The notes beneath the pieces are model-generated. The model did not search any database. It saw only the letters and a list, made by a program, of their open reading frames with translations, and had not been told where the DNA came from. A DNA stretch of 64,000 nucleotides from an uncultured delta proteobacterium (GTDB taxonomy: Bacteria > Desulfobacterota > Syntrophobacteria > BM002), in contig CAVQGX010000020.1 of assembly GCA_963712115.1 (NCBI GenBank), positions 187,880 to 251,879 on the forward strand, in the 5' to 3' direction. This document shows, piece by piece, positions 1 through 64,000 of the stretch (positions within the stretch are counted from its first letter, which is position 1; each line of letters opens with the position of its first letter). A program made the translations under genes and the position numbers.

Positions 1-125
1 ATCGAACAAGGAATGCCGAATATCGAAGTGATTACTTCATGATTCTGCGGTTCCTTGTTCTGCATTCGACCTGCCCGCCATCGTCCGCCTGAGGCGGACT
101 CAGGCGAGGCGGGCGGGATATTCAA
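1..125 (-). repeat. 'Empty' copy of the GAA/TTC 7-nt-periodic inverted-arm element, with a nested micro-palindrome insertion at 70-116
   Basis: Reverse complement of 1-69 matches 53283-53352 (GCAGAACAAGGAACCGCAGAATCATGAAGT..CACTTCGATATTC..ATTCCTTGTTCGA) and the arms around 4594-4974. Confidence 0.85.
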
Positions 126-154
126 TGTTCTTGCCTCTCGAGGGGGATTTTCCC

Positions 155-645
155 CTAGCTAAGATCCGTCTTTACAAAATCCAGGTAAATGCGTTTGTCC
201 TTTCCCCTTTCGGTCCAAGTAACGATCACTCTCATTCTACTGCTGTTGGCGGCAGGTTCGTTCACTGCCACATTCCAATAAATACTGTATCTGCCATTGA
301 CATTCAGTTGCCGAGTCATCCGCTATCACGTTTCCAACACTCATCCACCGTATCATTCAGACCAAAGTTCCCCCCGTCGTCGTCATTGCCGTCGTTATCT
401 GCATCTTGGTTGGTACCATCGCCGTCGTCGTCCAAGCCAACGAGAGCGCTGTAAGGCAGGTTCATCAAATCTTCTGCCTTGGCTTGGGCCAGGGTAACTC
501 CCTGTGACAGGTCACTGGCCCTGGAGTTGGTCTTTATGGCCGTGACCTGCATGGTTGCCACTGCCATGAGACCAAAACCCAAAATCCCCAGGGCAACGAG
601 AACCTCTACCAGGGTGTAGCCTTCCTCTTTCTTAACTCTTTTCAT
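155..645 (-). CDS. pilV: PilV-like minor pilin (frameshifted near 320-340)
   Basis: Prepilin motif GYTLVEVLVAL. ORF 316-645 continues in another frame as LNVNGRYSIYWNVAVNEP..RVIVTW..LDFVKTDLS* to a TAG at 155-157. Confidence 0.7.
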
Positions 646-661
646 TTCTTCACGCTTTGTC

Positions 662-1535
662 TTACAGTGCCATATTTCTGCACCTGACCGTAGTTGTCAC
701 CAGATTGCGTCTATTCTGGTCATTTCTGGTCATTATCCTGTTACCTACGACGTATGTTTCGGAACGACTGTATCTGCGATCAGATTGCCCTGTTTTGGCG
801 AGGAGCCATATCTTGACTGCTACTATTTTGTCTAAATCCACCGGGGCTGGAAGTAGCGTCGCCAGCATCATTGTCGTCGATTAGTCCATCGCCGTTGGTA
901 TCGTCGCTAGCATCAATAGCCCCATCATCGTTGCCGTCAAGTTTCACGTTAAGCCGTTCGTCTGTATCCGAGTCGTCAGCGTCAATAGCCCAGATAATAT
1001 TCCCACCATCCTCGAAAGCATAGGCGAAACCAAGGGCTTCGATGTTTTCGACTACCGTTAGCCATGCATTGTTGTCTACGTCGAATCTCTGGAGATTATT
1101 GCCTGCTACTCTAAAGGCAATTTGTTCATCGAAGTTTGCATCTAAGACACCATTTCCATTGTCGTCGAGGGTGAAGGCAATACTATTAGAGCCCGTTGAA
1201 GTCCTGTCTGGATCACCATCACCCAAATCATCACCTGGTAATCTTGCTACAAAACTTGTTACAAAATTTCCAACATTGAGCGTTCTCGTGGGATTATACC
1301 CGGCCATCCTAATATCTTTCATTAGTACATACTTTGCTATCCGGGCGTTTTGCTGCATTTCTGCGACCTGCTCCTGCAGAAGATAGGAATCCTGTTGGGT
1401 CACATAAACCTTGTAGACTCCGGCCATGACGACGAGGGTAATTGCCATGGCCACCAGAAGCTCAATCAGGCTGTAGCCGTGGCCATAAAACAATTCTTTG
1501 CAGCTATGGCGTTTCTTTTCTAAGGCTGTCCTCAC
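662..1535 (-). CDS. pilW: PilW-like minor pilin (frameshifted near 860-885)
   Basis: GYSLIELLVAMAI..QQNAR..DIRMAGY. The C-terminal PilW-type end (IVAVKIWLLAK..RRNLVTTTVRCRNM) is in ORF 662-871. Confidence 0.75.
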
Positions 1536-1581
1536 GAAGCATCCTCAGGTGAAGATTTCAACAACTACCACTCCGTAGATT

Positions 1582-2163
1582 TTATTTTTTACATTCATCT
1601 ATTGGTTTAGGCCCCTCCAGTTTCAACCCTCCAGAGGTTTTTTTAAATTTCACCTCATAACACCGCTCATTGTTGGAAACCGTCACTACACCTTCATCAT
1701 CAGTAAAACTAGAATCAACTGGAAAACCACGGGAATTGTAGCCAGCCGCATTTGCAGCGAATGTTGTCTTGTCCAGGTTGACATCGACGGGCATTTCGAC
1801 ATACTTCAAGCGCTCCTCAGTGCCATCCTGCGACCGATTACCAGCATTTCCTCCCGCCCCCGCTCCATTGTCCACAAATATAATGTAGCTACCCGGACTA
1901 TTCCCAACATCGGGGTAGAAGTTCAAAGCGATGTTACTGCTGCGCTTGACCGCTTCCAAACGAGCATACTGGAAGTAGGTAAACAGGTCCCTGGCCGCAC
2001 TTTTCAGCCGCTGGTTGCTTGCCCAACCCGAAAGGTTGGGAATTGCAACTGCAGCCAGTGCCATCAGAATAGCAATAACGATCAATACCTCGACCGTAGT
2101 GAAACCCCCAGGTTGATGACCTATGCAGTGAACTCCGTCCTTTGTCATAATCATCTGAGCCAC
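1582..2163 (-). CDS. FimT/FimU (GspH-family) minor pilin
   Basis: GFTTVEVLIVIAI..P..RLKSAARDL..ARLEAVKR..YIIFVD..FNSRG-like motif. Confidence 0.8.
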   Translation of the reverse strand: MAQMIMTKDGVHCIGHQPGGFTTVEVLIVIAILMALAAVAIPNLSGWASNQRLKSAARDLFTYFQYARLEAVKRSSNIALNFYPDVGNSPGSYIIFVDNGAGAGGNAGNRSQDGTEERLKYVEMPVDVNLDKTTFAANAAGYNSRGFPVDSSFTDDEGVVTVSNNERCYEVKFKKTSGGLKLEGPKPIDECKK

Positions 2164-2199
2164 CAGGGGGCTAGAAATTCTTCACCCTCAAATGAATTG

Positions 2200-2215
2200 A
2201 GCAATTTATATGCCA
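2200..2215 (-). promoter_or_regulatory. Sigma-54 -24/-12 promoter
   Basis: TGGCATATAAATTGCT (GG-N10-GC), about 37 nt upstream of the fimU-pilW-pilV operon. Confidence 0.7.
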
Positions 2216-2567
2216 GTAGGTAGAAGCTTTGGATGTTACTGCTGTAAAGCAACTACACATAGCAGAATACGTATGAAAATTCAGGGTGTACGATGTGAGA
2301 GCAGCGAGGTTTATTTCCATCCCGGGCCATTACTTGGCTTCAATAGAGAGCCTAGTGTTATTAAAAAATTTAATAGTAGTTAATTTTTTTGTATTCTATG
2401 GAAATGTTTGCGGGATTTTTTTCATCCCCCTCCGGAATAGCTGAGGCTCATACACCAGGCTTCGGGTATTATAAGGCTTATAGACAGTAATTGTAAACCA
2501 ACTGCATATAGCCATACCAGGTAAATCATCTTGACCCTCGCCATGGTTTTGAGGACAATGGCACTGT

Positions 2568-2672
2568 CTAGTGTCCATCCGGAAACCAGAGATTTCCGGA
2601 TAGAGCTGCCAGCAGTCAGCTTAAGCTCTTATTATTATCGTATTTTTAGCTGAATCCTGAGCGCTGAAACCT
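2568..2672. repeat. CTAGTGTCCATCC-ended hairpin followed by CAGC/GCTG periodic repeats
   Basis: CTAGTGTCCATCCGGAAAC..ATTTCCGGATAG; the same end sequence occurs at 42542. Confidence 0.55.
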
Positions 2673-2690
2673 AAGGAGAACAAGTTCTCA

Positions 2691-4502
2691 ATGAGTCGAA
2701 GCCGGCTGGATTTAGATTATTTGATCGGTGTGCTGAGCAGACGCGGCCTGATTAGTGAACGCCAGGCGAAAGTCATCTCTCAAAAGGCGCCTGCCCAAAA
2801 GGAGAAGCTCACTCAGCTGCACAAGGTGAAGAGAGGGGGATTGTCCTCACTGAGGCGCGGAGATGAGGTCACGCCAGTGGATGTTCTGGCCTCCATGGGA
2901 TTGAAACTGGGCAAGGAAGAAAATGACCGTCTCAATGAAGAGGCCATCATGCGGATGGTGGCAGCTGACCTGGGGATGACTTTCAAAAAGATCGACCCAC
3001 TAAAGCTGGACCTGGAGTTGGTCACCCAGACCATTCCCAAAAACTTCGCCCTCAAACACATGGTCCTTCCGGTGGAGAGTTCCCTGGAAACGATCACCGT
3101 GGCAGTCTACGATCCTTTTAATCGTCAGGTTTTGGAGGACATCGAGCGAGTTACCAAAAAGCGGCTGGAAGCTCTCATCAGTACCAAGAGTGACATTGTC
3201 AAAACCATCTCTGAGTTTTACGGGTTCAAGAGCTCAATTGTTGCCGCCGACACTCAGTTGAGTAAGCCCTTAGTTGACCTGGGAAACCTGGAACAGCTCA
3301 CTCACTTGCAGGCGACAGAGGAGATCTCCTCGAGTGACCAGCACATAACCAATGCGGTAGATCACCTGTTCAGCTACGGTTTTGATCAGCGGGCTAGTGA
3401 CGTTCACATTGAGCCCAAGCGGGAAAAAACCATCGTAAGACTTCGCATAGATGGTTTGCTGCACACTATTTACCGGATACCCAAGAGTGTGCACCCGGCG
3501 ATTGTTTCCAGAATCAAGGCCCTGGCCCGGCTGGACCTTGCAGAGAAGCGCAGGCCGCAAGATGGACGGATCAAGGTGGAACGCAATGGCAAGGAGGCGG
3601 AAATTAGGATTTCAACCGTGCCGGTGGCCTTCGGTGAAAAGTTGGTGCTTAGAATCCTGGATCCTGACATTCTCTTGCAGGACCTTGAAGGATTGGGATT
3701 TTCATCAGCAGATCTCATCAAGTATCGTAGACTTATAGAGGTGCCCCACGGAATAGTTTTGATAACCGGTCCAACAGGAAGCGGAAAGACCACCACCCTT
3801 TACTCCAGTTTGCGCTTTCTCGCCTCCGAGGGCAACAACATCACCACTATTGAAGATCCCATCGAAATGGTGCACGAACAGTTCAACCAGATTGCCGTAA
3901 AGCCACGAATCAACCTTACCTTCGCCAATGTCCTGCGCCATGTTCTCCGTCAGGATCCCGACATCATCATGATCGGAGAAATGCGAGACCTCGAGACAGC
4001 AACCAATGCTATTCAGGCCGCCCTCACTGGCCACCTTGTTCTGAGTACTTTGCACACCAACGATGCAGCCAGCGCCATAACCCGTCTGATGGACCTGGGG
4101 GTGCAGCCCTTCCTGATCTCCTCAACCCTCACTGGTGTGGCGGCCCAGAGATTGGTGCGCAAGATTTGTCCTCACTGCGAAGAGTTATACAAGGTGAAGG
4201 TTGCTGATCTGGCTCCCCTGGCCTTGGGCAAGGACCCGGAAACCGAACTGGAACTCAAGATGGGCAAGGGTTGCCAACAGTGCCGCAACACCGGCTATCT
4301 GGGACGCAGCGGCATATTCGAGGTGCTGCCCATGAGCGAAAAACTGAGGGACCTGACCAACCGGAAGGGTTCACTGGCACAACTGCAAAAGGTCGCCTTG
4401 CACGAGGGTATGCTAACCCTCCAACAGTCCGCCGTCGACAAAATGCTACGGGGAGTGACGACTTTTGAGGAAGTGGTCAGGGTCACTCTGGGTGAAAGGT
4501 AG
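2691..4502 (+). CDS. gspE: GspE/PilB-family secretion/pilus assembly ATPase
   Basis: Walker A GPTGSGKTTT, TIEDPIE, LRQDPDIIMIGEMRD, TGHLVLSTLHTN, CPHC..CQQC zinc motif; AAGGAG RBS. Confidence 0.92.
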   Translation: MSRSRLDLDYLIGVLSRRGLISERQAKVISQKAPAQKEKLTQLHKVKRGGLSSLRRGDEVTPVDVLASMGLKLGKEENDRLNEEAIMRMVAADLGMTFKKIDPLKLDLELVTQTIPKNFALKHMVLPVESSLETITVAVYDPFNRQVLEDIERVTKKRLEALISTKSDIVKTISEFYGFKSSIVAADTQLSKPLVDLGNLEQLTHLQATEEISSSDQHITNAVDHLFSYGFDQRASDVHIEPKREKTIVRLRIDGLLHTIYRIPKSVHPAIVSRIKALARLDLAEKRRPQDGRIKVERNGKEAEIRISTVPVAFGEKLVLRILDPDILLQDLEGLGFSSADLIKYRRLIEVPHGIVLITGPTGSGKTTTLYSSLRFLASEGNNITTIEDPIEMVHEQFNQIAVKPRINLTFANVLRHVLRQDPDIIMIGEMRDLETATNAIQAALTGHLVLSTLHTNDAASAITRLMDLGVQPFLISSTLTGVAAQRLVRKICPHCEELYKVKVADLAPLALGKDPETELELKMGKGCQQCRNTGYLGRSGIFEVLPMSEKLRDLTNRKGSLAQLQKVALHEGMLTLQQSAVDKMLRGVTTFEEVVRVTLGER

Positions 4503-4532
4503 CATCACGCAGATGGTAATACAGGGTTCTCC

Positions 4533-5007
4533 TCGAATATCGAATATCGAACAGCAGAACAAGGAACCGCAGAACGGAACAAGAAGTTTCGAATCATGAG
4601 GCTTTTTTCTTCCTTTTTTGAGCGGTTTTTATGCTTGTCACAAAAATCGAAATCAGCTCATTATTCTCTACAATCAGAGGTTCAAGTTTTGATGCTGGCT
4701 TTATCAATTTGGCCCTTACAATCATAAGCAACCATACCCTAGTCTCACGTAACTCTTTAAGTGATACTTTCATCTTGTGGATAAAGTCAGAACGAGATTC
4801 TGCGCTTTGAGCTTCACCATAGTTGGGAGCCGGGGAAGTGCCACAACGAATGAGTTGTCCTGCAATGTGATTTCCTACCCTCGTTTTTGGCAAGGATTCT
4901 GCTATACGAATAATCCGAATGGCAAAATCAATTAAGCGCTCCTCGAGGTCAAATATTCTGTTCTCCTTCGACATTCAAAATTCCTTGTTCGATATTCTGC
5001 GGTTCGA
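4533..5007. mobile_element. Four-helix-bundle gene cassette bounded by 7-nt-periodic inverted arms
   Basis: Left arm has GAA every 7-8 nt (4535-4599), right arm has TTC every 7-8 nt (4967-5007). Both arms are joined without the gene at 53275-53366. Confidence 0.7.
4594..4974 (-). CDS. Four helix bundle protein (23S rRNA intervening-sequence protein / bAvd-like family)
   Basis: DLEERLIDFA..QLIRCGTSPAPNYGEAQSAESRSDFIHKMKVSLKELRETRVWL family signature. Confidence 0.9.
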   Translation of the reverse strand: MSKENRIFDLEERLIDFAIRIIRIAESLPKTRVGNHIAGQLIRCGTSPAPNYGEAQSAESRSDFIHKMKVSLKELRETRVWLLMIVRAKLIKPASKLEPLIVENNELISIFVTSIKTAQKRKKKAS

Positions 5008-5027
5008 GTTGATACCTCCCTGCTGAA

Positions 5028-5613
5028 CTACCATCTTTCCCAACCTTGGCCATAGTGCCTCCAGAGTTGGGTCAAGCAGTTGGAGCGGAGACGGATGGCG
5101 AAGGTCCGGCCTTTGCTATTGTGGAGGTAAATAGTGCCCGTGCTGCAGGTCCCGTCGGGATTGAACTTGATTCTATTCTGTGCGAAGCTAACCCCATCTC
5201 CACCACCGGCAGTGATCTTGGTGTTATTTGGCCCGCGCTCTGGCCCTCCAAATTCGGCAGGATAGGCTTTAAGGTGTACCTTAGGAAATAGTCCTAAATC
5301 AAATACCATATCGCTTTTCTCTAAGAGTTCCTTCCGGCGATTTTCGTTGCGATCCCCCCAGAGGAAGCAGCCTGCAGATTCCAAATCTCCGTCGCCGTCG
5401 AGATCGAAGTCAAAATAGTGAATGATGGACTGGTTTATGGCCCTGAGCTTCGCTCGGTGGATTTGGACCACCAAGGATCGCGCCGCACTGGTGAGACGGT
5501 AATTTGGGATCATTTCAACAAGGTGGGGCAGGCCCAAAGCGGTTGTAACACTATCACGGCCAGAGTAGACCACAAGTTCTTTCAAAGTAATGCCTATTTG
5601 CAGAGGATTTCAT
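5028..5613 (-). CDS. FimT/GspH-like pilin with indels in the N-terminal prepilin region
   Basis: YRLTSAARSLV..RAKLRAI..IKFNPDGT..GTIYL. An upstream in-frame GITLKELVV motif is present, and the ATG at 5613 is out of frame. Confidence 0.65.
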
Positions 5614-5860
5614 GGTAGTCACCTGCCTAAAAGCATGCGATGACGCAGCAGGGGAAAGCTCCTCTGGCATAGGTGGGTTAGGTCAGAGGAAAAGGGTGCC
5701 CCGGGGATCTAGATCTTGGCTTAAGGCCTCAAAAAAGTTTCTTAGAAGCCGGCCAGACGAGTTGTTTGGCCTTCGGACAGTTCGACAACAAACGGCAGCT
5801 AAAGGGGAACGCCCCAGACTCGAGGATTTTGTCTGGCAGGTATACTGTGCCCCCTAGAGC

Positions 5861-6069
5861 AGCCCTGATATTTCATGAATTGTTCGTCGCGAGATCCCAT
5901 GAAGATTGGGCGTGCCACCGGGCAGTCGCAGGATGTTCGTTCGAGGCGTAAAAACCTGAATGGTACCGTCGGAAGCAGGAGCCGAGCAACCGAAAAGATG
6001 CTCGGAAGGTACGATTTTGCTCATTCACGGACGCAGTATACTGCAAGGCTTGGTTATGAAAAAACCGGG
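5861..6069. mobile_element. Degenerate MITE copy (family of 38422-38605, opposite orientation)
   Basis: AGCCCTGATATTTCATGAATTG..GTCGCGAGA..CGTGCCACC..GAGGCGTA..CCTGAA..GGTAC aligns by eye to the reverse complement of 38422-38605. Confidence 0.7.
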
Positions 6070-6309
6070 AGAGATAACCAAGGAAAAATTCGCTGAAATA
6101 GTTATTGTAAACAAAAAAATACGATTGAATTTAGGTCGGTGACTATTATGACAGGAAAGGGAGACAAGAATGGTCGTTGGAAATAATGCCGGAGAAAAAT
6201 TGGTTTGTCTTGTGACCTCTGCGAGCGGTTTTGACGACCTTGATAATTCTGGAAGAATCAGCTGAAATGCAAACATCCAACTTCTTCAGTGCCGCCAACC
6301 ATAATTGCT

Positions 6310-6713
6310 CCGGTGGACATCAAGCCAGGATACTGCCCCAACCCTTTAGAGGTGTATGGTAGTGGCGACGTTTCCGTGGCAATTCTTGGCACGCAGGAAT
6401 TAGAGTGACCGAAATCGCTCGAGATTCAGTCAGGCTTCAAGAGATTCCGCCACTGCGAAGTGAGCAAAGAGATGTAGCAAAGCCCTTCCGTCTATATAAG
6501 TGGCAAGTAAGTGGAAACAAGGTAAAAGAAGATTACTGCACCGACGAAGGGCCGGACGGTAGGCTCGATCTCGTTCTTTATTTTAGCAAAGAAGACATAC
6601 TGAAGGCTGTGGGCTCAACCAGAGATGGCGATGTCCTGGTCCTGACAGTTACCGCCAGGCACAAATCAGGCGCTCTGATTGTGGGTCAGGACGTGGTGCT
6701 AATACAGAAATAA
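6310..6713 (+). pseudogene. Frameshifted or 5'-degraded gene for a 'DIKPGxCPNP' extracellular domain
   Basis: PVDIKPGYCPNPLEVYGSGDVSVAILGTQEL is followed by a frameshift at ~6404 into ..SVRL..GPDGRLDLVLYF..GQDVVLI. Confidence 0.55.
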
Positions 6714-6734
6714 GATTGTCGGACAGGCTCCCGG

Positions 6735-6846
6735 CCCTCCTTTAATAAAGGGGGGTTGGGCCTGCCCGCCATGCGATCCCGCCCGGCAAGCGCCTGAGAC
6801 GAAACCGATGGCGGACGGGCAAGGCGAGGCGGGCGGGGCGATTTTG
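6735..6846. repeat. CCCTCCTTTAATAAAGGGGGG REP-like palindrome carrying a nested CCTGCCCGCC..GGCGAGGCGGGCGG insertion
   Basis: Insert 6761-6836 has the same ends as 70-116 and is flanked by GG/GG. Confidence 0.65.
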
Positions 6847-6975
6847 AAGCATTTGATATTCCTCACAATATGCTTCCTGGAGCACGACTTCACGAAATCA
6901 GTTGAAAGACCGTTTCAATTGTGACGAAGTCATCTCGGTCTGGACTATGCTCTACGAGCAAGGTATTCATCTTGC

Positions 6976-8727
6976 TTGGCCGAGCTGCAAATTAGCGATT
7001 TCGCCATTATCGACAAGCTTTCAGTCTCCTTCAACCCGGGACTCACCGTGATAACCGGGGAGACGGGAGCTGGCAAGTCTATTTTGGTGAACGCCATCAA
7101 TCTTTTGCTGGGCAGCCGCGGCTCTGCAGATCTGATCCGCAGCGGTAGCCAGGAGGCCACGGTGACCGCTCTCTTCAACCTGGCCGGTGAAGATGATTCT
7201 ACTAATATTTCAGAAATATTAAATAAATTTGGCAGTTTCGAGGTGTTGCTCAAGCGTACTCTCTCCAATTCGGGTCGAAATCGAGTATATATCAATGACC
7301 AGCTAACCACGGTGGGGTTATTGACCGAGTTTTGCCGTGGGTTGGTGAGCATATCAGGACAACATGAACACCAATTATTCCTGGAGCCCGAAGCCCACCT
7401 TGAAACTATTGATAGATTCGGTGGCCTAGAAAAACAGGTTCAAACTTATGCCCAGACATTTGCTGAGCTGAAGAAGCTGCAGACCGAGCTCAGGCAACTG
7501 CGGCGGCAAGTCCAGGAGCGCAAAGAAAAGGAGGAATTGCGGTTCTTCCAACTGGAAGAGATCAACAAGGCCCGGGTAAAGGTGGACGAGGAGGTCCAAC
7601 TGGATGAGGAACGGGAAAGACTGCGGCACGTGGAGAGTCTCAGGGAAGGTGCTTCCACGGTCCATGAGGTTCTTTATTCCGACAGCGGCGCAGTTTTGGA
7701 GGCTGTGAGTAAATGTCAGAAAATCCTTGCCGATTTGGGTGGCCTGGATCCAACCCTCAAGCCCCTGGCCCAAACCCTGGAGGATCTCAGACATCAGCTG
7801 GAAGACGTTTCCTTCAGTTTAAGAGACTACAGCCAGAAGATCCAGGCGGATCCAGCCAGATTGGAGTGGGTGGAGGAACGCTTGCACGCTCTTAAAAGGC
7901 TGATGCAAAAGTATGGCGACAGTACCCGGGCGGTGCTTACCCATGCGGATAAGCTCAGGCAAGAGCTTGAGGCCACAGAAAGTGAGGAAGTGGAGATTGG
8001 AGCAAAAGAGAAGGCTCTTGATGAGATTCAACAAAAGGCTCTAAAAGAGGCGCTGGAGTTGTCTGAAAGCCGCCGGCAAAGTGCAAACAGGTTGGGCAAG
8101 GCCGTGGAAAAGACCTCTGCCTCTCTGGATATGCCCAATTGCCGCTTTGAGGTGCAATTTGATCTGGAGGAAAGTTCGGCCACCAATACAGCTTCCCGGG
8201 CCTCCGGGTCAGGAGCGGAGGCTATCCGGGTAGGTGAATATCTGCTAGATGAGAAAGGGTTAGATAGAGTTGCCTTTTTATTCTCGGCGAATCCGGGCGA
8301 GGAGGTCAGACCCATGGCCAAAATCGCTTCGGGCGGAGAACTTTCTAGGATTGTCCTGGCCCTGAAAGAATTACTGGCCAGCAAGACTGCCCAAGAGACC
8401 CTGATCTTTGATGAGGTGGATTCCGGTATTGGAGGCCGCACAGCAGACAGGGTGGGCCGGAGTCTCAAGGCCCTTGCCCACCGACATCAGGTAGTCTGCA
8501 TCACCCATTTGCCGCAGATCGCCTGTTATGGAGACCATCATTACGTAGTACGCAAAAGTACTTACAAAGGTCGAACCATCACAGCCATGGAGGAGTTGAG
8601 CGGTCAAGATCGTTTAGAAGAAATTGCCCGTATGCTGGGAGGGGAGAAGATTTCTGCGAAAACTCGGGCCCACGCCAAGGAGATGCTCAGTCGAGCTCAG
8701 CAGGCAGCTGACAGCGGGCAGCTATAG
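6976..8727 (+). CDS. recN: DNA repair protein RecN
   Basis: TGETGAGKS, SGQHEHQ, coiled coil, ASGGELSR, FDEVDSGIGG, ITHLPQIA. Confidence 0.96.
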   Translation: MAELQISDFAIIDKLSVSFNPGLTVITGETGAGKSILVNAINLLLGSRGSADLIRSGSQEATVTALFNLAGEDDSTNISEILNKFGSFEVLLKRTLSNSGRNRVYINDQLTTVGLLTEFCRGLVSISGQHEHQLFLEPEAHLETIDRFGGLEKQVQTYAQTFAELKKLQTELRQLRRQVQERKEKEELRFFQLEEINKARVKVDEEVQLDEERERLRHVESLREGASTVHEVLYSDSGAVLEAVSKCQKILADLGGLDPTLKPLAQTLEDLRHQLEDVSFSLRDYSQKIQADPARLEWVEERLHALKRLMQKYGDSTRAVLTHADKLRQELEATESEEVEIGAKEKALDEIQQKALKEALELSESRRQSANRLGKAVEKTSASLDMPNCRFEVQFDLEESSATNTASRASGSGAEAIRVGEYLLDEKGLDRVAFLFSANPGEEVRPMAKIASGGELSRIVLALKELLASKTAQETLIFDEVDSGIGGRTADRVGRSLKALAHRHQVVCITHLPQIACYGDHHYVVRKSTYKGRTITAMEELSGQDRLEEIARMLGGEKISAKTRAHAKEMLSRAQQAADSGQL

Positions 8728-8729
8728 AC

Positions 8730-8787
8730 CACTAGGCACTAAACACTAAGCACTAGGCACAACAATCTAGGGGCGGGTCCCCGCCCG
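8730..8787. repeat. CACTAGG-type heptamer tandem plus a degenerate GTAG-family REP
   Basis: CACTAGG CACTAAA CACTAAG CACTAGG, then TAGGGGCGGG-TCCCCGCCCG resembling the REPs around the RAYT. Confidence 0.7.
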
Positions 8788-8793
8788 TAATAA

Positions 8794-9078
8794 TTACCAG
8801 GGATACTTCACCGAGAAGTCCTGGAACTCGCCCGTATAATCTTGCCAGTCCACATCTATCCGGGTTACCTGGGACATGGGTGAGCCCTGGTGGCACCAGT
8901 TGATCATATCCTCAACTTGCTCTTTTTTGCCTTCCAGTACCGCTTCAACTCTACCATCGCGAGTATTCATGACCCAACCTAGAATGTTTCTTGCCCGGGC
9001 AGCTTTCTGGGTGTAAGCCCGAAAGAAAACCCCCTGTACCCGCCCTGATATCATCACATGTGCACGTGCCTTGTCCAT
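8794..9078 (-). CDS. acyP: Acylphosphatase
   Basis: SGRVQGVFFR, GWVMNTRDGRVE. Confidence 0.95.
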   Translation of the reverse strand: MDKARAHVMISGRVQGVFFRAYTQKAARARNILGWVMNTRDGRVEAVLEGKKEQVEDMINWCHQGSPMSQVTRIDVDWQDYTGEFQDFSVKYPW

Positions 9079-9096
9079 TTTAGCCCCCTTATTTGA

Positions 9097-9184
9097 AGAC
9101 GCGGGGACACGGAGAAACGGAGACGCGGAGAAGAAACATGATATAAAATCGCCGTGTCGCCGTATCGCCCCATCTCCGTATCGC
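9097..9184. repeat. 8-nt-periodic inverted arms (GACGCGGA / CCGTGTCG)
   Basis: GACGCGGG GACACGGA GAAACGGA GACGCGGA..CGCCGTGT CGCCGTAT CGCCCCAT CTCCGTAT. Confidence 0.75.
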
Positions 9185-9248
9185 TATGACTCGCCTCTCC
9201 CCCCATGACCACTAATGCCAACTTTCCGACTTACCTATCATTCTTGAC

Positions 9249-11600
<2,352 letters not shown>

Positions 11601-11604
11601 CTCG

Positions 11605-12672
11605 TTAAATAGCCCCCGTGGCTGCCCGGATTAGACCGAAGCATCCGGAGAGCATCATGTCTCCATAAGGTGCAGCAAAATAATAACCGAGGCTTTTTGC
11701 CAGATGTCTTTGAGGGCCGGTTACCACCACAGTTGCAAAAGAACTCATATCTCTTGCTTGGGGCAGGGTGACACAGCCATGTCCGTGATCAGAGAAAACT
11801 TCTTCGTCAGTGAGTGTACCTTGACAAAATCGTTCTAAATGGTCATGAAGCTTGGCAACGGACAGACAACCTGTGTGATGCTCGTAAATACCAACAATTC
11901 TGGAGTTGATTACCAGCGAAGCTACTGCATGTTGGTTGCCCAGGTTCAATATTACCACCCCCTCTTCGGTCTTTTCCCCTACCAGGGGGTCGCAAAGGGC
12001 TCCCAAAATGGCAGCTGCACCGGTGTCCATCACCAGGGCTCCGGGCAAATCACGCTGTACAGCAAGCATTCGCGTCAGATAATCTGGTGGTTCCCTGTAC
12101 CACAGTTGATCCAGACTACCTCCTCGATCAAGGAAGTCACGCCATATGCGGAAACGGAACAGTCGGTTACTACCATGGGGGGAAAACCCATGATCCTGAA
12201 CTGCCACGGCATGGGAGTCCGGGAGTTCAACCTCGAATGGACCAAGGGCTTTTGCGAGAGCGGCAAGATCTACATCGCCCATGGTCACGGGAGTTGCCTC
12301 AGGAGGCGGATTTTCCACTAAAGTTACTCCCATGTTTTTCACGCGATCAAGGTTGTCATAAATGGTCAAAGCAGCCCCTACTGACGCATATACGGGATAA
12401 CCTCCCTTTAGGTGTTCCTGAATGGCCTGTACACAGGCGCCACCACCCATGAGATTTCCCCTGAGGAAAATGGGAAGACCCTGGGAGGTGCAACGACGGA
12501 TGCGTGCCGCCACTACCACTGTCTGGGAAGGAAGTACCAGTTTTACGCAATTTTCTATGGGAACGTCAGGCTGCCAGAGGAGAATATCCTGAGTGCCGCC
12601 ACCAACGTCGATGGCGAGGGTAGGTCTTGCATTAGGTTGCGGTCTGTATGAAGGCATATTCTGGGTTCTCAT
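11605..12672 (-). CDS. DUF1786-family protein (actin-like ATPase fold)
   Basis: LAIDVGGGTQDIL, ENCVKLVLPS, MGGG, AVQDHG, SNRLFRF, NLGNQH, EHHT, APYGDMMLSGCFGL. Confidence 0.85.
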   Translation of the reverse strand: MRTQNMPSYRPQPNARPTLAIDVGGGTQDILLWQPDVPIENCVKLVLPSQTVVVAARIRRCTSQGLPIFLRGNLMGGGACVQAIQEHLKGGYPVYASVGAALTIYDNLDRVKNMGVTLVENPPPEATPVTMGDVDLAALAKALGPFEVELPDSHAVAVQDHGFSPHGSNRLFRFRIWRDFLDRGGSLDQLWYREPPDYLTRMLAVQRDLPGALVMDTGAAAILGALCDPLVGEKTEEGVVILNLGNQHAVASLVINSRIVGIYEHHTGCLSVAKLHDHLERFCQGTLTDEEVFSDHGHGCVTLPQARDMSSFATVVVTGPQRHLAKSLGYYFAAPYGDMMLSGCFGLIRAATGAI

Positions 12673-12693
12673 GCGGACCGACGAGGCGAGGCT

Positions 12694-12810
12694 GACTAGG
12701 CACTAAGCACTAGACACTAGGCACCAAGGCCTATTCTTCAAAGTTTTTTGTAGTGCCTAGTGCATACTGCCTAGTTTCAGATTTCTATCTCTCCGCGTCA
12801 CCGTGTCTAT
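12694..12810. repeat. CTA-core heptamer inverted arms plus an 8-mer repeat
   Basis: ACTAGGC ACTAAGC ACTAGAC ACTAGGC..TAGTGCC TAGTGCA TACTGCC TAGT. Confidence 0.75.
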
Positions 12811-12859
12811 TATGCATCAGGGCTGTCACTAGTACAAGGGACAAAGGCTCTACTTTGAT

Positions 12860-13624
12860 TTAGGGTGCGCCAGTAAGAAACTCGGGGGGCAGGCTGGAGC
12901 AGAAGTCGAGGATGGTCTGACACGCCTGGTTGCACGAACGCTTGAAGCTAGTGCTGCCAAAGCCTGGTTGCCACTTCAAGGTGAAGAGTTCGTCCGACAC
13001 CACAAGCAATCCAACCAGCCGTACTTTTCTGTATGCGGCCACGTGAAACAAAGCAGACAACTCCATTTCCACAGCAAGAAGTCCATCTTTTCCATAAGCT
13101 CGAACCTTATGTACAGTTTCCCGCAAGAGGGCATCGGTGGTCCAGATCGGTCCCAGACGGACGGGAACTCCAGTCTGCTGGCAGTGGTCCTGAAGACGAG
13201 CTAGCAGGTCTGCATCGGGACTAAACTTCTCTGACTTCATAGGATAGTGTACCGATGTTCCTTCTTCGCTGCGGGCATAGTTAGGCAGGAGCCAATCACC
13301 AATTTTGACGTCTGGTTGCATAGACCCACACCAGCCAAAGACAATAATGACCCTACTGCCGAGAGCGATCAATTTCTCCAGGACAAGAACGGCCTGGGGT
13401 GCGCCGAGAATGGGTCCCGCTAAGGTCACAGAACGGCCGCCGTGGATAATCTCTTGCAGGCGAGCGTTATATACTGTTCGTATGCTGGTAGCAATAGGGG
13501 TGGCCAGGCGGCAAAATCTCTGGCGATCCGCTTCGGTGCAGGCTAAAATTGCCACCGGTTCGCAGGACTCTTCCCTGGAACCCTTGCGGGATTCGATTAT
13601 CACTGTGTCATCTTCAAGTGGCAT
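12860..13624 (-). CDS. Nucleoside phosphorylase (PNP/UDP family)
   Basis: GAPQAVLVLEKL, GWCGS, RSEEGTSVHY, WTTDALLRET, AVEME. Confidence 0.88.
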   Translation of the reverse strand: MPLEDDTVIIESRKGSREESCEPVAILACTEADRQRFCRLATPIATSIRTVYNARLQEIIHGGRSVTLAGPILGAPQAVLVLEKLIALGSRVIIVFGWCGSMQPDVKIGDWLLPNYARSEEGTSVHYPMKSEKFSPDADLLARLQDHCQQTGVPVRLGPIWTTDALLRETVHKVRAYGKDGLLAVEMELSALFHVAAYRKVRLVGLLVVSDELFTLKWQPGFGSTSFKRSCNQACQTILDFCSSLPPEFLTGAP

Positions 13625-13746
13625 GATTCGTGACGTGAGAGTTGTTGATAAGATGGGGATTTATTTACCACAAAGAACACAAAGTATTAAGAGATAATAT
13701 TATTTCCTCCGCGTTCTCTGCGGTAAAATATTTATTGTTCGGTTAG

Positions 13747-13803
13747 AAAAAGGAAAAGCGGAACAGGCTACCGTCTGCAAGACGGCATCTTCCTGTTCCG
13801 CTT
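13747..13803 (-). terminator. Probable intrinsic terminator of hup
   Basis: AAGCGGAACAGG..CCTGTTCCGCTT stem followed by a T-rich tract on the minus strand. Confidence 0.6.
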
Positions 13804-13881
13804 AAAATAAGGACTCTTGAATCTTAGCCAGAATTTCGGCAGCTAGATCTTCAATCAAAGCTGAGAAGGTCGTAAAATCTC

Positions 13882-14154
13882 TTACTTGACCATTGCTTTG
13901 AGCTTGCTCCCAGCTTTGAACTTGACTACCTTGGTAGCCTTGATCTTGATCTTTTTGCCGGTTTGGGGATTTCTTCCCTCACGAGCAGCTCGCTTGGCCA
14001 CGCTAAAGGTGCCAAAGCCCACGAGGGTGACCTTGTCCCCTTTCTTCAGGGCACCGCTTACTCCCTTCAGAAAGCCGGTCAAAGCCTTTTCTGCAGCAGC
14101 CTTGGTGATCTTACCACTGCTTGCCATTTGCGCAACGAGATCTGCCTTGGTCAT
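13882..14154 (-). CDS. hup: DNA-binding protein HU
   Basis: MTKADLV..LVGFGTF..RAAREGRNPQTG..KFKAG. Confidence 0.96.
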   Translation of the reverse strand: MTKADLVAQMASSGKITKAAAEKALTGFLKGVSGALKKGDKVTLVGFGTFSVAKRAAREGRNPQTGKKIKIKATKVVKFKAGSKLKAMVK

Positions 14155-14532
14155 AGAATCCTCCTCTTTTGTTCAAAAAGTCTTGGGAAATCCCATCCCC
14201 CCCCCCCATGCCCGACAAACCCGCTTCTGTTGCGGCGGGACAGGGGGATCCTCCGTAGAACTGCATGAATAGGGGCATTATACATAAGTTGCTTTCAAAG
14301 GCAAGAAAATATTTAAAAAAAGTGAAGGTCCTAGAAAAAAAACTAATAAAGGGGTTTTGTGGCGATTGAATCCGAAACAGTCATGGCAATATATGTAGCA
14401 ATTTAGTCGCTATCCAGCTTATATATGGTGGTTAGTGGGCTATGGAGTGAACCTGCTTCGCAAAGCCACCCGACCTAGGGAAAACATTAGAGGAAAGAGA
14501 CATACGGGTTTTTGTCAAATGAGAGATGACAA

Positions 14533-15123
14533 CTAGGATTCCATGGCCCATTTGATGTTCATCTGGACACCGTTTCTTTCGAAAAAAATCTTAAGAATTC
14601 GGGCAGTGGCACCCCAGATCCGGTAGTTCTCATAGGAGATGAAGTAAGCCTCGAAAGCCTGCTCACCTGCCTGGTAGGACCGTCGAGACCAATGGTTGTC
14701 ATCTGCAAGGAAATGCAAAGGGACAGTCAAAATCTCCGCCACCTCTCTGCCATTGGGCTTAAACCCATAAGGATAAGGAATGAGCCCTACAAAGGTGTGC
14801 ACTTGGAAGCTTGTAGTGACGGTGGCAATGGGGTCCAGCTCTCCCAGGATCTCCACATCTTCGGGTTTTAGACCGATTTCTTCCTGTGCCTCTCTCAGGG
14901 CAGTCACCAGGAGGTTCTCATCATGGGGGTCGTGCACTCCGCCGGGAAAAGAAATCTGGCCTTTGTGGACCTTGACTGTTTGGGTCCTCTTGGTGAAGAG
15001 GACGTGCAACTCGTGCTCTTTGAACAGCAAGGGGAAAAGTACCGCGGCAACCGTCAGATTTTCTGAGACTGAAGATGCATGGGGTTCAATAACCAGGTTG
15101 TGGCGTATTCTCTCCAGGTTCAT
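14533..15123 (-). CDS. Nudix CoA pyrophosphatase (NudL-like)
   Basis: HKGQISFPGG, ALREAQEEIG Nudix box, IWGATA. Confidence 0.9.
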   Translation of the reverse strand: MNLERIRHNLVIEPHASSVSENLTVAAVLFPLLFKEHELHVLFTKRTQTVKVHKGQISFPGGVHDPHDENLLVTALREAQEEIGLKPEDVEILGELDPIATVTTSFQVHTFVGLIPYPYGFKPNGREVAEILTVPLHFLADDNHWSRRSYQAGEQAFEAYFISYENYRIWGATARILKIFFERNGVQMNIKWAMES

Positions 15124-15162
15124 GGCTAGGGATTGTAAACCATAAGAACCCGCCTCGCAAGA

Positions 15163-15292
15163 GATTGTAGATTTCAGATTTCGGATTGCAGATTGACAGC
15201 AGTTAAAACGACCAACCTATGAAATTCCGCAATCCGCAATCGCAAATCCGCAATTGTGAAAGCTCCAATACTCCAACACTCCACTACTCCAT
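15163..15292. repeat. Periodic repeats: GATT/AATC heptamer inverted arms and CTCCA 8-mers
   Basis: GATTTCA GATTTCG GATTGCA..AATTCCGC AATCCGC AATCGCA AATCCGC; CTCCAATA CTCCAACA CTCCACTA. Confidence 0.75.
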
Positions 15293-15368
15293 AGATTGGG
15301 ACTAAACACTCAAAGAACTTAAGGTATTTGGCAAGGGGAGGATAAAGCAAAGGGCGGGGTGACTACGA

Positions 15369-16277
15369 CTAGCTGAGTTCCACCATTACCTTCTGGTTGC
15401 CGCCGTTGTTCTTGGCGAGGTAGAGGGCTTGGTCGGCTTCTCTGATCATATCATCCAGGTCTTGTTCCAGATTGTTGCTGGAGTTTTTCAGTTTAGCTAT
15501 GCCGATGCTCAGGCTGGTGGGAAGCAGATTTTTTTCGTTATATTCTTTGCAAAATCTCTCTGCCACCATTAGAGCCTGTCGAGGGTTGGCGTGCAGTACA
15601 GTGACGGCAAACTCGTCACCGCCATAGCGGTAGCCCGAATCCACGTTGTTGCGAATGTTGCGTGATATTATCTCGGCCAGCTCTTTGAGGAGCCTGTCTC
15701 CCTGTTGGTGGCCGTATTTGTCGTTATAAATCTTGAAGTTGTCAATATCGATGAGGAGTAAGTAAAGATCGTAATGTTGTCGGGAGGCACGAATCGCCTC
15801 ATTTCTTAGGTTCTCATCCAGATATCTCCGATTGTATAGTCCCGTAAGGGCGTCACAGGTTGAAAGCCGTCTCAACTCAGATCTCATGTTCCGCTCACGG
15901 ACGATCCGTCTTATCTTTGCCTCGAACTCGTTTATGTTAATCGGTTTAGAGATAAAGTCACTTGCCCCCAGGGCTATGATGTCGGTGTAGTTGTATTCTG
16001 TCTGGAACCCGGTGATGGCAATTACATCCGTATCAATGTATTCTGCGGCAACCCTCTTGATCAAACCTATGCCGTTCAGGCGGGGCATGTTGATATCGGT
16101 AATCACTATGTCAAATTGCTCTTCCTCCATTTTCTCCAGAGCATCCATACCGTCCACTGCTGTTACACTAAGGAGGCCCATGTCGATAATCAACTCGTGG
16201 AGCAAGTCCCGCAAATCCCGATCATCGTCCACCGAGAGCACAGATTGTCGAGCTCGATTTTCTCTATTCATGTCCAA
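15369..16277 (-). CDS. Response-regulator diguanylate cyclase (REC-GGDEF)
   Basis: VDDD, DINMP receiver; DALTGLYNRR, DIDNFK, RYGGDEF, ADQALY. Confidence 0.93.
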   Translation of the reverse strand: MDMNRENRARQSVLSVDDDRDLRDLLHELIIDMGLLSVTAVDGMDALEKMEEEQFDIVITDINMPRLNGIGLIKRVAAEYIDTDVIAITGFQTEYNYTDIIALGASDFISKPININEFEAKIRRIVRERNMRSELRRLSTCDALTGLYNRRYLDENLRNEAIRASRQHYDLYLLLIDIDNFKIYNDKYGHQQGDRLLKELAEIISRNIRNNVDSGYRYGGDEFAVTVLHANPRQALMVAERFCKEYNEKNLLPTSLSIGIAKLKNSSNNLEQDLDDMIREADQALYLAKNNGGNQKVMVELS

Positions 16278-16330
16278 CTCGCGAAGATTCCAGCTTACAG
16301 TCCCCCTTGGTCAATTGTCTGTTGCATCGA

Positions 16331-16570
16331 AGGCATGGGGCATAGGGCATGGGGAAAAATCCTAATTTGGAATTTCGAAATTTTCCTTCGGACTCCCACC
16401 CTTTGCATGGATTCCCGGTTTCGCAATTCTAAACTTTTTGGCCCCCTACCTCTTACAATAAATGACAGCGCAGCGTAATGACCTAATGACGGCGAAGCAT
16501 AATGACCCTAATGGCCTTGCGCCCCTGGCTCTATGCGTTTTTTTCAACGGACCACGGACAACTGACGCGT
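16331..16570. repeat. Cluster of periodic short repeats
   Basis: GGCATGG GGCATAG GGCATGG; AATGAC x4; ACGGACC ACGGACA ACTGAC. Confidence 0.6.
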
Positions 16571-16572
16571 AG

Positions 16573-18030
16573 CTAGGGAGCTGGCTTAGAGTCACCTCCT
16601 TTGGAAGAAGATTTTTCACTCACACCTGCATCTACCTCTGTGGACCTGTCCCAGGGGGAGAGAAATTCAAAGATTTGCCGGTAGGGGGGCAAGGGCTCCT
16701 TTTTGAAGTTCTCTTCAGCATTTTTTGTCTTCATAATGGCTTCCACTTCATCCAAGCTTTTTTTCTTCATATTCACTACTGTCGGGGTGATCAGTAAAAC
16801 CAGCTCGACTTTATCAATTTTTCGACCGCGCTGTCCGAACAATAGGCCCAAAAGAGGAATATCGCCCAAGCAGGGTACTTCGCTCCTCGTTTTGGTCAAG
16901 TTGTCCTGGATGAGACCACCAATCAAGACCGTGTCCCCGCTCTTGGCCAGCAGCCATGTCTCGACAAAGGCAGTCCTGGTTACCGGGATTCCCTGCTCCA
17001 GCTCGGCTGAAGTGACGCTTGGTTTCACATTGAGCAACACATTACCGTCATCATCGATGTAGGGAACTATTTCCAGGACGATACCCGTGTCGATGAACTC
17101 TATGGTCTCGGTCGATACTCCCAGATTGGTGGTGGTTACGGCGTAGCCCTGTTGTCCTCCCACCTGCACTTTGGCGGGCTGGCCGTGGATGGCAAGAACC
17201 TTGGGGGTGGAGAGGGTGTTGACCTTGGTCTTTTCTTGGAGGGCATCGATGGCAGCTGCAAACTGACGAGAGCCTGAACTAGTCAGGACGTTGAAAAAAA
17301 GACCCGAGCCCGTGTCCGGTACCGGAGAGACGGCCTCGCCTTGAGGGAACACTTGAGGTAATGCCGCGTTACTAAAACTCGATGTGCCGACATTTACATC
17401 TCCCAATACTGCAGCCCATTCAACCCCGAGAGACATGTCATCCGTCAGGTTTATCTCTAAGATCTTTGCCTCGATCATCACCTGCTTGGGCACAGTGTCC
17501 CACTGAGCGATCATAGTCTCTATCTTCTTGATGGTTTCGGGGGTGTCCTCTAAGTAAATGGTCTTGGAAGGTTCATGAAACTTGATTGTCCGTATGCCAG
17601 GAAAGGTACTCAGAATGTCCTTGACCTTACTCATGTCAGCGTATTTAAGTTTGAAGATCCGGGTCTGCAACCTGTCTATTTCCGGGTCTTGGGCCAGCTT
17701 GGGCTTGTAGACGTAATAGACGTCGCCGTGCTTGTGATAGCTGAATCCTCCCGCCATGGTGATGGCATGGAGGGCTTTTTCTAAGGTCACCTGGTAGAGG
17801 TGAATGGATATTTTCCCCGTGACCTCTTTGGCTGTTGCAATGTTGATCTCCTGCTCCATAGCCAGGGCGGAAAGAGCGTCCCTTATGTCAGTGTCAATCA
17901 GGCTGAGGTTTATCAGTCTCTGGGAAGGACCGTACTTGGACTGGTACGGGCCTTTCTCTGGTTGGGAAAAAGCCGGACCCACGACCAGGATCATTATTAG
18001 AAAGCATAGAAATGTTGTTTTTCTAATCAT
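16573..18030 (-). CDS. Outer-membrane secretin (GspD/PilQ/MshL family)
   Basis: Signal peptide, N-domain, PKQVMIEAKILE, LSTPKV, DTGIVLEIVP, IGGLI, VPCLGDIPLLGLLF, ELVLLITP. Confidence 0.92.
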   Translation of the reverse strand: MIRKTTFLCFLIMILVVGPAFSQPEKGPYQSKYGPSQRLINLSLIDTDIRDALSALAMEQEINIATAKEVTGKISIHLYQVTLEKALHAITMAGGFSYHKHGDVYYVYKPKLAQDPEIDRLQTRIFKLKYADMSKVKDILSTFPGIRTIKFHEPSKTIYLEDTPETIKKIETMIAQWDTVPKQVMIEAKILEINLTDDMSLGVEWAAVLGDVNVGTSSFSNAALPQVFPQGEAVSPVPDTGSGLFFNVLTSSGSRQFAAAIDALQEKTKVNTLSTPKVLAIHGQPAKVQVGGQQGYAVTTTNLGVSTETIEFIDTGIVLEIVPYIDDDGNVLLNVKPSVTSAELEQGIPVTRTAFVETWLLAKSGDTVLIGGLIQDNLTKTRSEVPCLGDIPLLGLLFGQRGRKIDKVELVLLITPTVVNMKKKSLDEVEAIMKTKNAEENFKKEPLPPYRQIFEFLSPWDRSTEVDAGVSEKSSSKGGDSKPAP

Positions 18031-18547
18031 TGCTCACCAACTTTAGTTTGAAAGTACTGTTGCCTGATCTCAAAAAAACCTCTTTTTCCTCGATTCTAAC
18101 TACTTGATACCCGTCAATCCGTTCACCCAGACGGAGGAGTTTCCCGTTAATGATTGCCACGGAATTACTCCCACCCACAATCACCCCCTTGAGCTTAAGA
18201 GAAGTAGCCTTCTGAGCTCTCGGTTGACCCTTTGGCATGATCCTTTGTTCCGCTTTTTGCAAAGGTTTCATGGGAGCAAAGACGTCTCGGAGCAAATCTC
18301 GCCTGGGTTCCTTGACCTTCGCCCTTGCTAGCTGGGTTTTCTTCAAACTTCCCATATCTAGTGGGGCTAGATCAGCCACCTCCGCCAGCCCCCTAGTGAC
18401 GCTTGGTGGAAGTAGGGGAGCATTTCCTGACGGTTTCGCCTTTAGATGGCGATACACCAACGCCGCTAGCACCATAGCCAGGCCGACTACTAAATAAATC
18501 TTTATCCGATCGCCGGTCTTTCCTTTAAGGACCCCCACCGTACCCAC
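18023..18547 (-). CDS. PilP/MshK/GspC-like accessory protein
   Basis: N-terminal TM, RDVF, LKLKGVIVG..AIING..GERIDGYQVVRI; lies between pilO and the secretin. Confidence 0.65.
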   Translation of the reverse strand: MGTVGVLKGKTGDRIKIYLVVGLAMVLAALVYRHLKAKPSGNAPLLPPSVTRGLAEVADLAPLDMGSLKKTQLARAKVKEPRRDLLRDVFAPMKPLQKAEQRIMPKGQPRAQKATSLKLKGVIVGGSNSVAIINGKLLRLGERIDGYQVVRIEEKEVFLRSGNSTFKLKLVSND

Positions 18548-18551
18548 TCGT

Positions 18552-19082
18552 TTATTCCCTCTGGTAAACGTTGGCTGTCAATTCAGCCTGGCAATCTTCA
18601 TCAAGGTTGCTTCTAGAAATAGTCATGTTCTCAGCAATTAACATACGGTTCATGGTTTCAAAATCATAAAGTAAGTTGTAGATATTGACAAAAGAGCCTT
18701 GTAACATCAACTTGATTGGAATTTTGGTATAAAGTTTCTCTTCGACGCTAGCCATAGGTTGCATACTGATTAATGTGACTTTCCTTTTTTTCATAGAAAA
18801 ATCTATTTCTTTTAATACTTCACCAATATTTACTGCCTTTGGTATGCGTTTATCTAGAAATTCCAATTCTTTTTTTGTCTGGATCATAAGCAAATTTATA
18901 TTTTTAAAATTATCTTCTGCCGATCTTAGTTGGTCTATACTTTTTGATACTATTTCATTATCCTGACGCAGTTGCCTATGTTTGCTTAAGCTATTCTTTA
19001 TTACCCAGTAACCACATGTCAATGAAAGAGTGATCACTAGAAAGAAGCCAATTCGATCAAGTGTTTTAACACTAATCTGCAT
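18552..19082 (-). CDS. pilO: PilO-like protein
   Basis: TM, coiled coil, RIP, KIPIKLMLQGSF..E.MNR; operon position. Confidence 0.8.
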   Translation of the reverse strand: MQISVKTLDRIGFFLVITLSLTCGYWVIKNSLSKHRQLRQDNEIVSKSIDQLRSAEDNFKNINLLMIQTKKELEFLDKRIPKAVNIGEVLKEIDFSMKKRKVTLISMQPMASVEEKLYTKIPIKLMLQGSFVNIYNLLYDFETMNRMLIAENMTISRSNLDEDCQAELTANVYQRE

Positions 19083-19669
19083 TATATTTTCGAAATTTTA
19101 CATTCAATGTTAAATTGCATTAGGCGAACTGTTTTGCCCGAGCCTTTACTAAACTGCGAATTTACGTTCTCACGAGCCTGTTGCAACACTACATCCTTGA
19201 ACATCGGTTCGTTGGTAAGTTGCTTCAAGAAACTTCCCAGTTCGTCTGCAGAAAAAGAAAAACCTGTCAGCCTCAACCGGATGGAGGATTGTTCCTCATG
19301 GCCACTGTCTATAGTCAGTTGGCTTAGCCAGGTGGCTTCATTCATAAGGTCTGCCAGTTTAGCGAATATTTGCGAATAAGGAGCACCGAGAGTAATATTT
19401 TCCAATCCGGCTTGTTCTTGCTGCATCCTGTCCAATTCTACTTGAATTCGCCTGATTTCATTTATTTTGCTGCCAAGGTGTTGATGTTTTTGCTTTAGTT
19501 CTGCTAAGGTGCGTTTTTTGGCCTGTAGTGCATATATTTGGTAAAAATAAAAGGTCCAAATAAGACTCAGTGAGATGGCCATGCAAGCCGTCCAAAAAAA
19601 TAGGTGGCGCAGAAATTCTCTACGGGCCAAAATCTCAGCTGGAATCAGATTTGTCTCTCTTAGAGCCAT
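19082..19669 (-). CDS. pilN: PilN-like protein
   Basis: NLIP N-terminal motif, TM, coiled coil, WLSQL, LTGFSFS..F..L..F. Confidence 0.82.
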   Translation of the reverse strand: MALRETNLIPAEILARREFLRHLFFWTACMAISLSLIWTFYFYQIYALQAKKRTLAELKQKHQHLGSKINEIRRIQVELDRMQQEQAGLENITLGAPYSQIFAKLADLMNEATWLSQLTIDSGHEEQSSIRLRLTGFSFSADELGSFLKQLTNEPMFKDVVLQQARENVNSQFSKGSGKTVRLMQFNIECKISKI

Positions 19670-20769
19670 GTTACCTTTCTCATAGCCAAGCCCAGAGCTA
19701 GGCTAAATGGCCCACCTTCGGATAGGTCCGAAAGAGAAGCGTCCTTAGACAAGCTCACTTTATTAAGTGGATTAATCAGGCTGGCTGGAATATTCAGTCT
19801 TTTCTCCAGATAGCGGTCTAAATGGCGAATAAAGGTTCCCGGCCCATAAATATAGATCCCCTCTATAACCGCATCCTGTCGCTCAGACCGCGCATAGCCG
19901 ATGACCCTGTGGAACTCATGAACCAATTCCTCGATATGTGGGTTTATGATCTGGTAAATGGCGCGGTACATGTCCCTCACATCCTCAGGAGGAGTTTTGT
20001 CTTCGGGGGCTAAACAGTCCAAACAATCTTCATAGAAAAGGCCGTATTTTTTTAGGAGAACCTTGGCTTTATCACTGTCGGGTGAGAGTTCAAGGTTGGC
20101 CTGTAGATTCTTCAGCACTGTTCGGATACCCCGGGCAACACTGCGCTGAACCAAGATGCTGTCTTTGGTTACAACTGAGAGGAGGCTTTGGGAGTAGCCG
20201 ATATTGCACAAGATTATTGAATCCTGGATGGTCTGCTGGGGATAATTGTGGAACCGCAGTAAAGATGAAACCCCGAAATCAACTACCTCTACGGTCAAAC
20301 CGGCGGTTTTTAGCATGGAGAGATAGTTGGCCATCTGATCTTTCCGAGCCGCAACAACGCTGGCCCTGTATTTGTTCCCCTCATCCCCATCAACAAAGGT
20401 GAGTGACGGGTAGTCTATTATGGCTTCTTCCAAGGGAAAGGTAAGATACTGTCTCGAGTTTCGCATGATGGCAGTTTCTACGGTTTCATCTTTACCGAGC
20501 TGAAAGCTAATGGGAAAGCTAAGGATGTATTCGCTGGGAAAGTGAACCACAACTCTCTTACCCTTAAGTTTCTTATCTTTAACCACATCCCTCAGCAGAG
20601 GAATCAAAACATCTTTTGCCTCTAGAATTCCGCCCTTCTCACTCTGATATTCTCGATGGACCAGACCCCTGATCACTAGACCCTGCCTGTTTTCTTTAAA
20701 CTGGGCAGCGTAAATATTGTTTTTGCCTATATCAATACCTATGGGGTATTTGCTGTTTAAGTTAAGCAT
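19660..20769 (-). CDS. pilM: PilM-like actin-fold protein
   Basis: IGIDIG, YLTFPLEEAIIDY, VAARK, NIG, NPL, ALGLAMR. Confidence 0.87.
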   Translation of the reverse strand: MLNLNSKYPIGIDIGKNNIYAAQFKENRQGLVIRGLVHREYQSEKGGILEAKDVLIPLLRDVVKDKKLKGKRVVVHFPSEYILSFPISFQLGKDETVETAIMRNSRQYLTFPLEEAIIDYPSLTFVDGDEGNKYRASVVAARKDQMANYLSMLKTAGLTVEVVDFGVSSLLRFHNYPQQTIQDSIILCNIGYSQSLLSVVTKDSILVQRSVARGIRTVLKNLQANLELSPDSDKAKVLLKKYGLFYEDCLDCLAPEDKTPPEDVRDMYRAIYQIINPHIEELVHEFHRVIGYARSERQDAVIEGIYIYGPGTFIRHLDRYLEKRLNIPASLINPLNKVSLSKDASLSDLSEGGPFSLALGLAMRKVTWL

Positions 20770-20830
20770 AGTGTTCTCTGGAAATTTTAATGACTACAGA
20801 CCTAAGCTATTCCACTCGCCAACTCCAGTC

Positions 20831-20846
20831 TGCAAGGCTCATGCCA
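20831..20846 (-). promoter_or_regulatory. Sigma-54 promoter upstream of pilMNOP-secretin
   Basis: TGGCATGAGCCTTGCA (GG-N10-GC). Confidence 0.7.
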
Positions 20847-20897
20847 CAGCCCGGATATTGCATGAATCGCTTGCTGCGACTTTGGAGTGAGCAATCC

Positions 20898-23408
20898 TCA
20901 GTTCGACTGCCGGTAGATTTGGGACAGCCTCTCAATGGAAGAGGGTTCATAAACAGAAATGTCTGATGGATAATAGAGGGCAGCGTCGGTGGCCGGTTGA
21001 TCATTGCCGTTGTAGCCGCAGAAAGTAGTGCCAGCAATAGTGGTTATAATAGCTGTGGTGCCATCCACCATTCTGACTCGACAGTTATCAGTGTCGACAA
21101 TAAACATATTTCCCGAGCTATCTACCCATACGCCTTCCGGATAATCCAGTTGAGCTTGGGTGGCCAGTCCACCGTCGCCTGAAAAACCCGGGGTACCATT
21201 TCCGGCAACGGTGTTTATGATCTTGGTTGTGGCATCCACCTTTCTGACCACATCGTTCTTGGTGTCCGTAACGTAGATGTTTCCGGAAGCATCCACATAC
21301 ACGCCAGTGGGTGTATTCAAAAGAGCCTCGGTTGCCAGGCCACCATCGCCTGAAAAGCCAGCATTCGTACCCTGGCCCACCACGGTGTCTATGATCCCTG
21401 TGGTGGCATCCACTTTTCGAATGCAGTGACTGTGAGAGTCGGCAATGTAGAGGTTGCCTTCTTTGTCCACTGCCACATCATAAGATTTCATGATGCTGGC
21501 ATCTATGGCCAACCCTCCATCTCCTTTAAATTTGGCGTCGAACCGTCGCCAACTACAGTGGTTATTATCTGGGTTTGAGCATCCACTTTTCTGATACGGT
21601 AGTTGTAGGTATCCACAATGTAGATATTCCCTGCCGAATCCACGTAAACACTGAAGGGATACCTGAGCCTGGCGCTGGTTGCAGGTCCGCCGTCTCCGGA
21701 AAATCCTTTGGAACCGGTACCGGCAACGGTAGTGATGATTCCGGTTTTGGCATTTACCTTTCTGATCCGATGATTGTAAGTATCGGCAATGTAGAGATTT
21801 CCAGAAGCATCCAGGTGCACGCCAAAAGGGTAATTAAGTCTAGCCCAGGTAGCCAGTATGTTATCCCCGTTGTAGCCCGACCAAATGGTGCCGGCGGCTG
21901 AGGTGAGAAAGCCCTCTTTGAGGTCCACCTTTCTAATCCGATAATTAGAAGGATCGGAAATGTAGAGGTAGGCAGGGGCAGGAGACTCGTAGGCGCAGAC
22001 ACCCTGAGGTTTTTTGAGTGAGGCATCGATGGCCAGCCCGTAGTCACCCGAGTAACCCTCGCTGCCATTGCCTGCGGCAGTGGTAATATCTTTCGTGGTA
22101 ACGCTTACTTTTCTTATGCGGCTGTTTTCGGTATCAGCAATGAGTAGATTCCCTATTTCATCCAGCCAAACGGTTTTTGGTTTTTTGAGTGAAGCAAGAA
22201 TGGCCTGGTCACCATCTCCCGAATAATCTCCTGAGCCATTGCCTGCGACCGTGGTAATTGTCATGGTACCAGCATCGTCATAGACCATTCTGATGCGGTG
22301 GTTTTCGGTGTCAGCAATATAGATGTTTCCCAAACTATCGACAACAACCCCGGATGGTTTGTCCAGTTTGGCTGAGGTTGCCGGCCCGTCGTCTCCCAAA
22401 TAACCATGGTCGCCGTCGCCAGCTACGGTAGTGATTATATTGGTTCCACCATCCACTTTTCTGATGACATGATTTTCCGTGTCGGCAATATAGATGTTAT
22501 TAGAACTATCGACAAAAACCCCCAGAGGTTTCTTGAGCGAAGCCAGGGTAGCCTGGAAGGTATCTCCCGAATAACCTCCTGACCCGTTGCCAGCGACGGT
22601 AGTAATTATCCCGGTTTCACCATCCACTTTTCTGATGACATGATTTTCCGTGTCGGCAATATAGATGTTCTCCAATGCGTCAACAAAAACCGCGCTCGGT
22701 TTGTCGAGTTGGGCCTGAGTGGCCGGTCCATTATCTCCCGAATAGCCTATGACTGCCGTTGCCTGCCACCGTAGTTATTTCCCTGGTTGTGGCATCCACT
22801 TTTCTGATGACGTGATTTTCCGTGTCGGCAATATAGATGTTTTCGGAACTATCGACAAAAACTCCCTGCGGTTTGTCGAGTCTGGCTTCCACTGCTGGCC
22901 CATTGTCACCCGTATAGCCGCTGTTGCCGGTGCCCGCGATGGTATCGATTATCCCGGTTGTTGTATCCACTCTTCTGATGACATGATTTTCCGTGTCAGC
23001 AATAAGGTAGAAAATTCTGGTCTGAGCAATCAGCTGAAAAGAAGTTGAGAATTGTTTGATCCCCCCCCCGGGGACTTTAACCGTAACCGTGACCACATCT
23101 TTAAAGCCGGTGATGGAGGCGTCAACCACTGTGCGAGTGTAGCTAATGCCCTCGAATACGTAATCCTCACCTGAACTGCTTGTTCGCCAAGCAGGATTGC
23201 GGCTCAGATTCCAGGCAGCCTCTTCAAGGGCTGCTATCTGGCCCAGGTGGACCTGGCTGTTCCGGGTTTGGTTGGCCGTCACCCTGGCCTGCATGGAGGC
23301 TCGCCTGTTCATGCCCGCTGCCATTGCAGCCATGACAAGCATCATCAGGACGACTACAATGAGCACGTAGCCTCGGTCGTTCTTATGTCTTCTAATAAGT
23401 TCCAGCAT
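20898..23408 (-). CDS. PilX-like N-terminus fused to many NHL beta-propeller repeats (one gene of ~835 aa split by two frameshifts at ~22748 and ~21535)
   Basis: GYVLIVVVLMML prepilin-like start without Glu5; repeated GNIYIADTENHVIRKVD..ITTVAGNG..GYSGDG.A..A.L..P.G units continue across three ORFs. Confidence 0.82.
22451..23005. repeat. Near-identical 171-bp intragenic NHL repeats
   Basis: ATCCACTTTTCTGATGAC(A/G)TGATTTTCCGTGTC at 22451, 22622 and 22794, with a one-mismatch copy at 22965. Confidence 0.85.
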
Positions 23409-23520
23409 GTCTCAAAATTCAATAGCTTTCTGGTTACAACCAAATCCCAATCAGCAATGAAAGAATCCAGTAGCTCTATGCTTCCCAAATCCGCAATCCG
23501 CAATCTAAAATCTCCAATCA

Positions 23521-24216
23521 TCAATTCACATAAAACCCTCTAACCCTGGTCTTCAGGCTCACCTCGTGCTCGCCGGCACTTAGGGTTAGCAGAATTTCGA
23601 CCAAGTTCGGGGCCAACAGGGTGCATTGGAAAGCGGTTACATGCTCACAGAGCAACTTTTTCTCCTTGGGATCATAAAGGTCCGAGGTTCCATAGTTTGG
23701 CATCTCTTCCATGAGTTTCCAGTTGTTGCCATCGCTTTTGTCCAGATCGAAGGAGATTGGGTCTGGAGGATCTTCTGGGGTCCCCTCGTTGACCTGGCCG
23801 TTGTGATCGTTGTCAGCATCAAGATAGCCGTCACCCTCAAACAGATAACTATGGAGGTCGTTGTCGTAGGTGTCGATCAAGCGCTCGCTCACAACAAGCT
23901 TGTCCACGGAAGGCACGTCAATCTGGTCTGTTTCCTGAACAAACATCACCATGCGTTCCATGGCATAACGGGCCTGGGCCAGGAGTTCGGTTTTCTCAGT
24001 TGTCTGGCGATGGGCAGAGAGGGCGGTCCCCATGACTTGCTGGAGACCAATCATGATCATAGCGAGAATGGCAATGCTAATGAGGAGCTCGAGGAGGGTA
24101 AAACCTGAAGAGTCATGAATCCCTCGGGGCCTCTGCAAGCTATTAAATCGAGGAGGTTTTTCCCTGGTTTTCAATTCTTTACTCGCTGCCAACCCATCAT
24201 GCCAACCTTCCATCAT
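23521..24216 (-). CDS. PilW/GspJ-like pseudopilin (true start probably downstream of 24216)
   Basis: GFTLLELLISIAIL..ARYAMERM. Confidence 0.78.
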   Translation of the reverse strand: MMEGWHDGLAASKELKTREKPPRFNSLQRPRGIHDSSGFTLLELLISIAILAMIMIGLQQVMGTALSAHRQTTEKTELLAQARYAMERMVMFVQETDQIDVPSVDKLVVSERLIDTYDNDLHSYLFEGDGYLDADNDHNGQVNEGTPEDPPDPISFDLDKSDGNNWKLMEEMPNYGTSDLYDPKEKKLLCEHVTAFQCTLLAPNLVEILLTLSAGEHEVSLKTRVRGFYVN

Positions 24217-24299
24217 TCCAATATTCCCAATTTGGGATCCCTTAGGTGGGCTGAGGCGAGCGGAGCTAGCTCGAGAAAATTCGAGCAGGGAACGAAGTT

Positions 24300-24730
24300 C
24301 TAGTATTGGGATTTGAGAGTGGCGAAATGAAGATGCTCTAAGGTGACACTCAGCTGCAGCAGCCCGTCCAGGCCCCCGCTTGCATCAGTAATAGCCACAG
24401 TGGGGGTATAGTTTATTCCCTTAAAACTAAAAGTCTCCTTATCTGCCTCGGCGGCCGAGCCAAAAAGGGCCGCCAGGTTTACGGGGTCGCCCTGGTTGTT
24501 GTTTAGAGTGTCGAAATCGAAGGCCATGACCCGATTGAGGGTGCCCCTGGCTTGATTAGCGAAAACCGCTGTCTCTTCATCTGCGCTGGCTGTTAAGACG
24601 GCAGGGGCAAAGGCACGGACCATGGGCACAATGGCAATGGCAAGAATCAGCACCACCAGCATGATTTCGAGAAAAGTGAAGCCCCTGCAATTCATTGGTA
24701 TGAAAGCTCTGGTTGAAATGGAATTTCTCA
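24300..24730 (-). CDS. PilV/GspI-like pseudopilin
   Basis: GFTFLEIMLVVLILAIAIVPM; ATG at 24730 avoids overlap with the upstream gene. Confidence 0.75.
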
Positions 24731-24735
24731 TAAAT

Positions 24736-25296
24736 CTAATCGACCCTGATTTTGCCGGTAGTTCCATCCACGGTGATGGTTTTGCTGTCTCCTCCAAAAC
24801 TCAGGACAAAAAAGGAGTCGTCAGATGAGGAGTGACCATCCGGGTAAAATGAGATGACCCCACCAGTATCAGTAGGCGCTGCATCTATGCTTACCCCCTC
24901 ATATGTGTGGATTGTGTCAAGGTCTACGATGTACCAGTTCTTATCGAGAGGATTAATTACCACACCATAACCGTCTACGGGTGGTGTCTCGTCGTGATGA
25001 GGGTTGCTATCATCTCTGTGCTGGTAATCAAATACCCTGAACCAGTTCCCGTCCACATCCGCCTTAAGGCCAAAAGGCCGCTGATGAGTCACAGCCAGGC
25101 TCTGGGCATATTGCAGCCCGCAGACCATCTCCCGGGCGGCCTCGTTCAGCCTAGCCCCGGTCATCATTGAATACAGCTGGGGTGCCAAAATCACCCCCAT
25201 GATCCCGAGGATCATAAGGACAATAAGCAAATCGAGGAGGCTGAAGCCCCTATTCCTCTGCCTGGCAAACACCGTTCTATCCCAGACAACAAGCAA
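24736..25296 (-). CDS. FimT/GspH-like pseudopilin
   Basis: GFSLLDLLIV..RLNEAAREM..YAQSLA..ISFYPDG..TGKI. Confidence 0.78.
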   Translation of the reverse strand: MLVVWDRTVFARQRNRGFSLLDLLIVLMILGIMGVILAPQLYSMMTGARLNEAAREMVCGLQYAQSLAVTHQRPFGLKADVDGNWFRVFDYQHRDDSNPHHDETPPVDGYGVVINPLDKNWYIVDLDTIHTYEGVSIDAAPTDTGGVISFYPDGHSSSDDSFFVLSFGGDSKTITVDGTTGKIRVD

Positions 25297-25863
25297 CTAC
25301 ATGGCCGCGTGGGCATCACTGTCGTTGGCGAAGAAGAGCCCAAGGGGTGCGTAGTATCGCCAGCCGGCAGTGCTTCCACCGTCCCTCACCCTTGCAGCAG
25401 TGATGTCGTTTTGATCGAACACACATACCACGTCGACCGCATCAGCTGGAGCGCTGACGTAGGGATTCTGGGGCAGCGCGCCCAGCTTCAGATAGGGACC
25501 GAATTTAAAGGTGGCATCTTGGGTCGCCTGGATCCTGCCGTTGATGTCAGTAAACTGGGTAAGTTGCGCCAGTAATGCGACACGGGCTGCAGCATTGTCG
25601 GCCACAAGGGTTGTTCCATCAGCCTCCGAATAAATACCCGGGTACCTGTTTCCGTGCTGAGCCGCATACACTTCGATTGCACTTCTTACCGTGGTCAGAT
25701 TGCTTTGCAGGGTGTTCAGCCTGGCGTCTTCGGTGGAGACGGTAATCTGTGGCACAATGATCATGGCCAGGATTCCCAAAATAATCACCACCACAAGCAT
25801 CTCAATTAAGGTAAATCCCGACTGGTCCTTAAGCTTTTGAGTCCTAAACTCCCTAATCATCAC
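25297..25863 (-). CDS. Major (pseudo)pilin, GspG-like
   Basis: GFTLIEMLVVVIILGILAMIIVP..NL..VRSAIEVY..YP..GPYL..LP.NP; GGAGG RBS. Confidence 0.85.
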   Translation of the reverse strand: MMIREFRTQKLKDQSGFTLIEMLVVVIILGILAMIIVPQITVSTEDARLNTLQSNLTTVRSAIEVYAAQHGNRYPGIYSEADGTTLVADNAAARVALLAQLTQFTDINGRIQATQDATFKFGPYLKLGALPQNPYVSAPADAVDVVCVFDQNDITAARVRDGGSTAGWRYYAPLGLFFANDSDAHAAM

Positions 25864-25922
25864 TACACCTCCTCTAGTAAACGTCCTTCAACATTAAGAT
25901 AAATCGTTGAAGTTTTGCATTA

Positions 25923-25938
25923 TGCAATCTGCATGCCT
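25923..25938 (-). promoter_or_regulatory. Sigma-54-type promoter upstream of the major pilin
   Basis: AGGCATGCAGATTGCA (GG-N10-GC), overlapping the gspF stop codon. Confidence 0.6.
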
Positions 25939-27085
25939 AATGTATGGCATGTGCTAATCTAAAGAGCGGCAAAATTACTGAGCCTACTATGAGACCCACT
26001 ACTCCTCCCAAAAGAATCAGGGCAAGGGGTTCGATCAAGGAGGCAATGTTCTTTAGCTCCCGATCTACCTCAATGTCGTAATACTCAGCGAGCCGGAGCA
26101 TCACTTTAGGCAGATTTCCAACTTCCTCTCCCGTGGCCACCATTTGCTTGACCGAGTCCAGGACATAGGGATAAGTGGTGAAGGGCTGGGCGAACCTTCC
26201 TCCCTTCTCCACGTGATCCGTAATTTTATCTATGAAAAGCTTAAAATACCGGTTCTTGATGGTGGAGCGCGTTACTTCCAAAGCCTCCAGCAAAGGCACC
26301 TGACTCTGCATCAAATGTCCCAAGGTTCTAAGAAGTTGGCAGGTATAAATCTTGTTATATAGTCTTGACAAAATAGGTCCGCTCACACAGACTCGGTCTA
26401 TTACTGTCTGACCAACCTCACTCTCCTTCCAGAGCTTGACCCCAATGACGAGTCCTATGGTAATTATGATGTAAGCCCACCAATAGCCTCGCAGAGAAAC
26501 GCTGAGGACCATCAAAAATCGGGTGCTCAGTGGCAGGATCTTTTCTTTGCCGGCGAAAAAGGTGGAGAACTTGGGCAGCACACCCACCAGGACGAAAACC
26601 ACCACCAAGAACCCGACGAGACAAAGAACAGCGGGATAAGTCAAGGTGGATCTTAACTGGGCGATGAGGGCCAGACGCTTTTCCTGCATTTCCGCCAGCC
26701 TTTCAAGAATCTCCTTTAGAAAACCGCCAGTCTCTCCAGCTCTGATCATGCTGGTATAAACATAATTGAACACCCGGGGATGGCGCCGCATGGCATCGGA
26801 GAGCTGCTGCCCCTCCTCTATGTCCCTGTGTAAGACGCGAATCACTTCCTTGAATGCCGGGTTTTTGGTCTGCTTCTCCAGGGCTGCAAGCGCATTGGTA
26901 AGGGGTGTGCCTACCTCGAGCATTAGGGCAAGCTGGGAGGTGAAGAAAATAACCTCTTTGGGTTTGACAGTAGACCTGCGGAATACATCCAGACTCAGCT
27001 TAGGCATACGGCTAGCCAGCGAGGTAGAGCTCTTCGCAGCCTGAGGAGAGGCCCCTTGTTCATATTGTTCATAACTTATGGCCAT
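25937..27085 (-). CDS. gspF: GspF/PilC inner-membrane platform protein
   Basis: FTSQLALML..G..LS.AM..HP.VF..MIRAGETGG; YP; GEEVG.L; IEP. Confidence 0.92.
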   Translation of the reverse strand: MAISYEQYEQGASPQAAKSSTSLASRMPKLSLDVFRRSTVKPKEVIFFTSQLALMLEVGTPLTNALAALEKQTKNPAFKEVIRVLHRDIEEGQQLSDAMRRHPRVFNYVYTSMIRAGETGGFLKEILERLAEMQEKRLALIAQLRSTLTYPAVLCLVGFLVVVFVLVGVLPKFSTFFAGKEKILPLSTRFLMVLSVSLRGYWWAYIIITIGLVIGVKLWKESEVGQTVIDRVCVSGPILSRLYNKIYTCQLLRTLGHLMQSQVPLLEALEVTRSTIKNRYFKLFIDKITDHVEKGGRFAQPFTTYPYVLDSVKQMVATGEEVGNLPKVMLRLAEYYDIEVDRELKNIASLIEPLALILLGGVVGLIVGSVILPLFRLAHAIH

Positions 27086-27105
27086 GAAAGTCCGCGCCTT
27101 CCCTT

Positions 27106-28815
27106 CTAAGTCTCAACTGATGTTACTCTTTGGACCTCTTCTATGGTGGTGACCCGCTCCAACACCTTTTCGTAGCCCATTGATTTCAAAGTTCCGTGAC
27201 CATTTTTCCGCAGGTATTCATGCAAAACATCGATAGTCGGGTTCGTCAGGATAAGGGATTGCAGCCCCTCGTCCATTTCAAAGAGCTCATAAAGTCCGGT
27301 GCGGCCTTTGAACCCGGAGTCATAGCAGTTGGAGCATCCCTTGCCCCTCGACAACTTGACCTGTTTGCCTCCATTGCAACCCAGTGCCTGCAGCACTTCT
27401 TTGGGGGGGTAGTAATCCGCTTTACATTCGGGACATATGGTTCTGACCAAACGTTGTGCCAGGGAAGCCAGCAGCGAAGAAGATATGAGATAGGGCTCGA
27501 TCCCCATCTCCAGCAACCGTGTGATTGCACTGGGACTGTCGTTGGTGTGCAGAGTCGACAGAACCAGGTGTCCGGTGAGCGAGGCTTGAATGGCGATTTC
27601 GGCAGTCTCCCGATCTCTAATCTCGCCCACCATGATGATGTCAGGGTCCTGTCTCAGGGCGTGCTTAAGGAAGCGGGAAAAGGTCAGGCCGATGTACTCC
27701 CTCACCTGATTCTGATTTATTCGATCCAGTTGATACTCCACAGGGTCTTCAATGGTGACCAGGTTCTTCTCTGGTGCGTTGAGCAAGGTCATAGCCGAGT
27801 ACAGAGTGGTGGTTTTGCCACTCCCTGTGGGGCCGCAGACCAGGAGGAGGCCGTGGGGTCTCCGTAAGAGAGATTTGAAGCGATCGAGTATCACTGGGGC
27901 GAAGCCCAGTGTGTTCAGGTCCAGCATGGCCGTGCTTTTGTCTAGGATCCGCAAGACCACTTTTTCACCGTGGATCCCCGGCATGGATGAAAACCTCAGG
28001 TCTACCTTGCGCCCCTCCACATGAACCTGTATACGGCCGTCCTGGGGTATCCGTCGCTCCGCGATATCTAGATTGGCCATAACCTTCAACCTCGAGACCA
28101 CGGCCGCATGCATCTCAATTTTAGAGGACATGAGCTCATAGAGCACACCGTCTATGCGGAGTCGAACTCTAAATCTGCCCGGTTCCGGCTCTATATGGAT
28201 GTCACTTGCTCCATCTCGTATGGCTCTCAACAAGACCATATTGGTCCAGTTGACCACCGGGCTCCCTTCAGCCATCTCGGCAATTTCACTGATCTCTCTT
28301 TCAAAGGAGGATTTAACCAGCTCGATATCAGACTCGTCAATATTGGCCATAACCTCATCCATGCTTACCTCTTTTTGGTAGCATTCATGGATGGCATCTA
28401 TGATATCGTCCGCCCGGCAGAGTACCGGTTGAACCTCTAGGCCTGTGATCTTGGAGACCTCGTCGAAGACAAAAAAAGCATGGGGATCAGATGTGGCCAG
28501 GGTCAAAAGGTTGTTGATCTTGAACATGGGGATGACCTGGAAATGCAAGGCTTTCTCTTTGGGCAAGACATGGACAATCCTGGGATCTACCAAGCCCTTG
28601 CGCAGCCAGATGTGGGGGATACCCAACTGCTCCCCTATGATAGTGGTCAGTTCCTCTCTGCTGAGGATATCCTCCTCCAGCAAGAGTTGCCCAAGAGGCT
28701 TGGAGGTTCCCTTCTGGGTACGGAGAAATTCGGCCAGCTGTTCGGCTGTGATCAGACCTTTGCCGACCAGAATTTCACCGATTTTTTTTCTTCTGGGGAC
28801 AAGACTGCGTTTCAT
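27106..28815 (-). CDS. GspE/PilB/MshE ATPase with N-terminal MshEN-like c-di-GMP motif
   Basis: KIGEILVGKGLITAEQLAEFLRTQ..PLGQLLL; GPTGSGKTTT; LRQDPD; CPEC/CSNC. Confidence 0.93.
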   Translation of the reverse strand: MKRSLVPRRKKIGEILVGKGLITAEQLAEFLRTQKGTSKPLGQLLLEEDILSREELTTIIGEQLGIPHIWLRKGLVDPRIVHVLPKEKALHFQVIPMFKINNLLTLATSDPHAFFVFDEVSKITGLEVQPVLCRADDIIDAIHECYQKEVSMDEVMANIDESDIELVKSSFEREISEIAEMAEGSPVVNWTNMVLLRAIRDGASDIHIEPEPGRFRVRLRIDGVLYELMSSKIEMHAAVVSRLKVMANLDIAERRIPQDGRIQVHVEGRKVDLRFSSMPGIHGEKVVLRILDKSTAMLDLNTLGFAPVILDRFKSLLRRPHGLLLVCGPTGSGKTTTLYSAMTLLNAPEKNLVTIEDPVEYQLDRINQNQVREYIGLTFSRFLKHALRQDPDIIMVGEIRDRETAEIAIQASLTGHLVLSTLHTNDSPSAITRLLEMGIEPYLISSSLLASLAQRLVRTICPECKADYYPPKEVLQALGCNGGKQVKLSRGKGCSNCYDSGFKGRTGLYELFEMDEGLQSLILTNPTIDVLHEYLRKNGHGTLKSMGYEKVLERVTTIEEVQRVTSVET

Positions 28816-29156
28816 CGCTCACTTTTAATGGCTTCGTGAATGTCCTCGTAAACGTGTAAATGGATCAGCCGAGTAGCAAAAAATATGTCACGGCAGACTT
28901 CGTTCAAGCCGATTATCATTAAGCGGTTTCCTTGATTTCTCAGCTCTTCATGCATCCGCACCAAGAGTTCAAGAGCCTCGCTATCCATGTAGGCTATGGC
29001 CTTGCAGTCCAGGATGATATCGCTCCTTTGTTGATTGATACACTCATCAAAGGTGGCCTGAAGTTCTTCGCGATTCTCATAGGTAAGTGACTTTTTGGGC
29101 GCAAGAACCGTCCTGCTACCTACTCGGGCTATAGATATTGCCGATGATGATTGCAT
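28812..29156 (-). CDS. STAS-domain (anti-sigma antagonist-like) protein
   Basis: IILDCKAIAYMDSEAL..L..L..G..L with the conserved DS phosphosite. Confidence 0.85.
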   Translation of the reverse strand: MQSSSAISIARVGSRTVLAPKKSLTYENREELQATFDECINQQRSDIILDCKAIAYMDSEALELLVRMHEELRNQGNRLMIIGLNEVCRDIFFATRLIHLHVYEDIHEAIKSER

Positions 29157-29166
29157 GGTAGAGACT

Positions 29167-30682
29167 TCACTCGTCAGGGCTGCATTTTTGCTTAAGGTCT
29201 TTTCTAAATACCTCTTTGAATACCTCCACCAACTCGGGGTCCAGTTGGCTTCCCGCCACCCTTTCCATTTCCTCGAGGGCTTCAGCCGGAGATTTGCCAG
29301 GGCGATATGCTCGGTTCGAGGTCATGGCATCGAAAGTGTCGGCAACGGCAATTATTCGGGCCTCCAGCGGGATCTTTTTCCCTTTCAGTCCGCCGGGATA
29401 GCCTTTGCCATCGTAGCGCTCATGGTGGTGCAACATGCCCGGTAGAGAACTGGCCAGCTGCTCGAGGGGCTCAAGGATTGTGTGTCCTTTGGTGGGGTGG
29501 TTCTTGATAATCTGATACTCTTCGTCCTCCAAACGCCAGGGCTTGTTCAAAATGGACTCGGGAATGCCGATTTTTCCACTGTCGTGCAGAATGGATGCCC
29601 ACTGGAGCACCTTTTTCCGCTCTTCGTTGAGACCCATTCGATCTGCCATGAGGAGTGAATATCGGCAAACCCGTTCGGAATGACCTCGGGTGTAATCATC
29701 CTTGGCCTCAATGGCGTAGACCAGTGATTTGACCATGTTGATGACAAAACGTTCCAGGTCACGATAAAGATCTGAATTGGTAATGACCACGGCAATTTGC
29801 TCGGCCATAGAATTGAGAAGCCTTAATTCACTTCGTCGAAAGATTTCAGCCAAATTGAACGATACAAGCCCCATCCATCCGTAAAAGTTGTCGTTGTGTC
29901 TCATCTTCACCGCAAGAAAACGATAGGACTCCGGGGCGTGTTTTTCATATCCCGGGGTTGTTCTCGAGTCATTGACGATAAAGTAGTTCTCTTCCAGAGA
30001 GGGTGAATTCTGTGGGATTGAATCTATTAAAGTGTCAATAAAGACATTCTGATCGGAGATCATCTTGGAGGCTGCTGGGGTGCTCAGGAGAGAATTGTAC
30101 TCCGGCCTCTCCGGGAGCCTGGCGAAGGCAATGTCTGTTCGCATGGTATCCATGAGGTCCGCAACGAGGTCTTTTAGCATCGCACCCGAGAAGGTTATTG
30201 TTCTTACCCGGCCGGCAATTCTGGCATAGAAGCAGAGCTGTTCGAAGTTATCGGTCAACTCTTCGGCCATCTCTTCCATTTCTTGTTGGGTGGCGAGCTT
30301 GTCTTCTAAAAGCGTCACCACCTGACTCAGGAACTTCTCCATCTCGGCGGCAGCAGATGAATTGGGCTGCTGCTAATGTTTGAAATTGTGAGTGCTCGTG
30401 AGAGTTTGAGTCGAAGGCAACTAGAGACCCCACCACCAGATCACCATCTCTAATAGGAACGCCAAAAAGCCCTTCCCCACCATTGGACTGAACATGATGG
30501 AATTTAGCCTGATTTATGATCGCCTCGGAAAAATCCTCTAGCTCCTGCAGAGGAGGCGTCATGTGCTGGTTGGAGCCGGCAGAGAATACCAACCCCTCAT
30601 GGATGTCCCATATCTGGAAATTCAGTTTGCTGATTTTGGCAAGGCTAGCCAGGAATTCTTTTGCCGGGCCCATCTTTATCAT
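29167..30682 (-). CDS. PocR-like/GAF/HD-GYP phosphodiesterase (frameshifted near 30360)
   Basis: AKDDYTRGHSERV, LHDSGKIG, HHERYDGKGYP, IIAVAD. GAF-like middle region; N-terminal FGVPI..VVGSL PocR-like ORF 30248-30682 overlaps. Confidence 0.85.
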
Positions 30683-31059
30683 CCTTGGTCGTACAAATAC
30701 TGGTCAACAAATTTCAAAATGGTCGACAAACTAAAGGGTTTCTCCACAAACACGGTGTCCTGCAGCTGGTTAATCCAATCTTCCTCGCTGGGAGAAATCC
30801 GGCACGTCATTACGATAGTTAGAAAAGGTCTTTCCTTTTTAAGTTCATTTACCCTTTCGCACAGTGCTTTGCCGTCAAGCTTGGGCATCATGATATCGGT
30901 GATAACCACATCTGGCTCCTGGGCTTTGATCAACTCGAGCCCCTCCTCACCATTTGTGGCGGTAATAACTCGGTATCCTTGGTTTTTGAATTTGAGCTCG
31001 ATCACTCGCCTGATATGGGCCTCATCATCGATGACCAGAACGGACTTATTGTTTTCCAA
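30679..31059 (-). CDS. Single-domain response regulator
   Basis: VIDDE, DIMMP, KPF; TTG start at 31059 with GGAGG RBS, overlapping the kinase stop. Confidence 0.88.
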   Translation of the reverse strand: MENNKSVLVIDDEAHIRRVIELKFKNQGYRVITATNGEEGLELIKAQEPDVVITDIMMPKLDGKALCERVNELKKERPFLTIVMTCRISPSEEDWINQLQDTVFVEKPFSLSTILKFVDQYLYDQG

Positions 31060-32875
31060 GGTAGTATTCCTCCTTGGGCAGCCTGATAACGAAATGACTT
31101 CCCTCGTCGATCTTGCTGCTGACTTCAACCTCCCCACCGTGCAACCGGATAATCTCGGAAGTTAATGCAAGGCCCAGGCCACTTCCGGTCTGTTCAGTGA
31201 CACGAGTGTCTGTTGAGCGGTAGAACTTGTCGAAGATATGGGCGAGATCTTCCTTGGAGATACCGTAGCCATTGTCGATTACTTCAAAAACAACAACGTC
31301 ATCCTGCTCGGTAAGGGTGAATTTGATTCGGCCCTTTTCAGGGGTATACTTAACTGCATTACCCAGGATGTTGATGATGCCAACCTTAAGTAACTCCTTG
31401 TCCCCGAATAAAGATGGGAAGTTATCCGGCAGGTTTCTCTCTATAGTGATGTTCTTCCTTTGAGCGGCTCCTTCCACTGCCGTGATGCAATCGTCAAAAA
31501 GCCAGTCGCTTTTAACCAACCCTTTGTTTAGGGTCAAACTTCCCATTTCAATTTTCGAGATATTCAGAAGGTTCTTTACCAGACGCGTCAATCTTCTCGT
31601 TTCGTCGCTAATGGTATTATAGAATTCCTTCTGCATTTCCATATTGTCAATCTCGTCCTCCATTAACATTTCATTGTATGAGTTAATAGTCGTCAATGGT
31701 GTTAACAGCTCGTGAGTAATATGCGTGATAAACTCGTGCTTTGCTTTTTCAGATGATTTTTCAGTGGTTATATTCTTAAAAGAAATTACCTTTCCAATAA
31801 CACCTTCTTCTTTACCTGTAAGATAACCAAGGGAAACCTGAAAGAACTCTCCTGAGGCCAGCTCGGGAAAGGTAGCTTCTATGTAACTGCTAGTCTTACT
31901 ATGTTTGAATTCTTCTTGTTGGAAAATGAAAGCAGTAATTTGATCATGACCCAATATCTCAGCTAAGGGATGGTCCACGACATCACTGCGGCTCTTTTCG
32001 AGAAGGTTTAACATGTACGAATTAATATGACTTATGTTGTCTTGAATATCAGTTACAATTATGCCGTAGTTTATGGAATCGAGAATGCTGAAGACGTTAT
32101 TCTTTTCAAAGGAGATTATTCCACATTTGGTTGTCAGATCGGTATTTTCCGTCTGGATTCTTTGATATTTATCCCTTAGTTTAACTACCGATTGCTCTAG
32201 ATCCCTTATGATCTCGCCAACTCCACCATTCTTCACTTCAATGGAAGATGGTGGGGTTGAATCCAGGTAGATGCTTCTGAAGTTTTGATTTACTTCTTGA
32301 AGTGGGCGAAGTGCCAGGGTAACGCCGTAGTAGACCAGGACGCCCATAGCAAAGGTAAAAAAGGCCATCATGGCCATAAGCCTCACCCGGGCTGGAGAGA
32401 ATATGGTGATGGGAGGAAGGTCGAACCCCATTCTTACAGTTCCGCTTTTTTCCCCGTCTTGATAAATCGGTTTAGCGAATTCATTGATGAGATTGTCAGT
32501 TCCGTTCATCTTGAAGGTTTGGTGAACTAGCCCGTTCACATACAAAGATCTTTGCTTGACGTCAGCCGGTATTTTGTCGACCACCTCACGGTGGGCCAAG
32601 GAGAGGAGTGGTGCGCCGGTCTGGTCATGGACAATGCAATAAACCAGACCTTCCGAGGTGACGTACTCGGCGAGAGTCTTGACGATAAAGTCACGCTTGC
32701 CCGTATTGAAATCCTCCATTGGATGCAGAGCCATGAGACTGACAAGATAGTTTCCCTTGTGCCTGAGGTCTCTCGTTCTCTTATTCTCTTCGTGTTGGAT
32801 TAGACTTTGGGCAAAGATAGCTATGCCGACAATGAACATAACGATTGTTGCAATACCGAACCGCGAAATTTTCAT
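31046..32875 (-). CDS. Membrane sensor histidine kinase with PAS domain
   Basis: Two TM segments, PAS, HELLTPL H-box, NAVKYT, DNGYGI, GSGLGL. Confidence 0.93.
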   Translation of the reverse strand: MKISRFGIATIVMFIVGIAIFAQSLIQHEENKRTRDLRHKGNYLVSLMALHPMEDFNTGKRDFIVKTLAEYVTSEGLVYCIVHDQTGAPLLSLAHREVVDKIPADVKQRSLYVNGLVHQTFKMNGTDNLINEFAKPIYQDGEKSGTVRMGFDLPPITIFSPARVRLMAMMAFFTFAMGVLVYYGVTLALRPLQEVNQNFRSIYLDSTPPSSIEVKNGGVGEIIRDLEQSVVKLRDKYQRIQTENTDLTTKCGIISFEKNNVFSILDSINYGIIVTDIQDNISHINSYMLNLLEKSRSDVVDHPLAEILGHDQITAFIFQQEEFKHSKTSSYIEATFPELASGEFFQVSLGYLTGKEEGVIGKVISFKNITTEKSSEKAKHEFITHITHELLTPLTTINSYNEMLMEDEIDNMEMQKEFYNTISDETRRLTRLVKNLLNISKIEMGSLTLNKGLVKSDWLFDDCITAVEGAAQRKNITIERNLPDNFPSLFGDKELLKVGIINILGNAVKYTPEKGRIKFTLTEQDDVVVFEVIDNGYGISKEDLAHIFDKFYRSTDTRVTEQTGSGLGLALTSEIIRLHGGEVEVSSKIDEGSHFVIRLPKEEYYLGKQ

Positions 32876-33092
32876 GGGACTTTCCTTTTTAATCGGTGAC
32901 CGCTGTGGTCTCTCGATTAATCTGTTGATTCGGGTAGATGGGAGAACATGTTTATTTTATGTAGGTTAATGCAAAATTTGTGCTCAACTGCTAGATGAAA
33001 ATAAAAATCTATATCCGGGTGAAGGCTTTAAAATTATTAGAATAAAAGCTGCGTACCAAGATCCATCCAATCCAATAAATGTATACAAAAAG

Positions 33093-33165
33093 TGCCCTCT
33101 CCTCCTTGGGAGGAGAGGGCTTCGGCGTACCTTGTGCCGAAAGGTTGGGGTGAGGGGGGGGATGA
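33093..33165. repeat. CCCTCTCC..GGAGAGGG..GGGGTGAGGG REP-like palindrome with an inserted mini-hairpin
   Basis: GCCCTCTCCTCC-TTG-GGAGGAGAGGGC, TTCGGC..GCCGAA, GGTTGGGGTGAGGG; may also act as a terminator. Confidence 0.6.
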
Positions 33166-33222
33166 ACAGCCCTATTTCTGGGCTTTATAATCTGCGGCGT
33201 ACCGCAGAAATTTTAGTAATCT

Positions 33223-35478
33223 TTACGATGTTGGAACTTCCGTCATGGGTTCGTCAGTGGCCTCAGTAGTAAGCTCCTCAGCCGGGGCTACCTCGCCGGT
33301 CTCGTCGACGGTGGTTTCCTCAGGTATTGAGGGAGCACCCATCACAATGGGTTCGTCAGTGGCCTCAGTGGTAAGCTCCTCAGCCGGAGCTACCTCGCCG
33401 GTCTCGTCGACGGTGGTTTCTTCAGGTATTGAGGGGGCACCCATCATAGTGGCTTCCTCAATGGCCTCAGCAGTAGGTTCCTCAGCAGGAGCTACCTCGC
33501 CGGTCTCTTTGAAGGCGGTTTCCTCTACTCCTTGCACCTCTTGGCCGCTACCTTCGTCAACCGGTTCAGGCGCAATAGTAGCGGGGGCGACACTAACCGG
33601 CTCAGAACCGGTGAGAGTAGGAACTATACCGGTAGTCTCACCTGGGGTGGTGTCCTCAGAGCCTAAAAATCCCTCATCTGATAACTCATCACTCTGGACC
33701 GCTACTGTCTTCGCCTCAGTCAATGTTGTTGTGGTTTCCTCCTCTGCATCATCGCCTGGCCACACCACATCTAGAGTTTGCCAGGCTTCACTGTCTGGTC
33801 GATCTGATTCCAGGGTTAAGCAATAGTCAGTCTGGTAGAACCGAAGGAGTGGTCGAATTACCATGACGTAATAGTAACCGTCCTCCGGCAGATCTGCCGA
33901 CATATCAAAGGGGATCTGGTCTTTCTTTCTTGCCCTAAAATCAACATTTGGGATCGCATCCCGAATACCCAGGAACACCCTCCCTTTGCCTCTGCGGTTC
34001 AGCCAGGAATAAAAAAGTGTGTTTACCGAGGATTCCTCTCCGGCCATCACAGTTTCTTCCCCTTCTGGTGCCAGTCTCAAGGTGATCTTTTCACCTGCTT
34101 TGCCCTGAAACTTGAACAGGCCGATGGCACGATGTAGGGGGTTGTTTTTGAGTTTAAGTTTGGAGAGTTTAGGAACGTTAGTTTCGGAACTGGCAGTAGT
34201 TGCACTGGTAATGCTCGAAGAACAGAGGGTTTTTACGGGCTCTTCATTCGGGGGAGCCTCCCCAACCACAAAGGTCAGGCCGTTTACCGCGGCTATGGGC
34301 TCACCGATGGTCAGAGCTTGGCCGTTCACATGATCTATCTTAAGAACATTTCCTGAACTATCAACACCGTACAAAACGTTCTCATGACTAAAGTCAAGAG
34401 CCACTACTGTAACCTGGCCGTTCGCCCCCACGGTTTGGATCGCACCCACAGTTTCGATCGAGAACTCTGGTTCTAAGCGGATCCTGATAAGATCACTTGC
34501 GCTGGAAACGGAGGCAACACCATATAGTACCTTTTCAGATGAATGATATGCTAGACTTGTTACGTGCCAAGTCAATGAAGCAATAGTCTCTAAGCCTAAT
34601 AACCCATCGGGAGTTTGACTGATAGTAACCAGGCTATACTTTTCCACAGCCTGCAGAGCATCAATGTCGTCGGTGTGAAAAAGAACTCCATACAGGGTAT
34701 CTCCTGCTGATTCGAGTGCGACAAAGCCGCCCTCGACATAATTAAACTCGGCAACTTTGGTGCCATCATTTGGGTTAATGGTAACAATGCTACCGGGGTA
34801 ACCTGTATCGTTGGCAGCGAAGAGCACCTTGCTAATAGGATCGAAGTCTATGTCGGCTATCGGGCCGATCTCTAGGGGGAAACGAAGAGAGCTTTGCCCA
34901 TTATCAGGGTCGATACTTATGAGCGACCCACTTTCGGAACCAGTGGTACCCAACAGATCACCAACTTTAACGTCCGCGATGGGGCCAGGCGGGTTGGACG
35001 GATCTGAACATTGGAGAAAGAGCATGTAGGAACCGGTATTACCACCTTTATCAACAGCTACTTCACCTTCATTTTTTGAGGAGGCACTGATAGCAAGGTA
35101 GTAGGTGCCATCCACAATAACTTTGATCTCAAGATATGGGTCGACAACAGTGATCTCTCCTGGCGCTTTGTCGTCATCGCTGGCACCGATTGGCTTTCCA
35201 GCGCCATCGAAGACTTCCAACAAAGAGTCAAGGGAAGAAAGATCCTCCGCATCAACATCGATGGTCAGCACCTGGCCCGCCACAAGATCGATGGAGTAAT
35301 AATCAACTTGATCAGCTGAAGTAATTTCGCCATTCCAGCTCGTTGGAGGATCAGAGCAGGTGACGGGGGTCGCAGTGGTAAAATCTGAATCAGTAGGTAC
35401 GACCGCATGAACTACCGGCACAGTGCCAAATATTAAAATGATAACTGCAAGTAAGATTAGTCTGAACGTGGGTTTCAT
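33223..35478 (-). CDS. Large secreted protein: PPC-like beta-sandwich domains, beta-propeller, acidic repeat tail
   Basis: Sec signal peptide (VVHA); DQVDYYSI.L.AG..L.IDV..LDS.L.VFD..DD..DPYL..GTYYL PPC-like motif; Glu/Thr/Pro-rich C-terminus. Confidence 0.75.
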   Translation of the reverse strand: MKPTFRLILLAVIILIFGTVPVVHAVVPTDSDFTTATPVTCSDPPTSWNGEITSADQVDYYSIDLVAGQVLTIDVDAEDLSSLDSLLEVFDGAGKPIGASDDDKAPGEITVVDPYLEIKVIVDGTYYLAISASSKNEGEVAVDKGGNTGSYMLFLQCSDPSNPPGPIADVKVGDLLGTTGSESGSLISIDPDNGQSSLRFPLEIGPIADIDFDPISKVLFAANDTGYPGSIVTINPNDGTKVAEFNYVEGGFVALESAGDTLYGVLFHTDDIDALQAVEKYSLVTISQTPDGLLGLETIASLTWHVTSLAYHSSEKVLYGVASVSSASDLIRIRLEPEFSIETVGAIQTVGANGQVTVVALDFSHENVLYGVDSSGNVLKIDHVNGQALTIGEPIAAVNGLTFVVGEAPPNEEPVKTLCSSSITSATTASSETNVPKLSKLKLKNNPLHRAIGLFKFQGKAGEKITLRLAPEGEETVMAGEESSVNTLFYSWLNRRGKGRVFLGIRDAIPNVDFRARKKDQIPFDMSADLPEDGYYYVMVIRPLLRFYQTDYCLTLESDRPDSEAWQTLDVVWPGDDAEEETTTTLTEAKTVAVQSDELSDEGFLGSEDTTPGETTGIVPTLTGSEPVSVAPATIAPEPVDEGSGQEVQGVEETAFKETGEVAPAEEPTAEAIEEATMMGAPSIPEETTVDETGEVAPAEELTTEATDEPIVMGAPSIPEETTVDETGEVAPAEELTTEATDEPMTEVPTS
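33245..33445. repeat. 102-bp tandem duplication (34-aa acidic repeat)
   Basis: ATGGGTTCGTCAGTGGCCTCAGT at 33245 and 33347; GAPSIPEETTVDETGEVAPAEELTTEATDEP x2. Confidence 0.9.
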
Positions 35479-35541
35479 TGCACATCCCCCTGGTCTGGGA
35501 TCTACCCCAAATGAAGGTTAGTTTTGCGTACGATCCCTTCT

Positions 35542-35680
35542 CGCAAAAGTAGTGCCAAAAGACTCATGTGTAAAAATAGATGTAAAATCAATTAGTTAAT
35601 GGTGTGGTAACAATTTGACCTGGTCTGGCCAAATTGCCAGATTTTGCCAATTGACCAATTGTTGTTTGGCTAAAAGGCCA
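35542..35680 (-). promoter_or_regulatory. Sigma-54 promoter with IHF site and candidate activator sites
   Basis: TGGCACTACTTTTGCG (35542-35557); AATCAATTAGTTA matches WATCAANNNNTTR (35586-35598); three 14-bp TGGC-N6-GCCA-like dyads at 35626, 35644 and 35667. Confidence 0.75.
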
Positions 35681-36184
35681 ATTCCAGGGTTGAAGAAAAG
35701 GAATGGGGCAGGGATTGTACCCTTCAATAGCAAGGGTTAATGGCTTTGAGTCCATTGAGATATGTAGTTAATATGACGACGCTTTTAATATGGGATACGA
35801 TTTTAACCAGAGGAAATTAGGCTTCCATTTGGTGAATAGACAGGATAGCCGGAGTATAAGGAAGGGGATCAGTTCAGGGTTCCCAACTGAGAGGTAAAAT
35901 GGATTGTAATGTGAAAGTTTTTTCCTCTTTTTATTTTATCAACACGACTTATCCATATAATCCATGCTGCCAAATACGGCTAACCGCTGCAAATCGGAGA
36001 AAAGATGAACCATGTTTCCCTTGATCAGTTGGGCTGCTTTGGTGGTTTTTAAAGAGAAATAAGGAGGCTAAGGTTGATACTTTGGTGGGCTGAGCAATAA
36101 AGTTCGCTTATGTGTGAAAATTTTTTCCACTTTATCTGCCGCACCCGGGTCAGATTGACACTCCCCCAGGGCCGTGATAGATAG

Positions 36185-37531
36185 GTGACCATGTGGAAGC
36201 AGAAGCGGCAAAACCTCTATTTCAAGGAAAAACAAAGGTTTCGCAGGCGACTGTTTATTGTGCTCACCCTTGTGCTGGTTTCTCTGGGAGTATTTGTCTT
36301 AACTATAGGGGCACGAAAAAAACCTTCCCCGACAAATTCAACATCTGTTATTTATCCGGGCAGATTCACTGAGAAGAAGAATTTTCGCCAGTCCGTCCGT
36401 AGCGTGACACATTCAATCGAAAGGGGAGACAGTCTTTACCAAGTACTGGTTGGCCATGGAGTTGAGTTTGGGGAGGTGGGCGAGTTGCTAACGGCCTGCA
36501 ATTCTTTAGCTGAACTACAAAGGCTAAGACCCGGTGAACTTCTTGACCTTTTTTTCAGTGGTGACTCCCAGCAGTTGACTAAGGTTCGTTACCAAGACAA
36601 TGATGGCAATGTTTTGACCCTTGCCCATGGGGGCCATGGCTGGATAACCAGTCGATACACTGAACTGCTGGTCGTTACGCCAGCTCTGGCGCGAGGCACT
36701 ATCAAAGACAGCCTTTATCAGAGTGCAATGGATGAAAAGATTGATTTTGAGCTGGCTCTGGAACTTGCCGATATTTTCGCCTGGGATATTGATTTTTTTG
36801 TGGACCTTCGGCCTGGTGACAACTATACATTTTTGTATGAGCAAAAATATAAAGAGGGCAAGTTGGTTGGAAACGGGCGAATTACCGCGGCACACTTCCA
36901 TAACGACTCTACCCGCCACCTGGCTTATTATTATAAGGTCCCCGGTAGGGCTGCTGATTACTATGACCATGAGGGAAAATCGCTGCGCAAGCAGTTCCTC
37001 AAGTCTCCTCTCCGATATTCCCGCATCAGTTCAGGTTATTCGAAGCGGAGGCTACATCCCATATTGAAAATCTATCGTCCCCACCCTGGGATTGATTACG
37101 CAGCACCCAGTGGAACACCTGTAGCAACCGTGGGGGACGGTCGGGTGATCTTAAAAGGATGGAAAAACGGCTACGGGCGCTGTATCACTATTCGGCACAA
37201 TAACCGCTACACTACCACTTACGGGCATCTATCTCGCTATGCTGCAAAGCTCAAAGTGGGCTCACACGTGGAGCAGGGTGAGGTCATCGGCTACGTGGGG
37301 GCGAGCGGCCTTGCCAATGGTTCTCATCTGGACTTCAGGATGAAAAAGAATGGCAGCTTTGTTAACCCCCTGAAAATGCGCTTTCCTGCTGCCCAGCCGG
37401 TTCCTGAGAGCCACATGGAGGACTTTAAAAAACGGGTCGCTTACTTGGAAGAAACGCTTGACCATTTAATTGTGGAGACCGAAAGGCAGAGTGCATCTCC
37501 TACGGCTTTGGCAGTTTCTGAGAGTCTGTGA
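36185..37531 (+). CDS. M23 family peptidoglycan DD-endopeptidase (MepM/Csd3-like)
   Basis: N-terminal TM, FAWDIDF, FLKSPL, HPGIDY, YGHL, SHLDF. Confidence 0.9.
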   Translation: MTMWKQKRQNLYFKEKQRFRRRLFIVLTLVLVSLGVFVLTIGARKKPSPTNSTSVIYPGRFTEKKNFRQSVRSVTHSIERGDSLYQVLVGHGVEFGEVGELLTACNSLAELQRLRPGELLDLFFSGDSQQLTKVRYQDNDGNVLTLAHGGHGWITSRYTELLVVTPALARGTIKDSLYQSAMDEKIDFELALELADIFAWDIDFFVDLRPGDNYTFLYEQKYKEGKLVGNGRITAAHFHNDSTRHLAYYYKVPGRAADYYDHEGKSLRKQFLKSPLRYSRISSGYSKRRLHPILKIYRPHPGIDYAAPSGTPVATVGDGRVILKGWKNGYGRCITIRHNNRYTTTYGHLSRYAAKLKVGSHVEQGEVIGYVGASGLANGSHLDFRMKKNGSFVNPLKMRFPAAQPVPESHMEDFKKRVAYLEETLDHLIVETERQSASPTALAVSESL

Positions 37532-37574
37532 CAGCTGTGGTTATAGCCACGCAGAATAAAGTAAGGAGAAACCA

Positions 37575-38417
37575 TTGCACCGACTTATAATCTCCATTTT
37601 GGGGTTGGCCTTGAGTATCTCTGTCGTGGGACTCGAGCTTGCCCATGGCTATCTGCTGCCACCGCAACAAATCCTGGAGTTTGTCACCGAAAAAACTGGA
37701 AAAATATACAATTTTCGTTTTGAGGTAGTGGTGGAAAGCCCTGATCCCGACCTGCCAGATACAATGATTAGGAAAGAAATGGTTTATTATGCAGCCCGCC
37801 CTGATTTCCTCCGGCTAGAAATTGTCGGCCAGGCCGAAGACTCCACCGTTTTGGTTGGATCGGGCAGGAGGCTAGCTCTTATGGATGGCCATCTCTTGGC
37901 AGAACGAGCCCGCCATGAGGATATCTTCCCTGCTCTGCTTTATGCTGACTCTCCCCAGACCCTTGAAATGCTCCTTGCGGCAGAACAGGTGGACCTTGGT
38001 CAGGTACACCTGGCTCGCCTGGGCAAGCAAATCGCTTACGTAATCGGCGGCCCACCGAGGGGAGTTGGAGCGCCCCAGTTTTGGTGTGACAAGGACAACT
38101 TCTGGCCCATAAGGCTAATTGGGCGCAGATCATCTTCTGGTGTAGATGATCTGGTGGACATCCGTTTTCTTTCCTACCAGGAGGTGGCAGGATCAATCTG
38201 GCTGCCAACCGTCATCGAGATTTACCGCCAAGACCAGCTTGTTTTTCGTATGACCGTACAGAGAACATCTTTCAATCAAAGGCTCCCCGATTCGCTCTTC
38301 GACATGGAGAAATTTGCGGCCGAGCACCCACCACCACCTCCGCCAAAAGAACCCTCCGAGAAACCAGCTGAAGAGCTGGAAGAAATGCGCCGCTATCTTG
38401 AGAAGAAGTACGAGTAA
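37575..38417 (+). CDS. Exported protein, LolA-like fold
   Basis: Signal peptide; RPDFLRLE, FWCDKDNFWPIR, F..Y..V....LP..I, FN..LPDSLF. Confidence 0.55.
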   Translation: MHRLIISILGLALSISVVGLELAHGYLLPPQQILEFVTEKTGKIYNFRFEVVVESPDPDLPDTMIRKEMVYYAARPDFLRLEIVGQAEDSTVLVGSGRRLALMDGHLLAERARHEDIFPALLYADSPQTLEMLLAAEQVDLGQVHLARLGKQIAYVIGGPPRGVGAPQFWCDKDNFWPIRLIGRRSSSGVDDLVDIRFLSYQEVAGSIWLPTVIEIYRQDQLVFRMTVQRTSFNQRLPDSLFDMEKFAAEHPPPPPPKEPSEKPAEELEEMRRYLEKKYE

Positions 38418-38421
38418 CCTT

Positions 38422-38605
38422 TAGCCCGGATATTTCATGAATAACCTGCTGCGACCACAGATATGGCCTTCCTTCCTGGCGTCCTCGGCTGTTGGCCCCT
38501 GCGACGTACCGTTCAGGTACGCCTCGGAACCAACACCCTGCGGTTGCCAGGTGGCACGACCATCTTCGCGGTCTCGCGACAGCAATTCATGAAAAATCCG
38601 GGCTA
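38422..38605. mobile_element. MITE with ~20-bp terminal inverted repeats
   Basis: TAGCCCGGATATTTCATGAAT..ATTCATGAAAAATCCGGGCTA with TTAG/CTAG at the ends; central GCGACGTAC..GTACGCCTC dyad. Confidence 0.8.
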
Positions 38606-38619
38606 GGTTGGGAGCACAA

Positions 38620-41070
38620 ATGAGCGCGTTTTATGTTGAGGTGGCAGTGGTGCTGCCGGTAATCGGTACCTACTACTACCAGGTGCCCCCAGAATTGAGG
38701 GAGAAGGTAGCAGTGGGACGGCAGGTGCTGGTGCCCTTCGGCCGGAGGCGGCTTACAGGATACATACTCGGGATCAAGCAGCAGCAGCCGCCGGGTGTGG
38801 ACGTTGCCATCCGTGATGTTATTCAGGTAAGTACAGAGGAGTGTCATTTTAGCGAACCGCATCTTCCCTTTTACCGGTGGCTGAGCAACTATTATCTGGC
38901 CCCTTTGGGAGAGGTAATCCAGTCCGCTTTGCCCAGAGGAACCAGCACCAGCACCCGCCGTACCGCTTCCATTAGTGAGGCCGGCCTTCTTTCCCTCGGA
39001 GAGTCGACCCTTGAGGAAGAAGAGACTGCTGTGCTTTCCCTGCTGCGGGAACATCCTGCTATGACCCTGAGACAGATTCGGAGCCGTCTGCCGGAGCATA
39101 ATGCAGGACGGATTTGCCGCCGCCTTGGGCGCAGGGGCTTAATCCTCTGGGAGGATCAGGTGCAAGAGCCCAGGATCAAACCAAGATACCTGAAAATGGT
39201 CAGGGCCTCGCACAATTTGGATTTGGCCAATCTGCAGGAACAAGAACTCAAAGCAAAAGAGTTAGAGATACTCGCCCTATTAAAAGAAGGCCCCCTTCTT
39301 CTCAAGGATCTGAAAGGGCAGATAGAAAATGGCTACTACTGGATTCGAAAGATGCTAGATCGAGGGCTGGTCGCTGTGGGAGCGGAAGAGGTCTATCGAG
39401 ATCCTATGGGTGCAGTTGCAGTTGAATCCAGCCCCCCACAAAACCTCAATGTTGATCAACAGCAGGCGATTCGGACCATCTGCCAGGCTTTGAAAGAGAG
39501 GAGCTTTGCCAGTTTTTTGCTCCATGGAGTTACTGGCAGCGGCAAGACCGAAGTATATCTGGTTGCCGCCGCCGAAGCCATGCGCTTGGGTCAGCAAAGC
39601 CTGGTGTTGGTGCCTGAGATTGGACTTACAGCCCAGATGGAGGGACTTTTCCGCCAGCGTTTTCAATCCAGGGTGGCCATCCTCCACAGTGGCTTAGGTA
39701 GTGGCGAGCGGAGGGATGAGTGGGTAAGAGTTCGCAGAGGCGAAGTCGATGTGGTGGTGGGCGCCCGCTCTGCCCTTTTCGCCCCCCTGGATAGATTGGG
39801 TCTTATAGTAGTTGACGAGGAACATGACGGCTCATACAAACAGGAAAGAGGTCTTCGCTACCACGGGCGAGACGCGGCGGTGATGAGAGCGAAAATGGAA
39901 GGGGCTGTTGTAGTCATGGGTTCTGCCACACCCGCACTCTCCTCTTATCACAATGCCCTCCAGGGTAAGTTCCATTTGCTCGGCTTACCTCACCGCATTG
40001 ATCACAGGCCTCTGCCCAAGGTAACCGTCATAGATATGAAACACCAAAGACAGGGAGATCTTATATCTCATCCCCTGCGCCAGGCCCTGGCCGATACACT
40101 TTCACAAGGCAAGCAGGCTCTCTTGCTGATCAACCGCCGTGGTTATGCCAATTTTCTCCTCTGTCGTAACTGCGGTCATGTTAGCCACTGCCGCAATTGT
40201 GCCGTGAGTCTCACCTGGCACCGGACCGGGGAGGAACTGCGGTGTCACTTGTGCGGCCTGGCCATGGCAGTTCCCCCAGTGTGCCCTCAATGTAATGGTG
40301 AAACCCTAAAACCCTTCGGCTTTGGTACCCAGCGGGTGGAGGCGGAGGTAAAATGCCTTTTGCCGGAAGCCCGGGTGAATCGTATGGACCGCGACACCAC
40401 GCGGAGCAAACAGTCACACAGAAAGCTTCTGAATGATGTCCGCCGTGGTCGTACCGACATTCTGGTTGGCACTCAGATGATAGCCAAGGGCCATGATTTT
40501 CCCAATATTACCCTGGTGGGGGTGGTGAGTGCTGACATTGCTCTCCAGTGGCCAGATTTCCGTGCGGCAGAAAATACCTTTCAGGTTTTGACTCAGGTGG
40601 CGGGGCGAGCAGGCCGGGGAGAAAGTCCGGGTAGCGTGCTGGTGCAAACTTACAACCCCGGACATTACAGTATCCAATTTGCCAAGAACCACGATTACCT
40701 GGGGTTTTTCAACGAGGAGATGAATTTTCGCCAGGAGCTCGGCTATCCTCCTCACCGACGCCTTATTCTCTTTCAACTCGCGGGCAATGTGGAAGAGAGG
40801 ACCCAGGAGGCTGCGCAGTTGCTTGCGGACAGATGTCAGGAAATATGCCGGAAGCAGTCAGAATTGTCGCCAGAGTTGGAGATACTCGGTCCGGTGCCCG
40901 CCCCCCTAGGCAAGGTTAAGGGCAAGTATCGGTGGCAACTCCTGCTCAAGTCGAAAAAGGTGACCCCCCTTCTCGATGTGGGCCGTCAGCTGGTAAATTG
41001 GGGCTACGGAGAATTCAAAGGATTCGGGGTGAGTCTGACCGCAGATGTGGACCCGATCTCGCTCATATAG
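38620..41070 (+). CDS. priA: Primosomal protein N'
   Basis: VPFG, GVTGSGKTEVY, DEEHD, SATP, four CxxC pairs, GTQMIAKG, QVAGRAGR. Confidence 0.96.
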   Translation: MSAFYVEVAVVLPVIGTYYYQVPPELREKVAVGRQVLVPFGRRRLTGYILGIKQQQPPGVDVAIRDVIQVSTEECHFSEPHLPFYRWLSNYYLAPLGEVIQSALPRGTSTSTRRTASISEAGLLSLGESTLEEEETAVLSLLREHPAMTLRQIRSRLPEHNAGRICRRLGRRGLILWEDQVQEPRIKPRYLKMVRASHNLDLANLQEQELKAKELEILALLKEGPLLLKDLKGQIENGYYWIRKMLDRGLVAVGAEEVYRDPMGAVAVESSPPQNLNVDQQQAIRTICQALKERSFASFLLHGVTGSGKTEVYLVAAAEAMRLGQQSLVLVPEIGLTAQMEGLFRQRFQSRVAILHSGLGSGERRDEWVRVRRGEVDVVVGARSALFAPLDRLGLIVVDEEHDGSYKQERGLRYHGRDAAVMRAKMEGAVVVMGSATPALSSYHNALQGKFHLLGLPHRIDHRPLPKVTVIDMKHQRQGDLISHPLRQALADTLSQGKQALLLINRRGYANFLLCRNCGHVSHCRNCAVSLTWHRTGEELRCHLCGLAMAVPPVCPQCNGETLKPFGFGTQRVEAEVKCLLPEARVNRMDRDTTRSKQSHRKLLNDVRRGRTDILVGTQMIAKGHDFPNITLVGVVSADIALQWPDFRAAENTFQVLTQVAGRAGRGESPGSVLVQTYNPGHYSIQFAKNHDYLGFFNEEMNFRQELGYPPHRRLILFQLAGNVEERTQEAAQLLADRCQEICRKQSELSPELEILGPVPAPLGKVKGKYRWQLLLKSKKVTPLLDVGRQLVNWGYGEFKGFGVSLTADVDPISLI

Positions 41071-41205
41071 GCTCTCAGCGATCAGCAGACAGCTGTCAGC
41101 TGGAGAAATGCCTAAAATGAACTAAAGTGAACTAAAATGCCTAAAGTTGCTTAAAAGAAAATTTCCTGCCTATGGTTTTTTCTGAGAGCTGACAGCTGAA
41201 TGCTA
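41071..41205. repeat. CAGC/GCTG heptamer arms enclosing CTAAA periodic repeats
   Basis: CTCTCAG CGATCAG CAGACAG CTGTCAG..AATGCCTAA AATGAACTAA AGTGAACTAA..CTGAGAG CTGACAG CTGAATG. Confidence 0.75.
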
Positions 41206-41209
41206 CTTC

Positions 41210-41737
41210 TCACAGTCCTTTCTTTTCAAACCACCAAAAAAGCACCAGAGCACCGACAATCATAACTGGCACTATTACCCAATGACTTAATCCCAAGAGC
41301 TGAGGCAAAGTGATTTCGCCTAAATTTCCCCAAGTGAGAATGGTGGTTTTGAGAGTGGGGTAAACTTCGGCAAAAATAGCAGCCCCGACAAGCATGCCAA
41401 CAATTCCCCAGAGGGCATCCCACCGGCCCTCACCAAGAGCCCCAGCTGAAGTGCCCGGGCAATAGCCCAAAAGCCCCCAACCGGCTCCGAAGATCAATCC
41501 ACCAATGATATTTCCGCCCAGATTAGTAGATTTTACCGAAAGTTTGATCAGCCCCATGTCTTTGAGAAGATAAATGCCAACCATGCCAACGAGAACAGTG
41601 GAAAGCATGAACTTAACAATAGTCATGTCCATCAATCTCAGGGCTCCGAGTTGCTTGTCATAACGAAGTACACGACCTTTTTGCAAGAAGAAGCCAAAGA
41701 AAATACCGGTGACAAGTCCATAGATGAGCACTTTCAT
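41210..41737 (-). CDS. YeeE/YedE-family sulfur/selenium transporter, second half
   Basis: FGFFLQKG, GGLIFGAGWGLLGYCPGT, hydrophobic. Confidence 0.88.
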   Translation of the reverse strand: MKVLIYGLVTGIFFGFFLQKGRVLRYDKQLGALRLMDMTIVKFMLSTVLVGMVGIYLLKDMGLIKLSVKSTNLGGNIIGGLIFGAGWGLLGYCPGTSAGALGEGRWDALWGIVGMLVGAAIFAEVYPTLKTTILTWGNLGEITLPQLLGLSHWVIVPVMIVGALVLFWWFEKKGL

Positions 41738-41743
41738 GGCTGC

Positions 41744-42259
41744 TTACCTCCCACCGTAGAGAATCCTGGCGACGACAAGACCACCAGCAAAAAAACATAT
41801 GAGGGCTATGTATCCACTAATCGCCAGCTGAGCCGAACCGCTCAGTCCGTGGCCGCTAGGTCAACCCCCAGCCAGTCTGGCCCCGAACATGGCCACAGCC
41901 GCGCCCAGGAAGGCAACGGTGGCCCTCTTGCTAAGGCTGCTGCCAAAACGGTTTTTCCACATGTCAGGCAGAGCCTGCCAGCGGAAGCTTGCCGAGGTGA
42001 TCGATGAGATGAGCGATCCCAGAAAAATGCCAAAAACAAACATCCACTGCCAGTCAATCTTGGGTGTTTCGCTTTTAAAGTAAGCAAGTTGCGAAACCCG
42101 CTCCGGCGCAAGTAGTCCTTCGATCATTCCGGCGGAGCGGACAAAGGATGTGGAAGCGCCGAAGTACTTACCAGCAATCAAGACTGACAGTACCAAGACT
42201 AAGCCGCTCAATGCTCCAGCCAGATAGGGACTCCAGCCATCATCTGCTCTGTGGTTCAT
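41744..42259 (-). CDS. YeeE/YedE-family transporter first half, probable selenoprotein (UGA=Sec at 41861-41863), 171 aa
   Basis: WSPYLAG, FGAST, FGARLAGG-UGA-PSGHGLSGSAQLAISGYIALICFFAGG..* stays in frame to a TAA at 41744, which overlaps the next gene's RBS. Confidence 0.88.
41823..41853 (-). promoter_or_regulatory. SECIS-like hairpin
   Basis: CUGAGC-GGUUCG-GCUCAG stem-loop; the G-led loop starts 21 nt after the UGA; extendable lower stem. Confidence 0.7.
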
Positions 42260-42541
42260 TTTTCACCGACCTCCTTTCTGCTTCAACATGGATGGGCACT
42301 GCTTATTTTATCAGGCTGAGATTAAATACTATCTTCGCATACATAGAAATGTGAACACTTTAACATGGCAGATTGGCTAGGCACAAGATTTTTCAACCCT
42401 TTTAAAGATTATGGTTGGTGGCAGATGGGTGCGGAGCGCAATCCTTTGCTAAGGTAGGGAGAAGGTAAATATTACATGGGAATGTTGGAATGCTTTCTTC
42501 TGACTCCTGAATTCTGGCTCCTGGCTCCTTATAGAAACTAG

Positions 42542-42728
42542 CTAGTGTCCATCCAGTAAAATCCTGGTGGACAATAGCTGGAGATTCCAATTCATAAATG
42601 AGCAATTTTGCGGAAGGTCAAGGAAATTAAGGGATTGCGCGGAGACGTACTGAAGTACGTCGCACAAGAAATCTCGCAGATTGACGCAGAGATTCCGCAA
42701 AAGGGCCATTTATGGATGGAAGCTAGCT
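42542..42728. mobile_element. CTAG-ended hairpin plus MITE with a central ACGTAC..GTACGT dyad
   Basis: CTAGTGTCCATCCAG..CTGGTGGACAATAG; TTCCAATTCATAAATG..CATTTATGGATGGAAGCTAG. Confidence 0.65.
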
Positions 42729-43266
42729 AGATATACATTACCATAATGGTGAGATCTGATTGATTTCCCTCAAAGTCCTTAACAAAACCTCTCAGAGAGG
42801 CGATCTCATTGAAACCTAGCTTTCTAAATATAGTACGGGTTTCCACCGAAGTGGGTGCAATCTCTGCGGTGAGCTGCTCCAGACCAAAGTAAGCAGCTAT
42901 CTCTATCAATTCTTGAATAAGACGAGTGGCTAGACCTTTTTGCCGGTATCCGAGATCATTGGTGATACGGATCTCTCCTTGATGTTTAGTCCAACCAATC
43001 TGATTGAAATGTAAGGTGGCATTGGCCACAACCCTTCCCTTATCCAGAGCGAGCATTGGCAAGACCACATCATAGTCCAAATCGTAAATCCAGTTTGCAA
43101 TCACCTTGGGGTCGGTAACGTCGTCCTTCAAGCCCATTCGATCCTCGGGGGGCATTTTCAAAAAATACTCGTGCAAAGCCTGTTGGTCTTCTTTTCTAAG
43201 AGGCCTTAGAGTGAGTTCGGTTCCATCCCTCAAAGTTGCTTTCTTGGGATATTCATAAAGTATCAT
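42727..43266 (-). CDS. GNAT acetyltransferase
   Basis: YPK..LRDG..LRPL..D; RQKGLA acetyl-CoA-binding motif; FRKLGF. Confidence 0.87.
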   Translation of the reverse strand: MILYEYPKKATLRDGTELTLRPLRKEDQQALHEYFLKMPPEDRMGLKDDVTDPKVIANWIYDLDYDVVLPMLALDKGRVVANATLHFNQIGWTKHQGEIRITNDLGYRQKGLATRLIQELIEIAAYFGLEQLTAEIAPTSVETRTIFRKLGFNEIASLRGFVKDFEGNQSDLTIMVMYI

Positions 43267-43351
43267 ATGACCTCCTCTTCCAGAAAACTCCCTTTTTCAT
43301 GGGAATTTTAGACATTTTAGACAATTTAGCTCACTTTAGGCATTTGTGACC

Positions 43352-44530
43352 CTAAAAGTACCACTCCCTCTCTACTATGCAGGCAATCCCCATGCCGGCT
43401 GCCAAACCTACTTTTACATCCCTCCTTTGCATCTCATAAAGAAGGGTTGTCAATATCCTCGCCCCACTGGAGCCCATGGGGTGGCCTAGGGCAATGGCAC
43501 CTCCATTGACGTTTACTATTTCCGGATCAAGGTTCAATTCTCGCAAAGATACAATGGACTGAGCGGCGAAGGTCTCATTTAATTCTACAAGGTCGATTTG
43601 CCTGTCAACCCCTGCCCAGACTTTATGGAGAGCGCTTCTCACCGCGTAGATGGGACCGTAGCCCATTAGCTCAGGTTCGGACCAGTGATAATCATAGCCA
43701 ATGAGCTTGGCCATGGGCTTAATCCCCATCTTGAAGGCCTTTTCTCCACTCATAATTAGAAGAGCTACAGCCCCATCAGCTACCGCTGAGCTGTTACCTG
43801 CGGTTATGGTCCCACCCTTGCCAAATACAGGCTTCAACTGACCCAAGGTCTCAGGGGTGGCTCCGAATCTGGGATTCTCATCTGTATCACAAGTAACCGG
43901 GCTTCCTTTTTCTTGGTGGACTTTGACAGGCACGATTTCATCTTTGAAACGCCCGGAAGTTATTGCTGCTTCAGCTTTTTGATGGCTCCTTGCGGCGTAT
44001 TCGTCCTGTTCCTTCCTACTAATGCCGAACTTCTCTCCAACATCTTCCGAGGTTATACCCTTCCTGCTGTCCCCAAGGGAGCACCAAAGGCCATCTCGGA
44101 TCATTATATTAATGGCACCCTCGGACTCTGTTGCGGGTGGGTCGGAGGTTTTCTGCAGTAAGAAGGTTGCCGCGCTCATATTTTCCATGCCACCAGCGAC
44201 CACAATTTCCGAATCTCCGGCTTTTATCGTCTGAGCAGCCAAAAATATCGACTTCATACCTGCGCCGCAAACCTTGCTCACCGTAAAAGAAGGGCTATAC
44301 TGGCTTATTCCAGCACGGACTGCGGCTTGTCCTGCCGGATTTTTGCCTAGCCGTGCTTCCAGCACGTTACCCATGATCACCTCATCAACCTTATCCGGCC
44401 GAATCTTGGCTCTGGCGAGGAGTTCTTTCACTACAATCTCCCCTAACTCAGCAGCAGGTACAGAACTGAGCTTGCCCCCGAATTTACCTATGGCGGTGCG
44501 AACAGCACTGACTATTACCACCTCTCGCAT
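43352..44530 (-). CDS. Thiolase-like protein lacking the C-terminal CxGGG motif
   Basis: [15 protein letters not shown] (first Cys), GGMENMS, TAGNSS, NETFA, GHPMG. The end reads GLAAGMG instead of GLA(T/A)LCIGGGMG. Confidence 0.88.
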
Positions 44531-44549
44531 AAGAGCTCCTTCGTATCCG

Positions 44550-45098
44550 CTAGTCCTGGCTTAGATCTTTAACCAGGACAGCGATATCTTGATAATCGTC
44601 TTGATGGACGTCTTTGACAAAATTCTTCAGGTTGGCTACCTGGGTGAAGCCGTTTTTTTCAAATACCCTTATGGCATCGGTCTGGGAGGCAATGACCCGG
44701 GCCGAAAGCTTGTCCAGGCCGGCTGCGCGGGCGAGACTTGTGAGTTCTTCAACTAGACGAGACCCCAAGCCGCGCTGCCTGACTTCGGTGGAAATAGTGA
44801 CCCGGATTTCACCCACGTGCTTTTCCCAGCCAGAGGTTTTCCTGTGGAGAGTGGCATTTGCCATTATCCTGCCTTCATGCTCCGCCAGAATCGGTAGAAC
44901 CTTGTCGTAATTGATCTCTCGACACCATTTCTCTACTAATCTTCTGTCAGTTGGATCGTCACGCAGGTATCTGAGGTCCTCTTCAGGAAGGGAGACAAAA
45001 AACCTGTAAACACCCTCCAGATCGTCCGCGATCATCGGCCTGAGTCTGCAACTGAAACCGTCTTTCAGTTCCACCTCTTTAGGATATTTTTGCAGCAT
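44550..45098 (-). CDS. GNAT acetyltransferase (paralog of 42727-43266)
   Basis: YPKEVELKDG..LRPM; ANATLH..GW.KH.GEIR shared with the paralog; RQRGLG. Confidence 0.88.
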   Translation of the reverse strand: MLQKYPKEVELKDGFSCRLRPMIADDLEGVYRFFVSLPEEDLRYLRDDPTDRRLVEKWCREINYDKVLPILAEHEGRIMANATLHRKTSGWEKHVGEIRVTISTEVRQRGLGSRLVEELTSLARAAGLDKLSARVIASQTDAIRVFEKNGFTQVANLKNFVKDVHQDDYQDIAVLVKDLSQD

Positions 45099-45218
45099 AT
45101 CTCCTCCTCGATATTACCAAGTCTCACGCAAGGTATGAGTAGAGGTCATTCTGGTTAATGGTAATGGCAGTTTAATTTTGCCTGAATTTGATTCGAAGAG
45201 TTAACAAGGTTCACCTTG

Positions 45219-45490
45219 CCTGTCAATCAGAAAAACCGCCCCTGATCATCAGCAAGGCATCATCTGCCGTTCGACAGGCTCACGGCCCTGAGCAAAGTCG
45301 AAGGGCGGCGTTGCCTTCGATCGCTCCTCTCGTTCGACCTGGAGGCTCTCGACAGGCTTGCGGCGTATTGCCCCATACGCCTCAGTCATCGCTCCGCGGC
45401 GCCTTGCATCTAATACATTGCTGGTGATCAGGAATACTCCATAAGACGTTGATTTCAGTCGTGATAACTAAATGAGACGGTGGATTTGGG
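45219..45490. mobile_element. Dispersed composite repeat element, copy 1
   Basis: Core CAGCAAGGCATCATCTGC..GCGGCGTATTGCCCCATACGCCTC..TTGCTGG and both flanks are shared with 59719-60037. Confidence 0.85.
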
Positions 45491-45514
45491 CCGCCACCAT
45501 CACCCACTTCAACT

Positions 45515-46909
45515 CTAAGTTCTGTAAGATTCCTCCAGTGAGTAGAAAAGAGCAGCAACAGAGCAAATGGCGCGATGGAAATCTTCAAGAGAGAAACGCT
45601 CGTTGGGCGAATGGGCACCGTCATCAGGGCTACCCCATCCTAAAAGAAGGATGCTACCGCAGTCGAGCACCTCCTTGAACAAGCCCACTATGGGGATAGT
45701 ACCACCTTCTCGAATGAATACTGGTTTTTTGTCAAAGCCAAATTCGATGGCCCTGGTAGCAGCTTCCATGGCTGGTTGGTTCCGCTCAATAAGGACGGGA
45801 TCAGATCCGTGCATTTCCGAGATCTGAATTTTAACAGCAGATGGTGCAATGGAGTGAATAAAGCTCTTGAACCGTTCATTAATGGCGGATGCACGCTGAT
45901 TGGGAACCAATCTCATGCTGACCTTGGCACCGGCTTTGGCAGGGATAATCGTTTTTGCCCCTTCTCCTGCAAATCCACCCCAAATGCCGTTCACATCAAG
46001 AGTGGGACGGGCTGTCTTCCGTTCCACTATAGAGTAGTCAGGTTCACCTACTAACTCATCAACTCCTAGATATTTTTTCAACCGCACTTCATCAACAGGC
46101 AAATTGGACAACTCCTGCCGTTCTTCCGGTCTTAATTCTAGCACATGGTCATAAAATCCAGGTATGGCAACGGTTCCGTCAGTATTTTTGAGACGGGCCA
46201 TCATTTCGGCTAATACCTGTACCGGGTTGGCCACAACTCCACCAAAGCTTCCGGAGTGGAGATCGAAACGGGGACCTTGTACCTGGATCTCCAGATAGCA
46301 AAGCCCCCTCAATCCGTAAGTGATGGCAGGGATGCCAGAAGCGAACTGGGAACCGTCAGATATGGCAATGACATCAGCTTGTAGGTATTCTCGGTTTTCT
46401 TGCAGGAACGGACCAAGATTCGGACTGCCAATTTCTTCCTCTCCCTCAATCAGCACCTTGACATTAAGGGGGAGTCTACCGGTCACAGAAAGCATCGCTT
46501 CCATGGCCTCCAAATAGGTAAGGCATTGTCCCTTATTATCTGTGGCCCCGCGAGCATAGATGTGGCCATCCCTGATACTTGGGGAGAAGGGAGGGGTAAT
46601 CCATTCATCCAAAGGATCGGGGGGTTGTACATCGTAATGCCCATAAATAAGAAGTGTGGGCAGGCTGGCGTCAATGACAAGATGTCCACAGACCACCGGA
46701 TGACGAGCAGTTTCACGAAGTTCTACATGGAAACCTAGTTTCTGCAGCTTGTTCACTACCCAGATGGCAGCTTGACGGATATCTGCAGCATGGTCCGGTT
46801 CGGTGCTTACGCTCGGAATCCGCAGGAACTCAGCAAGTTCTTCCACATATCGTTGACGGTTGGCGCTGATCTCATCTACTACTTTGCGGGGAACCATAGC
46901 AATCTCCAA
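45515..46909 (-). CDS. M20 family dipeptidase/amidohydrolase
   Basis: YGHYDVQP, ARGATDNKG, EGEEEIGS, DLHSG, GGTIP, HSPNE. Confidence 0.92.
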   Translation of the reverse strand: MEIAMVPRKVVDEISANRQRYVEELAEFLRIPSVSTEPDHAADIRQAAIWVVNKLQKLGFHVELRETARHPVVCGHLVIDASLPTLLIYGHYDVQPPDPLDEWITPPFSPSIRDGHIYARGATDNKGQCLTYLEAMEAMLSVTGRLPLNVKVLIEGEEEIGSPNLGPFLQENREYLQADVIAISDGSQFASGIPAITYGLRGLCYLEIQVQGPRFDLHSGSFGGVVANPVQVLAEMMARLKNTDGTVAIPGFYDHVLELRPEERQELSNLPVDEVRLKKYLGVDELVGEPDYSIVERKTARPTLDVNGIWGGFAGEGAKTIIPAKAGAKVSMRLVPNQRASAINERFKSFIHSIAPSAVKIQISEMHGSDPVLIERNQPAMEAATRAIEFGFDKKPVFIREGGTIPIVGLFKEVLDCGSILLLGWGSPDDGAHSPNERFSLEDFHRAICSVAALFYSLEESYRT

Positions 46910-47040
46910 TTCATATTGATTCTATCCATTCCAAAAATTTTTTTCATCCCAATATGCCCACAAAACACCATTCAACCAAGGTTTTTACATTAGACCTATT
47001 TACTTTGTCGAGGCTCTATTGTATCTGTTCCAGGTTCCCT

Positions 47041-47292
47041 GAATTCAAAATCCTAAATCCTAAGCACGAAATCCGAAACAAATTCAAATGATCGAAATCC
47101 AAATGACCTAAAGGAGAATTTCCGCAAACAGTATAAACCCTTTCTCCCAGAGAGATTATGTGGTAATTCGTCATCCCGGCCAAGGCCGTCTGCAGCGGAC
47201 GCGAGCCGGGATCCAGGAAAATTCTGATAATATTAAATGCTCACTAGATTCCGGATCTCGCGCCGCGAAGCGGAGCTCGTCCGGAATGACTG
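47041..47292. repeat. AAAT-periodic repeat plus an inverted pair of GTCATCCCGG..CCGGGATCCA REP-like units
   Basis: AATCCTAAGCACGAAATCCGAAACAAATTCAAATG (also near 51800); GTCATCCCGG..GCCGGGATCCA / TAGATTCCGG..TCCGGAATGAC. Confidence 0.7.
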
Positions 47293-47377
47293 GTTCGGAT
47301 TATGAGTTTACTTCGCTAGTTTTGTCTGACGAGTTGCGAGCCAGCTAGTCCTCGAGTGAAAGGTGGAGTCGTAATAA

Positions 47378-48565
47378 ATGTCGCGGTGGACCTGGATCGT
47401 AGTGTTTTTTAGTCGCCTAGTGCTTAATCTGGCAGTTCGGGTAACCTATCCCTTCCTACCCGCAATAGCCCGCGGTCTAGACATTTCTTTCCAGCAAGCC
47501 GGTCTTCTGGTAGCGGCACGACACTGCGTAGGTCTTACAGGCGCGCTCTGGGGTGTTGTTTCCGAACGCAAGGGGTACCTATGGGGGATGATGATCGGGC
47601 TGACCACCCTTCTCTTGGGATCCTTCACCGTCTCCTTATCAAGGGGTTTTACCTTCGCCCTGGTGGGTTTTGTCTTAATTGGCATATCAAAGCCTGTTTA
47701 TGATCCAAGTGTGCAGGCCTTTGTCAGCTCTCGCATACCCTACTCCAAAAGAGCCAAGGCCCTGGGGATCCTAGAGGCATCCTGGGCTGGTAGCTGGCTT
47801 TTGGGTGTACCGCTGAGCGGCTTGCTCATTGCTCACTTTGGCTGGCACAGTCCCTTTAGTCTCATCTCAGGAGCTGCCCTTTTAGCAATTTTTTTGACCA
47901 CCCGGTTAAAGGACGTAACTTCAACAAACCAAGCTTCAGCGAAAAATGCTGAGCAGAATCTTTCGGCTCCTTCAGAAGCACCTTTAGGCAAGGTAGGACC
48001 TATCCTGATTCTGGGAGTTTCTCTTTTAATGGTCTTTGCCAATGAAAATATGGTGATTGTCTATGGAGCATGGCTGGAAGAGCAATTTCATCTGCAAGTG
48101 CGAGAATTGGGCTATTTTTCTATTTTAGTAGGCATGGCTGAGCTTGGGGGAGAACTTACTGTGGTGGCTCTGGTGGATCGAATTGGCAAGAGGAAAGCCA
48201 TCCTGGGGGGTCTGACCCTGACTGGACTCAGCTACCTTGCCTTACCCTTTTGTCAGAGCTCTATATATATGGCGCTAGCAGGTCTTGCCTGCATGTTTTA
48301 TCTTTTCGAATTCACCATCGTCTCCATTTTCCCCTACGTTTCAGAAATGGTTCCAGCGCAACGAGGAAAATGGCTTGCTTTCAACTACACCGCCCTAGTT
48401 ATTGGTCGATTGTGCGGTGCCCTCTCGGGGCCATGGCTCTGGCAAAGAAGCATGAATATCTTATTTCTGGTTATTGCCTCACTGGTTGTCCAGACCCTTG
48501 CAGTTTTGCTCCTGCTAATTTCAAAACCTAGGACAAATGCAACGGACCTGAGGTCCGGGGTGTAG
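47378..48565 (+). CDS. MFS transporter
   Basis: About 12 hydrophobic segments; SERKG and DRIGKR loop motifs. Confidence 0.88.
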   Translation: MSRWTWIVVFFSRLVLNLAVRVTYPFLPAIARGLDISFQQAGLLVAARHCVGLTGALWGVVSERKGYLWGMMIGLTTLLLGSFTVSLSRGFTFALVGFVLIGISKPVYDPSVQAFVSSRIPYSKRAKALGILEASWAGSWLLGVPLSGLLIAHFGWHSPFSLISGAALLAIFLTTRLKDVTSTNQASAKNAEQNLSAPSEAPLGKVGPILILGVSLLMVFANENMVIVYGAWLEEQFHLQVRELGYFSILVGMAELGGELTVVALVDRIGKRKAILGGLTLTGLSYLALPFCQSSIYMALAGLACMFYLFEFTIVSIFPYVSEMVPAQRGKWLAFNYTALVIGRLCGALSGPWLWQRSMNILFLVIASLVVQTLAVLLLLISKPRTNATDLRSGV

Positions 48566-48575
48566 GAAGCACCAC

Positions 48576-48606
48576 AAAAAAAGGCAGAGGCGTCATTGCC
48601 CCTGCC
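48576..48606 (-). terminator. Intrinsic terminator
   Basis: GGCAGGGGC-AATGAC-GCCTCTGCC-TTTTTTT on the minus strand, after the stop at 48636. Confidence 0.7.
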
Positions 48607-48635
48607 CGGAAGGAGAGCCACTTAAAGCAAATTGA

Positions 48636-49325
48636 TCATTTCTTGGCTACTTTATCTTTTTTGTCCTTTTTCTCTTTATGGTGCTTCTCTTCTTTATGCT
48701 TCTTTTTCATGTGCATTTTGCCCTCTTTTTTGATCACCGCCACCCACTCGCCTTCGAAATTCGATCTATCATTCAGACTGCCGGTGAGGGCTAATCCAAC
48801 CTCCTGACCATCCTCGAGTTCTCCCAGACTATTCTCCAATGCTTCCACAACTTCCTGATTCTTGAATTTTAATACGAGATCCCCAACTCCGTCCTTTCCA
48901 TCTGGACAGAGACGGGAATCCTTTTGCTTCCAATGCCACGGTGGTACACCGGCCAGTTGCACACTTTTCGGGTCAACATTACTTACCTCAAGGTCACGAC
49001 TGCCACAGACCGCAATGTTCAGGGCACCCTTCTTATTGGGGTTAAGTGTAAGCCGGCCACCAACCAGAACCTGTTGTGAAGTTGAACATAGCTCCGCTTC
49101 ATCTTCAGTCCAGGTCATCACTATTTCTGCTAAAGGGGTTGTACCAGGAGGCGGCGGCACCAACTTGATGGTGTCAGTACCTGAGGTACTAACACCCGTA
49201 AAGGTAAACTCAGCAATCCCGTCTGCATTTGTGGTTCCAAAAAGAGTTGGCGCAAATTTAGTGTGTGCGCCAAAAACCAAGTAGAAGAGAGTCACATTTG
49301 CAACTGGAACGTCACCATCAGTCAC
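48636..49325 (-). CDS. Ig-like (Big_1-like) plus 'DIKPG'-type domain protein with a Lys/His tail; probably 5'-truncated
   Basis: TTNADGIAEFTFTG; LNP..KG.L.IAV.GS.D..V..VDP.SV.LAGV..DG..DLVLKF. The frame stays open upstream to ~49409 with no signal peptide. Confidence 0.55.
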   Translation of the reverse strand: MTDGDVPVANVTLFYLVFGAHTKFAPTLFGTTNADGIAEFTFTGVSTSGTDTIKLVPPPPGTTPLAEIVMTWTEDEAELCSTSQQVLVGGRLTLNPNKKGALNIAVCGSRDLEVSNVDPKSVQLAGVPPWHWKQKDSRLCPDGKDGVGDLVLKFKNQEVVEALENSLGELEDGQEVGLALTGSLNDRSNFEGEWVAVIKKEGKMHMKKKHKEEKHHKEKKDKKDKVAKK

Positions 49326-49510
49326 CTTTGCCGTAATGGTGTGCTCGTTGTTGACGAGGGCGAAATCACAGTCTTGGCTTAATTCATAGGTTTTTAGCCA
49401 GATGATGATTTATTCAGGAGATGAAAAAGGGATGGTAAAATGCTGGCGAGGAATTAAGGGATTGACTGCTGCCAACCGGAAGCTTATTGGAACCGTTCTT
49501 TGGCCATGCG

Positions 49511-50095
49511 CTATGCGCTATGCGCTTTGCGTTTTTTATATAAAGCCATGACCTCGGAACGGGTAATAAGTGCTTCTACCTCAGTACAGAGCTTTTGGAT
49601 ATTCTGCCTACCGTTCATTTCTTCGCGATCCACCAGGACTATTACCTTTGCTACTTTAAGCCCCAGATTCTCAACCGTTTCAATGGCCTTGATGGTAGAG
49701 CCGCCAGTGGTAATCACATCGTCTACCACCACCACCTTCTCCCCGGGAGCAAATTCTCCCTCCATCTTGGCCGGAATGCCGTGATCTTTTTTCTCTTTCC
49801 GAACAATGAATTCTTTAATGGGTTTACCTTCAAGTTGGGAAATTAAAGAGACCGCACTGGAGATGGGTACTGAACCTAGCTCTAAACCACCTATTCCGGA
49901 AATATCGAGGTCCCTGATTTTAGCAAAGATCAGCCGGCCAATTAGTTCCTTGCCTTCCGGATCCAGCATGGTGGGTTTGCAATTGAAGTAAAAGTTGCTC
50001 ACCCCGCCGGACACCAACTTGAATATGGGCTCCTCGGCATATTGAAAAGATTTCTCCAGGATTATTTCCATCAAACGATTTTTCATCTTCTCCAT
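49511..50095 (-). CDS. pyrE: Orotate phosphoribosyltransferase
   Basis: FKLVSG, IVRKEKKDHG, VVVDDVITTGGS, LVDR. Confidence 0.95.
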   Translation of the reverse strand: MEKMKNRLMEIILEKSFQYAEEPIFKLVSGGVSNFYFNCKPTMLDPEGKELIGRLIFAKIRDLDISGIGGLELGSVPISSAVSLISQLEGKPIKEFIVRKEKKDHGIPAKMEGEFAPGEKVVVVDDVITTGGSTIKAIETVENLGLKVAKVIVLVDREEMNGRQNIQKLCTEVEALITRSEVMALYKKRKAHSA

Positions 50096-50185
50096 ATTTT
50101 ATCCTCTAAGTAGACAGCATCCCTCCAAGTTGAAAAACTATTCATGGATGTTTGTTAGCAGAAAAAGCATAAAAACCATAAAACC

Positions 50186-50211
50186 GTAGTGGCAGGGTTT
50201 ATCCCCGCCCG
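50186..50211 (+). repeat. GTAG-family REP
   Basis: GTAGTGGCAGGGTTTATCCCCGCCCG; contains the RAYT stop codon. Confidence 0.8.
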
Positions 50212-50684
50212 TAGAATTCTCGCCATTCAGGCCAAACTTGAGAGCCTGACCATGGATATTCTTTAGGGCTCTCAACTAATGTTGAACGAACTGGGTTTTC
50301 CCAAATGTAGCAAGCGACGTCTGACAATGATTCTTCCTTGCGCAACGCATGATCGAAAAAACTTCTTTGCCAGAAACGCTGCGAAGCTTTTATGTCACGC
50401 ACTTTTGGCGTCATTTTACCTTTGAAGAGACGGACAAAATCAACTAGCTGATTATCTTGCAGAAGCAAATGGATATGGTCAGGCATAATGCACCAAGCAT
50501 ATATCGTACTGCCACGAACCGATTCTAAGTCAAGCAGTATTTGAATCGCCATATCACATAGTTGAGGATGTAAAGCGAACCAAGGGTGTTTGCGGTGCGT
50601 CGTGAGGGTGATGAAGAAAGCATGCCTTTGACTGTAGACCGAGAGTGGAAGACGAATCCTTTTACGAACGGGGAAGCGTTCCAT
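50199..50684 (-). mobile_element. REP-associated tyrosine transposase (RAYT, Y1 HUH)
   Basis: RKRIRL, FFITLTT, CIMPDHIHLL (HUH), FWQRSFFDHALR, YIWENPV, YPWS. Confidence 0.92.
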
Positions 50685-50728
50685 AGAAATAGTCCAGGCC
50701 CTGATCCACCCCATGACTGTGGTATTTT

Positions 50729-50754
50729 CGGGCGGGGATAAACCCCGCCCCTAC
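50729..50754 (-). repeat. GTAG-family REP (inverted partner)
   Basis: Reverse complement reads GTAGGGGCGGGGTTTATCCCCGCCCG. Confidence 0.85.
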
Positions 50755-50998
50755 ATTGACAAGAGCTCGGTTTACTTATCGTAAAATAACGCTCCAGGTA
50801 ACAGCATCTCCTAGACCCAGCGATAATGACTGATTGCTCGCAGAGCGAACATAGTAGCTTTTCTCGTCATTGTATGCAACATTCCAAAAACCAAGGATGG
50901 AACTGAATGCTGAACGCTAGCGGCTGAAGGCTCTTTTAACTTGACCATCAAAGCAGGTGAAGGTATAGGCTGGAGTGGTCGAAACTAGATCTGTGAGG

Positions 50999-51814
50999 AT
51001 GCAGATGAATGCCAAAGACAGGTTGATATTTCCCTTGGATGTGCCTGATGCTAATCAGGCTCGCAAGTATGTCAGGCTCCTCGGTAACCAAGTGGGGGTG
51101 TTCAAAGTTGGGTTGGAGCTCTTTGTTTCTGAGGGACCATCAATAGTTGATGCCATAGCGGATTTGACTGACGCAAGGATTTTTCTCGACCTGAAATTTC
51201 ATGATATCCCGGCAACGGTTCAGCGGGCTATCCGCAGCGGTTCCTGCCTGCAGAAGGCGAGTTTCATCACAGTTCACTGTGATCCTGTTCTCCTTAAAGC
51301 TGTGGTGACTGAGGTTGCTGACCACATCAAGATACTGGTGGTCACCGTGCTCACCAGTCTAGACAGCAAGGCTCTACTTTCCCTTGGAATTCGAGAGGAG
51401 TTGGCGGCAGAGCCCATCCGGCTTGTACTGCAGAGAGCAGCCATAGCTAAACAGGCAGGCTGTGCAGGAATAGTCTGTTCAGGCCGTGAGGCGACAGCTG
51501 TGAAAAAGGAGTTCGGCGAGGACCTGGTTGTGGTCACCCCTGGCATTCGGCCTGATTGGGGAGATGTTGAGAAAGACGATCAGGCGAGGGTAGTTACCCC
51601 ATATCTCGCAGTTAAGAATGGAGCAGATTACATTGTGGTGGGGCGTCCCATTCGTACAGCTGATGATCCGGTAGAGGCAGCCGCCAGGGTTGTGGAGGAG
51701 ATCGAAAAGGGTCTCCGGGATCGGACAGTGACAGTTCGGTTAGCAGTTCGTCAGATGTATCGACCCGCTCGCCCGCTGTGCGGGCTCGCTCGAGTTCGAA
51801 ATTCGAGATCCTAA
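50999..51814 (+). CDS. pyrF: Orotidine-5'-phosphate decarboxylase
   Basis: LIFPLD, FKVGLEL, FLDLKFHDIPATV, VTVLTS, TPGIR, DDQAR, VVGRPI; the C-terminal tail runs into repeats. Confidence 0.95.
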   Translation: MQMNAKDRLIFPLDVPDANQARKYVRLLGNQVGVFKVGLELFVSEGPSIVDAIADLTDARIFLDLKFHDIPATVQRAIRSGSCLQKASFITVHCDPVLLKAVVTEVADHIKILVVTVLTSLDSKALLSLGIREELAAEPIRLVLQRAAIAKQAGCAGIVCSGREATAVKKEFGEDLVVVTPGIRPDWGDVEKDDQARVVTPYLAVKNGADYIVVGRPIRTADDPVEAAARVVEEIEKGLRDRTVTVRLAVRQMYRPARPLCGLARVRNSRS

Positions 51815-52016
51815 GCACGAAGCAAATTCAAATCCTAATGTCCCAATTCTCAAAACAGACTCGTCATAGCTTGAATTCAGAGTTTGGAAGCATTTGAGTT
51901 CTTGGCTTTCAGGACCTCACCATTAAGCCTTTAAGCGATCCGTGAATATATTGACTCAGCACTTTGATTGAATTTGAAGCTCTCAGAGTTCTCTGTGGCA
52001 CTCTGTGAGAGATGAA

Positions 52017-52472
52017 ATGGAATCGACACGAGACTTACATGAAAGAGGCCCTGATTGAGGCGGAGAAGGCCGTGCACTCGAGGGAGAAGTGCCTGTGGGA
52101 GCACTTCTGGTTTCGCCCACAGGGGACATTATAGCGCGAGCCCATAACCGCCCAATAACTCTAAATGATCCCACCGGTCATGCCGAGATCCTCGTGCTTA
52201 GGCAGGGGGCGGTGCAGCTTGAAAATTACAGGTTGCCAGGTCATGTTCTTTACGTGAGCCTCGAGCCTTGTGTCATGTGCGTAGGAGCAATGATTCAGGC
52301 CCGTCTGGCCCTGGTAGTTTATGGGGCGGCTGATCCAAAAGGCGGGGCCATTGAATCTGTTTATCGCATGGGTAGTGACGGCAAACTGAATCACCGGCTT
52401 GAAGCTCAAGGGGGAGTACTGGCAGAGGAATGCAGGGCTTTGCTACAGGCCTTCTTTAGAGCTAAACGCTAA
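52017..52472 (+). CDS. tadA: tRNA adenosine(34) deaminase (N-terminus frameshifted)
   Basis: GEVPVGA, DPTGHAE, LEPCVMC, FFRAKR; HETYMKEALIEAEKA lies upstream in another frame. Confidence 0.88.
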
Positions 52473-52521
52473 AGAGGTTTCGAACTCATTGCACTTCTGG
52501 TACAATCAGTCACGGTTAAAT

Positions 52522-52632
52522 TGGAAGGCTGGAATGGTGGAATAATGGGTTAAGAGGTACTGGATTAATAGAGAATAATTTTTTCGCTCATAATCCCCAA
52601 CATTCCAATATTCCAACGTTCCATTACTCCCT
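52522..52632. repeat. TGGAA/TTCCA 8-nt-periodic inverted arms
   Basis: TGGAAGGC TGGAATGG TGGAATAA..CCAACATT CCAATATT CCAACGTT CCATTACT. Confidence 0.75.
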
Positions 52633-52704
52633 AGTGTGGCAAGATTGAATGATTCTTGCTCAACCGTTAGTCTTTAAAACTTGAACCTTGAAGGTGACTT
52701 TTGC

Positions 52705-52800
52705 GGAGAGGTACCGAAGTGGTCGTAACGGGGTCGACTCGAAATCGACTTGTCCGGTGAATAGCCGGGCACGTGGGTTCGAATCCCACCCTCTCCGCCA
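52705..52800 (+). tRNA. tRNA-Ser(CGA)
   Basis: GGAGAGG acceptor, anticodon arm GTCGA-CT-CGA-AA-TCGAC, long variable arm, GGTTCGAATCC, encoded CCA. Confidence 0.96.
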
Positions 52801-52822
52801 ATTTTGGAGCTTTCAGCAGTCA

Positions 52823-52925
52823 GCCCTTCGGCAGGACCTGTCGACGAGGAGTTCGACTGCCCTCGGCCGTGAGCTCGGGCCGAACGGAGGCTCACTCCAA
52901 GTCCTCAGGTCGAGTCACTCAGGGC
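52823..52925. repeat. Multiply nested CCCTTCG..CTCAGGG palindromic repeat
   Basis: GCCCTTCG[..GACCTG..[GAGTTCGACT..GGCCGTGAGCTCGGGCC..CTCACTC]..CAGGTC..]CTCAGGGC between the two tRNAs. Confidence 0.55.
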
Positions 52926-53054
52926 TTTTAGCTGGCAGTCGAGAAATAACCGCTTGAAGCATAGAGGTAAGATTTAGTAGATTTGATCATTTCAAGGATA
53001 GGGCTAAGACCAAAAGCCGAGAGCTGATGGCTGAAACCTATAAGCTCTGAATGC

Positions 53055-53148
53055 GGAGAGATGCCCGAGTTGGCCGAAGGGGCACGACTGGAAATCGTGT
53101 GTTCCGCTAACCCCGGAACCGTGGGTTCGAATCCCACTCTCTCCGCCA
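53055..53148 (+). tRNA. tRNA-Ser(GGA)
   Basis: Anticodon arm CACGA-CT-GGA-AA-TCGTG, long variable arm, GGTTCGAATCC, CCA. Confidence 0.96.
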
Positions 53149-53274
53149 TTCTATTTATTCTCAATGCCGTTAGTACAGTAACTCCAGGTTGGAGTCCCTC
53201 TCGCCTTCCGGCCGGCATGCACACACTCTTGAAACAGAGGATGTTTTCAGAGATGATTGCATGTGATTGAAAGC

Positions 53275-53366
53275 ATCGAATATCGAACAGCAGAACAAGG
53301 AACCGCAGAATCATGAAGTGATCACTTCGATATTCAAAATTCCTTGTTCGACATTCTGCGGTTCAA
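53275..53366 (+). repeat. 'Empty' four-helix-bundle arm element
   Basis: GAATATCGAACAGCAGAACAAGGAACCGCAGAATCATGAAGTGATCACTTCGATATTCAAAATTCCTTGTTCGACATTCTGCGGTTC. Confidence 0.9.
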
Positions 53367-53477
53367 AGAGTTTTTTGAGACTCCGGACTTACAACGCTCC
53401 TTGCCTCACGTGTGTACTAGAGGAAGCCTCTTGAGGTCTGAGGGAGATAAAACGTTTAATCTAGGAACTTCCTTGTC

Positions 53478-55139
53478 ATGTCTTATGTCGTTCTGGCACG
53501 TAAATGGAGGCCTCAGCGTTTCGAGGATGTTGTAGGCCAGCCCCACGTTGTCCAAACGCTCACCAACGCCATCTCGGCCGAGCGAATCGCCCATGCCTAT
53601 CTGTTCAGCGGAGCTCGTGGGATTGGCAAGACCTCAGTGGCCCGGATTCTGGCCAAGGCCTTAAACTGCGCCCAAGGCCCATCCCCAACTCCCTGCAATC
53701 AATGTGCATCTTGCAAGGAAATCACTGAATCGGCATCGATCGATGTTTTTGAAATTGACGGCGCTTCCAACCGAGGCATCGATGAAATCCGGGAATTGCG
53801 GGAAAACGTCCGCTATCTACCTGCCAAGGGCTCCTACAAAATTTACATAATTGATGAAGTTCATATGCTCACGGCGCCTGCCTTCAATGCCTTACTCAAG
53901 ACGCTGGAAGAGCCGCCACCGCACGTAATCTTTATTTTTGCCACCACTGAAGTGCACCGCGTTCCTATAACCATCACAAGCCGCTGCCAGCTTTTCGACT
54001 TTCGGCGCATTCCGGCGGCCGAGATTGTGGACCATCTGCGACACATAGCCCAAGAAGAGGATATCCAGATCAGTGACGTGAGTTTGAGGGTTTTGGCCCG
54101 GGAGGCTGAAGGCAGTATGCGTGATGCGCAGAGTCTCCTTGAGCAGATGATAGCCTTTTCAGGGAAGAGCATATCGGACGAAGATCTATTAGAGGTTCTA
54201 GGGGTTATTGATCGCCAAGATTTGCTCGGCACAGCCGCCGCAATTCTCGAGGGCGACCCAGTTCGTTGTTTAGAAACCATAGAACGGCTCTACCTCCATG
54301 GGCATGATCTCAGGCGCTTTTGTCAGGAGCTGGCAGAACACTTTCGCAATCTGCTTGTGATGAAAGTGAGCAATGAACCGCAAAAACTGGTTGATCTTAC
54401 TGCTGCTGAGTTAGCCGAGCTAAAAGAACAGGCGGATCAAGTGAGTAGCTCGACTCTGCAACAATTCTTTCATTTTCTTTTAAGAGGAGAAGAGGAGATT
54501 CGACGATCCAGCAACCCCAAACTGGTTCTGGAGATGAGCCTTCTGCGGCTAGTACAGCTTCCTCAGGTCATGGACATGGACAAAGTAATTGCTCAGATGC
54601 AAAAGCTGGAGCAAAGAATTGCCACAGGAGGTCAGCCGGCGGCTGAACCCTCTATAAGCGAAGAAGATCTGGACCAGCCAAAGGTATCCTCCTTTAATTA
54701 CAAGCAAACAGAAGAAGACGAGACCGCTGATCCCAAGGCTGTTGCTGACTCCCCTTTAGCCAGGTGGCAGAATCTTTTAGAAAAGATGCGCCAAGAAAAG
54801 CCTGCCCTTGCTGCCAGCCTCGAGCGAGTGAGTGTCAGGGAACCAAAGCCCGACATAATAGAGCTCGATTTCAACGGGCACGAGTTTGATTACGAGATGG
54901 TCAAAGAAAGGGAAAGCTTTGGCTTGCTAAATCGGGTGGCGCGAGAAATTTTTGGCGAGGAGATTAAGGTTTCACTCAAAGCTGGTGGTGAAGAAATTCG
55001 CCGCAAACAAAGGGGAAAGACTGACAGACAAAGACTCCAGCAGCAAAAGGCTCTAAAACATCCACTAGTAACAGAGGCTTTGGAGATATTCGGGGGCGAA
55101 ATCGTCGAGGTGAAAGTAGGGCCGAAAAAGTCAAAGTAA
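53478..55139 (+). CDS. dnaX: DNA polymerase III gamma/tau
   Basis: MSYVVLARKWRPQ, GARGIGKT, EIDGASNRG, IIDEVHML, SRC. Confidence 0.97.
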   Translation: MSYVVLARKWRPQRFEDVVGQPHVVQTLTNAISAERIAHAYLFSGARGIGKTSVARILAKALNCAQGPSPTPCNQCASCKEITESASIDVFEIDGASNRGIDEIRELRENVRYLPAKGSYKIYIIDEVHMLTAPAFNALLKTLEEPPPHVIFIFATTEVHRVPITITSRCQLFDFRRIPAAEIVDHLRHIAQEEDIQISDVSLRVLAREAEGSMRDAQSLLEQMIAFSGKSISDEDLLEVLGVIDRQDLLGTAAAILEGDPVRCLETIERLYLHGHDLRRFCQELAEHFRNLLVMKVSNEPQKLVDLTAAELAELKEQADQVSSSTLQQFFHFLLRGEEEIRRSSNPKLVLEMSLLRLVQLPQVMDMDKVIAQMQKLEQRIATGGQPAAEPSISEEDLDQPKVSSFNYKQTEEDETADPKAVADSPLARWQNLLEKMRQEKPALAASLERVSVREPKPDIIELDFNGHEFDYEMVKERESFGLLNRVAREIFGEEIKVSLKAGGEEIRRKQRGKTDRQRLQQQKALKHPLVTEALEIFGGEIVEVKVGPKKSK

Positions 55140-55291
55140 ATAGGCACAACGAAGGGCAAATTTGCAGCTCGCTAGCCACCACTCCACCACTCCAATACTC
55201 CAACACCCCGAAAACGGTGGTTAGGTGAGCGCTAAGCTGGGAATATGAATCAGCGGCAGATGCTAAAAAGTCAACATCGAGGAGGCAGTGG

Positions 55292-55624
55292 ATGACAAAA
55301 GGTTTTGGAGATATGATGCGACAGGCCAGAGTTCTGCAGGAAAAGATGGCCAAAATGCAAGAAGAGCTCGGAGACAAGGTTGTAGAGTCCTCTGTTGGCG
55401 GCGGTATGGTGATTGCCAAAGCCAATGGGCGCCAAGAGCTGCTCTCAATCGAACTGGAACCTGAGGTAATTGATCCAGATGATATAGAAATGCTACAGGA
55501 TCTTATTGTTGCTGCAGTAAATGACGCGTTGAAGAGGTCGCAAGAAATGGCGGCCGAAGAGATGAGTAAGCTCACTGGGGGCATAAAGCTCCCCGGGGGG
55601 ATGAAGATTCCCGGACTATTCTAG
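55292..55624 (+). CDS. ybaB: YbaB/EbfC nucleoid-associated protein
   Basis: MMRQA..GGGMV..D.EML.DLIVAAVNDA; lies between dnaX and recR. Confidence 0.95.
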   Translation: MTKGFGDMMRQARVLQEKMAKMQEELGDKVVESSVGGGMVIAKANGRQELLSIELEPEVIDPDDIEMLQDLIVAAVNDALKRSQEMAAEEMSKLTGGIKLPGGMKIPGLF

Positions 55625-55689
55625 TGGTTGGGAGTCTTGCCCCGATAAATAATGGGGGAGTTTGCCAGTTGGCCTAGAGTTAAGGAATG

Positions 55690-55846
55690 TCCGTTGTCAG
55701 TTGCAAGAAAAACGCATAGAGCATAGCGCAAAGCGGATGACGAGATGATAATGATACGCTATGCGTTTGGCGCTTCGCGGCGAACGGGAGTGAGCCACAA
55801 CGGACGACGTACAACAAACTACGGACGCAAAGTCCGAAGGACTTTT
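55690..55846. repeat. Interleaved heptamer arms (GCATAG/CTATGC and GTCCGT/ACGGAC)
   Basis: GCATAGA GCATAGC GCAAAGC..GCTATGC GTTTGGC GCTTCGC; ACAACGG ACGACGT ACAACAA ACTACGG. Confidence 0.65.
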
Positions 55847-55847
55847 A

Positions 55848-56450
55848 ATGAGCGTGTATCCATCCTCCCTGCAACGCCTTATCGCTGACTTGTCCAGGCT
55901 TCCGGGGATCGGCCATAAAACAGCAGCACGGCTGGCCTTATATCTTTTCCGCGCACCAAGAGAATACACTGAGTCCCTTGCTGCGGGTATCTTGGAGGTC
56001 AAGCGAGACATAGGCTTCTGCACCACCTGCTTCAATCTCACGGACAAAGATCCCTGCAGAATTTGTAAAGATCCCAATCGTGATCAAAGTGTTCTCTGCG
56101 TGGTGGAAGAGGTGGGGGATTTGCTGGCTTTAGAACAGGCGGGAGTCTTCCCTGGTCGCTACCACGTCCTTCAGGGGGTTTTGGCCCCCCTGGATGGCAT
56201 TGGCCCTGAAAATTTGCGGATCAAGGAGTTATTGGAAAGGCTGCAGCAAGAACCTATCAAGGAGGTTGTTCTCGCCATTAACCCTAGCACCGAAGGGGAG
56301 GCCACGGCTACCTATATTGCCGGTCTTCTGAGAAAGCACGGCATCAGTGTCAGCCAGATTGCTCAGGGAATTCCCATGGGTGGTGACCTCAAATACACTG
56401 ATGCTGTCACCCTAAAGCGGGCAATGGAAGGACGTCGAGAATCACGGTGA
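55848..56450 (+). CDS. recR: Recombination mediator RecR
   Basis: LPGIGHKTA, C4 zinc finger, YHVLQG, TOPRIM EGEATA. Confidence 0.97.
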   Translation: MSVYPSSLQRLIADLSRLPGIGHKTAARLALYLFRAPREYTESLAAGILEVKRDIGFCTTCFNLTDKDPCRICKDPNRDQSVLCVVEEVGDLLALEQAGVFPGRYHVLQGVLAPLDGIGPENLRIKELLERLQQEPIKEVVLAINPSTEGEATATYIAGLLRKHGISVSQIAQGIPMGGDLKYTDAVTLKRAMEGRRESR

Positions 56451-56631
56451 AAGAGGTGGGTTCCCCCGGCGATTTGAAATTCCTTGACTCACTCGGCCTG
56501 GGGAGTTATTGATTAGTCGTTGCATAGATATTGCATGTGTTCGCTGCTTGTGCACCCAACTTATTATTGACCTTCACTAAGCATCTCTGAGCATATATCT
56601 TTACTAAAGCACGAAAATTGGAGCCACAGCC

Positions 56632-57180
56632 ATGATCGAGATTAGATTTCACGGGCGAGGCGGTCAGGGTGCAGTGACCTCAGCTGAATTGACTGCATTA
56701 GCGGCAATCGAACAAGGGAAGTACGCTCAGGCCTTTCCTAGCTTTGGTCCGGAGCGGCGGGGAGCACCAGTTATGGCCTTCGTGAGGGTAAGCGAAGAAC
56801 CTATTCGAACGAGAGAGAAAATTTACGAACCCGATATTGTAGTAGTATTGGACCCCACCCTCTTGGAGATTGTCAATGTCGCTGCCGGTCTAAAAAAAGA
56901 TGGGATAGTGGTGCTTAATACCACCAAGACTGCTGAGGAAATTCGCAAGGTCAGCGGCATAAATGCCAAACTGGCACTGGTGGATGCCAGCAGGATAGCC
57001 ATTGAAACAATGGGGATTCCCATCACCAATACTACCCTGCTTGGAGCAATGATCAAAGCAACCGACTTGTTACCACTTACGGCATTGGAAGGTCCCCTGC
57101 AGGTGCGCTTTGGTCGCGTGGCCGCAAAAAATATCAAGGCCTTTCAGCGGGCCTATGAAGAGACCGTGGTAGAGGAGTAA
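56632..57180 (+). CDS. porC: Pyruvate/2-ketoisovalerate:ferredoxin oxidoreductase gamma subunit
   Basis: [21 protein letters not shown]. Confidence 0.93.
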
Positions 57181-57183
57181 ACA

Positions 57184-57477
57184 GTGGCGAAAGAAACTGG
57201 GATTGTCAGCTGGAAAGATTTGGCTTTAGGATGTTCAATTGTAAAACCAGGAAGTTCCGCTGAACTAAAAACGGGTGATTGGCGCTCACAACGTCCCGTG
57301 ACTGATTACGAAAAATGCGTTCAGTGCGGGCAGTGTTATATTTTTTGCCCCGATATGGTCTTCACTCAAAACGAGCTGGGTTTTTACCAGCCGAACATGT
57401 TTTACTGCAAGGGATGCGGGATCTGTGCCCGCGAGTGCCCTGCTGATGCGATCAGCATGGTAGAGGAGAGTGAGTAA
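57184..57477 (+). CDS. porD: 2-oxoacid:ferredoxin oxidoreductase delta subunit (2x[4Fe-4S])
   Basis: TGDWR, CVQCGQCYIFCP, CKGCGICARECP. Confidence 0.93.
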   Translation: MAKETGIVSWKDLALGCSIVKPGSSAELKTGDWRSQRPVTDYEKCVQCGQCYIFCPDMVFTQNELGFYQPNMFYCKGCGICARECPADAISMVEESE

Positions 57478-57566
57478 TCATTCTCTACAAAGGATGAGGG
57501 ATCGCGGGTCTGTAGTGGTGAACGTCGTGAAGACATGATTAGCATTGAATAGGAGAGTAATTAATC

Positions 57567-58742
57567 ATGGCAAAAAGAGTGGGTATTGAGGTTTCTCTTG
57601 CTATCAGTGAGGCGGTGAAGTTGGCCAACGTGGATGTAATTGCCGCATATCCCATCACGCCTCAGACCCATATTGTCGAACATTTGTCAGAACTGGTGGC
57701 AGATGGTCATCTTGACGCAGAGTTTATCCCTGTGGAATCGGAACATTCGGCCATGAGCACCTGCTGCGGTTCTTCGGCGGCAGGAGCCCGGACCTACACC
57801 GCCACCTGTTCTCAGGGGCAGGCGCTCATGCTGGAGATCTGCTACATAGCTCCAGCGCTGCGGCTGCCCATTGTGATGACTGTGGCCAACCGTTCTCTTT
57901 CGGGCCCAATCAGTATTTGGAATGACCACTCCGACATGATGATGAGCCGGGATACTGGATGGATTCAAACGGTGGCAGAGAACGGTCAGGAGGCTTTTGA
58001 CCTGACACTTCATGCCTTCCGAGTGGCCGAAGACCCCAGGGTTCTGTTGCCGGTAATAATCAACGTGGACGGGTTTACCTTGACTCACGTGATCGAGCCC
58101 ATTGAAATTCTCGACCAGGAAGAGGTGAATCGCTACTTGCCGCCCTACCAGCCGCAAATGAGGCTGGATCCGGCAAGTCCTATAACTATCGGCCCGGTGG
58201 GAATGCCCGAGGTTTACACCGAGGCAAAAAAGGCGCAGGATGAGGCGATCAAGGGTGCGAAACCGGTAATTCTCGAGGCCTGGCAGGAGTTTGGCGACAT
58301 GTTCGGCCGTTACTACAAGCCGGTGGAGACCTACCGCACCGAAGGGGCTGAAACTTTACTGGTCACCATGGGAAGCCTCAGCGAAACGGCGATGATCGCC
58401 GTTGATCAAATGCGTACTGACGGCAAGAATGTCGGCTTGGTGCGCTTGCGCTTGTTTAGGCCCTTTCCGTTCGAGGAATTTTTAGCAGCCGTAAAAGGGG
58501 CCAAGCAGATTGCAGTGATGGACCGCGCCTTGGGTTTAAATGGTGCCGGGGGGCCGCTGGCCACCGAGGTCAAAGCTGCGCTTTATGATGAACCGGAACA
58601 CCCTTACATCTGGAATTATGTGGCGGGTCTGGCTGGCAGGGATGTGACCATAGAGAATTTTGTGGAAATGGCAGATGGGGTGGAGGCTGCAGCCGCTGAC
58701 GGAGTTCGGTCGGGTTACACTATCATCAATGTGAGGGAATGA
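57567..58742 (+). CDS. porA: 2-oxoacid:ferredoxin oxidoreductase alpha subunit
   Basis: [21 protein letters not shown]. Confidence 0.93.
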
Positions 58743-59695
58743 TGAAAACTGCAAGTGAAACATTGAAAGATTTTCAAAAATTCACCCCGAAGAAACTGCC
58801 GGTGGAGGAACCGCTGGCTCCGGGACATCGGGCCTGCCAGGGATGTGGTGAGGTTGTGGCCTTGCGCCAGGTGATGAAGGCGCTGGGTAACAACGTGATC
58901 GTGGTGAGCGCCACTGGGTGTATGGAGATTATATCATCTCCATACCCTCAAAGTGCTTGGCGGGTACCGTGGTTGCATGTGGCCTTCGAGAATGCAGCGG
59001 CAGTGGCCAGCGGAGTCGAAGCAGCACACAAGGCCATGATAAGAAAAGGGAGGATTGAGGACAAGAATACTACCTTTCTGGCCATCGCTGGAGATGGTGG
59101 CACCGCGGACATTGGCATCCAAGCTCTTTCGGGTGCACTGGAGCGAGGACATAACTTCGTCTATGTTTGTCTTGACAATGAGGCGTATATGAACACCGGT
59201 ATCCAGCGCTCCAGCAGCACTCCTTACGGAGCTGGGACCACCACATCGCCACCTGGCAAAATGAGCATAGGCCAGAAGACCTGGAAGAAAAATATGCCGG
59301 CCATCGCCGCAGCCCATAACATTCCCTACGTGGCCACCGGTTCACCAGCTTATTACATTGATCTAATGAACAAGGTAAAGAAGGCTTCTCTGGTGGAAGG
59401 CCCGGCTTACCTGCATCTTTTTTCTCCATGTCCCACGGGATGGCGGTGCGCTGTGGAGGATTCGATTCAGACGGCACGTCTGGTGGTGCAGACCAAGATC
59501 TTTCCACTCTATGAGGTGATAGACGGCAGGTGGAGGCTTTCGCGCAAGATTAAGAAGCCCAAACCGGTTAGTGAATACCTCAAGATGCAGCGCCGCTTCA
59601 GCCATCTGACGGAAGAAGATATTGCCGTGATTCAAGAGAGAGTGGACAGGGATTACGACCGGCTGCTGGAACTTTGCGGTGTATCAGAGGACTAG
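58739..59695 (+). CDS. porB: 2-oxoacid:ferredoxin oxidoreductase beta subunit (TPP)
   Basis: [31 protein letters not shown]. Confidence 0.93.
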
Positions 59696-59718
59696 CAGAG
59701 GAGGGAAAAGACGGAACT

Positions 59719-60037
59719 CCCAAATCCACCGTCTAATTTAGTTATCAGGACTGAAATCAGCGGTTTATGGAGTATTCCTGATCACCAGCAAGGCATCATC
59801 TGCCGTTCGAAGGCCGTTCGACAGGCCGTTCGACAGGCTCACGGTCCTGAGCAAGGTCGAAGGACTCACGGCCCTGAGCAAAGTCGAAGGGCGGCGTTGC
59901 CTTCGATCGCTCCTCCCCCCGCCTGCGCGGGGGCATGCTTGCGGCGTATTGCCCCATACGCCTCAGTCGTCGCTCCTCGGCGCCTTGCAGATGATACCTT
60001 GCTGGTGGATTAGGGTAACTGATTTCCGGTTGACAGG
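59719..60037. mobile_element. Dispersed composite repeat element, copy 2 (with nested inserts)
   Basis: Same core as 45241-45432; the flanks are reverse complements of the copy-1 flanks. Confidence 0.85.
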
Positions 60038-60059
60038 ACCAATAGGTCTTTGCTATAGA
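60030..60059 (+). promoter_or_regulatory. Candidate sigma-70 promoter for the tRNA-Asn locus
   Basis: TTGACA-N18-TATAGA with an extended TG. Confidence 0.5.
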
Positions 60060-60073
60060 CTTACGGCTTTAAT

Positions 60074-60131
60074 GCCAACTATTCCCCGGTAGCTCAGTTG
60101 GTAGAGTCCCGCCGGCGGCGGGATTAACCAC
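60074..60131 (+). pseudogene. Duplicated 5' half of tRNA-Asn interrupted by a palindrome
   Basis: GCCAACTATTCCCCGGTAGCTCAGTTGGTAGAG is identical to the leader and 5' end of the tRNA; TCCCGCCGGCGGCGGGA replaces CGGGTGGCTG; then TTAACCAC. Confidence 0.85.
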
Positions 60132-60191
60132 CGAGTCGGAGGTTGTGTACATCCATAAGAAGAATATATCGTTGATCTAAAAGCCAACTAT

Positions 60192-60267
60192 TCCCCGGTA
60201 GCTCAGTTGGTAGAGCGGGTGGCTGTTAACCACTTTGTCGGCGGTTCGAGTCCGTCCCGGGGAGCCA
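60192..60267 (+). tRNA. tRNA-Asn(GTT)
   Basis: 76 nt, anticodon arm GGTGG-CT-GTT-AA-CCACT, GGTTCGAGTCC, CCA. Confidence 0.97.
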
Positions 60268-60315
60268 GAAAGTAAAAACCCCCAGAGCGGGGTTTTTTAC
60301 TTTCTGGCTCCCCCG
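60258..60315 (+). terminator. Long hairpin/terminator overlapping the tRNA 3' end
   Basis: GGGGAGCCAGAAAGTAAAAACCCC..GGGGTTTTTTACTTTCTGGCTCCCC. Confidence 0.7.
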
Positions 60316-60332
60316 TTTCGGCGAGACAGCAT

Positions 60333-60747
60333 GTGAGTTTATCCTGAGCGAAGCGAAGGAAGTCCGTCCCGCTTTCCGAAAACAAGTCCATCCTAAAGAA
60401 CTGTTCCCAATAAGAAATCGAAATCTGGCATCGAGATTCCATGAGCAACTGGTTCGTTTACATAATCGAGAAGAAAAAGAAGCTGTACGTGGGAATTACC
60501 ACCGATTTAGAGAACAGGATTCGGCAGCATCGAAGTCCAGAGCTACTTTACAGGGAAGGCCCTGTACCCAAAGCTTATGCCCTAAAAAGAGAAAGAAAGC
60601 TTAAAGGTTGGACTAGGAAAAAGAAGTTAGAGTTAATTGCGAAGGCCTCCTCGCAACAACAGTGAGTTTATCCTGAGCGAAGCGAAGGAAGTCCGTCCCG
60701 GGGAGCCAGAAAGTAAAAACCCCCAAAGCGGGGTTTTTTACTTTCTG
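60333..60747 (+). repeat. 39-bp direct repeats around the GIY-YIG gene; the second copy continues into a duplicated tRNA 3' end and terminator
   Basis: GTGAGTTTATCCTGAGCGAAGCGAAGGAAGTCCGTCCCG at 60333-60371 and 60662-60700; 60690-60747 duplicates 60249-60306. Confidence 0.9.
60441..60665 (+). CDS. Minimal GIY-YIG nuclease (UPF0213/YhbQ-like)
   Basis: WFVYII..LYVGITTDLENRIRQH..ALKRERKLKGWTRKKK. Confidence 0.85.
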   Translation: MSNWFVYIIEKKKKLYVGITTDLENRIRQHRSPELLYREGPVPKAYALKRERKLKGWTRKKKLELIAKASSQQQ

Positions 60748-60847
60748 CTTCCTCCGGGCTCGCTTTGAAATCCTGCATGTCGGTGTGGAGACATCAAAAG
60801 CATATCTTGAGTATTTGCTATTGCTTATGATCGTGGATATAAGATAA

Positions 60848-61189
60848 TCAGCCCCCTCCTTTATACAACGAATCGATCATTTTTCTTCTTTCCTTGTTAG
60901 GGCATTTGTCCATTTCTGCAGTTAGGCGTGCTTCGTGCAATGGCATTTTTTCATCTGGGTACCGACAAAGGAAGATTCCATCCACTTCTTCAGCGTCGCG
61001 GTTGTCTGAGACGATCTTGGCGGGTTTTACAATTATTTTAGCTTTTGCATATGGGCAGCGAACATCGCTTGCAGGGTACGATCTGGCAAAGCAGTATTTC
61101 CGAACAAACAATTGATCTTCAGAGGATGTCCTCTGCCGTTTTTTCATTTCCATCGTCCTTTCTCGTGTTTCATTTTCAGGGGCCTGCAT
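60848..61189 (-). CDS. Hypothetical protein (four Cys)
   Basis: ORF only; no family recognised. Confidence 0.45.
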   Translation of the reverse strand: MQAPENETRERTMEMKKRQRTSSEDQLFVRKYCFARSYPASDVRCPYAKAKIIVKPAKIVSDNRDAEEVDGIFLCRYPDEKMPLHEARLTAEMDKCPNKERRKMIDSLYKGGG

Positions 61190-61212
61190 CTAGGATGATC
61201 TGGTGAGCATGA

Positions 61213-61401
61213 CTATATCTTTTTTGGAGGCTCAAACGGCTTTTTGGCTTCAGATTGCAATTTTTCCATAATAGCTAGGCGGTGGCACATATCACAGAGA
61301 AAATAAGATCCCCAGGGGATGAAATACTCTCTTCTACCCTCCTCGACCTGATGATAGGTGGCCTTGCAATTGGCACACTGTGTCTGAGAGTTAGTTTTCA
61401 T
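61213..61401 (-). CDS. Small putative zinc-binding protein
   Basis: CANC..CDMC pair; GAGG upstream. Confidence 0.5.
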   Translation of the reverse strand: MKTNSQTQCANCKATYHQVEEGRREYFIPWGSYFLCDMCHRLAIMEKLQSEAKKPFEPPKKI

Positions 61402-61755
61402 TTTAGCTGTTTTTTCCTCTCAGTGAATTTACTTTGTTAGACCAGCAGGAAACCAATTGTGCTTAATAGATAATTACTAGCGCGGGAGATGCAGCATGAA
61501 CTCAAGCCAATGCAAACCTGGTGATTGAGTCAAGGCGAATATCAGTCTTCTTCCGTGTACAGTGTCCGAATATGATTCGGATCTATAAGAGCTAGCAGTT
61601 CTTCCGGATGTTCATTTTTATTGACTTGATAAATCCATGTCCTGTTACCTTCTACGACCCTTGCATCTTTGTAGGCTAACTCTGTGCCGTTTTTCAGTAT
61701 TACTGTAATTTTCCTGCCCATATGGATACCAAGAGTACCTCTCTCTAATTACATG

Positions 61756-61959
61756 TTATAGCCTCGAGGCTGCCCAGAGAACAGCCTGAAAGAGATTAGG
61801 TGCATTAATCTTTTTGAGAATATAGTTTGTTTCCAACCTGACAGTTCGAGTGCTAAGGCAGAGTAGTTCTGCAATTTCCTCTTCTGCGGTCCCTACAGCT
61901 AGCAGGGCGAGTATCTTAATCTGGTCCTCATTTAGGCTGTTAGCTTTGCAAGCTGACAT
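61756..61959 (-). CDS. Stand-alone LuxR-type HTH protein
   Basis: L...QIKIL.LLA.G...EEIAELL.LS.RTV....NYILKKI.A.N..QAVLWA. Confidence 0.75.
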   Translation of the reverse strand: MSACKANSLNEDQIKILALLAVGTAEEEIAELLCLSTRTVRLETNYILKKINAPNLFQAVLWAASRL

Positions 61960-62023
61960 TGTTTAATGTCCGTTTTACAATCAAAAAAGTAAGCATACCA
62001 CGTATGGATAGATAAATGGTCCA

Positions 62024-62320
62024 CTAAACTGGAGACTGCTCTAATTCCTTAATGGCAGTCTTATAAAGTTCCAGCAGAGTGTCCCTGTTTTGGTTCATAA
62101 TGCGGCTGATCTTGCCGAAATGATTTTTCAAAAGATCATCAACTTCAGACCAGGTACCCTTCAAATGGCTCGGAGATCGTTTCATATCATTTATTTTTTG
62201 TTTGAATAGATCGATCATCACTCTGTCCGTCATTTGCTGGACATCCCTTAAATGATATTCTTCCTCTGCTTTTCTCATGGCTCGAGCCCTCCCTAAACCC
62301 CCAATCTTGCAATTGTTCAA
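62024..62320 (-). CDS. Hypothetical helical protein
   Basis: ORF only; start uncertain. Confidence 0.4.
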   Translation of the reverse strand: MNNCKIGGLGRARAMRKAEEEYHLRDVQQMTDRVMIDLFKQKINDMKRSPSHLKGTWSEVDDLLKNHFGKISRIMNQNRDTLLELYKTAIKELEQSPV

Positions 62321-62437
62321 AATGCAATGACCGAAACGCCCCTTCTAATCTATCTTCACACTATTATAGAGACATTGATGGTGGATAGAAATAAAATAAT
62401 GCGGTAAATATCATCACGAAAGAGTGATTAAAAATCA

Positions 62438-64000
62438 CTACTTTTGGAGGGATCTAAGATAGGATCTGAGATTGACCTTCTTATTCTTTAGGTCTAGCTT
62501 GCTTCTCATGTGGAATCTGTGCGACCGGATCGTATTCTCCGACGCATTTAGTAAAACTGCAATTTCTTTAGAAGTTTTGCCATCCTTGATCAGGCTGGCA
62601 ACCTTAATCTCTGAGGGAGTAAGACTCAAGAACCTCGATGACAACCTGGTCACAAAGGGGGAGAAAATCTCTTTCATGTTTGATTCCAGAATGCCAACCA
62701 GGGTCATTTGATCGGAATGCAAACTACTGTTCTTTAGCTTTTCAACATAAGGCAACACCAGTTCCTTGACATTGGCAAGAATCTTTTCCTCAAAATCATT
62801 TTTGTCTTCCTCCCTCCGCTTTAGCAGAACATTTAGTGCGGCATTGACCTCTTCAAGATGGCGCGATTTTTCGAGCAGTTCAGCCTCACTTTTACGCAGT
62901 GCTTCCTCTGCCCTTTTTTGCTCGGTAACGTCGAAAAAGACTCCGCTCACATAGTCGATCTCCCCTTGCTGGTCACATAGTATCATTGCCCTTTCCTGTA
63001 TCCAGAGGATATCCTCACTTTTGGTCTTGATCCTGTATTCCCTTGCATATGACTTGTCAGTCTTCAATGCCTTAATGAAGGATTCCCTCACACCGGCAAG
63101 GTCTTCTTCAACAATCAAGTCAGACCACTTCATCCTCCGGGAGTTAAATTCTTTCATATTATACCCGGTCAAGGCTTCAATTTTTTCATCAACAAAATCT
63201 GCAGACCAGTCTTTGTATCCTTTGTAGACAATGCCTGGTAGATTCTCCACCAATAGCCTGTACTTCTGCTCACTCTCCCGTAAATATTTTTCTCCCCGCT
63301 TACGCGCGGTAACGTCTCTCAAAAACGCCTGCCGCGCTGGTTTTCCCTGATAGGGAATAGGGTTGACTGAGATCTCAGCATCGAACTCGGTTCCGTCCTG
63401 CCTCAATGCCTTGAACTCGTAACGATTGACCACATCTTTTCCGCTCTCCCTGTCCAGACCTCTTTGCACCAAAAGGTCTCGATGCTCGTGGGATACAAAC
63501 TCGGCAAAATTGTGTCCTATAACCTCCTCTGCCTTAGAGGCGCCATACATATCCAGCAAGGCCTGATTGGCGAATTTGAGCTCGGTTCCCTGTACTATGG
63601 CTATGCCATCAATAGAAGCTTTCAACCAGTCTTCGGTACTTCTCCTCGCTCTCCCTCAGTGCCTGCTCCGCCTGCTTGCGCTCGGTAATGTCACGTACCG
63701 TGAAAATTGCGCCTCTCGAAAGCTCTCTAGGATCGAGAGCAGACGAGCACAACAAAGCATCAATTACGCTGCCATTTTTACGTCTGAGACGCGTTTCTAC
63801 TGTACCAATGCCACGCTGCTTGATCTCTTGGTATTTAACCCTCCCAACCCGGTCAAACTCTTCTTCGCTTTCATATACGATCCTGGCACTCTGTCCTACC
63901 AGCTCATCTGCAGAATATCCCAGCATTTCGCTCATTCGATGACTCACCCAACCAAATACTCGATTCTTGACCAGACCGATGCCTACCGGTGCAGCATTCA
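62438..64000 (-). CDS. Multi-PAS LuxR-family regulator (5' end beyond the window; frameshift at ~63622)
   Basis: At least three PAS/PAC domains, LEEVNAALNVLL..EEKILANVKELVLPY, C-terminal LTPSEIKVA..GKTSKEIA..HR..R.KL. Confidence 0.88.

Follow-up and report, generated by a model that had tools for sequence, protein, structure and literature searches.

A four-helix-bundle gene of the IVP/S23p family enclosed by inverted heptamer arms outside ribosomal RNA: a candidate selfish gene cassette with many gene-less copies

Structures of the IVP/S23p protein family have been available for about twenty years (2rld, 2gsc), and to our knowledge no function has been assigned to the family; likewise, we know of no biochemical activity for the Pfam family PF05635. 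The second subject of this work is the tandem heptamer repeat, and the cyanobacterial STRR sequences are bacterial heptamer tandem repeats of a similar kind. Genes of the S23p/IVP type are carried by ORF-bearing intervening sequences (IVS) of 23S rRNA in Leptospira, Coxiella burnetii, Brucella and Haemophilus (PMC4990558; Ralph and McClelland 1993 as cited there). According to PMC4990558, the IVS of Coxiella, with its terminal stem of 28 bp, is excised by RNase III and carries tandem heptamers before its S23p ORF, and the number of heptamers beside the IVS ORF varies between strains. The same paper describes IVS as suspected to be selfish and mobile, with no known mechanism, argues that the Coxiella S23p is probably not made in vivo, and quotes the Xanthomonas S23p as a pentamer. 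A further source reports TAACTGA heptamer repeats from Beggiatoaceae, Cyanobacteria and Bacteroidetes and says of TAACTGA-type heptamers that 'no mechanism is evident'; helix-bundle, S23 or IVS genes have zero mentions in its text (PMC4679880). In the literature searched, we found no description of a gene-plus-heptamer-arm layout outside rRNA.

The window analysed here is a 64,000-nt stretch of one contig (C20) of a genome designated G000; handles such as G002 or G016 stand for other genomes of the same family. The cassette occupies positions 4533..5008, where its neighbours are a T2SSE ATPase gene (E 8.5e-124) and an ORF of 185 aa, both protein-coding; it is not located in helix 25 or 45 of a 23S rRNA gene. 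Its cargo is a minus-strand ORF with profile matches (4594..4974), which encodes a 126-aa protein folding as a four-helix bundle. The protein matches PF05635 (Pfam, E 4.5e-13), TIGR02436 (NCBIfam, E 1.7e-23) and the PDB entry 2rld (E 1.4e-15), a structure with five chains. Its AF2 model has a pLDDT of 92, and Foldseek with this model returns 2rld (TM 0.78-0.90), then 2gsc and the bAvd structure 4dwl. An earlier examination of the letters alone, referred to below as the sequence-only reading, had placed the protein in the 23S-IVP/bAvd-like family, and both the profile matches and the structural neighbours agree with that placement. The only other profile match is a sub-threshold 'hypothetical protein' model, and no transposase of known catalytic class is found among the Pfam and NCBIfam matches.

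The left arm on the plus strand (4533..4599), which is the 3' arm of the minus-strand cassette, consists of GAA-phased units of 7-8 nt with successive GAA steps of 7, 7, 8, 7, 8, 5, 6 and 8 nt. The right arm (4964..5008), the 5' arm of the cassette, has six TTC-phased units with steps of 7, 7, 7, 7 and 8 nt. The stop codon (plus-strand TCA, 4594-4596) lies inside the left arm, while the start codon (plus-strand CAT, 4972-4974) and the Shine-Dalgarno-like AAGGAA lie inside the right arm. This arrangement of periodic arms with built-in start and stop codons is as the sequence-only reading had described it. Inverted-repeat pairs linking both arms include exact complements of 10, 11 and 12 nt, and the inverted repeats I1-I3, I6, I8 and I11 fall on the right arm. 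In folds of the sense-strand RNA the 5' arm pairs with the 3' arm, the MFE and centroid structures being alike in this respect and both containing helices of 12, 9 and 8 bp. The arms of the sense RNA are predicted to form a stem of about 29 bp enclosing the ribosome-binding site and the start codon; the z-score of the whole-cassette fold is a modest -1.77. By inspection, the 3' arm of the filled copy looks two-layered, with an inner arm resembling the cross-phylum consensus followed by a whole arm of the empty type. We consider it somewhat probable that the cassette is a unit of roughly 450-475 bp in which a long, imperfect hairpin carries the IVP/S23p gene at its tip.

Relatives were searched with the single 126-aa protein, and outside the genus only this subfamily was sampled. 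The search gave 330 relatives, the best 80 of which are 65-90% identical and come, according to their record titles, from at least eight phylum-level groups. Near relatives of the protein are mostly Desulfobacterales records. In 22 cross-phylum relatives, pairwise identity at codon positions 1, 2 and 3 is 0.79, 0.89 and 0.46, which indicates purifying selection on the gene. The surroundings of the gene could be analysed at 70 loci of the best 80 relatives. The upstream arm core is kept in 55 of these loci, the downstream core in 42 and both in 39; at least four GAA at 7/8-nt steps stand upstream in 47 of 70, a matching downstream TTC chain is present in 42 of 70, and arm complementarity reaches at least 30 in 61 of 70. 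Among the 22 cross-phylum relatives the 30 nt upstream are 0.64-0.75 identical, compared with 0.46 at third codon positions, and the 30 nt downstream are 0.50-0.65 identical, with 0.25-0.29 beyond about 32 nt. The arms are more conserved than synonymous sites, and their sequence is under selection. The same arms recur across at least eight phylum-level groups, and similarity drops abruptly at their outer ends; arms and gene therefore travel together, as one discrete unit inherited and transferred across phyla. Variant units change on both arms together, as at loci L076, L053, L056, L095 and L099. Sense-strand arm mismatches show no G-U excess (158, against 133 A-C and 491 others), and RNA-level pairing is therefore not distinguished from pairing at the DNA level. 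Pairing in fixed register amounts to 59%, with 35-44% for shifts of 1-3 nt and 51-52% for 7-nt shifts; the fixed-register covariation count is blurred by indels between loci and yields no clean compensatory count. A pattern scan of viral contigs found no relative of the 126-aa protein.

The same arms also occur without a gene. At 53275..53366 (minus strand), upstream of a dnaX-like ORF, they are joined by GAAGTGATCACTTC, and the RNA fold of this copy reaches -26.1/-29.8 kcal/mol (z -3.6). A copy in the opposite orientation is cut by the window start (1..69, plus strand; whole copy G000:C20:187869-187942). Its dyad carries one mismatch, it is abutted by a GC-rich REP doublet, and its fold has energies of -25.3/-23.5 kcal/mol (z -4.4/-4.9). 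With up to 3 mismatches allowed, the window contains 4 occurrences of an 18-nt arm core where 0.04 would be expected, and none of 100 shuffles reaches 4. The sequence-only reading had recognised both gene-less copies and their short dyads correctly, but its count of two was far too low: genome-wide blastn gives 32 GAA-hairpin loci in G000, one filled and 31 without the gene. About 25 are near full-length gene-less copies; the remainder are partial or have other loops. Since 14 of the 31 empty copies share one larger composite, these would have multiplied as cargo of another heptamer hairpin and need not have moved alone. Hairpins of the 7-8-nt class nest in the loops of other such hairpins and carry whatever their loop holds.

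Of 18 further genomes of the family, 17 contain the GAA hairpin, and none of 12 genomes from five other families does; a genome has 0 to 35 matches, although match counts are not copy numbers. The gap between the T2SSE ATPase gene and the 185-aa ORF differs from genome to genome. It holds the filled cassette in G000, a plain terminator only in G002, and in G007 an empty hairpin with the same left boundary as in G000. In G009 and G010 it contains helix-bundle genes that are 19-21% identical to the 126-aa protein and have other arm units, and in G010 an empty GAA hairpin lies beside the genome's own cassette. This single gap hosts three different helix-bundle lineages. A filled copy in G008, 86% identical, is found behind a purH-like gene instead; the filled unit sits at different loci in related species. 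G005 carries an internally deleted cassette, intermediate between filled and empty, which shows that empty copies can arise from filled ones by internal deletion of the ORF body. G002 and G016 lack the hairpin of 53275..53366 at the orthologous site, where G007 has a different 8-mer hairpin. In G006 the gap orthologous to that of the 1-69 copy is shorter (136 vs 262 nt) and cannot be aligned with the hairpin, and at a fourth compared site the element is present in all three matching relatives. Gene-less hairpins persist, vary in copy number and are polymorphic between species. The full/empty element pair suggested by the sequence-only reading is real, and at orthologous loci the site is filled, empty, occupied by another cassette or bare, depending on the species. 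Three comparisons of occupied with unoccupied sites gave no readable junction for a target-site duplication, the spacers being too diverged; at the G008 copy, about 22 nt from the 3' end of the neighbouring gene are imperfectly duplicated. Empty-copy numbers do not track the cognate gene: seven genomes (G005, G007, G010, G012, G014, G015 and G016) have 29-35 hairpin matches and no GAA-type gene in their incomplete assemblies, while G008 and G011, in which the gene is present, have 5 and 2.

The genome G000 contains 13 TIGR02436 genes (14 matches, one gene being split). By inspection, inverted 7-8-nt arrays stand at all 13, each with its own unit. When scored, flank complementarity of at least 10 is found at 10 of the 13, compared with 3.3% of 1500 random ORFs. 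Two outcomes would have counted against the sequence-only reading, arms no commoner at four-helix-bundle genes than at random and a lack of filled/empty polymorphism, and neither was seen. A flank score of at least 13 is reached by 60 of 4497 ORFs; eight are TIGR02436 genes, and the presence of IS transposases in this set serves as a positive control. Several further 'ORFs' with high scores, 81-128 aa long and having a 21-nt inverted end in common, were considered as a second cassette and rejected: those whose translations were inspected look spurious and seem to lie inside another non-coding repeat. None of 55 pairs of proteins that are 45-55% identical share arm units, which points to turnover or capture of arms and speaks against a tight co-evolution of protein and arm. 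Genome-wide there are 2177 arrays of period 7/8 with a median length of 30 nt, making up 6.3% of non-ORF DNA, and close pairs are inverted in 198 cases vs direct in 13. Synteny between species appears to break at heptamer arrays.

On balance, we lean towards describing the locus as a free-standing, 'intervening-sequence-type' selfish gene cassette. The most serious rival reverses the order of events. The hairpins would have come first, as host or independent repeats of a terminator-like or REP-like kind generated by slippage or another process; genes would have inserted or converted into their apices, and the arms would be a landing pad for a guest. The nesting of hairpins, the excess of 2177 arrays over only 13 helix-bundle genes, the two-layered look of the filled copy's 3' arm and the further outer inverted pair seen in 12 of the best 80 relatives all suit such a history. 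The same can be said of the unrelated arm units between proteins 45-55% identical, the three lineages in one intergenic gap and the independence of empty-copy numbers from gene presence. Nevertheless, we judge it unlikely, since the same arms accompany the subfamily in at least eight phylum-level groups with similarity ending at the outer arm ends, the G005 copy shows that empties can arise from filled cassettes, and the start and stop codons form part of arm units.

The arms could also be a purely cis-acting host feature, namely terminators or RNA-processing sites in which an ordinary small gene happens to lie. Position speaks for this: all empty copies are intergenic, 11 of 32 lie between convergent ORFs, and 10 of the 13 filled genes are downstream of a co-directional ORF. 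Contigs from three RNA libraries contain hairpin sequences as well. These metatranscriptome contigs hold empty-type hairpins with flanking genes, and one contig from one run, about 90% identical, covers part of the 126-aa gene; they record presence only and cannot show transcription, ends or strand. This explanation is nonetheless improbable, given that presence or absence and content differ at the same site between close species, that the cassette remains 65-90% identical across phyla, and that the empties are not preferentially oriented with respect to the upstream gene (17/32). It is quite improbable that the GAA hairpins are REPIN-like sequences moved by a host Y1 (RAYT/IS200-type) transposase, with the helix-bundle gene as a passenger: the GC-rich REPs and the GAA arms share no sequence relationship, a REP occurs as an insertion within the arm and not as its end, and cross-phylum loci pair GAA arms with a helix-bundle gene. 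The proposal has in its favour four Y1_Tnp matches in G000, a RAYT-like gene on the minus strand of the window (50199-50714, E 6e-9) with inverted GC-rich repeats starting GTAG on either side, and a GTAG-type REP doublet inserted in the first GAA-arm unit in at least five copies. Finally, bAvd and the DGR ribonucleoprotein are similar in fold to the protein (4dwl, 8ub*; TM 0.56-0.61 against the AF2 model), which might accordingly assist a reverse transcriptase as an Avd-type accessory factor does in DGRs, with the repeats being retro-copied. We disfavour this reading as very improbable: the 94.4%-complete genome, with its 13 such genes, gives no PF00078 reverse transcriptase match, and no reverse transcriptase, template repeat or variable repeat lies beside the 126-aa gene.

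If the locus is a selfish cassette of the intervening-sequence type, the stem would be an RNase III-type substrate, by analogy with the rRNA intervening sequences that encode proteins of this family. If RNase III cut there, insertions in transcribed spacers would do no harm, and only nascent transcripts would be translated. Copies might spread within a genome by way of their arms: arm-directed recombination or gene conversion could act between like arrays, or the arms could be cut. The protein, a pentamer in its solved relatives, may bind the periodic arm units and promote this spread, a role that is the weakest link of the mechanism and that we hold to be possible but doubtful. More speculative, and distinctly unlikely, is a wider proposal in which the IVP/S23p pentamer would serve as dedicated factor for mobile elements of a new class, which end in arrays of 7-8-nt units, with each subunit reading one unit. 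The unexplained tandem heptamer repeats in the intergenic DNA of this and many other bacteria would then stem from such elements and from their derivatives without the gene, and the rRNA IVS would be a special case. The arms have about 4-6 units, a number that may be set beside the idea of one unit per subunit.

The system brings together filled, internally deleted and about thirty empty copies, an unusually complete set of natural controls. In one genome, it ties a protein family without a function to heptamer repeats without an explanation. The question of what the protein does thereby becomes concrete and can be put in terms of arm binding, RNase III cleavage and movement of a marked copy. 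The locus is also relevant to annotation, as heptamer arrays account for 6.3% of the DNA outside ORFs in G000.

Several described systems share features with the cassette. As described in PMC4679880, the TAACTGA repeats are similar in forming many short intergenic heptamer arrays, with several kinds chained per spacer and a patchy spread, and differ in being mostly direct repeats upstream of start codons. The bAvd proteins of DGRs have the four-helix-bundle fold, and their solved relatives are pentamers; the genome of the cassette, in contrast, is without a PF00078 reverse transcriptase and has no template or variable repeats by the gene. The sequence-only reading had pointed to RAYT/REPIN pairs, and this resemblance holds as an analogy only: both combine a single-copy gene with many short palindromic intergenic repeats of the same sequence, whereas the cassette gene does not encode a Y1 HUH enzyme, is enclosed by a single hairpin instead of standing between REPs, and has GAA arms unlike the GTAG-type REPs that flank the separate RAYT-like gene of the window.

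The comparison with IS/MITE pairs, made in the same reading, goes further. One gene-bearing copy shares its terminal inverted arms with many copies that lack the gene, an intermediate with an internal deletion exists, and genomes differ both in copy number and in the presence of insertions. The part that does not carry over is the enzyme, as the cassette has no transposase fold of a known class; in addition, it has no readable target-site duplication, about half of its empties spread inside a larger composite, and its arm ends, unlike those of IS/MITE elements, are fuzzy because the number of units varies. The closest known systems are the ORF-bearing 23S rRNA intervening sequences. The cassette differs from them in lying outside rRNA, between the T2SSE ATPase gene and the 185-aa ORF, in having both arms composed of periodic 7-8-nt units throughout, and in its gene-less family of 31 loci; RNase III excision is a feature of the IVS that would apply to the cassette by analogy. 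What the two have in common is a PF05635 protein, an ORF enclosed by terminal inverted repeats forming a long stem, and heptamers standing by that ORF.

The 126-aa helix-bundle ORF called in the window (4594..4974, minus strand) lies between two periodic inverted arms. In plus-strand orientation, the left arm (4533-4599) is built of GAA steps of mostly 7-8 nt and contains the stop codon, and the right arm (4964-5008) is built of TTC steps of 7-8 nt and contains the start codon; exact complements of 10, 11 and 12 nt connect them. The sequence-only reading had described this arrangement, together with two gene-less copies, one at 53275-53366 and the other, in reverse orientation, at 1-69, and all of these features are present in the sequence. 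In both gene-less copies, a 14-nt dyad links the same two arms. The 18-nt arm core occurs four times in the window, against 0.04 expected. The cassette is flanked by a T2SSE-type ATPase gene (2691-4502; E 8.5e-124) and, on the other side, by a 185-aa ORF without a Pfam match, previously labelled fimT.

The genome to which the window belongs (G000, with the window at C20:187880-251879; 4.9 Mb, 70 contigs, 94.4% complete) was searched by blastn with the 92-nt empty copy as query. This search gave 32 GAA-hairpin loci, one filled and about 25 near full-length and gene-less, the remainder being partial copies or having different loops; in a rough ORF set, all 32 fall outside or between ORFs. TIGR02436 matches 14 places, representing 13 genes, one of them split, and on inspection inverted arrays of 7-8-nt tandem units flank 13/13. 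The unit changes from one gene to the next, GAGGTCA, GGAGCAT, GGCATAG, GTCATTA and GTCTAAA being among the types. TRF detects 2177 non-overlapping period-7/8 arrays in this genome, about one per 2.3 kb, with a median length of 30 nt and 316 strand-collapsed unit types; 1868 lie outside ORFs, where they make up 6.3% of the DNA, and close pairs are inverted in 198 cases versus direct in 13. Because the genome is saturated with such arrays, a control on arm enrichment was needed. A complementarity score was calculated between the 100-nt flanks of each ORF, and the cut-off of 10 or more was reached by 10/13 ORFs overlapping helix-bundle genes versus 3.3% of 1500 random ORFs. Of the three that fell short, one is the split gene, another has an internal stop codon, and the third was called as too long an ORF. 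A score of 13 or more was obtained for 60 of 4497 ORFs, of which eight are helix-bundle genes and several are IS transposases with inverted ends. Arms no commoner at these genes than elsewhere had been named as an outcome that would count against a full/empty element pair; enrichment was found.

Several further features of the array landscape were observed. Several unlike arrays are chained within one spacer (e.g., C2:12661-12960), as is also seen throughout the window, and eight contigs almost devoid of arrays (C4, C5, C13, C48, C54, C58, C63 and C66) may be foreign or mis-binned DNA. At locus L035 (C14:38471-39062), an 84-aa GIY-YIG nuclease ORF (PF01541, E 3.4e-15) splits the helix-bundle gene, and heptamer arms still lie outside both halves. 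At C46:9395-9784, a 129-aa gene of the PD-(D/E)XK nuclease family (PF13366, E 9e-46) is enclosed by complementary periodic arms (score 17), which makes it a second type of small cargo carried within such brackets. A conserved AAAGGGGCRCC-type motif precedes the start codon by about 5-15 nt in most of the genome's other helix-bundle genes (on C46, C18, C59, C3, C52 and C14, and at C30:122789 and C20:78447), whose proteins share 15-25% identity and whose arms differ. The motif is absent from the window's gene and from C30:121568, both of which begin inside an arm unit. A separate dispersed repeat with a 21-nt inverted end (TAGCCCGGATATTTCATGAAT), overlain by low-complexity spurious ORFs, is found at C66:2891-3235, C43:42446-42775, C64:32453-32767, C27:113050-113295 and C30:56479-56772.

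The nearest solved relative of the protein by sequence is 2rld (E 1.4e-15), an entry with five chains. An AlphaFold model based on 28 aligned relatives (pLDDT 92) contains four long helices, and Foldseek ranks 2rld first (TM 0.78-0.90), followed by 2gsc from Xanthomonas and then by bAvd (4dwl) and the DGR ribonucleoprotein. Residues Q40, S47, N51, E54 and E77 are invariant among eight paralogues of the genome, and Q40, N51 and E54 remain so when 20 subfamily members are added. A role as a reverse-transcriptase partner is disfavoured here, the 94.4% complete genome having no match to PF00078. Nor is the protein a Y1 transposase; the genome does contain four Y1_Tnp matches. One of them, a RAYT-like gene, lies in the window (50199-50714, minus strand; E 6e-9) and has its own inverted GC-rich repeats starting with GTAG on both sides. 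GC-rich palindromes of its REP kind, such as the one at 61-117, lie next to or within GAA hairpins.

The empty hairpin is present in 17/18 other genomes of the family (16/17 of the genus and 1/1 of a second genus) and in 0/12 genomes from five other families of the class; matches per genome range from 0 to 35 and do not equal copy numbers. The orthologous gap that separates the ATPase gene from the 185-aa ORF is occupied differently from genome to genome. In G000 it holds the GAA-type cassette, and in G011 a GAA-type gene adjoins the 185-aa ORF homologue, the opposite side being masked. In G002 it is 34 nt long and has an ordinary terminator-like hairpin, with neither GAA hairpin nor gene. In G007 the 15-nt left boundary next to the ATPase gene matches that of G000, and behind it stands an empty, degenerate GAA hairpin in which a GC-rich palindrome is nested. 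G009 and G010 have helix-bundle genes in the same orientation with ACTAGGC-type and GGCAGC-type arms, respectively, that of G010 with an empty GAA hairpin beside it, and a GGCAGC-type gene adjoins the 185-aa ORF homologue in G008. The proteins in these three gaps are only 19-21% identical to that of the window, and the genes are replacements, not products of divergence in place. The GAA-type cassette of G008, with 86% nucleotide identity, is found at another place, behind a purH-like gene, of whose 3' end about 22 nt are imperfectly repeated on both sides. The cassette has been both relocated and replaced within the genus. The empty copy at 53275-53366 has no counterpart at the corresponding site of G002 or G016, and in G007 this position is taken by an 8-mer hairpin of another type; an empty copy on contig C40 is common to G016 and G007 at the same site. 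The gap is filled, empty, bare or taken by a different cassette depending on the genome, and the full/empty element pair proposed by the sequence-only reading, which had put filled/empty polymorphism at stake, is supported as regards anatomy, origin and polymorphism. A separate observation concerns G007 (contigs C103 and C120 compared with G000:C20:187000-193500), in which the segment that runs from the first hairpin of the window up to the ATPase gene is on a contig bounded by GAA hairpins. Both outer flanks of that segment are found next to each other on a second contig, their relative orientation changed, and the arrangement may be a rearrangement with breakpoints at the hairpins.

The empty copies arise by deletion. 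Their 6-nt dyad centre stands where the ORF body lies in the filled copy, and the stretches with the start and stop codons survive as arm units. An intermediate form in G005 has lost about 270 nt of ORF body but keeps the two arms, together with roughly 35 codons at the start of the ORF and a few at its end; the same part of the query also matches short stretches in G009 and G010. The pattern is that of internally deleted, non-autonomous derivatives. Cargo lies in hairpin loops, where one element can be carried between the arms of another. In 14/31 gene-less loci of G000 one longer context is shared, in which a GAGGTCA-type hairpin, itself inside GGCATRG-type arrays in many copies, has in its loop the GAA hairpin plus about 70 nt of adjoining sequence; this composite was therefore copied as a unit. 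The first GAA unit is interrupted by a GC-rich REP doublet, at an identical position each time, in at least five copies, most of which have the remainder of the composite in common. Much of this genome's GAA copy number is second-hand. Two inverted composites 3 kb apart (C27:137423-137511 and C27:140470-140558), each showing all three levels of nesting, bracket two ORFs. A filled GAGGTCA-type gene also exists (C30:124490), and many unit types abundant as arrays in this genome flank helix-bundle genes somewhere in the genus.

A search of one genome per species gave 330 relatives of the protein. The best 80 of the 330 are 65-90% identical, with record titles from Planctomycetota (several orders), Desulfobacterales and other Desulfobacterota, Nitrospirota, Verrucomicrobia/Kiritimatiellales, Acidobacteriota, Gammaproteobacteria, Deferribacteres and a CPR bacterium. 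Seventy of these loci were analysed, ten being left out owing to contig ends, masked bases or broken ORFs. With up to two mismatches allowed, the 11-nt upstream arm core is kept in 55/70, the downstream arm core in 42/70 and both cores in 39/70; four or more GAA at 7/8-nt steps are found upstream in 47/70, the corresponding TTC series downstream in 42/70, and an arm complementarity score of 30 or more in 61/70. Pairwise identity among the 22 loci with an ORF of exactly 126 codons is 0.79 at first, 0.89 at second and 0.46 at third codon positions, and the protein is therefore under purifying selection. Over 30 nt on each side of the ORF, identity is 0.64-0.75 ahead of the start codon and 0.50-0.65 past the stop codon, so the arms are more conserved than silent sites. 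Beyond about 32 nt from the gene it falls to 0.25-0.29, the random level, which gives the element sharp outer limits. Where units differ, both arms change complementarily (loci L076, L053, L056, L095 and L099). Arms and gene form a discrete unit, and the cassette transfers between phyla. A further outer inverted pair (ATAAGCGCTAA / TTAGCGCTTAT) was seen at 12/80 loci, some 50-100 nt beyond the arms, on both sides (L036, L037, L039, L041, L044, L050, L054 and L093) or on one (L040, L042, L043 and L064), in Planctomycetota and Desulfobacterales records alike; the motif occurs only twice in G000.

The anatomy suggests that copying would proceed through the arms, and the preferred guess, a tentative one, is that a pentamer of the protein binds the periodic units and promotes it. 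A strict dependence on the protein is opposed by the abundance of empties in genomes without a cognate gene. It is also opposed by the arms themselves, which are unrelated outside the subfamily: arm 7-mers are shared on both sides in 0/55 pairs at 45-55% protein identity, 27% at 55-65%, 68% at 65-75%, 82% at 75-85% and 100% at 85% and above, the high bins being inflated because the upstream flank takes in 60 coding nt. The number of units at copy ends is variable, which cutting at fixed ends explains no better than exchange within like arrays.

The cassette is an intervening-sequence-type element outside rRNA, with MITE-like derivatives. No published account of such a cassette, of two-sided heptamer arms or of gene-less derivatives was found in the passages on the family in the Coxiella, CPR, CRISPR-survey and UCYN-A papers, in a search that covered few subscription journals and is no proof of absence from print. 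The CPR rRNA-insertion preprint describes IVP ORFs scattered over several rRNA insertion sites, the CRISPR survey names the IVP domain in a figure legend, and the Beggiatoaceae heptamer-repeat paper (PMC4679880) lacks the terms four helix, S23 and intervening sequence. In the predicted fold of the sense-strand RNA, the 5' arm pairs with the 3' arm in minimum-energy and centroid structures alike, through helices of 12+9+8 bp that include AAGGAA ahead of the start codon and the AUG itself; the z-score is -1.77 for the whole 491-nt cassette. Whichever strand is folded, the empties reach -23.5 to -29.8 kcal/mol, with z-scores of -3.6 to -4.9, and the cross-phylum arms have no strand bias of mismatches that would single out RNA. 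By analogy with the rRNA members of the family, the transcript stem would be cut by RNase III, which would make insertion into a transcribed spacer or rRNA harmless, and translation of the gene would have to precede synthesis of the 3' arm. The Coxiella IVS has a 28-bp terminal stem, is excised by RNase III and carries tandem heptamers before its S23p ORF in numbers that differ by strain (PMC4990558); the predicted anatomy of the cassette transcript is the same as that reported there.

Follow-up and report, generated by a model that had tools for sequence, protein, structure and literature searches.

A predicted selenocysteine codon at the substrate-binding cysteine position of a split YeeE/YedE-type transporter from an uncultured delta proteobacterium

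The window analyzed in this study is a 64,000-nucleotide stretch of DNA from an uncultured delta proteobacterium, and its minus strand carries two adjacent genes that each encode half of a YeeE/YedE-type transporter (Table 1). The first gene is called as an open reading frame (ORF) of 132 aa that runs from the ATG at 42259 to a TGA at 41863-41861 and ends in FGARLAGG. Beyond this TGA the frame stays open for 38 codons, PSGHGLSGSAQLAISGYIALICFFAGGLVVARILYGGR, up to a TAA at 41746-41744, and the 6 nt GCAGCC separate this TAA from the ATG of the partner gene at 41737. The first-pass annotation, which had been made from the letters of the window, had proposed that the frame continues past the TGA to a TAA 6 nt before the partner, and the coordinates and translation bear this out. 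It had also pointed to a CUGAGC-GGUUCG-GCUCAG hairpin whose loop lies 21 nt past the UGA; this hairpin was found as described, at 41845-41828, where a 15-nt spacer precedes the stem and the loop begins 21 nt beyond the UGA. Elsewhere in the window TGA behaves as an ordinary stop codon, terminating 4 of the 24 ORFs of at least 250 aa. In the operon region, five promoter-like sites were found where 2.0 would be expected. The 467 bp that separate the start of the operon from the acetyltransferase-like gene upstream (42260-42726) contain no ORF of more than 68 aa and gave no Rfam match.

Table 1. Features of the split transporter locus in the window (coordinates are those of the window)
Feature	Coordinates	Strand	Basis
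Full selenoprotein gene (predicted), PmpA-like YeeE/YedE half, 171 aa with U133 and a TAA stop	41744..42259	-	Translation with TGA read as U
In-frame UGA, putative selenocysteine codon (U133), column of Cys293 of Spirochaeta thermophila YeeE	41861..41863	-	Cys in homologues, TGA in relatives, alignment
SECIS-like hairpin CUGAGC-GGUUCG-GCUCAG, within coding sequence, codons L-S-G-S-A-Q	41828..41845	-	Sequence, covariation, Sec/Cys contrast
38 codons and TAA stop 3' of the UGA, last transmembrane part, missed by the ORF caller	41744..41860	-	Conservation in Cys homologues, dN well below dS
GGGAGG, putative ribosome-binding site of the partner gene, within the read-through part	41747..41752	-	Sequence; function inferred
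Partner gene, PmpB-like YeeE/YedE half, 175 aa, Cys93 (GYCPGT)	41210..41737	-	PF04143, PF20398, alignment to 6LEO
AGGAGG, putative ribosome-binding site preceding the ATG at 42259	42270..42275	-	Sequence; function inferred
Promoter-like pair of hexamers 5' of the operon, with no more than a weak match to the consensus	42326..42355	-	9/12 matches

The product of the first gene, referred to below as the selenocysteine (Sec) half, matched PF04143 (Sulf_transp) with 81.8 bits, against a cut-off of 27, over profile positions 175 to 309 of 310. The partner matched the same model (60.2 bits, cut-off 27) over profile positions 18 to 150, with an additional match of 32 bits to PF20398. No further PF04143 gene was found in the genome. 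When aligned to the YeeE protein of S. thermophila (StYeeE; 6LEO), residues 27 to 168 of the Sec half corresponded to residues 201 to 328, with U133 falling on Cys293 and R41 on Arg215, and the region past the UGA, including the Cys column and the last helix, covered StYeeE residues 293 to 328. Residues 6 to 112 of the partner aligned to residues 4 to 110, with Cys93 falling on Cys91; the equivalent of Cys22 was missing, the partner having L24 there. The first-pass reading of a split transporter that pairs a Sec half with a Cys (GYCPGT) half is therefore upheld, both halves being PF04143 proteins with Sec on Cys293 and Cys on Cys91. Both proteins scored 32 to 51 bits with the NCBIfam models for TsuA (NF041049 and NF052577), below their cut-offs of 400 to 645, and 22 to 27 bits with the models for the selenium-linked YedE/FdhT proteins (TIGR04112 and NF033796), below cut-offs of 200 to 350.

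The two aligned positions can be set beside the structural and genetic work reported for StYeeE, where the path is lined by Cys22, Cys91, and Cys293, about 7 Å apart, where Cys293 makes a hydrogen bond to the thiosulfate bound in a positively charged periplasmic indentation, and where the C91A and C293A mutants fail to complement and the C22A mutant does complement (Tanaka et al. 2020, PMC7449682). The closest published counterpart in layout is the PmpA/PmpB pair of Serratia sp. ATCC 39006, which is described as the same arrangement of two adjacent half-size genes: PmpA resembles the C-terminal half of YeeE and has the Cys293-type cysteine, PmpB resembles the N-terminal half and has the Cys91-type cysteine, and a PmpA-PmpB heterodimer has been proposed (PMC11582611). 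The window pair differs in the predicted Sec at the Cys293-type position and in length (171 and 175 aa, versus about 130 aa in that description). Likened in this way to the published description, the window pair is by its layout a PmpA/PmpB-type split pair. It shares its fold family with YeeE/TsuA (6LEO and 8J4C; E. coli YeeE with YeeD/TsuB) and conserves the equivalents of Cys91, Cys293, and Arg215; however, TsuA is one chain of about 330 to 350 aa with three conserved cysteines, whereas here there are two chains and no counterpart of Cys22.

A protein search with the Sec half gave 4685 matches. Among the 120 matches listed, 46 were exactly 132 aa long, with 88 to 99% identity, and terminated at GG, and homologues of 171 to 178 aa read through with GGCPSGHGLSG at the UGA column. 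In a six-frame search that covered 41 genomes, from the window's own outward through its genus, family, and class, 31 genomes had a match, and in 16 of these the match contained one in-frame TGA; of the 14 matches from the genus, 13 had the in-frame TGA and one (G014) had TGC. A scan of one genome per species contributed 80 more loci and, once 5 duplicates had been removed, 89 distinct motif-bearing sequences were available overall. At the column in question (GG[U/C]PSGH), TGA was present in 68 of these sequences and TGC or TGT in 21, a share that is biased, since the loci were ranked by how closely they resembled a Sec-form query and the relatives are not independent of one another; six rows outside the motif pattern would add three Sec and three Cys forms. 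The search for Cys/TGA pairs at this column that the first-pass annotation had suggested was thus productive. According to the record titles, Sec forms occur in Syntrophobacteria, Desulfobacterales, Syntrophorhabdaceae, Syntrophus, Desulfuromonas, Desulfovibrionaceae, Desulfonatronum, and some Nitrospirota metagenome-assembled genomes. In addition, the Sec form (GUPSGHGLSG) was found in two cultured type strains, Desulfatibacillum alkenivorans DSM 16219 and Malonomonas rubra DSM 5091.

Downstream of the UGA, the homologues are conserved as protein, which answers the second comparison raised at the outset, that of conservation past the UGA. Over 36 codons past the UGA, dN between the window and its relatives was 0.013 to 0.19 and dS was 0.20 to 1.67, with similar values in 60 upstream codons, and the differences past the UGA fell on codon positions 1, 2, and 3 in the proportions 545/194/1422. 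The excess of third-position changes and the low dN relative to dS indicate that the part after the UGA is translated and is under purifying selection. These data bear directly on the possibility that the TGA is a true stop codon, which would leave either a truncated 132-aa protein or a pseudogene whose open frame is a remnant of a Cys-containing ancestor. Such a reading would agree with the gene callers, which end the protein there, as in the many 132-aa database matches, with the ability of TGA to terminate ORFs in this genome, and with the missing selC gene discussed below. However, it would have to account for the persistence of the TGA and the open frame in 68 distinct sequences from several orders, as well as for the selection on the codons beyond it. 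Furthermore, the 132-aa product would be cut off before the conserved Cys column and the last helix, and the putative ribosome-binding site of the partner gene sits within the read-through part. A true stop is consequently very improbable.

The TGA itself could be a TGC or TGT that was misread in sequencing or assembly, and the relative in the window's genus that has TGC at this column, with 87% protein identity, gives this idea some substance. Against it, the same TGA is present in nearly all matches from the genus and in independent assemblies from many studies. The window stretch was contained wholly or partly in 20 public runs, 6 of which were RNA libraries. A contig from an independent DNA run (41202-42064) had no variant at 41861-41863, nor did an RNA-library contig (41712-42193) that also spans the junction with the partner gene; the RNA-library evidence consists of contigs, and so it attests to the presence of the sequence rather than to its transcription. 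In one RNA run, bins in 41755-41902 were without cover, and the codon is not included there. The look for TGC or TGT in reads that had been proposed therefore found TGA in both the DNA-run and the RNA-library contigs, and an error at this codon is hardly credible.

Bacterial SECIS elements are stem-loops found immediately 3' of the UGA whose apical loop has a G near its beginning. The 60 nt that follow the UGA folded at -18.5 kcal/mol (z = -0.50), and 58 of 200 shuffled sequences were equally stable; as the fold of the single sequence is no better than that of shuffles, the case for the hairpin rests on comparison with relatives. The hairpin was complete in 63 of the 68 Sec forms, lacked one outer pair in 4, and was absent from 1, versus 3 complete, 1 nearly complete, and 17 absent among the 21 Cys forms. 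An Rfam scan of 41100-42800 gave nothing meaningful, its two matches being to eukaryotic families with E values of about 7.

The stem covaries. In the 68 Sec forms, the Leu and Gln codons that contribute to it occurred as CUG with CAG in 50, UUG with CAA in 12, UUG with CAG in 2, and CUG with CAA in none. Counted over 67 distinct Sec-form rows, pair 25-42 (first base of the Leu codon with third base of the Gln codon) was CG in 53, UA in 12, UG in 2, and unpaired in 0, and pair 24-43 (third position of a Gly codon, first position of a Leu codon) was GC in 39, AU in 15, GU in 1, and unpaired in 12, the window's own A.C mismatch being among these 12. As read from this alignment, the changes in the stem are compensatory and lie at synonymous sites. 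In the main register 90.3% of cells were paired, versus 24 to 50% when the 3' partner was slid by 1 to 3 columns, and none of 500 shuffles reached the observed covariation score. There are two inner registers, with either Ala/Val (as in the window) or Leu after Gly-Ser, and the outer three pairs are common to both.

The loop codons show a related contrast: GGU was used in 64 of 68 Sec forms versus 11 of 21 Cys forms and UCG in 54 of 68 versus 7 of 21, and the neighboring Pro and Gly codons vary freely, all four synonymous forms being used. The sequence GGTTC was also present at the loop position in 10 of the 21 Cys forms, and the stem arms encode the conserved L-S and A/L/V-Q, so their conservation, as judged from the aligned sequences, is partly a matter of protein constraint. 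The hairpin agrees with the spacing and loop rules for bacterial SECIS elements and appears to be kept by selection, and we refer to it as a predicted, SECIS-like element. By comparison across the alignment, the joint retention of the TGA, the open frame, and the hairpin in 68 distinct relatives is beyond what chance would be expected to leave.

The history of the Sec/Cys column was explored with a quick, unrooted tree of 86 rows, from which three loci (L035, L039, and L042) were omitted because of runs of N or short sequence. The tree was poorly resolved, with 41 of 83 inner branches open, and required at least 11 changes between Sec and Cys, 5 of which are forced by well-supported branches. 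Three Cys (TGC) relatives, L028 (the G014 sequence), L102, and L126, keep the hairpin and a fourth, L072, keeps it partly; all four are nested in Sec clades. Bearing in mind that the tree is unrooted, this pattern fits recent replacement of Sec by Cys in these four sequences, with the hairpin left behind as a fossil SECIS element.

The genome encodes most of the machinery that Sec incorporation would call for. Matches to selA (618 bits), selB (395 bits), and selD (382 bits) were all above the curated cut-offs. The selD gene (contig C22, 26789-27709) is itself of the Sec type, with a UGA at the classical position (GGUACK). On the window's own contig, 31 kb upstream of the window, an FdhA-like gene (C20, 156367-157638) has the motif CARLUH; both genes have hairpins whose loops start with GG, about 21 to 25 nt after the UGA. 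A molybdopterin-family match on another contig (C42, 164031-164456) likewise has one in-frame TGA. Of the four genes selA, selB, selC, and selD, whose presence the first-pass annotation had set as a check, three are thus in place, and the fourth, the tRNA-Sec gene selC, is missing from the assembly.

The assembly is 94.4% complete and consists of 70 contigs. Its best match to the tRNA-Sec model RF01852 (45.8 bits, cut-off 47) is a tRNA-Ser, and the near-threshold matches are two tRNA-Ser genes of the window (52705-52800 and 53055-53148, anticodons CGA and GGA) that lie 255 nt apart. Rfam scans of the selA, selB, and selD loci gave no tRNA-Sec, and ARAGORN listed 43 tRNAs for the whole assembly and no SeC. 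The Asp and Phe tRNAs were also missing from this list, which indicates that the tRNA set of the assembly is incomplete. A tRNA-Sec with the anticodon UCA was found in 3 of 5 relatives searched, with about 75 bits, and in two of them it was near a contig end. In G016 and G014, tRNA-Sec is flanked by a gene whose match in the window's genome is the last 1074 bases (357364-358437) of contig C31, a contig that ends about 340 bp short of the tRNA-Sec position in G016. On these grounds selC was probably lost in an assembly gap just beyond the end of C31, rather than being absent from the organism. Stretches of about 40 to 100 nt beside tRNA-Sec in G014 (locus L044, about 1264 to 1430) match dozens of places across the contigs of the window's genome with 75 to 97% identity and look like members of a dispersed short repeat family; such repeats may explain why contigs break near selC.

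The same evidence can be used to judge whether the UGA is read through without selenium, for example because a near-cognate tRNA for Cys or Trp decodes it or because the organism recodes TGA generally. This would sit well with the failure to find selC in the assembly and with homologues in which Cys works at the same column. A general recoding is difficult to reconcile with the TGA codons that end long ORFs in the window and with long ORFs that remain intact under translation table 11, and the hairpin accompanies the TGA rather than the Cys codon. Moreover, selA, selB, and selD are present, selD and the FdhA-like gene themselves have UGA at classical Sec positions, and the gene that neighbors tRNA-Sec in relatives was located at the end of C31. 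We therefore give selenium-free read-through only a very slight chance.

Taken on the comparative evidence, 41744-42259 is very probably a genuine selenoprotein gene in which the UGA is read as Sec; incorporation itself is a prediction. SelB and Sec-tRNA would decode the UGA at codon 133, directed by the mRNA hairpin 15 nt downstream, which is embedded in the codons of the conserved HGLSGSxQL motif. Translation would then run for 38 more codons and terminate 6 nt before the partner gene, an arrangement in which translational coupling to the partner is likely. The two halves, each of four to five helices, would most likely join as a pseudosymmetric heterodimer that has the same hourglass shape as full-length YeeE/TsuA.

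As predicted from the alignment and an assumed membrane orientation, Sec133 and Arg41 would occupy the outward-facing substrate-capture site (Cys293 and Arg215 in StYeeE), and Cys93 of the partner would lie at the center of the path, at the Cys91 position. Sec would thus stand in for Cys as the first contact of the substrate, presumably with some chemical gain. A sulfur oxyanion or a sulfane-sulfur species, such as thiosulfate or polysulfide, is the probable substrate.

The two halves appear to be treated differently with respect to selenium. In 87 of the 89 loci the partner stands beside the gene with the Sec or Cys codon, and it is the sole conserved neighbor. A second Sec was sought in the partner gene, and none was seen: the motif Cys was found by a pattern search in 56 of the 68 Sec-form loci, and 7 of the 12 that the pattern missed were read by eye and had GYCPGT in every case. 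Unlike the Sec half, then, the partner half, as judged from these sequences, keeps its Cys wherever its motif was readable.

The kind of selenoprotein described here is already known, and the window gene is a further member. Two reviews list YeeE/YedE proteins with a GUxSG motif as a predicted selenoprotein family, and so the caution voiced in the first-pass annotation, that similar cases might already be annotated, was well placed. The listed family, with WP_012471001.1 as its example, shares its Pfam family and its motif (here GGUPSG) with the window protein, and its assignment in the reviews is likewise computational; our comparison with it is by motif and Pfam family. The relevant portions of the reviews do not specify the half or the structural Cys concerned and mention neither a partner gene nor a SECIS element, and the main texts of Zhang and Gladyshev 2008 and Peng et al. 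2016, which the reviews cite, contain no YeeE/YedE term. The selenium-linked YedE/FdhT proteins (TIGR04112 and NF033796) belong to the same superfamily and occur in selenium-using organisms, but the window proteins score far below the cut-offs of their models, and YedE/FdhT is presented as a proposed selenium carrier and is not described as containing Sec in the relevant part of the source (PMC5322559).

Although the family is on lists of predicted selenoproteins, the literature searched yielded no experimental study of it. Nor did that literature, to which the supplements of the source papers may add, yield anything in print on Sec at the Cys293 position of a PmpA-like half, on the Sec/Cys asymmetry of the two halves, or on covariation in the SECIS element. 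What is added here is the assignment of the predicted Sec to the substrate-binding position of Cys293, the retention of Cys by the partner, and a SECIS-like element that lies within a conserved coding motif and covaries clearly. There is also a consequence for annotation, since the gene is miscalled as 132 aa both here and in many public assemblies, a call that omits the key residue and the last helix.

It can further be envisioned that this branch of YeeE proteins takes up its substrate by covalent chalcogen exchange, so that the pair would act as a catalytic relay and not as a passive channel. In such a relay, Sec would attack a sulfane-sulfur compound, polysulfide, or thiosulfate to form an Se-S intermediate, which would pass its cargo to the central Cys of the partner. 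A selenol is mostly deprotonated at physiological pH and so could not play the role of S-H...S hydrogen-bond donor that has been proposed for YeeE, which would point to covalent exchange instead. We offer this relay as a tentative idea and think it unlikely on balance; if it were true, the repeated switching between Sec and Cys would provide natural variants with which to test how cargo moves in YeeE-type proteins.

Apart from the partner and an oxidoreductase-like ORF that is the next most frequent neighbor, the genes around the 89 loci follow lineage-specific synteny, and no TusA- or YeeD-like gene recurs beside the pair, in contrast to the association of E. coli YeeE with YeeD/TsuB. The window's own neighbors, which from their translations we take to be PriA-like, acetyltransferase-like, and thiolase-like, and the conserved neighbors of the 89 loci gave no pointer to substrate or function. 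A pyridine-nucleotide-disulfide-oxidoreductase-like ORF, presumably related to CoA-disulfide reductases or NADH oxidases to judge from its N-terminal sequence, was found downstream on the same strand in 11 of the 89 loci, about 770 nt past the Sec/Cys codon (for example, in L122, L078, and L080), and 10 of these 11 loci have the Sec form.
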